From: Eledone cirrhosa
Lineage: Eukaryota
Direction of reading: 5' to 3'
DNA: 64,000 nucleotides
Assembly (NCBI GenBank): GCA_964016885.1
Contig: OZ024751.1
Coordinates: 6,200,001-6,264,000 of the forward strand
Below are positions 1-64,000 of this stretch, piece by piece. The translations under genes were made by a program, and so were the position numbers. Position 1 is the first letter of the stretch. Each line of letters starts with the position of its first letter. Below the pieces are notes generated by a model. It did not search any database, was not told where the DNA came from, and saw only the letters and a list, made by a program, of their open reading frames with translations.

Positions 1-1290
1 TATTTGGGCGTTCTGGAGAGGCTGATGACATCAAGAAAAAAAAAATGGAGGAATTGATAAGAACTGAATACCTTCGGAGAGTAAGGAGCGTATTAAAGTC
101 ACATCTAAACAGTAGGAATGCTATAAGTGCAGTAAATTCCCGAGCTGTGTCTATTATTAGGTACAGTGCGGGAATTCTGAGATGGAATGTTGCTGAACAA
201 AAACAAATGGATAGGAAGACTAGGAAGCTATTGACTATCTACAACATGCTCCACAAGAGGAGTGATGTCGATAGACTCTACTTAAGGAGATCTGAAGGTG
301 GAAGAGGTATTATCAGCATAGAGGACTGTGTTCAGATGGAGAAAAACAACCTACACAAATACGTGACTGATAGTAAGGAGCCAATGCTCAGAACTGTACT
401 GAAGGAGCGGACAATAGGACAGGGGATGTCCAAGGAGGAAATATCACCAAGGAGAAAGAGTAGCCTTCAGTAAAAATCCCTTCATAGTACCTTCTTTGAG
501 AAAACTGAATTTAGAGATCCACAGACATGGAACTGGTTGAAAAGAGGAGACCTTAAAAAGGCTACAGAAGGAATGTTAATGGCTTTGCAGGAGTAGGCCC
601 TCAAAACGAAGTGGTTGAAACACCACATATACAAGGAGGAGGCTAGCCCACTGTGCAGGATCTGTGGAGAGAGAGAGGAGACTGTGGCTCACATTGTATC
701 CGAGTGTAAACACCTAGCCCAGACTCACTATAAGGGCTGGAGATATGATGTGATGGGCAGGGTGATCCACTGGCACCTATGCAAAGTAAACAATTTACCA
801 CATTCTGAGAAGTGGTATGAGCATAAGCCAGAGGCGGTGATAGAAAACGATTAGGTGAAGGTGCTGTGGGATTTTAGGATACAGACGGACAAGAAACTGG
901 AACACAATAGACCTGACATGTTGTTTTTGCACAAGGAAAAAGATCGTGCCTGATTGTGGATGTGGCCTGCCCATTCGACACGAGATTGTAAGAAAAGGAA
1001 AGGGAGAAAATTAACCGATGCCAGGTCTTAAAGTGGGAGGTAAAAATGAATTGGAACTGCCATGAATTCAAAGTGGTCCCGATTGTCAAGTGTTGCTAGG
1101 TACTATCTCAATGAGTTTCCAGGGATGGTTAAAGAAGATTTGTCCAGCCCCACTTTTTGGAACACTCCAAAAGGAATGCTTGCTGGGATCAGCAAGAACC
1201 CTCCGATACGTCCTGAATATCTGAGGCTGCAGGTAGCAGCTTCATATTCATTTCAACAAACTTTCCAGTTAAATAACATCAATGACTGAG
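1..1290 (+). mobile_element. R4/Dong-like non-LTR retrotransposon, 3' part (RT thumb, CCHC knuckle, RLE endonuclease), decayed
   Basis: ORFs 45-473 and 615-854 give AVNSRAVSIIRYSAG, LYLRRSEGGRG and CRICGEREETVAHIVSEC. RPD and DVACPFD-like RLE motifs follow near 910-980, with stops and frameshifts. It ends in a (TAA)n tract. Confidence 0.85.
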
Positions 1291-1298
1291 ACTCAAAA

Positions 1299-1300
1299 AC

Positions 1301-1335
<35 letters not shown>

Positions 1336-1354
1336 TAATAATAATAATAATAAT
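1299..1354 (+). repeat. (TAA)n tract, tail or target of the Dong-like LINE
   Basis: aataataat run between two R4/Dong-like copies. Confidence 0.85.
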
Positions 1355-1356
1355 AT

Positions 1357-2865
1357 TGACAGCATACCACACTCGTGGGTTCTGAAATGACTGCACATCT
1401 TCAAAATCTCACCTGTGATCTCAAACTTACTGAAACACAATATGTCATTATGGAACACAAATCTCCAATTGTCTCATTACACGGGGGTACATGGCTCTAG
1501 GAATATAAACATCAACTGTGCTATATTCCAGGGTGACTCACTTTCGCCCTTGCCTTTCTGCATAGCTTTAATACCCCTTACATCCGAACTTAATAGAACA
1601 GAGTACGGTTATAGAATTGACAACGAAAAAATAAAACACCTATTTCATATGGATGATTTGAAGCTATATTGCAAAGTTAATGACGAACTGGAAGGCCTTT
1701 TGCGGACAGTAAAAACGTTTAGCGATGACATTTGGATGGAGCTTGGACTTGAGAACTTGTCAGCTGAGACTCAGTTGAATTGGGTGCTGAAACAATCATA
1801 AAGGAACTTGAGCAGGAACAAACCTATAAATACTTAAGGATTAATGAGGGCTCTGGCATACAGCATGCAGGTATGAAAGAGAGGATAAGGAAAGTATGTT
1901 ACAGGAGAGTACGTACAGTTCTGAGATCAGAACTAAACGCTCGTAACAAGGTGCTAGCCATAAATTCCTTGGCAGTCCCAGTTGTCACTTATAGCTTTGG
2001 TGTGTTGAACTGGAATATGAGTGAAATCAAAAGAATCGACACCAAAGTCCGTAAGCTACTAACCTGTAATAGGAAGCACCACCCAAAAGCAGATGAGGAT
2101 CGTCTTTACCTTCCTAGGACTCAAGGAGGCCGTGGCCTGATCCAACTTGAACTTGCTTACAATACCAACATCATTGGACTGGCCAAATACATTGAAACAA
2201 CTAACGACTACATGCTGAAACGCATGAGAGAAGTAAGAAGCTTCATTCTATCTTGAAGGAGAGCAAAAAATATGCTACTGATCTCATGCTTGATACCCAG
2301 GGTGGACAGACTAAAGAAACTGTTGCAACTGATGCTGCTAGGCACATAAAATCAGTGGCAAAAGCAAAAGTGCAGGGACAATTAGCAGCAAATTGGGAGC
2401 AGAAACCTCTTCATGGCAAATATGTGGCCCGTAGCAAACAAGCTGATGTTCACCAAAAGCACACCCATCAGTGGCTACGTAGTTCAGAGCTAAAGGCGGA
2501 GAGTGAAGGCTTCATCTTAGCTGGCCAAGATCAAATCTTATTGACTCGTAATTAGACAGGCCAATGTGATGAGAAACGGAATAAACCCAAAATGCGGATT
2601 CTGCAATGCTGAGGTTGAAACAGTGGATCACTTAGTCTCTGAATTTGACAAGCTACGAAAATATAAATATCTGCTTATTGAAATTGAGAAAATGTGGAAC
2701 CTCAAGACCGTTACAATACCAGTGATTGTGGGAGGACTGGGAATGATCAAGAAAGGAACAGAACAATATTTGCGAATGATTCCTGGTTTAACCTCTCTGC
2801 ACGAGGTGCAAAAAATTGTTTTGACTGGTACTGCACACGTGGTGAGAAGAGCACTATCTCTGTAA
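1357..2865 (+). mobile_element. R4/Dong-like non-LTR retrotransposon, 5'-truncated and internally deleted
   Basis: IFQGDSLSPL, HLFHMDDLKLY, LYLPRTQGGRG and CGFC..EVETVDHLVS motifs. At ~2640 it jumps from HLVS to EFDKL, deleting the RHD/RPD segment that is present in the 61-64 kb copy. Confidence 0.9.
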
Positions 2866-3059
2866 GTTTCATATCCCTCCTTGTATTTACATATGCATAT
2901 GCACATGTGTATATATGTATACTGTTTTTTTTATTATAATCAATAGATTTATTTCAAAATATATGCACATTCATTGATATTCACATAGATACATATATTT
3001 AACCATACACGTACACACTCACGCGCATTCACGGACAGACAGACACACACACACACACA

Positions 3060-3062
<3 letters not shown>

Positions 3063-3129
<67 letters not shown>
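3063..3129. repeat. (TA)n microsatellite
   Basis: Direct reading. Confidence 0.95.
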
Positions 3130-3131
<2 letters not shown>

Positions 3132-3255
3132 ACACACACGCACACACATATATATGTATGTTAAATATCAGAGAGAACAACATCAGATTTTTTAATTACA
3201 TTTACTCTCTGACAAATTGTTTCTGAAACCAAATAATTATATGTACATAGAGGAT

Positions 3256-3412
3256 TACTGGTACTTTATTTTATCGACCCCGTAAGGATGAAAGGCAAAG
3301 TCAAGTTCAAATCCCGCCGAGGTTGACTTTGCCTTTCATCCTTACGGGGTCGATAAAATAAAGTACCAGTAATGCACTGGGTAATTGCTGGCCTTGTGCC
3401 TAAAGTAGAAAC
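3256..3412 (+). mobile_element. 5'-truncated SINE with an inverted duplication and a 21-bp target-site duplication (TSD)
   Basis: TSD aattatatgtacatagaggat at 3235-3255 and 3413-3433. Bases 3254-3304 are the reverse complement of 3323-3373. Confidence 0.9.
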
Positions 3413-4719
3413 AATTATATGTACATAGAGGATATAATCATCGATTTTACGATCGATGTTTGTATAGTCAAAAGAAATGCTCCATACAATTCCCTCATAG
3501 GAGCCCAAACGAAAAGATTAAAACATAAACATTTAAAGGGAAATCATATCACTGAAAAATAAGGCCTACAGTAATGGCAATACTTGGATGAAATGAGTCC
3601 ACATGCTGGTGCTGTGTTTTTAAAGATGATCAGTTGAGACTTCGAGTAGCATGACGGTTTGAAAATAAATGGATGAATTTAAAAGTAACCAGAAGAGTGA
3701 ATAATAGGGAGGATATCTCGTAACAAAATGGATATAAAAAATTGGAAATGTATATATTATGGTTAATTTAAAATTATTTAGAAAGTGTGAAGGAAAGAAA
3801 TGCAGAAAAAACTGTATAAAAATTAAAAATTAATAATTTAAACGAAAAGATATACAAAATATAGTTATTTAGTATAGAATAGCAGGAGGAAGGTTTAATC
3901 AGTAAAACTTCACACTAAAAAAGAATAGATAATATAGATAGAAGTAATCCGAAGTGAATTAAAAATAATTGAAAATATTTAAACAACATTGGATTAAAAG
4001 GGGTTTAAAGATATTTAAAAGGTTTAAAGATATTTACTAAGGTGGAAAAGGAAAGAGGAAATGAGATATTTAAGAAATATCAGAAGTAAATAAAAAGAAA
4101 ATAAGATAATATGGGAAGAGATTTCAGTTAAGAAAAATAAGAAGTGTTAATAATGGGGAAGGTGAAATATTATTAATATAGTCTAATAATCTGGAGAATG
4201 GTTTACATATAAGGGGTTAAAGCAAAACTATAACAAAGATACATATAAATAGAAATAAAAAGAGAAGTCTTCCTTTTCAATAAAAATAAATAAGAGAAGG
4301 TTATATTAACAGTGAAAAGAAAAGGTAGTGAGAAGAGGAAAAACAAAAAGAAAAGAAGAGTGAGCCATTAACTAAGGATAGGATTTAAAGATAAAAATTC
4401 TAGGTTATACATTAAAACAGAAATGTAAAAAGTGGGAGTAAAAAGAAAAATAGTATTATTATAATACAGGAAAGGGTAAAGTAAAATATAAAATAAGTAA
4501 GATGTAAATTAGATAAGGAAGAAACTCATAACTAGTGATAGTGTGAGGGTAAGATGCATGGAGTGGTGGGTAAAAGATATATAGTAAAAGGGAGGGGGGG
4601 TAATCAAGTAAACTAATGGAATTTAAGTGGGATCAAATATCCTGTTAGCTAATGAGTATGCCAAACGATGATGGCAGTTAATAACATTGCGGTCATTTAT
4701 GGGGCAGGGTTTAAATAGT

Positions 4720-6205
4720 TATAAAAACCGCTTCGTATAAACATAAATCACAATGACCCTTACAGACTTTCTATGCAGATTTGGCCAAAATAGCCAAAAC
4801 TGACAAAACTAAAGAGTATTCAATATTAATGAGTTTAAGTGTATTTGTATGTCTAGCTAATCAAATAGATTTTAAATTACTATTCTTAAAGGAATTTGTG
4901 TGAGAATTTAAACTAGCTTTGAAAGTGTTAACAGTAGCTCCAATGTAAGCTTTATTGTCACTATAGGTTTTAACAGAGTAACTAAACACTACATTATTAA
5001 AGGTAATTACCATTCAGAGGGCATTTATTAGGATTTCTGCAGTTATAGTTACGGTTTTTTGTAATATATAGTATAGGCGTGGGCGCGAGACTAAAAGGCG
5101 CATCATATATCGGTGAGGAGATAAGAAAGTTAACAGGACTAAAGTTATAGTTAGAATTATTCGTATGCAGACGGATAATAGGTAGGTGTAAATCATCAGA
5201 AAGGGATGCCCCATGTCTTTTTTAATTTCTTATAGTTAGTAAAAGCAATATAATTAGTTAAGTTGGGGGGTAATAAAGAACGAAATCTTAACGTTATATG
5301 CGTTAAATAGTTTATAGTATTTGTGGTCGTTTGAGGGGGATGAATCGTTACGCAAAACAGAAGAATGTTTTAGGGAGGTTAGAAGCAACATAAAGTGAGA
5401 ATGGAGGATTAAACCATAACATATTACGAGATCTCTTACGGCCCCTAGTACTAGGATTATTAGAGGAGTTTATAGGTAAGTTTATTCTTTAAATTATTAA
5501 GAGTAGTGGTGGGTTAATTCTTAGTATTAAAGGGAGGCATCTGGTTAAGTTATCTATAAGAGCTAATTCTGAATTTATTACTAGTGGTTGGTAGCAAGCC
5601 TTTACAAGAGGACTGGTATTTTGTATTAGCGTTTTTAAACCTATTCCTACTAGAGACACAACTCTGTGCGATTACATTATTATTACTGAATTTGGCGATT
5701 AATGGAATGGAATGTACGTAATAAATTGTATCTTTAAGGCCTGATTTAGAAAGGTCCTCATTATAGTACCAGGCAATATCATTAAATATATTCTCATTTG
5801 CTGAGAGACTTGATATTTTGTGTGAAATGGACTTTACAACAGCTTTAAGAACATAGGCTATTAATATAAATTAAGATCCCACCGGGTTTATGATAAGGAC
5901 AGTAGAGTCCCGTATTAAGATCTAAAGTGGCATCAAGGAATTTAACTACCTTATAGTTAGGTTCAATTGTGATAGAAAGACAACAGCTTATAAAAAAATA
6001 TGCAAATGCTTTTTAAGAATCTCCATTCTACGTGTGTTAAAGTTATCTAGAGTAAATAGAGCGTCGTCTCTGTATAAACCTCATTGTAAATATGGTATAT
6101 CTCCCTTAAGCTTGTGTAAAAGGTAAATTCCTACGAGGTCAGTAACCTGAGCAGAGTCACTTGACCCCATAGTGATGTCAACGTTATTGGCCCTAGTCCA
6201 ATGAC
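4720..6205 (-). mobile_element. Penelope-like element fragment (RT C-terminal half plus GIY-YIG), decayed
   Basis: The minus strand reads DITMGSSDSAQVTDLVGIYL...LYRDDAL at 6180-6060 and NVVFSYSVKT..KAYIGATVNTFK at ~4930-5000. Confidence 0.85.
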
Positions 6206-6327
6206 AGACATTAAACTCGATTATCGTATGTTCGTGGACGGGCGAAGGGTTCAATAACTCCCGCTTTGTCCGTTCCCTTTCGATTCAATTTGGATTGCCT
6301 CGGGTACGTAGCCTCATTTTGTAAGAA

Positions 6328-6402
6328 GCTATCTGATGATTTCACGGAACTGGGTACACGGAATCGTGTGGCCACTGTCGTCATTAAAATATGTATCACA
6401 GC
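6328..6402 (+). ncRNA. Type I hammerhead ribozyme motif (GAAA mutated)
   Basis: gctat-CTGATGA-...-aaaa-tatgta-tc-acagc. It is a homolog of the minus-strand copy at 44304-44377. Confidence 0.6.
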
Positions 6403-7562
6403 ATTATCATTAAAGGACTTTCACACCTGAAACTACTTCGCATTTTCTTATTCTAAATATACTCTGCCACTCCTATTTGGAAAAATTACGTGTGTTTGAA
6501 TTGAATTACGTCAATGTTTACCGTAAGTATATATATATATATATATATATAAAGAATAAAGATTAACTGAGATTTTAATTAAATCATTTAATTAATTGTT
6601 TCATGAGCTTTCATTAGACTAACTAGAATATTCCATTCCTAATAGAATAAGCCCATCTGACCCGATTAAATACAAATAATATATTCCTTACATGCCTATG
6701 AATTCCAGTGGAATTGATACTCTTGAGACCCTGCTTCTATATATTAATTCATAAACACACGTATTCATACACATGTAAGTGTTTGCATGCGTGCGTCTGA
6801 GAGTGTGTGCTTTCTTATATACATGTACATATTCGTAATTTGTTGTGGGTTAAGGAAGATGATTGTGAGATGTATAGATGTAAGACCTATAAAAACAATA
6901 AAAATGGAATAAGTATTATATATTTGTATATATGTTAGAAGAGATTCATAAGGTGATATGCAAAATAGGTTCCACATGTAATCAGGCAAAGATATATAGA
7001 AAAGAAAATCCATATGACACGCGAATTAGATGCTGCACACTAAAATTACATATCCATGGGTCTAGTTATGATTTCCCTAACTGAAATCTTTATAAATTTA
7101 GAATAGTGAAATTAGTAAGGTGGTGATGTGGATATTTAAAGCATTGTTGCATGATTTAGATATCCGGAATGATATATGACGTCTTCTGTGCATATTCTTT
7201 CCTCATTGTTGTTGATAGCTACAAGCTAATGTTACATACATTGACACTTTTTATTGAAAACATTTCCATTAGAATTAAATTTCATGACAACACTTCAGAT
7301 TTAGATTATTTTGTCTCGTTAACACGTAACCGTTAGCTAAATGATCCTAATATTTTTTTCTGACAATGATTGCTTTACAAATGATTCACTCTTTATAAAA
7401 AAAGATAAAACATAAAAAATAGGAAAAAATATTTCGCATTACCGATAATTGAGTAGTTAATTACTAACTAACATCTTAATATTCTGAATTGCAGTTGGTA
7501 TCAGAGTTCTATTTTCCTCAAAGTGAGAGTAATATATATTGTTGCTGCTGAATATGTATGTG

Positions 7563-7948
7563 TGGCAATGTAGATATCCCGGGACATAACCTAATACAGT
7601 GCCGTGTCTATAACTGAGTATGGTAATGTAGATATCCCGGGACATAACCTTATACAGTGCCATGTCAATAACTCTGTGGTAATGTAGATATCCCGGGATA
7701 TAACCTTATACAGTGCCGTGTCAATAACTGTGTGGTAATGTAGATAACCCGGGACGTAACCTAATACGGTGCCGTATCAATAACTGTGAGGTAATGTAGA
7801 TATCCCGGGACATAACCTAAAACAGTACCGTGTCTATAACTGTCTGGTAATGTAGACATCCCGGGACGTAACCTAAAACAGTGCTGTGTCTATAACTGTG
7901 TGGTAATGTAGATATCCCGGGACATAACCTAATACAGTGCCGTGTCAA
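7563..7948. repeat. 56-bp minisatellite, about 7 copies
   Basis: Unit tggtaatgtagatatcccgggacataacctaatacagtgccgtgtctataactgtg starts at 7563, 7621, 7677, 7733, 7789, 7845 and 7901. Confidence 0.95.
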
Positions 7949-8040
7949 GTACAGTGAACAGTGATTTAGATCAATAACCGAGAGGATGATCATTAGATTT
8001 CCTATTCTTCATAAGTGTATTAGAAAATAAACAGGGTTAA

Positions 8041-8130
8041 GAATTCGTAGAAAAATGAGAAAACTCAACGGTAGAGAAGCTGTTTTAACAGCTGCTCTAC
8101 CGTTGAGTTTTCTCACTTTTCTATGAATTC
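8041..8130. repeat. ~90-bp near-perfect palindrome
   Basis: gaattcgtagaaaaatgagaaaactcaacggtagag...ctctaccgttgagttttctcacttttctatgaattc. Confidence 0.9.
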
Positions 8131-8567
8131 TAATATACTCGAACTTCGACTCGACCAGAGACATCAATGTTTATTCATTTAATATAAAGTTTAATTGGAT
8201 TCATTTATCAATGTGTATCAATTATATTAATAATGGCTAGGGTTTTGCAATTACGATCGTAAAATCGTGCCTTCGATTTCCAGCGAGGCTGATGGGTATA
8301 TTCTTGAGCATGACAGTTTATTTTACTTTGCTCCAGTCCTGACAGCTGCAAAATATATTAACAGTACGATGGATTCTGCCCTGCCCTGTGATGCCATAAA
8401 TCGAAGGCTCTATCAGTCTCCTTCTTGTTTGCGATAATATTGGTAGCATTGCGAGCAGACAGGAGATAATTTCATGTATGGCTAACAGCTGCTTTTCCAC
8501 GAAATACCCATTCTAAATATTTACCTTGTGTACATGATACAGTGGACTATACCATGTACACAGATCA

Positions 8568-8677
8568 GTATTCTGATGATTTGGTCAGTTATCGACTGCA
8601 ATTAAAGTCGAGTGTCGTGATTTCTAACGATCAGCGACTTTTAGACACACCGGACTAATGAAGCAATTGTTAATACT
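8568..8677 (+). ncRNA. Hammerhead motif with a long stem II insertion
   Basis: gtatt-CTGATGA-tttggtc...ggactaat-GAAG-caattg-tt-aatac. Stem I pairs perfectly. Related to the motifs at 10371-10457 and 12732-12836. Confidence 0.65.
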
Positions 8678-8873
8678 TTAAATAAACCCTATTGTACAGT
8701 CGACCACGTTTTTCTTCATTCTTTTACTATTATTACTCTAAGAACCGCCTGCCAGGAAACTTTATTAAACCGGCCACTCGACTAAGGAAACCTTTTGTTG
8801 GGTCAAACACTATTCTCGATACAGAGTATTCATAACCTCTACTTGGATTACATTAAAAAATATCTTGTCATCT

Positions 8874-8904
<31 letters not shown>

Positions 8905-10084
8905 GAATGTCAAATCTAAGTAATAAGGATATTTGTTGTATTCAAAAATAGTCTACTCTGTTTCTAAATATATCGTTTAACACTAGCCAGACAGCCTGGC
9001 GCCAGTTCACTTTCCTTGTAAAATGTTTCGCTGACTTGGTTATAACACTCCATAATTTGATTGTTAAAATTTTATTTGGCTTCATAGAATCAATGATTGA
9101 ACAGAATACGAGCAGTGACAATTAGAATTACTAAATGAGGAATCTCAAAGAAAGGACTTTGGAAATAAATGTTGATGTTTATTAGACATTTTACTACTCT
9201 TGGGAACAATGATTACTTCATACGATCTGGGAAACGATGTTCACTTTTTTATGTATCATAAAACTGTTTATTTATTGTTTTCTTATATGTGGAAATACAG
9301 CCGATGTGAATCAGCAAGACATATCAAAATATTTACATTTAATCGATCTACCAGGTACACAATAATAATTGAATTATTTTAAGTGCATTTTGTTGCTTCT
9401 GTTTTTCGTTTGTGCACTTAGTTTTTCTGTTTTCTTAAAATCGATTACCTTCAAAGTACTTGTAGATGTGAAAAACATTATTATTATATTATTTCCACAA
9501 ATTAGTATACATTTTCAGGCTCCCTCTTATTAAAAAAATTCTTAAAATGTGATTGTCTTAGAATAAGTACAACATTGAAAACAGTCTGCAGTTTGACAAT
9601 ACTAAAATTATATTCCCAGTGGTGCAGTGCATATAGTGTACAGTCCATAGGGAAATTCTGGAATCAACAATAAGTTTTAGAAGATTATTTGAAATCCATA
9701 ATCTCATATATAAATGTTTGAGAATTACTCCCTACATTTCATCTGCCTCGAGAATGTGTGTGCAGTTTTGTCAGTAGATCAAGCCTACCAAATACTTTGC
9801 AAAAGTATCGAGCGCTCCACGACGAAACATTGTTACTATTCTTTGGAATTTATTGTCGAAACGGCAAAAGATCAGCCGTCGTCTACAATAGTTTTACCCT
9901 ATTATCCCAAGTATCGAGTACTCTGCTGTATGATAGCCTGACTAGTTTAAACTGGTTAATACTGATATATAATATATATAGAAATGTGTATACACAAATA
10001 CATACATATATATTCACATTTATACACACGCACACACACACACATATATATATATAATATATAGACGTACACACATGCAGACAC

Positions 10085-10160
<76 letters not shown>

Positions 10161-10370
10161 GATAACATGTTATCATTATAGGTAATCCAGTTAGAGGTTG
10201 TGAGTACTCTGCGTCGTGGATAGTTTTAACATACGGCGTTGTTTGACTCAACAAGAGGTTTCCATCGTTAGGTAGCAGTTCGCGAAAATTCCTATGCAGG
10301 TTATTCTTGGAGTAATAATAGTGAAAGATTGAAGAATAACATGGTCGGCTGTACAAAAGGTGTTATTTCT

Positions 10371-10457
10371 AGTATTAACAATTGTTTCGTTGATCAGTGA
10401 GTTACGTCACTCGACCTTAAATACAGTGTTTACCTCTGACCAAATCATCGGAATATT
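10371..10457 (-). ncRNA. Hammerhead motif (CCGAUGA core variant)
   Basis: Reverse complement reads aatatt-CCGATGA-tttggtcag...ctgatcaac-GAAA-caattg-tt-aatact. Confidence 0.7.
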
Positions 10458-12436
10458 GGAGGTTTTACATATGGCATTGGTATTTATAGAAACAACGGAG
10501 AATCAAAACAATAACCTCAATAATAAAAGATAATAATAAAGAAGTAAAGTGTCAAGATGATAAAAAAATAATAAGTACAGAATACGATTGCTGATAGTAG
10601 TGGTGGTGGTGGTGGTGGTGGTGATTAAAGTTACAGTGGTGAGCAAGTGTATGTGTAAAGACCTGGTGAGGGTAGAGATAATACAAGCATGAAACGAAAC
10701 GTTAGATACATACATACGTAGTGGTCAAATCTCAGAGGGTTAGAGTAGATAATAAAAAATATTAACAAAAGACAGATAAAAGATAATAAATTAAAAATTA
10801 AGTGAGAGGGAAAGAGATACAGGACAGGAGACAGAGAGCGAGGTTGGCGATACGATGATACGTGTAGTTGATTTAATGACCAGTTGGTCAGTTGACAGCT
10901 AATTACAGTGGGGTGGTATGTAGTCAGTACATTAAAATCCGGGTGGTTCTGTTTGAATTCTGGGATTGCTGGACCGAATCATGTTGGTTTGAAATTTGCG
11001 AACTTGGTAGCTGCTTTGTGCCTACAGAAAGTCGATCGTTCTATTTTACTGTTAAGCACCATTTTATCATACTTCAACATTTGGAACAGTTCGATATTGC
11101 AAAGTCCGCAGTGGGACATTCCATTGTTTTAGGCCCTTGCTCCCGATAATTTCTAGCAGCTAATCCCATATTCCTGGTTTCTGTCCTTAAGCTGGCAGAT
11201 TTTATTGGCCAGCGTTGTTGAGTTCTCTAGTCTACGATTCTTCATAGAGTGTCTGGGGATGTTACCATCTTTTTTTTAATTCCCCAGCCGTAGAATCTAT
11301 GTAGTGCCATGCTAAGTTACCCGAATTGATAGTACACAGGTACACTATACTTGATTCCAGGCATCTATTTTGTAGTGGGCACTTATCCGGCAGGTGGCAG
11401 TTACAGTTGGAGGCCTTCCTGTGTGCAGGTTCCCCGTTGCGGTTTTGTATGTTGTTATGGATGGGCTGAAACTTAGGCTTATTGATGTTTTGTTGTGATG
11501 CGCTCTAACGTGTGTGTGGTTGTGATGTTGTTATGTGTTCGCGTTTTGTATTTGGTGTTATAGTGTATTTATAGGTTATTTTCCTTAGAGAGTCTTTTAT
11601 AGTTGATTTTATGTATGTGTGATTCTATCTTGACTGCAGTAGAGTAAGAGAGTTTGATAGTCTTTCTGTTAAAGATTCTATTGTATTTGTGTTGTTTAGG
11701 GAAGTATTCGTCAATTAGCTTAAAGAATGTAGAAGGTAGTTTGGTTTTTATAGAGGAGTTTTTATTGGATTGAACCATAAGTATTTCCTATCTCTGGATT
11801 TTCTATAGTTCCTAGGGGTCCCTATATTAGTATTCGGTTCGGTTATTTCTGGTGCTTGTTGTCTATTTCTATGTTTAGTTCTAAATTAGTTATTTCTATA
11901 GGTGTGGGTAGTGTAGTTGTCGTTAGGTTTGTTGTTGCTGTCTCTATCTGGTATGTATGAGCCACTCCTTATGGCCTGCCTTATGTAAAGCTATGTTAAA
12001 GTAGTTTGCGTGTTCGTTAAACATCTCTAGGTTAGAAGATAGGCGGGATATTCTGAGGGATATACTATGTGCTATGGAGTTAAATATGGAGCAAGGTGGT
12101 TTGAGTTATAACTAATGTAGGCTAGATTCTCGTTATTTTCTATTAGTCCTGTGTTTAGGTTGAGTGTTACATCTAAGAAGTTTGCTTTTTTAGAGTTAAG
12201 TTCGAAAGTGATGCCTAGGCCTAGTTTGTTGAAGAAGACTCTGATGTTTTTCCTTAATCTTTCAATGTTTTGATTATTTAAGTTTTTAGCTAAAAGGAGT
12301 GTGTCGTCTCTATAAATTCCTCCTTGGAGGTTATTAAATTCCTTATGTAAGTTATGCGCTATATATATTCCAACTATTTCTGTTACCTGTGCTGAGTCAC
12401 TAGATCCCATTGTGATATTGAAGCTATTCTGCCCGT

Positions 12437-12596
12437 TAGAGAATCGGACGCCATGCTTTGACGCATAGAGTTACGGCCCTTGCCATTCTGAGTTCAAATC
12501 CTGCCGAGGTTAACTTTGCCTTTCATCCTTACGGGGGTCGATAAAGTAATGCACTGGGATAAATGCTGGCCTTGTGCCAAAAGTAGAAACAATTAT
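12437..12596 (+). mobile_element. tRNA-derived SINE (dominant family)
   Basis: B-box gagttcaaatcc, conserved gcctttcatccttacgggggtcgataaa core and ...gtagaaacaattat tail. Confidence 0.9.
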
Positions 12597-12887
12597 CTCT
12601 TTTACTTATTTTTTACATTTTTGTCATCTTCACTAACTTCTTTACTTCTTTATTATTATCTTTTATTATTGATGTTATGGCTTTGATTCTCCGTTGTATC
12701 AATAAATACCAATGCCATATGTAAAACCTTCAATATTCCGATGATTTGATCAGAGCTAAACGCTGTATTTAAGGTCGAGTGACGCAACTTCGAGTGATTA
12801 GCAGCCTTTAGACTCACCTGGTCAATTGTTAATACTAGAAATAAAAACTTTTTGTACAGCCGAACATGTTATTCTTCAATCTTTCAC

Positions 12888-13081
<194 letters not shown>

Positions 13082-13483
13082 TTAATGCTTAGCATTTAAC
13101 TACTGATTAAATCTTTAAGTGATTTGCATTTTCAATATTTCTTCTACCCTTCCTGTCTGTGCATCTCTCATTCACTTGAAATCTGCCTTTCATAAATAAA
13201 CAACCCTTCAAACATATTTGATTGAGCCCCATCTAAGCTCTGATTAATCTGACCTATTATAAAATGTGACGAATATGATCTTATCTCAAGTTTCCTTCAT
13301 TTATCTTGGTCTTAATATTACTGTGTTCATTTTAAAAGTGTAAGGTACTGATGGGGGATAAGCATGATTCTATATCTAGCACATACGGAAGGTCAACCAG
13401 AGACTCTTGTTGGCTGGTCACAAAAACAACTGTAATGCCATATTCGTATAATAAGAGAAATTAGGGAATTCATAGTAACTGAA

Positions 13484-13671
13484 ATAATTGTTTCTACATT
13501 TGTCACAACACCAGCAATTATTCCAGTACATTACTGGTACTTTATTTTATCGACCTCGTAAGGATGAAAGGCAAAGTTAACCTCGACGGGATTTGCACTC
13601 AGACCATAAAGGGACGTAACTCTATGCTGCAAAGCAGGTGCCAGACCCTCTATCGATACTGCCAATCCACC
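13484..13671 (-). mobile_element. tRNA-derived SINE, full length
   Basis: Reverse complement of the family consensus (ggtggattggcagtatcg...gtagaaacaattat). Confidence 0.9.
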
Positions 13672-13946
13672 TTCTATCTGGTCTCCTTATATCACATCCT
13701 ATTTATAAGAATGTACAATGAGAGTCTGTTCGACACATTTTATCACAAAATATTTTATAATGAAACGTATACAATGTACTTAGAAAATATTTCTAGAATT
13801 AACGTGTACCCACCACCTGTAAAATTATTCTGCCTTTACTCCCTCTTTAAATTGTAGTTTACATCGTTCATTAACGGTCCTGATAAACTAACATGGTTAG
13901 TGAATTGCGATTTTGCTTTCCTCTAAACATTAATTGCATTTCGATG

Positions 13947-14069
13947 CATTGCCATTCTGAGTTCAAATCCCGCCGAGGTTAACTTTGCCTTTTATCATTA
14001 CTGGGTCGATAAAATAAAGTACCAGTAATGCACTGGATAATTACCGGCCTTGTGCCAAAAGTAGAAACT
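13947..14069 (+). mobile_element. 5'-truncated SINE with an 18-bp TSD
   Basis: TSD attaatt(g/a)catttcgatg at 13929-13946 and 14070-14087. Confidence 0.9.
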
Positions 14070-14348
14070 ATTAATTACATTTCGATGTAAATCCTTATTT
14101 TGCAGTAATTAAGAGGTGTGTACTCTTCTTGCGTTTTAAGACGCTGTATCTGAGCTGTCGAAAAATTATCTGAATAATATATGAATATTTATTAATAGTT
14201 CTGAACATACTTTATGGAAGTTGACAAGTGGAAAGAAATAAGTGACCTATTTGGTTCTTAAATTATCAAAATATAATCACATTATTTTACTTTGAAATAT
14301 GGCTAATTCATTTAGATAACTTTATTAAATAAATATAAGTTAAGATTT

Positions 14349-17110
14349 TGCAGCACCACGAATAGACGGAAGAGGGGCCGGAACTGTTCGGGATGCGGCT
14401 GCTTCCACCACTTTACCTGTGTTGGCTTGACGTGTCGAGCTTCCAGTGCCCTCGCAGCGTGGAGATGCAGAAACTGTCTCTTCCACTCGTCTGCCCAGCC
14501 ACGGCCGTCTGGCACTCAACCAGATGAGACAGCGAGCTTACCTGACGCCCAAGCCTCACTGGTCAACATCGCTCGGCTCAGTCGGCTCCGGAAGATCCCA
14601 CGCAGGATCCCGAGAGCGACCCGGGTGCTGGTAGCCTATGCCCTCGCTTCCTCGATTGAGAGCGCCCTGGAACCAATCGAGCCAGAGACTGGGAACGACT
14701 CTTCTATTTCGCCCCACTCGCCTCGGCCTCTAAGCTCTGGCTCGGTCGACAGCAGTTTTTGTCAAGGCTAATGTTTCGTCCTTTGAGCAAGCGCACGTTC
14801 CAAGCGTACCTAGGGACGCCACACACCCGACCCTCGGGTAGCCCTAATCCTCCAGCCCTGAGACCCGCGCCAAGCGTTTGCATGAACGCGTAAATGACGA
14901 ATTAATCATGGGTCATGTCTCGGCCGCAGTCAGAATGGTTGTCTCAGAGGTCACTGTCCTCCAACCCAACGAGGAGGTCCTGGCTGCCCTGCAACTCAAA
15001 TACCCTGAGCCACCCGCTTACCTCAAACCCATACCCCCCACCCGATCCCCACTTGCTCCTTGTGGCCTCCGACGCAGACATCATGTCCGCCATCATGTCC
15101 TTCCCAGCTAGCAGCAGTGGAGGTGCTGACGGTCTCCGAGCAAGCCACCTCAAGGTGTTGCTATCCCCCCCTCTCCGCCGAGGCCGGGTGCCGCCTTCTG
15201 AGTGCAATTGTGGCATCACCAATAGACTTATCCATGGTGCCCTTGACCCTCACGCCCGAGGCCTCTTTTTTTCGGCTAGCCTCACCGCTCTCAGGAAGAA
15301 AGATGGTGGCATACGCCCCATCGCTGTGGGCAATGTCTTCCGGAGGCTGGCTGCCTAGGTGGTCTGCAGGTCCATAAAACCCGAACTGGGTGAGGAGTTC
15401 AGTCCGGTGCAACTGGGTGTCGGCGTGTCCAGCGGCTGTGAGGGGGCCGCACATGCAACCAGGCAGTTCTTCAACAGTTGCCCAGCGGAACCGGCATCCA
15501 GGGAATCCAGGCAACTCATTGTCAAGCTTGACACGAGGAATGCCTTTAACTGCTTACGCCGGGACCATCTGCTCGATACCTGCCTCAGCCGAGCCCCCTC
15601 TGCCTACCCGCTGGCCCACCTGTCGTATGGAGCCCCGATCATGCTCCTTGCTGCTGATACAGTCATAGCATCGGCCACTGGCGTCCAACAGGGCGACCCT
15701 TTGAGCCCCCATCTGTTTGCCCTTGGTATAGACCACATCTCCCTGAATATCACGCCCCCTCTCAACGTTTGGTATCTGGATGATGTTACGCTATGCGGGC
15801 CCGTACAGATTGTCTGCCATGACCTACAATCGGTGGTTCCTGCCCTGGCAGAAATCGGCCTCCAAGTCAACTCGGCAGGTCAGAGGTGGTGAATGCCAGC
15901 CACGATGCTAAGAGCTTTGCAGCCTCCGTCCTGCGCGTGCAGTCCATTCTTCCCCAGGCACAGGTGACCCCCAAAGAGTAGGTCTTTCTCCTAGGGCCAA
16001 CGATCCACCCGCCTGCCATCCGCTCCACCATAAGGTTCAGGCTTCAATAACTCCAGACCCTCACGAGCCGACTGCGACTGATCGACGGCCACCCAGCTCT
16101 CTTTCTGTTGAGGATCTGCTTCGCCATGCCAAAGCTCCTCTATACCCTTCATGCGCTCCGTGCTACACCCACGCATCTCTCCTCGCTGACCTCGATACTT
16201 GTATCCAAGCAGCAGCCGAGGAGATATGCAACGTCAGGTTTGTCGACATTGGATGGCAACAAGCCATTTTATCTGTCAGGTATGGCGGAATTGGCATCCG
16301 GTCCCCGATCTCACTGGCTTTGCCGGCGTTTCTTTCATCGGTAACCACATGCCGCGTCCTTGTCAGCAGGGTTCTCCAAAACACAATATAACGTTCTGTG
16401 TCCAGAGAAGGTGAGGCCGCCTGTGAGACGTGGGACCGGCTGGAACTTAGCCCAGTAGACGTCTCTCCTCCCTCTGCCACCGCTGACGTCAAGTCCCCCC
16501 AAAGCCCTTGGGATGACTTCCAGTGCAACCTGGCTTCCGACAGGCTCACGCGCTAGCTCGACCATCACCGCCTTGCCTGTTTTCATGCGGCCTCCAAACC
16601 CCACAGTGGTGCCTGGCTCTATGCTCTTCCCTACTTCTCCACTGGCACGTAGCTAGATAAAAATAGCCTGCGCATCGGCGTTTCCTTGAGGCTCAGCCTA
16701 CGGGTCTATGAGCCACACCAATGTCGCTGTGGATCCACCGTGGACTCTTTCGGCCTCTACCCGCTTTCCTCTCGCCACAGTGTCGGCTACCTTCCACACC
16801 ACGCTGCACTCAACGAGGTCATAAAGCACGGCTTGGACGCTTCAGGCTTCCCTTCCCAGGTCGAGCGGGTGGGGCTGGACCGAGGGGACGGCAAAAAGGC
16901 CAGATGGCATGACCATCTTCCCGTTCCGCGGTGCCACTTGCACCGACACCTTCTGAAACCGCACCCTTTTGCCCAACCACTATAGGTGCTGAGCTGGTCA
17001 GCCGCAGGTGTGAGGCCTACGAGTTGGAATGGCTTTTTCAGCACGTCTTCCTTCCAGTCCTCCGGGGAAACGCCTTTTCTATTCTGTCCGCCGGGGCTGT
17101 GGGGAGACAA
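14349..17110 (+). mobile_element. CRE-like non-LTR retrotransposon (GC-rich), N-terminal PHD finger, decayed
   Basis: Motifs KDGGIRPIAVGNVFRRL, QLGVGVSSGCE, KLDTRNAFN, GVQQGDPLSPHLF, WYLDD and CRCG...HAALNEVI. Frameshifts and stops are present. GC content rises sharply relative to the flanks. Confidence 0.85.
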
Positions 17111-18124
17111 TTACGAATTCTGTTGAATAGTCTTAAATACAAGACACCGCTGTGTCGTTCTTCGGAATAGTACTACAAACATCCCTCCCTTCACTCTCTC
17201 TATCATACAGCTACTTTGTAGTAGATTTGTCTGTTAATTTGAGCTCGTACATGCTTTAATAGCTAACTCTTTCCCTCTGGTGGTCAGTTGTAGAACAACA
17301 GTTATTTATAGCTATCTGTGTACCTATCTACCTTTTGGAATCTAGCTGGGGAAGAAATGTTAATGATACACACTAACGTAAGCTTTAAATTGTTTCTGGC
17401 TTTAATACTGAGCTGTTGATAATATATCAGTTTTCTGGAATAGAATGTATTGTTTTGCTCATATGACATAAATATTAATTTGGCGACATAAAGCTGTCAT
17501 CATTTATTCCATTTCTAACCGTGTAGTTAAATACATGTGATGGAACAGACATTGAAGCCAACATACCCGAAATATGGTAATATGAGTTTTAAACAGGAAT
17601 AGTAATTTCTTAAATTAAATTTCTCATATATTTCTCGGCCATGCCATTCAATATTTTACTATAGAAATCCAACAACATTCAACATTATTATCAGGTGATA
17701 TTTTAACAGGCCGCTTTATTCTTGTGTATTAACATAAATACAAAACATTCTACTTTTAATATAATCACATCAGACACCTATTAATATATATAATTTAAAC
17801 AAACTCCCCTAACCGCACACGGTTAACACATTTACAAATGTAGTTACGTTTTCATAAATTACTTCATGTTTATTTATATCTTCCAATATATGTTCTTCTA
17901 TTCTGTAACAACTCTACCAATTCAAAGAACACTGTTACTTTTATAAATGAAAAGGTCTACATTTATAAAATGTTCATTGTTCATTACCTTTTTTAGAAAA
18001 TACAACTGAGTAGTGGTTCAAATATTTATTATATGTTCCCACAAGCTCGTCTACGTGAGTTAAAGTTATGAATTTGGGTAGATACATATTTGAAATTATA
18101 AAATGTATTCATGAAATGTTATTT

Positions 18125-18460
18125 GCGGTGGAATTACCCGCCGAGGTTAGCTTTGCCTTTCATAGTAACAGAGTCGATAAATAAAGTACCAGTGACGCAC
18201 TGGGGTCGATGTAACCGAAATTCGCCTCTTCTAAACCTGTTGGCCTTGGGGCTAAATCAAAAAACATTATTTGCTGTGGATTGGCACTATCGGTGGGGCG
18301 TCGGACAACATGTTTCACGGCGTATAGTTACGGCCCTTTACGTTCTGAGTTCAAATCTCGCCGGTGTTAGATTTGCCTTACGGTGTCGATGAAATGAAAT
18401 ACTAGTAACGTGATAGTTTCAATTTAATCGACTTTCACCGCAAAAAAGTCGTTGGCTACA
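18125..18460 (+). mobile_element. Two adjacent diverged SINE copies
   Basis: ccgccgaggttagctttgcctttcat and ggattggcactatcggt...ctgagttcaaatctcgccg. Confidence 0.7.
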
Positions 18461-18966
18461 CCATTATTTGCGAACTTAATTAATTCATAATACTCTCTCT
18501 GAAACCATATTTAGTCATATATAGCAGTATCCACTACCTTTCCGGATTATATTAGGTCAGTGACGATCGAATGCCGCTTTTCCAGTTTTTGATCAGAAGC
18601 AGTGCTGAAAATGTACTGGCTTAAGGGTATCGCGCAAGGGTAAAGCTGTTACCTTTGCAGGGGAGGTGAATCTGACATGGGAATATGTTGAACAAAATCA
18701 TAATTACCTGATCCGCTTCTACTTTCTTTCATCCATAGCCATGAACTTTTCAGCACCCCGGTATATAGTAAGTCGAGGGAGGATGTGGGGATGAAAGAAG
18801 CAGTGAGGTCATTACGTTATTGTTCAACGGTTTATATTGAGGTAGTTTTTATATTTTTCTAGCTAAAGCCCTGAACCGTCCACAAAAGTTATATATATAT
18901 CTATCTATATATACACACACACACACACATATACCCACACACACACATGTACATATACACACACAT

Positions 18967-19014
<48 letters not shown>

Positions 19015-19040
19015 GAAAAACTCAGATTTACATTTATATA

Positions 19041-20056
19041 CTAGCATTAAAGCCCGGCGTTGCTCGGGGTCATTAAGTTACCAAAGTTAGGTTGCACCAC
19101 CTATTTTATGGCAGCACTTTTTTGGCTGCCAGGCACTGGGTGAATGAATTGCAGACCTGGAAGCTTGAGCTGCGCCAGCAGTGACAATTGTAGTTTCGCC
19201 TATGGATATTATCTCTGTGCAAAAAAGTGTTGAAATTTATTGTTTCACAGTACTTGCGCAACACGCGCGTAGACGATGCCAGCCGAACAACAGAGCTGCG
19301 ATGGAGTTGTTCTGCATGGTTGTCTGTGTGTTTTCTAAATTTAAGACAGTAGGGAGGGTTGTGATATGAGGGAGAGTTAGCTGTTGTTTCTAGCAGGTTT
19401 AGTGACCTCATAGAGGATATGTGTTTTCTAAATTTAAGACAGTAGGGAGGGGTGTGATATGGGAGAGAGTTAGCTGCTGTTTCTATCAGGTTTAGTGACC
19501 TCATAGAAGATATGTTTTCTAAATTTAAGACAGTAGGGAGGGGTGTGATATGGGGGAGAGTTAGCTGCTGTTTCTAGCAGGTTTAGTAACCTCATAGAGG
19601 ATATGTGTTTTCTAAATTTAAGACAGTAGGGAGTGGTGTGAGGAGGGGTGTGATATGGGGGAGAGTTAGCTGCTGTTTCTAGCAGGTTTAGTAACCTCAT
19701 AGCGGATATGTGTTTTCTAAATTTAAGACAGTAGGGAGTGATGAGAACGGACAGTATCACCACCAAGCTTGGAAAGAGAAAGTAGCAGAAAGTATGAAGT
19801 TGTATAAATTTTGAATGGTAGTAGAAAGAGTTCAGCAGTTTAAATGAGAGAGAAAAATCGTAAAATATTGAGTTTTATCTATTTTTTGCGTAATTATGGG
19901 TGAAATTGAAAAAAATGATCTATGCCAAGACGCAATTGAAACTATTTCGAATACTGAATTGTAAATTTCAATTGAAGAAATTCTATATCGTAGATTTCTA
20001 TAATATTCGATTCGTTTGCAGTTATGCAAACAGCCTCTTTAAATTATGTAAATAGA
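19041..20056 (-). mobile_element. Non-autonomous Helitron-like element with an internal minisatellite
   Basis: The minus-strand 3' end reads cccgagcaacgccggg (hairpin)...CTAG|T at 19069-19040. A putative 5' TCTATTTACATAAT lies at ~20056. Confidence 0.6.
19325..19740. repeat. ~90-bp minisatellite, about 4.5 copies
   Basis: Repeated tgttttctaaatttaagacagtagggaggggtgtgatatgggggagagttagctg... Confidence 0.92.
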
Positions 20057-20617
20057 ATGACCTCGTCATTCTTGATTTTGTGTTGGCATATAAACAGAAA
20101 GGCAGTCACTAATGTTTGTGGGTGATTACCCTTCATCAGTACTGTATACTGCTTACCTGCCAACTGTGAGAGTTAGTGAAAATATTTGATAGTTTCTGGA
20201 ATACACAGTGAGTGATCGCCCTGATTTGCATATTAACAGAATGGTTGATCAGTTAGATCTGCATATTAGCAGACCCACTGATCAGATTTGCATATCAGCA
20301 CATATGCCAGTGAGTTTCATGTATACGAGCGATTAATCGTCGGCTTTGCCATATTTAAATAACTATCAAGTAGTTTTATCACTCTACATAGCTGTATACA
20401 AGAAATGCAAATATGAGTTTTTCGAATATTAATAATAGTATTCGATTCGTTTAGATTATGCAAACAGCCCTTTTACATTTCTTGTATTCAGCCATGTGGA
20501 GCAATAACACTATTTGTGTTATATATAAATATATATATATATATATTTATTTAGGGATTGTAACGTGCAGCTATTGTCAGCACTCCATGCGTACTTTCCA
20601 GTAAGTATAGTGTAATA

Positions 20618-20926
20618 GTAAGCAGAGTGTAATAGTGGTAATAATAAAAAGGACGATTTTTTATGTCTTCATTACGTTTATTGGGTAGTGATGCGCGTTT
20701 CGCTATTGATCAGCCCAAGTTTCGATCTGTATTGACCTAGTCCGACTCTGAAATCTGTTTTGGTAATGACAGAAATCCGGCGAGCTTTTGATTTCAGAGT
20801 CGGGCTAGATCGATACAGATAGAAACTTGAGCTGATCAATAGCGAAACGCGCGCCACTACTCAATAAACGTAATGAAGACAAACACATTTGTCCTTTTTA
20901 TTATTATCACTATTACACTTTGCTTA
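20618..20926. repeat. Fold-back inverted repeat, ~135-bp arms
   Basis: 20618-20755 is the reverse complement of 20791-20926. Confidence 0.9.
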
Positions 20927-20942
20927 GTACTACACCTCTATA

Positions 20943-21051
20943 GTTCAAATCCAGCTGAGGATAACTTTGCCTTTCATCCTTACGGAGTCAATCAAACAAA
21001 GTACAAGTAATGCACTGAGATAATTGCTGGCCTTGTGCCAAAAGTAGAAAC

Positions 21052-21056
<5 letters not shown>
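20943..21056 (+). mobile_element. 5'-truncated SINE
   Basis: gttcaaatccagctgagg...gtagaaacaattata. Confidence 0.85.
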
Positions 21057-21103
<47 letters not shown>

Positions 21104-21379
21104 CGTTTTTGAATTTATTTGCGAGGTCACAGAATGTGTGAGGAAAGAGCTTTGACAATATATAAGCAACCTTCCGGTTATCAAACCAACTAAACCGCTA
21201 ACTAATAATAAATTGAAGTGAAAACTAACAGGTGCATGTGTTTTATTGGCAGTATGACGCTCCTACAGTATAACATTATATATACATATATACATATATA
21301 CATACACACATATATATATATATATATACATATATATATACATATACACATATATACACACACACACATATATATATAT

Positions 21380-21570
21380 AATCGCTGCTTTCACCCTTAA
21401 TGGGATCTTCTGGAAGATCCCGTTAAGGGTGAATGCACCGATTCTTTACTTAAACTTTAATCTGTTATTTTAATAAATATTTGCTCTACGGTTCTTATAT
21501 ATTTGATATATATTTATCCTTATCGAGCCCTCTTTGGATTTTAGTCTTCAAATTTATTATTATTACTAAA
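21380..21570 (+). repeat. HHR-like pLTR fragment folded back at the ribozyme core; second copy at 45701-45905
   Basis: aatcgctgctttcacccttaatgggatcttc|tggaagatcccgttaagggtgaatgcaccgatt. The downstream sequence is shared with 45760-45905. Confidence 0.7.
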
Positions 21571-21722
21571 TATATATATATTTATATATATATATATATT
21601 CAATTTGTTGGTAATTCAACAAATATAAATGTTTATAACTGATTGAGAGCACTCGACAGTTTTCTGGGGTATAATATTCAATGATATTAAATAAATGGAA
21701 ACTATATTTATAAAACCATATT

Positions 21723-21785
21723 TATTCTATTATATATATATTTCAAGGGTACCAAAACTTTGGTACGCTCTCATCAGATAAAATA
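21723..21785 (-). ncRNA. Minimal type I hammerhead ribozyme
   Basis: Reverse complement reads tattttat-CTGATGA-gagcgtaccaaagttttggtaccctt-GAAA-(ta)n-atagaata. An inverted copy lies at 24943-25003. Confidence 0.8.
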
Positions 21786-22535
21786 CAAAGTTTGTTTTAT
21801 AATTCTGTTTTAAGATTAATAGAGTTTTGACAGTTAATTATATAACAAATTTCGTCGATACACAAGTTACAGAATCTTAAAAAAGCCATATTTCGGTATA
21901 CAGGTGCTTTTGAAATCGTTCCCCAAGATATTGAATAGTCTATATTGTTGTCGTTTAAGTTCCAAATTAAATGTGAAATTAAAGTGGAAGATTTTTTATC
22001 GGATCTATTAAATGTGTGTTTATGGTTATAGCAGATTTCTTTGAATTTTGTAGAAGTGGCACCAATATAGTTAAATGCTTTGCCTCTAGTTTTAACTGCG
22101 CATTTATAAATTACGTTTTTGTCTAAGCAATTATTTTGCACAGGGCAGTTTGATTTAATTCTACAGTTACATTTTCTGGAGTTGTTGTTATTCGGTACGG
22201 TACTATTATTCTGAATATTGTTATTAGAAATATTCTTATTGCTATCTTGGTTTGTTTGGTTAGGGTTTAAATTTATGTTTCTATTATTAATTCTATTTAT
22301 ATTTTGTGCTATGTTCATAGTAATAGAGTAGGATAGTTTTATAGTGTGTCTGTTAAAAATAGAGTGGTATCTGTGGCCTTTAGGGAAACATTTATCTAGT
22401 GCTTTAAAAAATAGCTTTGCTAAAGGTGTTTGCTTAATGAGAATGGGGGAGAGTACCAAATAATATTTCTAGTTCTAGCTTTTTTGTTTGGTTTAGTGTT
22501 TAAGTTGAATTGTTTAATATTATTATAATTAATTA

Positions 22536-22721
22536 GCGGTGGATTGGCAGTATCGGTAGAGGGTTGGACGCCATGCTTTGAAGCACAGAGTTACCTCCCT
22601 TTATGATCTGAGTTCAAATCCCGCCGAGGATGACTTTACCTTTCATCCTTACGGGGTCGATTAAATAAAGTACCAGTAATACACTGGGATCATTGCTGGC
22701 CTTGCGACAGATATAGAAACA
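22536..22721 (+). mobile_element. Full-length SINE with a 16-bp TSD, inserted in the PLE
   Basis: TSD attattataattaatt at 22519-22534 and 22722-22737. Confidence 0.92.
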
Positions 22722-23575
22722 ATTATTATAATTAATTCTAGGATGATTTGTCATGTTATTGTTATCTATGTATTTTATTTTATTCGAGTATCCTGCTCTA
22801 TGTAAAGCTTCATTGTAATATTCTGCCTTATCATCAAAAATATTTTTATTAGCAGAGATGCGTGAAATCCGTTGTTGGACGCTATTGACAATAGTGTTTT
22901 TTCATATTTCTAGGATGATTAGAATTGAAACTTACGTAATTTAGATTTTCGTTAATTTTATGGAATGGATAGTAAAGACCTGTGCAAAGGTTTAAGGTTA
23001 CATCTAAGAAGTTAAAGATTTTATAATTATACTCGATTTCTAAATTAAGGTTGTAGTTGTTGAAAAATTGTATTATGGATTTCCCTTTCCTATTAATTTC
23101 ACTATTGCTATGGTTTTCAATTAAAAATAACATATCGTCGCGATATAAACCTCCTGTCATCTCTGGCATTTTCCTGTGCCGTACATTATTAATAAATAAT
23201 CCAACGAGTCCGTTACTTGCGCCGAGTCAGATGATCCCATAGTGGTATCAAAATTGTTTTCTTCAGTACCGTTCTATAGTTTAAGTTGTGATTTTTCTTT
23301 CAGTAGTTGAATAATTATATCTGATAGGTGCTTGCTAATTATGCCTTAGTCCGATTTAGATGGTTCGATGGGTCTGACTGGTAGTTCAATTTCAAAATTT
23401 CTTTTGTGGTCCTTCAGGTTAATCGTCAGTTTTCTAGGTATAAAGGGTTCGGTCCTATTTTGAATGCCTAATTTATAAATAATTTCCGAAGCTTCCCTAT
23501 TTAACGTTGAAAGATCTTCATTTGATGTTATTTTGTAGTTTTTCCTGAGTCCTTTCAATATAAGATTATTATATT

Positions 23576-23757
23576 CGGTGGATTGGCAGTATCAGTAGAG
23601 GGTCGGACGCCATGCTTTGCAGCATAGTTACGACCCTTTACGATCTGAGTTCAAATCCCGCCGAGGTTGACTTTGCCTTTAATCCTTACGGGGTCGATAA
23701 AATAAAGTACCAGTAATGCACTGGGTAATTGCTGGCCTTGTGCCTAAAGTAGAAACA
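23576..23757 (+). mobile_element. Full-length SINE with a 13-bp TSD, inserted in the PLE
   Basis: TSD attattatattcg at 23565-23577 and 23758-23770. Confidence 0.92.
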
Positions 23758-25070
23758 ATTATTATATTCGTCCTTTTCCATACCATATAAATTATTTGTT
23801 TTGTCAGATTTTACCAGGATCTTCTTTGTTTCTTCTAGATTGTCTATGTTATTCTTGAGTCCTTTAAGGCACTCCTGGCCGATAAATTGGTTTCTTTTGA
23901 ATTTAATGTTTTATATAATAGAGATTACTTCATTTTCAAATTCGGCTAGTAGTTTGTTGCTAGGTGGATTCTTCTTAGATTTCAAGATAAGATCGAAGTT
24001 GTAACTGGATTTATTTATTTTCTCCGATTTTTAATCAAAATGGAAAGCACGCCATCTAAGTCTTCGTATAAAGGAGTCAGATTTCTCTATGAGATATTTT
24101 AGATATTCCTTATTTTTAGGTAAGAAGAAATTAATCTCACATAAAATAATATATAATGTTCTCTATATATTATCTGAGTAAATCATTCATCAAATTTAAC
24201 GGTTAACAAATAAGGTTAGAGTTATCTTTTCCTTTTCAATCGTGCAAAGATAAATATTATATTATAATATAATATGTATGATAAACTATATAACCTCTCT
24301 AAATTAACCATATTCTGAAAACATTTTCACTGTTGAAACAAAATATTTGAATCTACAAATTATTCTCCTCTTACAACTTGAACTACGTGTTTTTAATGTA
24401 AAATGCAAAATCAACAACCTTCGTAACTCATATTAGAAATGTAAACAACTACTAACTGTAAATTATTTCTATTTCTATAATACTTATACATGCACAATTA
24501 TTAATCTATATAGATACTTATATACTTACAACCTATTGTAATGTAATAAGATAACATCTACTTACAACCATAATTCTTCATATAACCTAATTGATTATAT
24601 ATAAAATATATAACTCATAATATAGCTAAATAAAATTAAATTGTGGAATCATATTCCACCATTCGGGCAAATTGTTAATTCCTTTTAAATTAACGTAAAT
24701 ACAAGCTCTTCTTTTTTCTTTTCTTTTTCCTAATTATACAGACATATATTCTAATTATTTAAATTCTGCATAGCGTCTAAAAATAACGTTTTTCCAGCCC
24801 TATACCTCAACCTCATTTGCATACCCATCTTAATAGTTTGAAATATCTGACATTTCTTCTCTTTTCTTTCACTATCCAAGAAAAACTTGAACCGTTAAGG
24901 TATCTTTTCTTGGTTATGTCAAAATTTATAAAACAATCTTTGTATTTTATCTGATGAGGGCGTACCAAAATTTTGGTACCCTTGAATTATATATAATAGA
25001 ATAAATATGGTCTTATAAATATAGTTTCCATTTATTTAATATCATTGTATACATATATATATATATATAT

Positions 25071-27563
25071 TTATTTAGGTTTGTTGGTTCACCACTGGAT
25101 AGAACTGGTCATTCCGTATGGTCAACCTCGATATAATATTATGGAGAGCACTCAACGTAATGCAACTCACCCGTCTTCGTTTGTGTAGTTGGTGTTGCAA
25201 ATACGGAGTTAATTATTATAAAATAACAGGAAGCTGGACTGGTGTAATTCCTTAAAGGTTTTATTATCCTATGACCATTTCAATGACCGGGTTCAGTATG
25301 AATCCGGTGACATCATCAGGTATTCAAAATATAACAAAGGAATATAATAGACAAAATCCATGGGGCTGAAAATCAGAGACATGAAGGCTACCGAACATTT
25401 AGCAGCCTCTACCTCGGTCTGCCCTCCTTAAGTGGTGATTATTAAGCCTACTTATGTCCCTCTGGTGAAGGGGCGTAGGCTTAGTGTGTACTACTACCAC
25501 CCCGTCAAAATCAGAGGACAGCGTTGTCGTCAGGTCACATTCAAACTGGTCATGCGTGCTAGAAAGTGCCGCGAAAAATATCAAAAAACATATATTCTTA
25601 GCAAATCTACATATAGTAATATATAGTGGGCGCCTGCATGGTACAATGTATGGACAGAAATTACGATTAACAATTACATACGTTAAATTTATGTTTAGAG
25701 TTAGAAGATGTCATTTAAGATGAAATTAGAAAAATAAGGTTTAGGTTTGCAGTTGTTAGATTTAGTTAAAGAATTTACAGATTGAGGTTTTATGAAAACG
25801 TTTAAGTGTATTATAGATAGTCACGATAAAGTTTCAGGGTAGAATATAGCGTAAAGATTAAGCCCATGCTTAGCGGCCAATAACCAGCGGCGGTGCGGAC
25901 CCCCGGATGCCCGTGGCCCGACGGCCTGTCAGCCGTTCCGAGTATTATCGTCTTGCGAAAGAAATGGAAATTTATTTTTCCTAGCACTCCAGGAACGTTA
26001 CCTGTCTTAAGCGTCGGGTGTGTCAGCGGGTGTCTGCCACCGTCCGCCGACCATCGTATATACCAAACGATTACTAGATATTCACACCCGTGATGTGAAG
26101 TTGAAAGTGGTAAAATCTGACGAAATGTGCAAATAGACTATATTTAGACCCCACTTAGTCCGGGTTATATGTAGTGTGATTCCTGGGTGGGGAGGGGGAG
26201 TGAATAAAGATAAACAGATATAAGGGTCCAGAGAGTAATATTCTAGGGTCGTATGCTAATGAGTACAAGGATACGTATATAAGGAGAGTAAAGCGAGTAA
26301 ATAAATGCATAAATAAAACCGTAAGTAAAATACATAAATACATAAATAAAATACAGTCATACCTGGTGTGGTGATGTAGGGAGTAAAAGGGAAGTATATA
26401 AGAACATATCGAAGAAATCACAATACAGAAGAAATAAAATACAGATCAAGGTGCAGTAAATGGGCAATATATAGCACGGTTGGAGAATGCAATGTTATAC
26501 ATATAGATATACAGGATGAAAGAGTAGGAATGGTATCGAGTGATACCTAGTGTATGTTCGAGTCTTAATTTTCAATGTGAATCCCGAAAACCCTGAAATA
26601 TAGGATAGGGAATTCAGTCAATACAATACAGGGTATAGTAGAATATGTTGATTCTTTGAAGAATCTATGAGGTCCGACGGAGTCTGAATATTCCCGACAG
26701 GGAAGCAGCAATGCATGGTCAAGGTGGGTGGTAGACAAAACTCAAAGCAGCCAAAATCCGAAAGGTGCATAGTTAGTCCCATGCTGGCGATAGCTGTACA
26801 TTGGAGTCAGTGCCGCAGTTGATTATTAAATCTGAAAGCGCTCGACATTTCCCGGAGCATTATTTATTTAGGTTTGTTGGTTCACCACTGGTTAGAACTG
26901 GTCAACCTCGATGTAATATTATGGAGAGCACTCAACGTAATTCATTTCACCCGTCTTCGCTTGTGTAGTTGGTGGTGCGAGTACGGAGTTAATTATTATA
27001 AAATAACAGGAAGCTGGACTGGTGGAATTCCTTAAAAGGTTTATTATCCTGTGATCATTTCAATGACCGATTTCAGTATGAATCCGGTGACATCTTCAGG
27101 TATACGAAATATAACAAGGGAATATGATAGACAAACTCCATGGGGCTGAAAATCAGAGACATGACGCCCATTAATATTACTATATATAGATTTTCTAAAG
27201 ATGTATGTTCTTTGATATTTTTCGCGGCACTTCCTAGCACGCATGACCATCTTTAATACTGGCCTCTGTATTTGACGGGGTGGCAGTATTACACTATAAG
27301 CTTACGCCCATTCACCAGATGGGCATAAGTAAGCTTAATAATCACCACTTGAGAGCATCCGACCGAGGTAGAAGCTGCTAAATGTTCGATCACCCTCGTG
27401 TCTCTGACTTTCAGCCACATGGATTTTGTGTTATATTCCTTTGTAATATTTCGAATACCTGATGATGTCACCGGATTCATACTGAACCCGGTCATTGAAA
27501 TGATCATAGTATAATAAACATTTTAAGGAATTACACCAGTCCAGCCTCCCGTTATTTTATAAT
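25071..27563 (-). mobile_element. Non-coding retrozyme / non-autonomous PLE: ~1.79-kb unit, direct terminal repeat, inverted 5' repeat, three HHRs
   Basis: 25071-25383 is repeated at 26864-27163, and 27166-27563 is the reverse complement of ~25217-25633. HHRs at 25267-25323 (-), 27047-27103 (-) and 27455-27512 (+). Flanked by (TA)n. No ORF. Confidence 0.85.
27455..27512 (+). ncRNA. Type I hammerhead ribozyme, canonical core
   Basis: atac-CTGATGA-tgtcaccggattcatactgaacccggtcatt-GAAA-tgatca-ta-gtat. Confidence 0.85.
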
Positions 27564-27606
27564 ATATATATATATTGTTATACTTGGGGAGGGTCATGTT
27601 GTTGTA

Positions 27607-27919
27607 CTGAAATAGCGATATATATATGAATGTATGTATAATCTATTTGACAATATATTGTATGCTTAATAAAAAATATTTTGAAGACCATTCGCTACGA
27701 GTTTTAAAGTAATAACTATGTCACCTACTTATTTTCGACAAAAGCTGCTTCTCGCTCGTTAGCGTTCATCAAAACCACTCACTCGTTTGCTTCTGCTGAA
27801 AATAAGTAAGTGACTACTTTAAAACTCATAGCAAATGGTCTTCATAATGTTTTTAATTAAACAAACAGTATATTGCCAAATATAATATACACACATTCAT
27901 GTATCCATCGCTATTTCAG
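27607..27919. repeat. Diverged fold-back inverted repeat
   Basis: ctgaaatagcgat...tgaagaccatt...cttattttc versus gaaaataag...aatggtcttca...atcgctatttcag. Confidence 0.85.
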
Positions 27920-28023
27920 AGCACCAATAATAATACCTAATTTTTGCTGGACCAGCAACGGCTCTGTTTAATCAGCTCTCAAATATTACTGGAATTCTAT
28001 AAGACTCCAACTTCTAAAACCCT

Positions 28024-28340
28024 CGGCTGTTTGGTAGGTTCGATAGCCGGATGGTTTTTTTTTCGTCACACATTCTGTGCTTTCTCCAGTGACTAGGTTT
28101 TTATTTTATGTCTCTTCTTTGTTCTGTGATACACCATTTTGTTTTTGTGAAGGACAGAACAAAGGAGACACAAAATAAAAACCTAGTCACTGAGGAGGTC
28201 ACAGAATGTGTGACGAAAGAGCTTTGACAATATATATAAACAACCACCTGGTTATAGAACCAACCAACCGGAAATCTATAATAAATTGAAATGAAACCAA
28301 CAGGTGCGTGTGTGTTTATTGCCAGCATGACTCTCATATA
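28024..28340 (+). mobile_element. Fold-back pLTR/retrozyme fragment with an HHR at 28186-28228; partial copy at 21122-21260
   Basis: gtca-CTGAGGA-ggtcaca-gaatg-tgtgac-GAAA-gagctt-tgac. Bases 28060-28127 are the reverse complement of 28154-28218. Confidence 0.8.
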
Positions 28341-28948
28341 TATATATATATATATATGAAGCCATATTTTGTAATGGAGAATACAACTTATCAAATGATC
28401 ACAGCTCAATAGTTTGATCAAGAATGTTAAAGGTTAATAATGTCATTCTTCTGTAAATTTATTAATTAAACTTTCGAAACGAAACTCCTCTACTTTATAG
28501 ACTATTTCCTTTACTGAAATGATGTTAAAATACGATCTTTGCAATAGTCGATAAATGAGAGCTGAAATGTTATTTGGAAGTGGAGCTGACTAAATAAAGT
28601 ATTTCAATTAATCTTATGTTGCCATTTGAGCAGAATTCACGGAGAAAATTAATTAACGTAATTGCTATATTAAATCACAAATTGTTAATCAGGATCCTGC
28701 TACTACACTTTAGTCTCTTCAAGGCAGAATGTCTTACTAAACGTTCTGAACTTCTGTCTGTTATAGGATGACTTAAAATGATTCTATATAAAGAATCTAT
28801 TGATTTTAAATACATCAGTCTGAAAAGCAGGAAAGGGGATTTACAATGAAATAATTACAATTAATCCTTTGTTTTCGAAATTGAGTTTGAACTTAATTAA
28901 TACAAGAGACAAAAGTGATTCATCGATAAGTTACACAGTTACACTACA

Positions 28949-28999
<51 letters not shown>

Positions 29000-29170
29000 C
29001 ATGTATATATATGTATGTACACATATATATGTATATATACACATATATGTATATATACACATATATATATATATATACTTATATATAAATAATTATATAT
29101 ACATATATATATATATATATACAGACACACATACACGCACACACTCACACACACACACGCTCACACACAG

Positions 29171-29295
<125 letters not shown>

Positions 29296-29589
29296 AATAA
29301 TGATGGTGGTATTTACCAATATAATCTCACTCACATGAAGTTGCAGTTATTTGAAATCAGGAGAGAAAACGATATGTATATTACGGAAAAGTTTGGTCTG
29401 ATGTTTATTTGTTTTTCTATCAGTAATATATTAAACAGATTAGGTTACATAGAAAGAATTAGATGATTTTAATTTCCCTGTGAAAGCTGCCACATCTAAA
29501 GTTTTTTCTGTGTAAGGTCAGGAAAGTTTGCATTTTATTCTAAAATGCTAATCGTGTGAGAGAAAATGTGATATATACTCTTAGTGAAT

Positions 29590-29830
29590 GCGCGTGGTTT
29601 AGTGGTAAGAGAGTTGGATTTGCAATCAATTCTCAGTTGATGCGTTGTGTCCTTGAGCAAGACAATTTATTTCACGCTGCTCCTTCTGCCAGGAGTTGCG
29701 CCCGGTAAATAGTGTCAGCAATGGAAGGACCAATGGAAACATTATTTCTTTGGTCCGATTTGACGAGGTTCACCCCAACCTATAAGCGAATGAGGTCTGG
29801 AATCTTGTCGATCAATCAGAGCGATACATT
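29590..29830 (+). mobile_element. CORE-type SINE; second copy at ~40340-40540
   Basis: A-box-like gtggtttagtggt and CORE-like gtgtccttgagcaagaca.tttatttcac. The 3' part is shared with 40370-40540. Confidence 0.75.
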
Positions 29831-30911
29831 ATTCGGATATCGGCCAAAATTGTCTTCGTTTAGAGGAGATACATGGAGTTTATATGATGTAAACATGCAG
29901 TGTGTGCATAAGAACATAAATGATTGAGTGTTTAACTTATTTATTTTAAGTCTCAACATGCTCATTTTGAAACGGATAGATACAACTACCATTATTTATA
30001 TCATAGCAATCTTATAAACAGTAAAATATGAAACTAACAGACGAGTATTTCCATAAAGAAGATTAATATATGTTAATGGTATATTTAAATTAAAACAAAT
30101 TGAATATTTTGAAGGTGAATTCAGAAGCAATTAGAAGTTAGGCTAAGCTTTTAAGATAATTAAAACGTTTTTTTCCCTTTATTGTTTAAGTAACAAAATA
30201 GATTTCAGATTTCATAAACGCCACCTAAACATTTATATATCCTTATATGAAAATATAAAAAACTGTTAATAGTTAAACGTATGTAGACCGAGAGTGAATG
30301 CTGGTTAAATGTAATATATTTCAGGAATATGTTCTTGTAAATCAATTAAAAGGTGAGACGGGAATACTAATATGTGATTACAGAGTGCTCAATAAATTAT
30401 TTTAAATTGACAATAAATGATGAATGACAGTATAGGAAATATTTTTGCAAGCATATATTGCTGAAATATCTCTTTAAAAGAAATCCTTACGGGCAATTAT
30501 CTCAAAGCTGGAACTTTAAAGTGGGAATTAACGGCCATAAACGCTACATTCCGATGTTAAATGAAAATTCAGAATAATTGCATTGTATTAACATATACAA
30601 ATTGTCTTTGTTCTTGAAATCTAATGACCATTAAGTTGGTGTTTCTAATTAAATTTATATTATTAATATTTTAGTTATGAATTTGATTTTTTTCTTACCA
30701 TAATCTGTTTCAACTGAAAATAATTAATCAAAGGGAAAATTTTGCTATAAAAGGGGTAACGATAATAATATTTAAAGTGGAGTAAATACAAACAAGCATT
30801 ATGATATAATTATCTGAAGAGAATTATTCGAAATACCCTAAAGGAATTTTTAAGCACTTCTCCACACGCAGAACCATACATAATACGCAACATGTTTTAT
30901 ACATATACGTG

Positions 30912-30946
<35 letters not shown>

Positions 30947-31136
30947 TCATATATAGGCATATTTATGTTTATATGTATATATATGCATTTACATATATAT
31001 TTACACACACACGCACACACTCATATATATATATGTTTGTATATATGCATATTTATGTTTAGATTTATATATATATATATATACATATACACATAAAATA
31101 TATATATATGTATATATACATATACATGCATATTTA

Positions 31137-31183
<47 letters not shown>

Positions 31184-31248
31184 CTGGTGGTAGCCATAGG
31201 CGGTATGCCGGTTGAGCACTCTATGCTCTTAAAGAGCAGAGTATGATG

Positions 31249-31360
31249 GAATAGAAAACGAAAAATCAGTGATGCATCTAAAATCAGTGATGCATCTGAA
31301 CAACAATTGTAACACAATAAATTGAGTTCAGGTGCATCACTGATTTTTCGTTTTCTATTC
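31249..31360. repeat. Short fold-back with an internal tandem duplication
   Basis: gaatagaaaacgaaaaatcagtgatgca versus tgcatcactgatttttcgttttctattc. Confidence 0.85.
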
Positions 31361-31498
31361 TATATATATATATATATATATAATATATATGTATATGTAT
31401 ATACATATATATATATACACACATATATATATATTTATATATATATACACACACACATATATATATATACACACACATATATATATATATATACACAC

Positions 31499-31529
<31 letters not shown>

Positions 31530-31542
31530 TATGTATATATAT

Positions 31543-31630
<88 letters not shown>

Positions 31631-31640
31631 ATATATATAA

Positions 31641-31710
<70 letters not shown>
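31361..31710. repeat. Compound (TA)n/(CA)n microsatellite
   Basis: Direct reading. Confidence 0.95.
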
Positions 31711-31714
<4 letters not shown>

Positions 31715-31995
31715 TTATTAGATAGTTGTTTTTACAAAATGAAAATTAACGGAGGTGTCCTACACGAGTGAAAGGTTAAAGAAAAAGAGATGAAATCGAA
31801 AATGCAACTGGAGTCTTATTTAAAAAAATATATATATATTTATTTGGTTCCGTTACCGGTTTCGCAGTTCTTCTGCTTTTCAAAAGTAGGCTTGAGATGA
31901 AGGGTCTGTGGTTTTTCTCACATTTGAGATATATATATATATGGGTCTATATATATATATGGGTCTGTGGTTTTTCTCACATCTGAGACACACAC

Positions 31996-32051
<56 letters not shown>

Positions 32052-32133
32052 TGACTCATGTCCTCCAATTTACTTTATTCTATTCTCGTTCCCTCCTTTG
32101 CGCTGGCCTCAATAACACAAATACTCTATCTTT

Positions 32134-33321
<1,188 letters not shown>

Positions 33322-33599
33322 ATATATATGTATATGTATATATGATCTGTAAGAATAACAACTCTTTTTTATTTAACTATTGGGATCTTTATATGTTGAT
33401 AGTTATCAACCTGTCTGTTTTACATTGGTGACATTTTTCAACAAACAATTCGATATGATGTGCTTCGTAACAGCTTTCTCACCCATGTGATTCAACCTAC
33501 ATAGAGTAGTTTGTGGACAGCTGAATGAGTAAACTGAGTCGGATTTCTAATATCTCAAAATGTCTATATTGCATTCTAGTTAAAATTACTACACCAATT

Positions 33600-33810
33600 A
33601 GGGCGGCGGGTTAGCATTATCGGTAGAGTGCCGGACAATAGTATTTGCGGTATGGAGTTACGACCCTGTTACGTTCTGTGTTCAAATCCTGCCAAAGTTA
33701 GCTTGGCCTATCATCCTCAGAGGGTTCATAAAATCAAGTGCCAGTAACACACTGTAGTCCATTTAATCGACTCTTCCCTCCCCTAAAATTGTTGCCCTTG
33801 TATCGAGTAC
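33600..33810 (+). mobile_element. Older SINE copy
   Basis: gttcaaatcctgcc...tatcatcctcagagggttcataaaatcaagtgccag. Confidence 0.7.
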
Positions 33811-33857
33811 ACTGTTGAGTAATAGTCTAATTAGCTTTAAGCTGGCTTTATCCTGAT

Positions 33858-33896
<39 letters not shown>

Positions 33897-33924
33897 TCCT
33901 GTATATACATATATATATACACAC

Positions 33925-33965
<41 letters not shown>

Positions 33966-34055
33966 TTAGTTAAGCAAAGCAAGACCACAAATTTCACAAG
34001 GAAGACGTTATTAAAAGATCGTCAACATATTTTAGTTTGATGTAAGGAATGTAGA

Positions 34056-34088
<33 letters not shown>

Positions 34089-34227
34089 CCGTTTACAATT
34101 GTTTCTACTGCATATTGCACATTGAGCACATGCCTTTACGCTTTGGCTTCTAACTAACTCACCAATATTTCCTCTCATATCTCCTCTACTATCTCCATCT
34201 CTCTCTTTAAGATTGGTTACTCTTGAA

Positions 34228-34279
<52 letters not shown>

Positions 34280-34449
34280 TAGATTATCTTAGAAACTCAA
34301 AATAGTCTTTTACAATTAAATAGCTCAAGGAAGGGAATCTTTCCGAGCCGTGTAATACGATTGAATATATGAGAGAGATGAACACCGATAGAAGTATACA
34401 TGTGTTCCAATTGCAAATGACCAAATCTGCCTGTCTCGATTTAATGTCA

Positions 34450-35360
34450 TCTATATATATAAAACTGAGGATGTCTGCCTGTGTGTGTGTGAGTTTGAAT
34501 CCCCAAAACTCGAGAAGCACCAAACCGACTGTTTTCAAACTTTACACATGTAATACTTATCTTTCAGGGAGTGTTCTGAGTAAAAGAAATTTCAAATTTT
34601 CAATGCCCTAGGGACCGCATTAGGCGATTTAGCGATCTCACTCTATGATTCTTAGTCTTTCACTCTTTAGATATATACATACATATAACGTCGCGCCCTT
34701 ATAATATCTGTCTGTCTGTATTACGTCACTTCCCTGGGGATGTCTGTGTGTGTGTGTGTGAGTTTGATCCCTAAAACTCGAGAAGTACCCAACCGACCTT
34801 TTTCAAACTTTACATGTGTATTACTTATGTTTCAGGGATTGTTATGCACATAAGGTAATTCAACGTTTTGATCCTCTAGGGCCCGCATTAGGTGTACAAC
34901 TGCATTTGTTCAGGTTTTTAGCGGGTTTTTTTAGGTGCTACGTCAGACCGATTTCCTTGAAACTGTAACTATGTATTAGTCAGTTTCGTCTTCATACCTT
35001 GAGCAAAGAAAATCCAACTTGTTTATGGGATAGGTGAAAAAGTGCATTAGGTGAAAAACTTTATTTTTTCAGCTTTTTAGGGGTTATTTGAGGCGTTACG
35101 TCTAATCGATTTTCCCCAAATTTCAAGGCATATAATTGCACATAAAACAATTCATTTTCTTGATCTAGGGCCCGCATTAGGTGAAAACCTGCATTTTTTC
35201 TGTTTCATCAATGAAAATCTTAAAGATTATCCAGCCATCAGAGTATTCGGATTATTTTCTTTACATATTGTCCAGGTATGCAGTTTTTCCACGATTAGGT
35301 CTGTTGGCGGCCCGCGTTCCAAAATGCCTTATCCCGTACAACACCGGGTACCACTGCTAA
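34450..35360 (+). mobile_element. Non-autonomous Helitron
   Basis: A|TCTATATATATAAAA start, internal duplicated block (34470 and 34739), and a 3' cccgtacaacaccggg hairpin followed by ctaa|t (a CTAG variant). Confidence 0.75.
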
Positions 35361-35367
35361 TAGATCA

Positions 35368-35542
35368 ATAATTGTTTCTACTTTAGGCACAAGGCCAGCA
35401 ATTACCCAGTGCATTACTGGTACTTTATTTTATCGACCCCGTAAGGATGAAAGGCAAAGTCAACCTCGGCGGAATTTGAACTCAGATCGTAAAGGAACGT
35501 AACTATGCTGGAAAGCATGGCGTCCGACCCTCTACTGATACT
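35368..35542 (-). mobile_element. tRNA-derived SINE
   Basis: Near-consensus reverse-complement copy. Confidence 0.92.
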
Positions 35543-36282
35543 ACATCGGGTAACTGCGTTTGGTACCCGGACAGATCTAAAATCTGTTCGCAAGAATTAT
35601 TAAGCGAAAGCCACCATTTCTGTGCTCTTCTGCGCGTATCCATGAAATTCGTAACTTTCACTTCAAAATATCTAAGGAAACTGAACTATGTATTGATATA
35701 AAATTACATGTTGCAGCGCCTAGCGCGTCTCACACTCATGCCACTAAAAATAGCAGCTGGTTTTATGAGACTAAAGTTAGCTCTACGTATGGAGCCGAGA
35801 ATATCATAGATTGAGTTAGAAACTCAAAATAATCTTTTACAATTAAATAGCTCAAGGAAGGGAATCTTTCCGAGCCGTGTCATACAATTGAATATGTGAG
35901 AAAGATGAACACCGATACAAGTTTACATGTGTTCGAATTGCAAATGACAAAGTTAGCTAGGTTGAAAAGATACCAATTTAAAAGAATATGGTTTGCCTGT
36001 CTCGACTTAAAGTAATACATCAATACGAATTTCCTGGATACCCACCAGAAGAGCACAGGAATGGTCGCTTTCACTTAATAATTCTTGCGAAACAGATTTT
36101 AGATCTGTCTGGATATCAAAGGCAGTCCCCGAAATACGTTTGTTATTGTTATTGATTTATTACTTTAAATCGAGACAGGCAGACCATATTGTTATAGTAT
36201 TTTTTCAACCTAGCTTACTTGGTCATTTGCAATTGGAACACATGTATACTTGTATCGGTATTCATCACCTCTCATACATTCA

Positions 36283-36319
<37 letters not shown>

Positions 36320-37214
36320 TAATAACATCTAGTCGAGAGCTTTATTCGGTTTCTGAAAAGGAATTTATTCCTTTGGTCAAATTTTGAATTTGATCGCCAA
36401 AACTGGTGGTTAGCCTCCTTCGGGAAAACCCCGTGACTACTGGCCGTGTTTACTGCTAATATTAAAAACCGGAGCGGACTAGAACGAACACTTGTTGACG
36501 AAGTAAATTCCACTGTTCTATCTTCCAAAACCAATAACTTTTTTGTTTTCGGATTTTACAGAAACCTAGCGGAGATATTGTGTAATATCAACGCGATGGT
36601 CCAGGTTTGTCATATTTTCCTGACTCAGTTTTTTTCGCTGCTTTGGTCACTGCGGCTCGCTGTCTTCAATTTGTAAAGCTGTCTAAACGTAATGTTATAA
36701 CTCTAAGGTAATATAAATTATTGAGTGCTTAGCTGCACATTCCGATTTCATTCGTTAGCTTAGCTGCAGCCAGAGCTTCGATTATGCGGTACTAACATTT
36801 GTATATATATATATATGTATATATTTATATATTCAAAACAACGAACAGCGGAGGATACGTTTCGCACCTTTCCGACAGACATATTCCCCCCCACCCCCGG
36901 AAAAAAACCCAGTTGATGGATGTGAATCCGAAATATATAGGGACAATTAAAGCTCTCCCAAGGTAACTCTTTCTCGTGTTGTTATTTTTATTTTTATCCT
37001 TTACGCTCATTCCTTCATTCCTCTACACGTTACAGTCTTATACACGCCACGCATCTCAACGTACACCCACTTATATCTCTCTCTCCACCACCGGATCTTG
37101 TTACCCGGAGATTTACCCATCTGCATTGTCGAGGCTTCCAAACGACTTAAAGAAATATACCATATATATATATACATATATATATATACATATATATATA
37201 CACATATATATATA

Positions 37215-37423
37215 TTAATAAAAGGAATTCCAACTTTGTCTGATTTACTCGTTTTATTTACAATCCTTTAAAATTTATAATGGTATTAGAATGAAATAGT
37301 ATGGTAGAATATTAAATGTTAAGTGTTAATTGAACAAGTACTTTCATGCTTTCGCAATCTTCAGGTTCATAATGTGTGGTGACAGTCAAGTTTGAAATTT
37401 TAAAAAATTGCAAACTTGACTGT
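37215..37423 (-). mobile_element. pLTR/retrozyme fragment with a minimal HHR (37331-37369); copy in opposite orientation at 53763-53962 (HHR 53797-53835)
   Basis: Reverse complement reads tgaac-CTGAAGA-ttgc-gaaa-gcat-GAAA-gtac-tt-gttca. Confidence 0.85.
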
Positions 37424-38280
37424 TTCTACAAGCTGTTGAAATGTTGGATAAATACTCTATTGGGGCCACCGCGAAGAGGCCATTTTCGGTTATTTGTCGG
37501 AGATTTCTTCATAAGAGCCTTTCTTCTTATAGCTTGGTCTAATTGATTTTTTATATGGTTAATTATGCTAATTGGGAGGGGAAATGATATATATTTTATC
37601 TAATAATTCTAAGGACATGATTTATGATATATTGCTCTGATTATTTAATTTATTAATTCTTCATAGAGCCAAAAAGTGACCGGTTGCAGCATATATATCT
37701 ATAACTTTATGTATATGTAAACCTTTATATTTAATAATCTCCCGTTAGGTTGAGATACAATTTGGCGATATTTGGCTGCGCTTTCTAGCAACCAGCCTAT
37801 CTGCCGTAAGCAACCAATCACATTCTTTCTAGCTTGACCACAGCCACATAGCGATTCTTAGCCATTTTTGAATCTAATTTTGGCGCGATCACGTTAGAAA
37901 ACTAAATGTCTGATTTTGAGTTTGTCTCCTGATGAATCCTAACTCAAGACTTTCCTATTAATTGGATGTCTAAAAATACGGATGAAACCATGGTAGAGAT
38001 ATAATTACGGTATGTACACATTTCTTCTAAGTTTAATTTTACACCTAATTGTGTATGGTTGATGGTATATTTAGTCAGTTTCTACATGCTGTCGAAATGT
38101 TGGATAAATACTCTATTGGGGCCACCGCGAAGAGGCCACTTTCGGTTATTTGTCGGAGATTTCTTCATAAAAGCCTTTCTTCTTATAGCTTGGTCTAATT
38201 GATTTTTTATATGGTTAATTATGCTAATTGGGAGAGGAAATGGTATATATTTTATCTAATAATTCTAAGTACATGATTTA

Positions 38281-38285
<5 letters not shown>
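37422..38285 (+). mobile_element. Retrozyme-like element, 656-bp unit with a partial tandem copy and an HHR at 37924-38000
   Basis: 37422-37630 is repeated at 38078-38285. HHR reads gtctc-CTGATGA-atcc...ggat-GAAA-ccatgg-ta-gagat. Confidence 0.82.
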
Positions 38286-38324
<39 letters not shown>

Positions 38325-38328
<4 letters not shown>

Positions 38329-38800
38329 AGAGGCTAAACGAACTGAACCTCTACTCCCTGGAACGAAGACGGGAGAGATACGCAGTGATATACATAAGGA
38401 AAATCTTGGAGAGACTAGCAACAAACTTTGGCATTGAGAGCTGGACCAACACCCGAACAGGACATCACTGCGTGATGCTAAAGGTCCCGTCTTCCACATC
38501 TAGTATAAGGAGCAGATATTGCAATAGCCTGGGGTTCAAGGGCCCTCAACTCTTCAAGCTGCCGAGGGATTTGAGAGCTCTGCATGGTGTGGACGTGGAT
38601 GTTTTCTAGAAACATCTCAACACCCTGCTATCCAGGAACCCAGATGATCCCACAGCAATGCACGAGGGAAACCTAAGAGCAGCAGCAACGAACTGCCTCT
38701 TGCACCAGTGGCTATCCAATACAGGCTAGAGATAAAATGTGTAGCAACAAGGGCGGTTCCCCAGCATTGCCTCAGCCGGATGGCTGGAACAGGTAAAAGA
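38325..38800 (+). mobile_element. 3' end of a CR1-group LINE
   Basis: RERLNELNLYSLERRRERY...SLGFKGPQLF.LPRDLR. Confidence 0.75.
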
Positions 38801-38825
38801 GTAAATATATATATATATATATATT

Positions 38826-38871
<46 letters not shown>

Positions 38872-39649
38872 ATTCATAGAGTGTGTACTAAACAATTTTT
38901 AGTTTTTTTCTTCATTATTGTTTCCTCACAGTAATTGTACATGTTAAGTCGCCATCTGTATTATTATAACAACTATGTTTAATTTGAATTTTATTCCAGA
39001 AAAAAAAAACTATGTTATTATGGACGTGATCAATTAGCAGGCATAAGCCATCATTATTAGCGATAATGTTTTTTTCAGATGAATGACATTATTCATTATT
39101 TTTTTGTAATTATTTTCTTCTTTTTATTGTTTTCAATTCATTGTCAATTGCCATTTCTTTAACGTGCGTGTTTGAAAAGTGGTGAATTTTGTGTGTAAAC
39201 CGAATCACTGTGAGACTTCCTATCTTTCAAAATGAATCAGGCATGTTCGCTATGTTTTTACTGATCAATATACACTAACATTTTCCGTCGACTGATTAAT
39301 TTCGATAAATTGTCTGGATAATAACCATACAAGAGGCTATAATTTAACTATTGCATCGAGTTTCGTCACATATTGCAGACATCGGCGGCTTATAAATTGA
39401 AAAGAATCAACTAAACAAAATTTCTTTGCATTAATGAATTAATGTTTATGACATTTTGATACGAACAGTAGAAAGAAAGCTTTGGAAATCTAAATGCTAT
39501 TTATGAATCGAATATTAATAAAGCAAATGGAATCAAAACAAAGAGAAAAACATTGATGTTATTTACTCCCTTCAAAAAATGAATTTACCTTCTTTTTTCA
39601 TGAATAATGATTAGGAGCGTCAATACTTTTTAATATTTATGTGCAGTAA

Positions 39650-40118
39650 AGTGATGGACCGGCAGTATCGGTAGCGCGGCAGAGTGTTACGGCCCTTTTC
39701 CTTCTAATCCAGCAAATGTTAGCTATGCTTTTCATCCTTACGGGCTTGATAAAAAAAAGTACCAGTCACCCACTAGCGTCAATTTAATCGACTTTTTCCT
39801 ACCCTAAAATTGCTGGCCTTCTGGCTAAATCAGAAAACTATATTTAGGAGCAGATTTTTAAAATGTTTTATTTGGCATCAAAGTTCATATGGCGTTTGGC
39901 ATGTTGAATAATGATTTCTACAAGGGGCCAATAGTTTTGGGGGAGGGGAAATTCGATTAAATCGACCCCAGTGCAAGACTGGTGCTTTATTTCATTGACT
40001 CTATAAGGATGAAAGGCAAACCTAACTTCGGCGGGATTTCAAATCAGACCGTAAATGGCCGTAACTCTATGCTGCAAAGCATGGTGTCTGACGCCCTACC
40101 GATACTGCCAATCCACCG
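39650..40118. mobile_element. Two older SINEs tail to tail (+ 39650-39840, - 39920-40118)
   Basis: Family core sequence on opposite strands. Confidence 0.75.
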
Positions 40119-41319
40119 TCATGTTGAATAATAATATCGAAGCAGGGTTATTGGAATTTATTATTTCCTACAATTACTTTTATTAATCAAAGCTAATTGA
40201 TCGAAACATCCTAACATGTGTAATGAATTTATTTTCTAATTTAATCCCATCATGCACTGATATGGGAAAAATGTGAAACAGTGAGCAAACATACATTACA
40301 ATACTGAATATACAAGTAATAATGATGTATTTGCCCCCATAGTTCCATTCTCGGATCATACGATGCAACATGTCCTTGAGCAAGACACTTTATTTCACGC
40401 TGCTCTTTCTGTCTGAATTTGAGACCCGTAGACAGCATTATCAATTGGAAAGATCAATGAAAACATCGTTTCCTGGGTCGAATTTGACGAGCTCCACCCC
40501 ATTCGTTAAGCGAATGAGATCTGGGATATTGTCAATTGACTGTTTATTTTTATTGCCCCTAGAGTATTTGCAAAAGGTTTTTAAAACACAATTTCTCAAT
40601 AAATATTTCCTATAGGTATGCATGCCAAATGTATGTCGTCTGTTTAAATAATATGAAGTAGTAAAAGCTGTTGTAACATTCATGCTTCAGCCAAGAGCTT
40701 TCTAAATGGAAATATAGTTTTGTCAATGGAAATAAGCTGCAAAACATTGTTTGATCTCAAAACAATACCCCAACAATTTCTTTTCAAATAGATCCTATCT
40801 AGAAAATATGAAATTCGAGATAAAAATTTAAAAACTGTTTGGGTTTCTTTATTTCCTTCAGTCACCTCCACTTTTCACTCTGATACTTGTATGCAGGGCG
40901 TATCCCCATTACTGCCGTGCCCTAGTCACAAGCCCAATCACCCACTCCTCCGTTTTTTAAAAATATTTTCTTATTTTACATTCCATTATTTCTTCTCATT
41001 CTAAATTTTCTTTTCTTCTTTTTCTATTAAATCTCTAAAAATTATGCGATGTTTTATTAAAATCCTGCTGAAACTGTTGAGATTTTCTGAAATGTTTACA
41101 CCGGAAGTTACTATTCTACAAGATTCTATCAAATACATAAACGGACGTGCAGATACATGGAACATCTATAATTTCAAATATGCAAGATTTCCTCACTCTA
41201 TCAATAGAAGCAGTTTCAATAACTTTTAAGGTTTCATTTATCAAGTAAAATGTTTCAAATCATTAAATGTATTTGTTTTGTACTCACAACAAGAATGACC
41301 ACAGCAGCAACAGTTAAAA

Positions 41320-41820
41320 TATCGGGTTCACCCGAAAACATCCGACCCTATTTTTTTCCCATGGGTAATAATGATGTTAGCTGAAATAACTTCAGGTGTA
41401 TGCATTGCTTTTGTTGAGCACACTGGATAGGCCAGTCATTTCCAGCCAGCTAGTGCGTCAGATCCTCTACAACATACAAGGATCCCGAGCGAATGAATAT
41501 CGCTAAAACTGGAGATGAGACATTTGGTGTACGGGATATTCTTCATCACAAAAATCATTCAATGTCACCAAAGTCCCCAAAACACGCCAGTGAGGAGTAA
41601 AATAGAATTGAATCTGACTGTTTTCTTCGACGAATACTATGGCGCTCTGCACTACAAATCCGCATCACAATGACGAAGAGTTTAATGGACGAAAGAAAAC
41701 AATCGGAAGAACGGATCCGTGGGAGTGGTAAAACTGGTATCTACATCATTACAACACTCCTGTTGATTTGTCGCAAAGAGAGACATTTCACTAAAAATAA
41801 TTTTATTTTCCATACGCTAA
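41320..41820 (+). mobile_element. Possible Tc1/mariner remnant
   Basis: Start tatcgggttcacccgaaaa and a LTVFFDEYYGALHYK-like stretch near 41615-41660. Heavily decayed. Confidence 0.4.
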
Positions 41821-42327
41821 AGCGTATGTGAACGTGTGTGTATATGCATATGCATACATTTATGTGCATGAGTGTTTTATATTTCCAACATAGAATACGT
41901 TTCGGCAGATAGACAAGTTCGGCCACGTCATTGCCATAAGAAGGTTATTTACCGTCCAAGTTCATCTACTTCCCTTATAAGCGTTGGCTATTGTGAAAAA
42001 CATGTTTATTGAGTAAATGATTAAAAATATCAGAGGAGAGACATTACCCTCCTCAATCAAATTGTCTCCCACTTTAAATTAGAGATCTATGTGATGTGAG
42101 GATGGGAAAAATATTCCCCTCTCCAGGAAGTCTATAATTCAACTCAACTCCATAATTAACATATATTATTGCCTTTTAACTTTTGCACAGACACAAATAT
42201 ATATATATGTGTGTGTATATGTATAAATATGTATATATAAATATAAATATAAATATATATAACACATATATATATATATGTGTGTCTGTGTGTGTGTAGC
42301 GTGAATCACATATAACACATATATATA

Positions 42328-42430
<103 letters not shown>

Positions 42431-42437
42431 CACACAT

Positions 42438-42634
42438 ATATACCGTGCCGTTTTTTTATTTCTGTTTACCTTTTACATACACAAACACACACATATATAA
42501 TCATAATTTTAAATTCATTTATGCAGAAATTTTCTAGAATTGCGACGGAAAATCGAAGTAAATCATATAAATTTTAATCACTAACAAATTTGGTACATCG
42601 TATATATTGCATATATGGATATATGTATGTTTAT

Positions 42635-42666
<32 letters not shown>

Positions 42667-43772
42667 GAAGTAATTCCGTCGGAAAAGTCCAGGAAAAAAA
42701 AGTGGTCTATTTAGGTAACAGATCTTAATAGTTATGTAATAAACAACATAAGGCAATTATTCTATTTACCAGTGGTTTCTTAAAAGCAAAAAATGTTGCT
42801 TTCAATCATCAGAATGAAAAAAATCCTGGTCCTTTTCATTCTGATGATTGAAAGCAACATTTTTTGCTTTTAAGAAACCACTGGTAAATGTAATAATTGC
42901 CTTATGTTGTTTATTACATAACTATATATATATAGAGAGTTCCTAATTCAATATATACATTTTATATATATATATATATATATATTAAATGTATATATTG
43001 AAGTCAAAATAGTCTCTTACAACAAAATAGTCTCTTACAACAAAATAGCTCTAAGAAAGAGATATTTCTGAGCTGTATATTATAATATAATATAAAAGAA
43101 AATCGAACAGAGATATATAGATATATGTGTTCAAATCGTAAGGGACCTGATTTGCTAAGGTGAAAAGAATACTAACTAGAGACAATTGGGTTCGTTCGTC
43201 TCAATTTAAGAAAAAATTAAGAAAATAAATACAAACCGGAATTGTCGTAACTACCAATCACTCAGACAGCTTGTTGTTCCGCAAAGTTTTTAGTGGTGTC
43301 GGTTTGTGAGACTCGCTAGGATGCCATGTGTGCTGTTTTATATTTTATATATAGCATATATAGATGTGCCTAGGATACTAATTCATCACCCACTGGATTA
43401 GTATTTCTATTCACAATTAATTTTGCGAAAAAACAACAGGTTGTCTGGGTGATTGGTAGTTACCACAAATCGGGATTGTATTTATTTTCTTAATTTTTTC
43501 TTAAATAGAGACGAACGAAGCCAATTATCCATAGTTAGTATTCTTTTCACTTTAGCGAATCAGGTCCCTCACAATTTCAACACATATACCTATATATCTG
43601 TGTTCGTTTTTCTTTTATATTCTATTATAATATACGGCTCAGAAATATCTCTTTCTTATAGCTATTTTGTTGTAACAGACTATTTTGAGTTCCTAACTCA
43701 ATATATACATTTAATATATATAAATATAAAAACTCAGGAACTAAATATATATATATATAAAAACTCAGGAAC

Positions 43773-43837
<65 letters not shown>

Positions 43838-44030
43838 ATACATATATGCATATATGCAATATATACGATGTACCGAATTTGTTAGTGATTAAAATTTATA
43901 TGATTTACTTAGATTTTCCATCGCATTTCTAGAAAATCTTTGCATAAATGAATTTAAAATTATGATTATATGTATGTGTGTTTGTGTATCTAAAAGGTAA
44001 ACAGAAATAAAACAAACGGCACGGTATATA
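42438..44030. repeat. Nested fold-backs
   Basis: Outer arms 42438-42640 and 43830-44030. Inner palindromes at 42729-42925 (two HHRs) and 42935-43745. Confidence 0.88.
42837..42890 (+). ncRNA. Type I hammerhead ribozyme, canonical core; mirror copy at 42763-42816 (-)
   Basis: catt-CTGATGA-ttgaaagca-acattttt-tgcttttaa-GAAA-ccactgg-ta-aatg. Confidence 0.85.
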
Positions 44031-44057
44031 TGTGTGTGTATATATATATATATATAG

Positions 44058-45568
44058 AATAAGGAAAAGCGAAGTAGTTTCAGATGTTCAAGTCCTTTAA
44101 TAATAATTGTCTCTACTTTAGGCACAAGGCCAGCAAATGCTCAGTGCATTACTGGTACTTTATTTTATCGACCCCGTAAGGATGAAAGGCAAAGTCAACC
44201 TCGGCGGGATTTGAACTCAGATCGTAAAGGGACGTAACTATGCTGGAAAGCATGGCGTCCGACCCTCTACTGATACTGCCAATCCACCGCCCTTAATAAT
44301 AATGCTGTGATATATATTTCAATGGCGAAAGTGGCCACACTGTTCTGTGCGCCAGTCTCGTGACATCGTCAAACAGCTTGTTACATAATAAGGTTATGTT
44401 TCCGAGGCAATCCAAATTGAATCGACATGGGAACGGACGGAGTATGTGCTTTTGGGTTTTTTATCCGTTTCCCTGTGAGTACCAATTCACACTCACTGGT
44501 CTGCGCAGGCGCAGGTCCAGGGGGAAGTTGACCATTAGCTACCGCAGATTTAAACGAAATTCGCTTAGTCAGTTCCCTCTCTCAGCCAGACAATGACCTA
44601 TTCAAGCCGGCACCATAGTTTACTGCTATCCATCCCATCTGTGGCAGTCAGCCGAAAGCCAATGGGGATGGGAAAGTGTTAGAATGTACAGGTCTCTATA
44701 CTATCTCTCACTAATAACTGACCATCAAGCCTTAAGAGTATATACTTTTAATTCTATGTATCATAGTTTCATATTGGAAGTTATAAGTGAAATTAGAACT
44801 AAAAATTACAATTTAAATTCGAAAATCCTAAATCAGGTATCAGAAATTATAAATTAAAAAATTAACAAATAGAAATTAAACAATTAAAGATTTTTCATGT
44901 GAGAATCCGGATTGAGGTGAGTAAAAAAAAAAATATAGATTGAAGTGAGTAAACAATATGCAGAGAGATGTTTAAGTAAGGAGTTCTGAAAGGGGTCCTA
45001 ATGTTAGAGTTAGACTAACTACATACTGGACGATGGTGCCGTACAGTAGAACTGAGAGTAAATTACAGTATTACGGGTAGTAGACGACTGGGTACATAGT
45101 CGTAATTTCCATCACATGGAACAAAACCAACAAAGACATATATAAAGTAAACAAAAGAAAAGAACCAATGAATGAATGAATGAGTGAATGAATGAATATA
45201 TGAATGAATGCAAAAACACAGAGTAAATATATGCAAAATGATCCATATTATTATCAATTTGTCCATGTATAAGTTGAATTGAGGGGGCTGCTGTTCAAAT
45301 GCGATTTGGTGCAGAAAAATAGGGGTTTATCTTTGTTTCCGCGTATTTATCCTGCCGAAAGTTATTATGTCCGACCAGTGTTCGGGGTTTCCATCCCATG
45401 GTAGAGGGAATTTCCAGGGGTAGCTCATGGTTGGTTCCTCTCTTCTCCACCATATCGGTTACATCATTGAGCGCTCAAATAATTGGAGCTAAATTCTTAG
45501 GGTAAACATTGTTGCAATTCAAATCAGATCAATTTGATTTGAATTGCATCGATGTTTACCCTAAGAAT
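44058..45568 (-). mobile_element. Non-coding HHR-bearing element (HHR 44304-44377) ending in a hairpin at 45493-45568
   Basis: 44058-44440 without the SINE matches the reverse complement of 6255-6455. HHR reads gctgt-TTGACGA-tg...catt-GAAA-tatata-tc-acagc. Confidence 0.6.
44102..44291 (-). mobile_element. Full-length SINE with TSD (ttaataataat)
   Basis: Near-consensus copy flanked by ttaataataat. Confidence 0.9.
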
Positions 45569-45570
45569 AA

Positions 45571-45677
<107 letters not shown>

Positions 45678-45919
45678 GGTGTGTGTGTATATATATATAG
45701 TTATTAAAATAACAGATTACAATTTAAGCAAAGAATCGCTGCTTTCACACTTAACGGGATCTTAAGGGCGAAAGCAGCGATCCTTTGCTTTAACTTTAAT
45801 CTGTTATTTTAATAAATATTTGCTCTAGAGTTCTTATATATTTTATAAATATTTATCCTTATCAAGCACTCTTTGGATTTTAGTCTTCACATTTATTATT
45901 ATTATTATATATATATAAA

Positions 45920-46497
45920 TGTAAGAATGTATGTATACGTACATACATATATTTATACAGACGTACAGTAGTATGTATATATATACATACGTGCACACAC
46001 ATATATATGTACGTATCGGTTTACCGAACATTTATTATAATGTTCGGTTTGTTTGTTTGTAAACAAACAAACGGCCCAAATTACGCCGTACAGTGTTCAG
46101 GCAACCACCGTCGCCCTTTTGTTCAAGACTGACACAGGAACGATGTACTAGTTTCAAGCTTATTAGCTATCGTCAGCATCTTATACCTTTCTGCCAGATG
46201 ATTGAACGTCTAAAAGTATATACTTTCCTTATGCATATTAACGGCTGAGCAGCCTAATTTGCATATCGAGTGAGTTAGTCGGCCGGGCTCACCGAAAACG
46301 ATAAATGGAAAAGAATGAAACGAAATTTCATTTCTCACTCTTAGTACGGCTGATACTTAAATGTAAGTATGTATACGTACATACATATATGTATACAGAC
46401 GTACAGTAGTATGTATATATATACATACATGCACACATATATATATATGTACGTATCTGTTTAACGAACATTGATTATAATGTTCGGTTTGTTTGTT
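45920..46497 (-). mobile_element. Retrozyme-like element, ~438-bp monomer plus a partial repeat; HHR 46142-46180
   Basis: Same family as 32218-33283. Reverse complement reads gatg-CTGACGA-tagc-taataa-gctt-GAAA-ctag-ta-catc. 45931 is repeated at 46369. Confidence 0.87.
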
Positions 46498-46650
46498 AAC
46501 GTACATCTTCACTATTTCAATATTATTACTCCGAGGTAAACTTATATAGGACTTCAAGAGAACTCACAAAGCCGCCACCTACGGAAACTATCCACAACAC
46601 GTGGTATTCACAACCTATAACTGGATTACCTATAACGATATTTTGTTATC

Positions 46651-46739
<89 letters not shown>

Positions 46740-46746
46740 CCCTTGT

Positions 46747-46801
<55 letters not shown>

Positions 46802-47298
46802 TACGTTGTGGTATTTCTTTCCTAATAACATACATGCCGTTTACAAACTTTTAGTCTTAAGTTATTCTCTTATAACTAGCAAAGTAACTATTCGAAGGAA
46901 TTTGAAACTAGTCTCGGATCTCTACATAATACATTGAATAATGCATTACGATATTCTTTTACATTCAAAATATACAATTGATCACTATGAACAATCAAAT
47001 TAAAATAAAAAAGACAGAAATTGTGTGAGAATTGTTCACTAAAATACTGAATAACAACACAACGTAGATAGGAAAAAAATAAAATACGTATACAATGAAA
47101 TGTCGAGATCTTCACCAAAATATCCAGACATATCATTTGAGAAGATTATTTTATATCAGTTTGATACCTACTATAGCAAATTTGATTGAGATCATAGCTC
47201 ATGTTATGTGTTTAATGTATACACACATACACCACACACACACACATACACACACACACACACACACACTCACACACACACACACACACACACACACC

Positions 47299-47359
<61 letters not shown>

Positions 47360-47635
47360 GGAGAGTTGAGATATATATAAATATATATAGATAGATAGAT
47401 GGAGAGATAGATGGTGGAAATATTTTGCACATCTTATTTAGGAAAGCAAAGAAAAAGCATCCATTTGTGAAATATATGCAATGGCAAAATCGAATTCAGA
47501 TTTTATTCATTATACAAAATTCGAAACCGATGTTTATCAAGAAGTATGCAAAAAATACTACATGGAGTATTCTGACTATAATTCGTATATCAAACGCTGT
47601 AAATATATGTACAGGTATAAAGTAAATCATCATCA

Positions 47636-47719
<84 letters not shown>

Positions 47720-48419
47720 GGTACGTTTTCAATGACGAGTAGAGAACCGGTAGAATGAAGTATATAAGTTCTATGAGAAGAGTGAAAAATACATAATAAT
47801 TAAAAAAGTAAATTAAAATGCACAGATCCACCATTATAATTATAAAATACCTGGACAAACTCAAAGAAGAGAATGTTTCGCCATAAATAGTTTTGATGCC
47901 ATAACTTCTCAGGGCTCATCGGCGGGTGTAAAGAAGATACGGTCAACACTTCTAAAGAGACATTAGACAACTGAAATGTCGCACATACTGAGAGAAACGG
48001 TCACATGCGTGCCAGGCAGTACATAGTGGCTTAAATATATCAAGGCACCGCCAGAAATGGCAGCCCATAACCATTCAACTTAAAAAGCTCAACTAATATA
48101 AAGAAATTAGAGAACCAAAATATGAAATGAAAAAACGAAGTTAAAGACTAGCGTTAATTCCCTGTAATCTAATGATTTCAAGGGTGAGTATCAGACTCTT
48201 CATAATACAGCCACTATGTACTGTCTGCCATTCAAGCAAACGCAGGTTGGCCTAGTTCATATTTTGGATTTGAATTTCTATAATTTTGAATTCGTATCAC
48301 TTTTCACATTGAACTCGACAGACTAACTGTCGAAATATTGTTCAACCAATAAAATATCAATTGCAATCGCATTCCGCTCTCCGTATTGTTTATTTACCTT
48401 TGTGAGTTACGTCAATCCT

Positions 48420-48532
<113 letters not shown>

Positions 48533-48619
48533 TGGCTGTGTGTGTGGGTGTGTGTGTCTGTGTGTGTGTCGTGTGTGTATGTGTGAGTGTGTGTGTGATA
48601 TATATATATATAATAAAAT

Positions 48620-48791
48620 AAATAAAATAACAGGAGGCTGGAGTGGTGAAATTCCTTAAAGGTTTATTATACTATGAACATTTTCAATGACCGAGTTCAG
48701 TAGGAATCCGGGGAAATCATCAAGTACTCGGAAATTTAACAATAATAGATAAAATCCAAGGGGCTGAAAAGCAGAGAGAGATGCCAAGGCG

Positions 48792-48844
<53 letters not shown>

Positions 48845-50620
48845 GGTTTGTTGGTTCACCACTGGATAGAACTGGTCATTCTGTGTGGTCAACCTCGATG
48901 TAATATTATGGAGAGCACTCAACGTAATGCAACTCACTCGTCTTCGTTTGTGTAGTTGGTGGTGCGAGTACGGAGTTAATTATTACAAAATAACAGGAGG
49001 CATGTACTGGTGTAAATCCTTGAAAGGTTTATAATACTATGATCATTTCAATGACCGGGTTCAGTATGAATCCGGTGACATCATCAGGTAATTCAAAATA
49101 TAATGGAGGAATATAACAGATAAAAATCCATGCTTTTTAAATCAGAGACAGGAGGGCGGCCACAATTTAGCAGCTTCTAGTTCCGTCGGCCGCCCTCAAG
49201 TGCTGATTATTAGGTCTAGATATTACCATCTGGTGTGGGGGCACAACCCTTTACTGTACTGCTATCATCCCGTCAGATGGAAATGTCAGCGCTGAGGTCA
49301 CGCGTCAATCAGGCTGGTCAGGCATGCTCGATATTTCCGGGAATTATGTTTTTTCAAGGACAAACATCATCCACAAAGACAGACATAGAGATTAAAAAGG
49401 GAGAGAGTGTATGTGAATGAAAGAGAGATAGATAGTGACGGTGAGAGTAAAACAGAGAGAGAGAGAGAGAGGGAGAGAGAGAGAGAGAGAGAGAGGGGGA
49501 GAGAGAGAGAGAGAGTGGGAGAATGAAAAACAGAGTTTGACAAAGAGAGTGAGACAGAGAGAGTGTGTTTAATTGATATAGAGAGAAGGGGATAATTAAC
49601 ATAAGGAGGCTTTTATGAAGAAGTTTAGGTGTAATATAGTCACAATAAATTGTCAGGGTAGTATATAGAGTAAAATTACACCCGTGTTAGTGGTCAATAA
49701 GCAGTGACGACTGCGGGCCCCGCGATAGCCACACCCTGCCACGTGCCAGCTGGTCCGAGTAACATCGTCTAGCGAAAGAAATGGAAATTAGTTTTTCCGA
49801 GCACTCCAGGAATATAGCTGTGTTAGGCGTCGGGTATGTCAGCGCGGAGCCTCAATCGCCGGCTGGTCATCGTATATACCAAGCGGTTGCTATTATATCA
49901 CACATGGTGGGGATTTAGTTAAGTGCTAGTAGGAAGAGGCATGATACAGCTAAAGGTTACGACTAAGTCTAGAAAATAAAGGTACTATTTGGCGGTCAAT
50001 TCCGGCGGCGCAGCGAGTCCCAAGCTCGGCCTAGCCCGGGGTCGAAGCAGCAGTTCCGAGTAATTTCGTCTATCGAAAGAATGGGAAATTTATTTTTCCA
50101 ATCACTCAAGGAAGGCTAAAACGCCCGAGTGCCTGGTGCGCAGTCGGGTAATCCACCACATCCGTCGGATCATCGCGTGTTACCAGACGATTAATATTTA
50201 TTCACACCCGTGGTGTGAGGTTGAAAGTGGTAAAACGCGATGAAATGCGCTAATACACTATATCTCGTCCCCATTTAGTCCGGGTTATAGTAGTGTGGTT
50301 CTAGGGTGGGTAGGGAGAGTGAATAAGGAATCAGATATATGGGTACCTAGAGTAATATTCCAGGGTCGTGTTCTAATGATTACAGTGGTAGTTTTGTACT
50401 GGGAATAGAGCGAGTAAGTAAATACATAAGTAAAAGGAATAGTAAGCAAAATACAAAATACAAAATAAAAGCCAAATACATAAATAAATAAAAATACATA
50501 AATAAAATGCAGTCATAACTAGGGTGGAGTAAAACGGAAATATAGAGAACATATCGAAGAAATCAAAACGCAGGGGAAAATATACGAAAGATCGAGGGGC
50601 ATTCGGATAGTACAACGTTA
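48620..50620 (-). mobile_element. Second, diverged copy of the 1.8-kb retrozyme/non-autonomous PLE family
   Basis: 48845-49370 resembles 25075-25620 and 50200-50620 resembles 26080-26500. HHRs at 49034-49091 (canonical) and ~48668-48728 (degenerate). Confidence 0.85.
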
Positions 50621-51220
50621 TACATATATATATATATATATATTAATATCATTGATATTATACTCCAGAAAATCGAGTGCTTCGAATGGGTTATAAATAT
50701 ATATATTTGTTGAATTACCAACGAATTAAATATCCCTTTTGTTTATTTATATATATATATATATATATATAAATATTCGAAACCGAGACTACAACATCGC
50801 TTTCTCACTAATTAATTTCTCTCAATAACCACGTCTTAACTATATCCCCCACCCCCACACTACAAGACAATACCCTGCTTATCATTATAAATGGATACTT
50901 GAGTGCGATTTGTAGACTACAACTATGAACTCGACGTATCCCCATCTCGTAGCTTTCGTCTGTCTCCTCTCTATCTCTCTTTCTTTCTCTCTCTCCCTTC
51001 CTCTCTCTCTCTCTGTCTCGCCTTCGGTCTACCTCCCTACCTCTCCACATATATGAACCTGCTCTCTGTGGCAATAAATAATTCCAAACTTGACTACATG
51101 AACACAATACCTAAGGTTGTCACGTTTAGAGCAAAACAGTATAATAAAACCCCTACCACAACATTTGGATTAAATTATCTGTATTCTTAAATCCACTCTC
51201 TCCCATTTCTCCAACCCCTA

Positions 51221-51274
<54 letters not shown>

Positions 51275-51701
51275 CCTTTTCTACTCTATCTTCCCCAATA
51301 ACTTCCTTTAAGAAATACAAGGGTGTTTACATTTTGATCATTCTGCTCCGAGGAAACGGTGGAAGCAGCATTTGAAAATTGAGTTTCTGCAAATAATTAC
51401 CAATTTGCACATAGCATGACTAGGCTGTAAAACTACTGTTGAAATATTTGTAAGCACTCGGAATAAATTACCTTTTTATGATGTCTACCTGTTATTATTC
51501 GTTCTTTATCTACACTCCGGAATACAAAAGGATCAGAAATTGAGTTTCTTCAACTATTCTTCCATAACACGTTGAGTAACCCATCACCGTACGTCAACTC
51601 TATCCAGTGTAGTAATTAACCATTACTGCCTTCAGGATAATCCTATACCTAATAATCGCCTCCTGCACAGTTGAGCAACCACACCGAGATACGGCAGTAA
51701 T

Positions 51702-52335
51702 ATGGAAAGACATCATATAGGTATGTCACTTAAAAACATACCTATACTTAACAAAAGGAAATACATTCTTGGTATGATACAACGCAATAATGACTTTATT
51801 CGGCGTGTACGATGGAAGGGACACGCTAGTCACTCGTCTGAATCAATCAATGAATCATATGGTTTTAAATCATGTAAAAACCCACCCACAAACCCCCATC
51901 TTGATGCTTTCGAACAAAACTTGATGAATATGACCATGAATATCAAGTTTACCAAACATAGAAGTAATGAGCAGAACAACATGAAAGCACTACTCCGAAG
52001 ACTGCAAAATACCAATGGGATTGTTGTAAAACAGCTTCATAGGCAAAGAACTACACAAGAAATATAGAAAAACAAGTGAAACTACGCTAGCAAATATTAA
52101 CAACGATGCATACAACGTGGTGAAGAATCTCAAGATAGACGATTGAACCGAGCCGATTATACCCGCAACTCCCACCTTTAACCTGAAGGACCATAAGGTA
52201 AATTTTGACTCTAACCCTAAGATTAGACTTATATGCCATTCTAAATCAGACATAGGAAAAATTAGCAAACATATACTTGACAGGGTAATAAATCAATTGA
52301 AAAAGAAAATAGAAATACGTTATAGAAATAGTAAA
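51702..52335 (+). mobile_element. Penelope-like element N-terminal fragment
   Basis: SLKNIPILNKRKY..FIRRVRWK and LKDHKVNFDSNPKIRLICHSKSDIGKISKHILD. Bases 50640-50730 are an inverted copy of the 21600-21690 terminus. Confidence 0.82.
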
Positions 52336-52764
52336 ACAAAGCGATTAGAGGACAAAGAAAAATATAATCAAAAAGAATATAATAAAAAATTAGAGAAAGA
52401 TGTATCAGAATGTAAGGTTGGAAAATGAGAAGTGAAATAAGACAAAAACTAAGGAGTCTAACACATCTGTTTTCTTTGTCCCCTAATCGCTTTTGTTTTA
52501 CTATTTCTATAACGTCCCTCTTCCACTTTCTAAAGAAACCTTTTTTCGCCAACCTCCTCTGGCCTAATTGCATACACATTCCTTAGAATTTGCCGTGTCG
52601 ATTTCACCTTCTACGCTTAACAGGCTCTACCCACTCCCCTATCATTCTACAGGCAAGTTAAGCCACCCCCATCCCGCACCCACTGCAATGATAGACTTTT
52701 CTGTGTCTGCTACAAATTTTGACTAATCCACTTGACAAGTACAATCTTCCCATATAAGGAAGTA

Positions 52765-52859
52765 CCCCTGATAAGTTCGGCTATTTATTTACCTGACTAA
52801 AAATACTCTTACTTTAGTCCAGAAATAGCCGTCGAAACGGCTTGAGCTGTGCCGTCGGG
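52765..52859 (+). ncRNA. Hammerhead motif with a full stem III (core CUGAUAA)
   Basis: ccc-CTGATAA-gttcggctattt...aaatagccgtc-GAAA-cggc-ttgagctgt-gccg-tc-ggg. Confidence 0.7.
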
Positions 52860-52952
52860 CTCATACTTTCTCCTATTACCCACTCTACTACCCTAAATAT
52901 TGAGTACTCTGGTGAGTTATGGTCCATCTGGTTCCTTACCACAACTCCTTAG

Positions 52953-52999
<47 letters not shown>

Positions 53000-53002
<3 letters not shown>

Positions 53003-53086
53003 AATTGTTTCTATTTTTGGCACAAGGCCAGCAATTACCCATTACATTATTGGTACTTTATTTTATCGATCCCGTAAGGATGAAAG
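53000..53086 (-). mobile_element. SINE 3' fragment
   Basis: Family tail and core. Confidence 0.8.
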
Positions 53087-53546
53087 AAAAATAATAATAC
53101 AAACTATCAAAAAGACACACCAACATCAAATTTGGCCGAGACAAACCAACAGCAACAGAACGCCATCAATACAGTACCACAAAGCCAACACCACCAACAC
53201 CTCATCATTGCCACCACCACTACTCCCTGACAACCTTCTGTTAACTTAAGAAAAGATGGCAGAAAATTTGCTGAGAGGAGAGGGAAGGTAGTAGTAACAC
53301 TATCAAAGACTAAAAAGGAAGAACCTTCAAAAAGATATACCTAGACTGACATAGAGACACGGTAAAAATGAAATTTTGAACATCTCATCATTAAGAATTA
53401 CAATGGCACCCATGTCCCCCACCAACAATAGAACTTTCCCATCCCCCTCCAGAAAAAGTCAATCCCCAATCCATTTTTAGGCTAACTTCTATGACCTTGC
53501 AACCTGCTACCAAGCTCCCTTCTTGCTGTGTTGAATGTGTGTGTGT

Positions 53547-53577
<31 letters not shown>

Positions 53578-53957
53578 TATATTTCACAAAATCAGTGGAT
53601 AAAATCTCTGTCTTGATTTTTTTTTTTTAGTTTGAATTATTTTCCCATATCTTACGTTAATTATTTTCCATTTTGACGTTATAGTCACTTATATATTATG
53701 AAATACTGTTGGCTTCTTGTTCACATTAATTTCTATATTTTCATTTATATATATATATATATTGAAAATTGCAAACTTGACTGTCACCACACATTATAAA
53801 CCTGAAGATTGCGAAAGCATGAAAGTACTTGTTCAATTAACACTTAAAATGTAATATTCTGCCATACTATTTCATTCTAATACCATTATACATTTTAAAA
53901 AATGTTAAAGGATAGTAAATAAAACGAGTATATCAGACAAAGTTGGAATTCCTTTTA

Positions 53958-54060
<103 letters not shown>

Positions 54061-54109
54061 AAAAGCAAAATTGCCTCCGTAGGCGGTATGCCGGGTGGGC
54101 ACTCGATGT

Positions 54110-54470
54110 TCACAGGAAAGTTGGTAGACCATGGCTTCGATATAAGGATGAGTTGAAATCAAATCCCATTGTTCTTGCAATGCTTTCCGTGATTGCGAAA
54201 AAAATGCTGCTGACAGAAATGACTAGAGAGAAATGTGCCATAGTGCGATCAAGACCGTACAGTCCAGTCGCATAGAGAAATTGCGTTTTGACCGAACAGG
54301 GACGAAGCAACGTGTCTCGGAATTTGCAAGACTCTCGATAAACTCTTGCTCTTGCACCCTATCTGGTTTGGTCTGTATATCACTGGCGGGATTGAAATGT
54401 CACATGAGACACCACCATCCAGAGAGCTTAACATTTGTTGGACACTCATACGTCAGATATCGACGGGAGA
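54110..54470 (+). mobile_element. Probable RTE-type LINE 3' end with a degenerate C2H2 finger
   Basis: AADRND*REMCHSAIK...[21 protein letters not shown]. Confidence 0.55.
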
Positions 54471-54479
54471 GTCCTTCAA

Positions 54480-55420
<941 letters not shown>

Positions 55421-55435
55421 CTCGTGAATATCCCC

Positions 55436-55558
55436 CACATATAATGCTAATGTAGATTGGATTAGTTGCTTGTAGAAATCCTACACAAATTTACAAGAAC
55501 AAGCATGGGAAGACATCTCTACAGCAGACTTAAAGATAGCACTCAATAAAGCTCATAA
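55436..55558 (+). mobile_element. Isolated internal fragment of the R4/Dong-like LINE
   Basis: Matches 62539-62652 (ataatgctaatgtaga...cactcaataaagctcataa). Confidence 0.8.
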
Positions 55559-55770
55559 GGTAAAAATAGACTAAAAATAAAAATAAGAACAAAAAGAACA
55601 AACGACTCACATACCCCCCCCCCCACACACACATATATATATATACATACATATACATAGAAATATGTATATATACACACACACAGATATACACACTCGT
55701 GCCTATATAAAATAAAAAGCTATATACACGCATACACATTTTGTTTTAAGTAGGCACTTGGGAATATATC

Positions 55771-55805
<35 letters not shown>

Positions 55806-55844
55806 ATGAGAGGTATAGAGATTGTTTTAGCGAGAAGCTAATGG

Positions 55845-55901
<57 letters not shown>

Positions 55902-55906
<5 letters not shown>

Positions 55907-56741
55907 TACACAATTATCACAGTTATGTTCAAATCATTTTATTGCTGACAATCGTTTCTTCCAAACTTTCGTTTCAGGTCATCGGAGCATTAGCAATGTT
56001 TGTACATATAATTAACCTCCTATTCAACTGAAAAACTCGCTGTAGAACAACTCTAATCCATGGATAAGAATACAATAATACCAATTTACAATCCATTGCT
56101 GTAACTAACTAAAAACATTCAATATAAACATTAACTAAAATATAATTTAACATATGTATTTGAAAAGATAACAATAACTTTGATACTCTCAACACATACA
56201 CATTTGAACACTACAGAAACAATCATCACATTACATCCACCATAAATTTTAATACACTAACACATTTGCTTGATATGCTTGCATACCTGTGTTATTTTAT
56301 GTGATACCTTTGCCATACAGTATTTATTCATGCCTAATACTTTTGCTTGTTTCCTTCATATATATATGACTAACGCATGTGTACTCTCTACACGCTTGCA
56401 TATGTACTGCTAGTGTCCTAATTCTTCCTCAACGCCTCTTTAATTATTAGACTATTCTCTTGTATTATCTGTCGCATGTATTCCACTCTGTGCTTTTAAC
56501 TTTAATTGGAATTATTGTACAATTCTTATATTATATATGTCGCATCCATTACACCCTGTAAATACGAAACTGTTGTTCACAACATCAATATATATGTATC
56601 TATATGATTGTTCAGTTGAATAGGAGGTTAATTATATGTACAAACATTGCTAAGGCTCCGAAGACTCCAAACTAAAGTGTGGAAGAAACGATTGTCAGCA
56701 ATAAAATGATTTGAACATAACTTTGATAATTGTGTAATTTA
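55902..56741. mobile_element. Inverted-repeat element with outward-facing HHR motifs (55943-55989 -, 56654-56700 +)
   Basis: Arms 55902-56030 and 56612-56741. The motif reads gct-CCGA(T/A)GA-stem II-GAAA-cgattg-tc-agc. Confidence 0.8.
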
Positions 56742-56881
56742 TATTCCTGCTCTGTAAAACACCTGATGTCCTTACATTGAGCTATCTCTCTTACTGCTAA
56801 TAAGGTAGTAATAAATTACTGACTTTTCCTGTTTATAGTTGTGTATAGTATAGTATATACATAACTATGAATAGTATCATT

Positions 56882-57001
56882 GGGCCTTTATGGTCTGAGT
56901 TCAAATCCCGCCGAGGTTAACTTTGCCTTTCATCCTTACGGGGTCGATAAGATAAAGTTCACTGGGTAATTGCTGGCCTTGTGCCAAAAGTAGAAACAAT
57001 T
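56882..57001 (+). mobile_element. 5'-truncated SINE
   Basis: Family B-box, core and tail. Confidence 0.88.
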
Positions 57002-57029
57002 AATATATATACATATATATATATATACA

Positions 57030-59134
57030 TTTGATAGCTACTGGGTTCGCAAAGTTAGACCTTCTAATTTTGATATTACTATGAGTTCTAATGACTCAGC
57101 GGAAGTAACAGATCTTGTGGGAATTTATATCACCCACAGACTATAGGGAAAATTCAAGGATCTCCACGGTGGAATCTACCGTGATGATGCGCTCCTATTA
57201 GTTAAGCATATGAATAACCAGAATTTACAAAGGATGCGTAAAAATATCAGAAAGCTTTTTAAGGAACTAGGATTAAATATTACATTTTAGTATAACCTCA
57301 AAGAGGTCAATTTTCTTGATGTTACTTTGAATCTTAATACAGATACGATTAAACCGTTCCATAAACTAAATGAGAACCTTAAATATGTAAATACGAGTTC
57401 TAACCATCCACTCTCTATAATTAGATCCATCCCTAGAAATGTTTCTCTTAGAATCTCCCGCCTGTCGTCCAACCAACAAACCTTCAAAGAACATGCCGAA
57501 TATTATGATTATGCACTTAGAAAAGCCGGACACCTAGATAATATCGAGTATATAGTCGAAAATCACCAAAACACTCAAAATAAATCCCATAGGAGTAGAA
57601 ATAGCACAGAATCACCACCATACATACACTACCGCAATAGACACAATAATAGTCGCACACCACCAAAGAGAAGGCGATGTAAAGAATATATTTGGTACAA
57701 CCCGGTCTATAACAACTCTATTAAGACCAATCTACCCTCACAATTCTTTCGATTAGTTAAAAAACACTTTCCAACATCACATAAATATAATAAAATCTTA
57801 AACCCTAACACTATTCGACTTTCATATTCAACCGCCCCTAATATTGAACAACATATAAAAAAGCTTAACGCAAAACGGTTGTATAAACGCCTTCTAACAC
57901 ATAACAATACACGTAAAACATTAGCTATAACATCACAAAACAACAAACAACATCCTGTCCTACCTAAGCAACCTCATCAACCCATCCATGACAATACAAC
58001 AACGCAAAATTATAATTGCAACTGTGTCCAACCAGGAATGTGTCCGGGGAACAATCAGTGTCTTGAACGCAACATCGTATACAAATGTACTATCGAATCG
58101 GATAGACAGAAGTGGTACTATGTGGGATCTACAGCCACCTCCTTCAAATCACGCCTTTATAGACATCGTTACTCGATAAAACATGAAAACCAGCGTTATG
58201 TAACAACACTCGCAGACAAGGCTTGGCAGCTGCGTGAAAATAACCAACAATTTCACCTTAAATGGGATATAATAGCAGCTGACCTCCATATACCCACGGA
58301 CAGGAATTTTGTAAATTATGTAATGTACAATTATTTTGTATTATGAAATCCAAAAACATTTTATTAAATAACAGAATAGAGCGATCGTTATACTGTAACC
58401 ATCGCTTAAAATCTATATTTTCCTATTATAAACACCGCCAGGATTGAACGCCCGTCTCTATCTCCGTTTGGTTGTCAAAATAGATATTAACATTCTCTAT
58501 TAGTCTTAATTCTATCAACTCTTCTATTATTTACCATTTAATATATATTTCTTTTAGCAGTTTATATTTACCATTTAATATAAACTGCTATAGATAAAAT
58601 GAGATTTCTGATTTCTTAATTCAATTCCCTAATGCACATACCAGCTGGCTAATAGCATTGATGTTATTCAGTAGCAATCGAAATCTCCCCCTTCCCCAAT
58701 TGACACTTTATAATTAATACTACTACACCAAATGACCAGCCCTGTCCACTGTCCAATTGGTCAAGTAGAGATTAAAATTGGCACTCCCAAAAATTCTTAT
58801 TTAGATAAAATGAACCATTTACTCATGGTATGCTCATTAGAAACCCTTTATATACTTGTTTAGCAGTAAATTGAATTAACATCTGTCATATACTATCCCC
58901 TCTCTTCTTCCGCTTTTACTAATATAAATACTTCAATTTTTCTGATTTTATCCAATTTATCCAAAATCTCTGAAGAAGTGACAACTGATTATACATTTGC
59001 TATCGAATACTTGCTAACATTATATGATTACGCAAGCAGCGATACATAGGTATTCCGTCTGTTACAGAAACATATGTCAATACCTAATAAATTCCTTTTT
59101 AAAAAAAGCACTTTCATTTTATATTCATCTTTTC

Positions 59135-59135
<1 letters not shown>
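57030..59135 (+). mobile_element. 5'-truncated Penelope-like element with a 3' HHR (58970-59078)
   Basis: WVRKVRPSNFDITMSSNDSAEVTDLVGIY, GIYRDD, and ORF 57327-58346 with CNCVQPGMC and NIVYKC...YVGST. HHR reads CTGAAGA-agtgaca...tgttaca-GAAA-catatg-tc. Confidence 0.9.
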
Positions 59136-59227
<92 letters not shown>

Positions 59228-59470
59228 TTTTCTAAGTGTACATATATGTTTATGGGTGGGTGTAACTGTCACCTCTGCAGGTGTTGGATGCCTTAGCTAA
59301 TATGCGTATGGCCGTGTAATTATATATATGCGGACACGTATCTATATTCACATAGGTTTTCTGTATAGGTATGTTCGCCGATATATGTACATAGATGTAT
59401 ATAGGTGTATATATATATATATGTGTGTGTATGTGTGTGTATATATGCATGTGTAAGTATACGTATGTGC

Positions 59471-59509
<39 letters not shown>

Positions 59510-59589
59510 TGCGTGATCGTGTATGTACATACGTCTATGGGTATATGTATATGTGTTTGTGTGTGCGTGTATATATATCTATTTATCTA

Positions 59590-59835
59590 GGGCGGGAAAA
59601 TTCCCGAGAGCCATGTACGAGGTCTCTCCAGCGGTCTCTGTTCCTCATTATCACTGCCATGTCCTGCGTCTCCAAGAGACCAGTGTCTGTCCTTAGGGCA
59701 TCAACATATGTTAACCTTGGTCTTCCTCTTCCAGTGTGTCCATGTAGGGGCTCCCACAGGAGCACTGAGTGCAGTGTCAACTCTGGATGTCGGTGGGCAT
59801 GCCCAGCTAACCTCAGTCTTCTCTGTTACTTTTGA
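59590..59835 (-). mobile_element. RTE-clade LINE 3' end
   Basis: RRLRLAGHAHRHPE...LLWEP.HG...RGRPRLTYVD...RDRWR. Confidence 0.85.
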
Positions 59836-59884
59836 GAGGTTGCTGTACAGTTCTGAGTTCTTCATCCTCAGTGTATACTGATTA

Positions 59885-59927
<43 letters not shown>

Positions 59928-60108
59928 TCTACATTTATTTATTTATTTATATATGGATGTGTGTATATTTGTGTATGTGTACGTATGTGTCTGTGCTTAA
60001 TGACATATATGCGTGTGTAGGTATGTGTATGAATGTGTCTATGTATGTAGGGGTATAGGTGATATATGAGTATATGTAGGGGTCTGTATGTGAATACATG
60101 CGTACCAG

Positions 60109-60170
<62 letters not shown>

Positions 60171-60175
<5 letters not shown>

Positions 60176-60530
60176 TAAACGGAATAGAAAATGCTGACAA
60201 ATTGTTCACAGTGAAAAATAGTTTAATTAGGAATAAATGAGAATTAGTAATTGTATTGGTTAGTATTCAGTTTTGGTTTTAAGTTTTACCGGTTGCGCAT
60301 TTCTAAATGCTTTTCAAAAATAATTTTGAGATAGAGCGTCCGTGATGTTTGCTCTGATCTGACGCTCTATCTCAAAATTATTTTTGAAAAGCATTTAGAA
60401 ATGCGCAGCCGGTAAAACTTAAAACCGAAACTGAATACTAACCAATACAATTACTAATTCTCATTTATTCCTAATTAAACTATTTTTCACTGTGAACAAT
60501 TTGTCAGCATTTTCTATTCCGTTTACCAAT
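60171..60530. repeat. Near-perfect ~170-bp-arm palindrome in (TA)n
   Basis: 60171-60339 versus 60361-60530, with only about 2 mismatches seen. Confidence 0.95.
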
Positions 60531-60571
60531 ATATAATAACTTGTGTGTTACACCTCTATTCTTTTAACTAT

Positions 60572-60667
<96 letters not shown>

Positions 60668-61029
60668 GGGTGTATGTATATATGTATATATGAATATATA
60701 TTTATACATGTGTATGAAACTCACGCAAAAGCCACAAATGAAAAACTAACATCACACCATTTACACCTCACACTCAACAATAAGAAAACTATAAAATTAC
60801 AAAATAGAACATTACGTTCAACTCCAATAAACAACAAGGCCACCTACCCCACTACCACCCCAGCACCCCACCTCAAACATCAATCCCCCCACTACCACCA
60901 CCTACATCACTCATACCACAGGAACAGTTAAGAAAATTCTCTTACACCTCTTACATCTGCAACCATAACAACATCACCCCAATAAACAACTGCAATGGCC
61001 ATAACTATACTCTTGTAATAATGGTAATA

Positions 61030-64000
61030 ATTATTTCCCTGCTGGCCAGCCAATGTACTACCCTAAGAGCCGGGCAACATTCCATGGACTTCCAATTCCA
61101 TGTGTAATGCAAGTATTTATTGCCGGAAGAACAAATAAAAATTAATAGAGAACACCAAATCGCTTGTCTTATGATTAATCAGGAAGCGCGTCCCTCAGGA
61201 ATGTTCCAATCTGAGAACAAAAATCCCCCTCTGGCACAAACTCTTCTCCGATGGTCACTTGAACGGGGATTGCTCCAACTCGAGCTCCCCAGATCCCCCC
61301 ACCCAAGCCACCCGCAAAAGAAAAATGTAAAAGGATAAAATGGACCCGAGAAGAGTATAAAGAAGTAATATATGCACATTACTATGCATTAAGTAATCCA
61401 TCACAAGACAGACACACTGCAAACTGATACAACATTTGGAAAACACTGAATCCCGCTAACAGACCTTATCTGGATGAAAAGTTAGCAAATGTTAGGAGGG
61501 ATATCTTCAGAAATAATAGACTCACAGATTCTGAAATAACTGAGCTCAAGCATGCTGTGGAGAATGACATAAATATAAGTCATGAAAGAACTGAAGAATT
61601 TCCTGGAGATAGTAACTAGTCTCAAGTCTTTACCGAAAGACCATCATCTGACCAAATCTCAAATAGAAGTGAGTATTCCTATTAATCCTGCTGAAAATAG
61701 CCAGGGATGGGTATAGAAACAGTACTTGAAGACCAAACTTTTGCTGAAGAACACAGAGAATCCATGAAGGAATTGAAACAGAAAATACTAAATGAGCTTG
61801 CAGTTGTAAGACAACTAGTATAAATGATAGAGAACCACTTCAAAATCTCCCAAATAGAATCCAAAATAAAAAAAAACAAATAACTGTTTTTACTTTAGGC
61901 ACAAGGCCAGCAATTATCCAGTGCATTACTGGTACTTTATTTTACGACCCCGTAAGGATGAAAGGCAAAGTCAACCTCGGCGGGATTTGAACTCAGATCG
62001 TAAAGGGACGAAAGTATGCTGGAAAGCATGGCGTCCGACCCTCTACCGATACTGCCAATCTACCGCCATAAAAAAAACAAATAATGATTGGTAAATACTA
62101 TAACAAAAGAAATAGAAGAATTAGAATCTGATCATACTGAGTTAAATGAAATCATTTATGCATCTGCTCGAGTAATTAAAACAAGTTGTTTACCACTAAA
62201 AAAACAAAGTCTAACTTGAGAAGTAAAGCAATTGGGAGCAGTCGAATTGAAAAGGAGATTGACTTATCTTTACTGAATGAACTAATTACTGGAAATGTTG
62301 TAAGATCCAGGAAGGGAAGAAAGCTAAAGGGAAAATATGAACATTCTTCTAGAGAATAAAGGAAACAAGAAGTCCAAGTAAAAGCCCAAAGAATTCGTAG
62401 ATTTGAGAAGCCAAACAACTTCTACAAGCAAAATAAGTTGTTCTCATCCAATGCCAAGTCATTGTATAAAGAAATAGGAAAGGAGAAAATAACTATTGAA
62501 GACCCTCCGTCCATAGAAGAAGTTGGAGTGATGAGGGTCACATAATGCTAATGTAGACTGGATTAGTCGCTTGGAAAAATTTTACACAAATTTACAAGAA
62601 CAAGCAAGGGGAGACATCTCTATAGCAGACATCACTCAATAAAGCTCATAAATGGAAATATCCTGATAGAGACAGGGTGCCAATTTTCTGGCTTTCCTCA
62701 CTCCCGTGCACTCACAATATATTAGTCAAGCTGTTCAACGGAATTATGAAAGATCCAAAAAATACACCTGACTGGATAGCAAGTGGCATTAACTACCTTC
62801 TCCCAAAGAACAATGAAACTAAGGATAAAAAATATAAAAAAGTATCGGCACATAACCTGCTTGACCACCACTTATAAACTATTAACATCTATTCTCATGA
62901 AGAAAGCATACGTGTTTTTGGAGGAAAACAATATTTTCTCCATTGAACAAAAAGTGTGCCAACGAAGTTCATATGGTTGTAAGGATCAAATCTTTATTAA
63001 TCCTATGATCCTTGAGAACTGTCATAATAAACACAGAAATCTCAGTTCTGCATGGATCGACTACAAAAAAGCTTTTGACAGTACTCATGCATTCTCAAAT
63101 CACTGGAAATCTTCAAAATCTCACCTGTGATTTCAAACTTCCTGAAACACAATATGTGATTGTGGAACACAAATCTCTAATTATTTCATTCCAATTGAGT
63201 ACTAAGTCCTAAGAATATAAACATCAACTGTGGCATTTTCCGACTTCACTTTTTTGTATAGCTTTAATACCCCTTACACCCAAACTTAATAGGACAAGGT
63301 ACGGTTACAAAATTGACAACAAGAAAATAAGCCATTAATTAATGGCAAAAACAAAAGGGCAACAGCAATTAGCATCAAAGTGGAAACAGAAACCTCTGCA
63401 TGGCAAATATGTGGCATGTGGCAAACAAGCTGATGTTGACCAAGGAACACCCATCAGTGGCTAAATAGCTTAGGGATAAAAGCAAAGCGTGAAGACTTCA
63501 TCTTAGCCCAAGATCAAATATTACTGACACGGAAATACCAGGCCAATATGATGAGAATGGAAGTAAATCCAAAGTGCCGATTCTGCAATGTTGAGGTTAA
63601 ACGGTGGACTACCTAGTTTCTGGATGTAACGTTTTAGCCCCATTAGAGTACAAATATAGACATGACAGAGTTGGCCAATATCTACACTGGGTAATATGTC
63701 GGCATTATAAAATCAAAGCTGCTGAAAAGCGGTACAATCATCACCCTGAGGCTGTAACTGAAGGAGAAAAAGTAACAACAGAACCATGAAAGCTAATAGA
63801 CCAGATATCATTGTAAATTACCAACATAGCAAGGTCTGTTTACTGATTGATATGAGCATCCCATGTTTTTACAATATCGTGGCAAAAGAATTCGACAAGC
63901 TAAGAAATTATAAAGATCTGTTTATTGAAATCGAAAAAATGTGGCACCCCACGCCGTTACGATACCAGCGATTGTGGGAGTACTGGGAATGATGAAGAAA
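61030..64000 (+). mobile_element. R4/Dong-like non-LTR retrotransposon, long decayed copy running off the window
   Basis: YRHITCLTTTYKLLTSI, GCKDQIFI, SAWIDYKKAFDS, YRHDRVG and ANRPDIIV..IDMSIP. An internal deletion at ~63335 removes the DD motif. Same family as 1357-2865. Confidence 0.88.
61882..62067 (-). mobile_element. Full-length SINE with TSD, inserted in the LINE
   Basis: ataaaaaaaacaaataa occurs on both sides. Confidence 0.9.

Follow-up and report, generated by a model that had tools for sequence, protein, structure and literature searches.

A putative rod-and-junction RNA domain, repeatedly duplicated within a non-autonomous Penelope-like element of Eledone cirrhosa

Penelope-like elements (PLEs) are marked by pseudo-LTRs, inversion, an optional tail and (TA)n targets (PMC8557442), and their hammerheads are of type I, with an extra base after position 9 and a palindromic helix III (PMC4209133). 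In an anole PLE, two internal start sites of reverse transcription have been demonstrated, and the part of the RNA needed by the reverse transcriptase (RT) lies near them (PMC11167929). Metazoan non-LTR retrozymes are non-coding elements that also bear a type I hammerhead, are proposed to be PLE-derived, and are recognized by short tandem monomers of 170-400 nt and by abundant linear and circular RNA (PMC7229834; bioRxiv 10.64898/2026.07.22.740005). In the portions of this literature that we draw on, the only cis signals described for retrozymes and for Penelope derivatives lacking a protein are the hammerhead and the start sites; the module reported here would be a second kind of signal, delimited to 60 bases. 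Structured cis-elements are already known in retroelements, and the apparent novelty lies in a rod-and-junction domain that is internal to a non-autonomous PLE and has been duplicated several times. The window, which is the whole 64,000-nt stretch of Eledone cirrhosa DNA that was analysed, contains three copies of this module in two elements, with the following features.

25048..27164, minus strand: element 1, one non-coding Penelope-like unit between two pseudo-LTRs, subfamily F1, delimited by self-BLAST
25048..25384, minus strand: 3' pseudo-LTR of element 1, with two alternative ends, 25048 and 25214, 166 nt apart
25266..25324, minus strand: type I hammerhead motif (CUGAUGA, extra base, helix II, GAAA, palindromic helix III), predicted to cut after 25270
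25869..26071, minus strand: module copy 1, A paralogue, F1A, predicted rod and three-way-junction head
25936..25995, minus strand: head of copy 1, with P0 25995-25992/25939-25936, UG bulge, P1 25989-25985/25944-25940, P2 25981-25977/25970-25966 around the loop AAUAAA (25976-25971), and P3 around the loop 25955-25951
26079..26087, unstranded: short repeat common to the ends of the A and B units, deletion junction in element 1
26861..27164, minus strand: 5' pseudo-LTR of element 1, with a second hammerhead motif at 27050-27104
27165..27575, plus strand: inverted 5'-truncated copy, the usual Penelope inversion, with a hammerhead motif at 27454-27512
48622..48777, minus strand: separate short pseudo-LTR fragment with a 25214-type end, adjoining element 2
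48815..50601, minus strand: element 2, 5'-truncated, subfamily F2, with both modules and a hammerhead motif at 49034-49092
49686..49887, minus strand: module copy 2, A paralogue, F2A, head 49753-49812, loop AACUAA
49988..50191, minus strand: module copy 3, B paralogue, upstream on the RNA, F2B, head 50054-50113, loop AAUAAA

The anatomy of the host element closely follows that of PLEs. The pseudo-LTR layout of element 1, with direct copies at 25048-25384 and 26861-27164 and an inverted one at 27165-27575, recurs at many loci; the unit is ~2.1 kb long, has no conserved ORF, and is flanked by direct repeats, often with an inverted 5'-truncated copy in addition. Across 30 loci the left ends are fixed at 25048 or 25214 beside (TA)n and the right ends are variable, and therefore the RNA of the element is the minus strand, with the RNA 3' end of element 1 at 25048, adjoining (TA)n. 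Following the interpretation given for the anole PLE (PMC11167929), we infer that 25048 and 25214 represent start sites of reverse transcription. The element also shows 3' ends that are fixed and may bear a tail, 5' truncation of variable extent, insertion at microsatellites and, in the pseudo-LTR, a predicted type I hammerhead, in which G10.1 lies opposite U in young families. The element thus shares with PLEs (PMC4209133, PMC8557442, PMC11167929) the partial-tandem pseudo-LTRs, the inverted 5'-truncated copy, two alternative 3' ends, (TA)n targets, and a type I hammerhead with the extra base after position 9 and the palindromic helix III. It differs in having no ORF, in the spacing of its two ends (166 nt rather than 30-40), and in its rod-and-head domain, which the parts of those reports used here do not describe and which is absent from one abundant autonomous PLE family (no match to head, module or element at 30 loci).

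The 3' half of the hammerhead has 4,998 exact matches in the genome. When 40 loci were sampled through this sequence, 34 had no module head, most of them ending within 600 nt, and the six that reach the module position all carry the module; neither an ORF on the element's pseudo-LTR nor an autonomous partner with the same 3' end was found in these 40 loci. A reading of the window from its letters alone (hereafter the sequence-only reading) had called the host retrozyme-like. The element does resemble retrozymes in being non-coding, in its type I hammerhead, in the proposed PLE derivation and in the occasional tandem units (as at locus L123), but its unit of ~2.1 kb contrasts with 170-400 nt, its copies are mostly single, dispersed and 5'-truncated rather than short tandem monomers, and its RNA is predicted to be mostly unstructured with discrete conserved domains (compared with the available parts of PMC7229834 and bioRxiv 10.64898/2026.07.22.740005). 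A non-autonomous Penelope-like element is the better fit, and we file the host of the module as such.

The three sites at which the sequence-only reading had placed the module were all recovered as rods, and the core pattern that it described matches at 25937-25995, 49754-49812 and 50055-50113. A covariance model built from 20 loci outside the window returned three matches within it, all on the minus strand, at 204, 185 and 200 bits for copies 1, 2 and 3, respectively. Copies 1 and 2 are the same paralogue (A) in two subfamilies, and only copy 3 is a B module. The GGAAA-AAUAAA-UUUCC hairpin described earlier holds for copies 1 and 3, whereas copy 2 has AACUAA in the loop. Element 1 is a single-module copy, in which deletion between the short repeats at 26079-26087 has removed the B unit. 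The window copies have decayed by ~9% relative to their own subfamily consensuses. Copy 1, at 91% identity to the F1A consensus, folds as rod and head at -73.7 kcal/mol. Window copies fold just modestly better than shuffled sequence (z of -0.09 for copy 1 with wide limits, -2.83 for copy 2 and -1.56 for copy 3), and the fold signal comes from the subfamily consensuses.

In the 3.0 Gb of genome searched, an 18-base pattern describing two hairpins of the head has 761 exact matches and its reversed control has none, and thus the module is not a product of chance. Clustering resolved 22 module consensuses belonging to 12 families or subfamilies, with F9 represented by single young copies. The A and B modules form two congruent ladders that stem from a duplication near F4. 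Families F10, F11 and F12 lie outside the A/B split, and their copies are more diverged (about 0.17 versus 0.09-0.12); F11 has one module, F12 has one within the reconstructed 1.25 kb, and F10 has a separate, much older pair. F7 gained a third module copy and F9 replaced A by a second B, which brings the duplications to at least four. Two heads are present in 46 of the 53 copies that extend across the region, three heads in two and one head in four; the remaining copy (L130) is rearranged and has no head between the landmarks. Where two modules are present, the upstream copy keeps AAUAAA and the downstream copy often loses it.

On the minus strand, the 22 consensuses from the 12 subfamilies are predicted to form an imperfect rod of ~70 bp (56-75 pairs in all) capped by a three-way junction. 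The junction begins with P0 (4 bp) and a two-base bulge whose first base is U; P1 (GAGUR/YACUC) follows, joined through the three bases CUY to P2 (GGAAA/UUUCC, with a loop of 6-9 nt), and a pyrimidine joint then leads to P3 (3-5 bp, with a loop of 4-5 nt). Duplexes between the two arms beat dinucleotide shuffles on the minus strand (z from -1.6 to -5.7) and are stronger there than on the plus strand by energy in 15 of 15 consensuses and by z in 14 of 15; the folds of F10A and F6A show no advantage over shuffles (z -0.3). When the arms are aligned in a strand-neutral manner, G-U juxtapositions number 135 and A-C juxtapositions 50, a G-U share of 0.73 where composition predicts 0.62.

The RNA strand has also left a trace at a single locus, L160, which differs from four sister copies by 105 A-to-G and 8 T-to-C changes. 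Its A-to-G changes are confined to the 5'-most 850 nt of the RNA strand; A after G was spared (2/30), while A after U (44/68) and A after A (50/88) were hit. ADAR enzymes preferentially edit A after U or A and tend to spare A after G. This edited tract is the only one in 415 pieces examined and has no T-to-C counterpart, and it identifies minus-strand RNA as the template. Because spacers and loops are edited alike, the tract does not demonstrate that the rod formed. ADAR was also considered as the maker of the rod and rejected, there being no A-to-G excess in the arms (35/4463 versus 56/5607 for T-to-C). A plus-strand reading of the module was likewise set aside: the plus strand gives copy 1 a marginally better fold (z -1.43), but the consensus duplexes, the truncation polarity and the editing scar all point to the minus strand.

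The head and the arms of the module evolve very differently. Across 15 consensuses on a fixed tree, parsimony gives 0.24 changes per column for paired and 0.88 for unpaired head positions, 2.01 for the arms and 2.41 outside, with head conservation inflated by the collection of several families through head-based patterns; B modules and F9, which were not so collected, show the same contrast between head and arms, and F4A and F5B differ at 5 of 59 sites in the head and at 63 of 125 in the arms. Between F1 and the older F10B and F11, identity is 0.92-0.95 in the head, 0.72-0.81 in the hammerhead window, 0.62-0.65 in the 70 nt 3' of that window and 0.58-0.79 in the arms; between F1 and F12 it is 0.75-0.81 in the head and 0.73 in the hammerhead. 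Mean identities among the nine younger families are 0.84 for the first head, 0.93 for the second head, 0.95 for the hammerhead, 0.93 for the 3' pseudo-LTR, 0.59-0.66 for the arms and 0.53 for the spacer. The 60-base head is about as unchanging as the element's ribozyme, or more so, and the expectation that the core would be more conserved than its surroundings held against both the arms and the outside sequence. CC, the bulged U, GAGU/ACUC, CU and GGAAA/UUUCC are invariant in all 22 consensuses, a pattern that would be expected of sequence-specific recognition or tertiary contacts. After insertion, by comparison, decay is even over the regions (0.019-0.024 private changes per site in 107 copies, the head's lower value lying within ascertainment bias), which places selection on the replicating masters rather than on behalf of the host; exaptation at the level of the host was rejected for this reason.

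Although the arms diverge to ~50%, their complementarity is retained. Arms pair better with their own partners than with swapped ones in 91 of 105 and 74 of 78 comparisons, and when the same substitutions are re-placed at random, the observed arm duplex is stronger than the null mean in every one of 14 consensuses. In 11 of them no more than 7 of 150 nulls are as strong, and F8A and F8B do not beat the null (23/150 and 47/150); the arm-swap and re-placement comparisons share branches and are not independent. The arms therefore co-evolve. The sequence-only reading had drawn attention to an outer stem that keeps pairing while its sequence changes, and the three stems it quoted do exist; those of copies 1 and 2, however, are neighbouring rod helices in different columns, and so the quoted stems by themselves do not demonstrate covariation. 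Classical pair-by-pair covariation is weak. Double changes occur in 4 of 40 pairs of the module (198 of 500 shuffles as high) and in 2 of 19 pairs of the head (220 of 500), each being one event on one lineage; the covariation score is 0.172 for the module, reached in 1 of 500 shuffles by a control that ignores kinship, and the score for the head is reached in 60 of 500. The lack of significant covariation in the head is an outcome that the sequence-only reading had named as counting against a selected RNA, and to that extent its case is reduced. Head pairs do shift through wobble states on the minus strand (U-A, U-G, C-G; G-C, G-U, A-U), and P3 of F12 and of F10A differs in sequence and still pairs. 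It is our guess that the invariant purine strand of P2 could form base triples with the pyrimidine joint, which would also account for the missing covariation.

Searches of known families place the module outside them. Rfam gave no gathering-score match in the window, where it likewise missed the pseudo-LTR hammerhead, and at E<=10 none of 29 matches in five young loci fell on a module. No core or model match to the known small ribozymes (hammerhead including permuted forms, hairpin, twister, pistol, hatchet, HDV-like) was found in the module; in particular, the consensuses have no conserved CUGAnGA as a permuted hammerhead would require (cf. PMC10085705), and a plus-strand hairpin-ribozyme loop A (GUC opposite AGAA) is not conserved in the B modules, F6A, F7A or F12. 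A head derived from tRNA or small RNA, as in SINEs, was rejected, since a tRNA search found none in nine loci and a Pol III box B pattern is not conserved in eight family consensuses. A kissing-loop palindrome in loop 2 occurs in some A families only, and a role of the rod as an exonuclease roadblock was discarded, since 5' ends do not cluster at its base (9 of 61 at +90 to +116). Metagenome contigs, viral contigs and prokaryote genomes, collections poor in animal sequence, contain no match to the module, and a head pattern with a longer loop also gave no matches. The literature on PLEs and retrozymes that we searched, with subscription journals, Repbase and preprint supplements outside its scope, contains no description of such a domain. 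With the missing Rfam match, the arm pairing, the rate contrast of the head and its conservation at depth, the earlier proposal of a selected RNA domain on the hammerhead-sense strand that belongs to no known family is supported, and none of the four functions then suggested for it (RT recruitment, a second ribozyme, a protein decoy or a sequestered poly(A) signal) is demonstrated.

A fixed helix sequence together with fixed unpaired bases, presented on a rod whose sequence is free, has the look of a docking site. We tentatively propose, at somewhat short of an even chance, that the head is the docking site for an RNA-handling protein of the host that evolves slowly. The part of the rod would be to keep the head folded and to separate it from the remainder of the 2-kb RNA. 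Once bound, the protein could stabilize the ORF-less hammerhead RNA, or it could move this RNA to the site at which the RT of an autonomous Penelope is captured in trans; under the proposal such help is what would make domain-bearing lineages the ones that keep replicating. A duplicate module would provide a second site, after which the downstream copy could relax its loops and P3 while keeping the P0-P1-P2 core. The RT of a PLE depends on RNA sequence close to the start sites (PMC11167929), and the end of the element that would face the RT changes faster than the head, suggesting a slower, host-encoded partner rather than the RT itself; the earlier idea of an RT-recruitment signal is weakened accordingly. 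As separate observations, simple avidity provides no reason why just the upstream copy keeps the full head, and the invariant GGAAA/TTTCC could also be a site at the level of DNA.

Comparable arrangements are known elsewhere. The Alu domain with SRP9/14 (PMC11760393) is an analogue in working principle, in that a non-autonomous element carries two copies of a compact folded domain through which, it is proposed, a host protein gives it access to the RT of another element. The module has no sequence or Rfam similarity to the Alu domain and no sign of descent from a host RNA gene, is internal rather than 5'-terminal, and is not accompanied by a poly(A) tail. The transport elements CTE, IAP and MusD (PMC4588558) are also internal structured cis-elements on which the fate of the RNA depends; those treated in the sections used here serve protein-coding LTR elements, and the module has no Rfam match.

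The main rival to a docking site is that the head is a structure-gated, leaky poly(A) signal, which we regard as unlikely without being negligible. The fold would throttle access to AAUAAA, much as in the HIV-1 polyA hairpin (PMC2645353), where AAUAAA likewise sits atop a hairpin in the RNA of a terminally repeated retroelement; in the present element the hairpin forms an arm of a junction on a 70-bp rod, outside the terminal repeat, and the hexamer is lost from the downstream copy. In tandem arrays, Pol II would on some occasions pass the first upstream head and terminate at the following one, and the resulting polyadenylated template would extend past the internal RT start sites, which suits a PLE RT that starts inside the RNA and needs sequence 3' of its start (PMC11167929) and an element for which tandem units exist (L123). 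In each of the 12 families, AAUAAA is the commonest or tied-commonest sequence of the upstream (or sole) head (F6 and F7 with 2/4 each), F12 keeping it in another register with a longer loop (8/9), and it is lost downstream in F2 (0/25), F3 (0/16), F5 (0/12), F6 (0/8), F7 (0/4) and F10 (1/23), a polarity that a first-signal-wins rule predicts but that rests on just two independent losses. This retention of the hexamer strengthens the case for the sequestered poly(A) signal suggested earlier. The whole upstream head is frozen, beyond the hexamer alone, and heads without AAUAAA retain P0-P1-P2 and the rod; in a copy of one unit, a transcript ending at the signal would be left without the RT start sites. 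None of 15 pieces with an RNA 3' end near the head is followed by an A-tail, although PLE copies are not expected to record RNA 3' ends.

Other explanations assign the selected property to the rod, to catalysis or to the DNA. The bulged, G-U-rich rod could be a shield or decoy against dsRNA surveillance (ADAR, Dicer, PKR-like sensors) that the head merely caps, a reading that we consider very unlikely: the arms keep pairing whatever their sequence, G-U outnumbers A-C as given above, and L160 shows that the RNA of the element met an A-to-G editor, but the arms have no A-to-G excess, the one edited tract in 415 pieces extends over spacers as well as loops, and the invariant head is left unexplained. 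A signal in the DNA, such as an internal promoter or paired GGAAA sites, or else a functionless core on a rod that is an old fold-back remnant, is improbable. P1 and P2 indeed never covary, and the GGAAA inverted repeats are reminiscent of Rel/NFAT half-sites. Against this, P0 and P3 change sequence and still pair through states that pair on the RNA strand only, the complementarity of the arms is actively kept, and an eight-fold rate contrast is not expected of a neutral remnant. Both the shield and the DNA-level or neutral readings explain less than a docking site or a poly(A) signal. That the head is a second catalytic RNA of no known class, which processes the transcript by cleavage or ligation, is highly unlikely; a new catalytic or switch class, in which the three-way junction would cut, join or gate the 3' end of the transcript together with the hammerhead, is a doubtful possibility. 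Such activity would suit a small multi-stem junction with invariant unpaired bases in an element that already bears a hammerhead, the helix II of which closes with G-U rather than G-C in young families. The second ribozyme suggested earlier is disfavored by the absence of a known core (no Rfam match, no conserved CUGAnGA or hairpin-ribozyme loops) and by the 61 5' ends in the module span, which are scattered without a pile-up (at most three at any position); moreover, cleavage at mid-unit would halve the template, and the loops and P3 of the downstream copy drift.

Whichever function applies, the ladder of 12 subfamilies amounts to a natural mutagenesis of the domain, revealing which bases never change, which pairs are swappable and what becomes of a copy after duplication. 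The module is an uncatalogued animal RNA motif, seen in one genome and in short contigs of a second organism. These contigs align with part of an A head and arm over 149 bases, of which 9 differ, and the family may therefore extend beyond Eledone cirrhosa.

The genomic copy of the element at locus L160 carries 105 A-to-G changes, read on the RNA strand, across 850 nt, and the boundary of this tract is sharp. This copy derives from an RNA that underwent editing before its reverse transcription and integration.

Features of the element and its copies
G000:C1:27333000-27337000, about 990-1835: A-to-G-rich tract of L160
Window about 25395-25425, and same place in the hammerhead-sampled loci: GC-rich hairpin immediately upstream of the hammerhead
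Window 49343-49594, and same region in subfamilies F6, F7 and F9: purine-rich low-complexity sequence in place of the hammerhead-module spacer
L123, G000:C1:90308200-90316200: three F6 units, head-to-tail
L224-L229, G000:C4:77.58-77.61 Mb: group of five F4 pieces, almost identical to one another

Because about 10 of the 49 5' ends in the loci drawn from matches to the hammerhead's 3' half cluster within 12 nt at the GC-rich hairpin, this hairpin is suggested to be an RT stop or strand-switch point. The purine-rich replacement of the spacer, seen in several subfamilies, is therefore pyrimidine-rich on the RNA. As for multiple copies, the L123 array is a possible master array, and the F4 pieces sit within a larger tandem duplication.

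Other sequences in the window and at sampled loci
Window 57291-58346, plus: fragment of an autonomous Penelope-like family
Window 14316-16550, plus: RT-coding element, GC-rich, frame-broken
L127 6634-5620, minus: uninterrupted open frame, 338 aa
Window 24926-25051 and 21675-21802: a second short repeat, unrelated to the element
Window 3254-3418, 12434-12606, 13458-13671, 22515-22730, 23561-23766, 35367-35542, 44100-44303, 61879-62075 and others: SINE-like repeat, 115-200 nt

The autonomous family has 48,853 candidate places, longest open frames of 747 aa and two alternative 3' ends spaced about 110 nt; no canonical hammerhead was seen in the 3' flank at 30 of its loci. Pieces resembling the RT-coding element adjoin L004 and L290, and the L127 frame, which we take to resemble DNA polymerase beta, is possibly a retrocopy. 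The unrelated short repeat has its own hammerhead-like motif (21782, minus), and element 1 lies within the (TA)n at the end of this repeat. The SINE-like repeat is present in at least 13 copies within the window.
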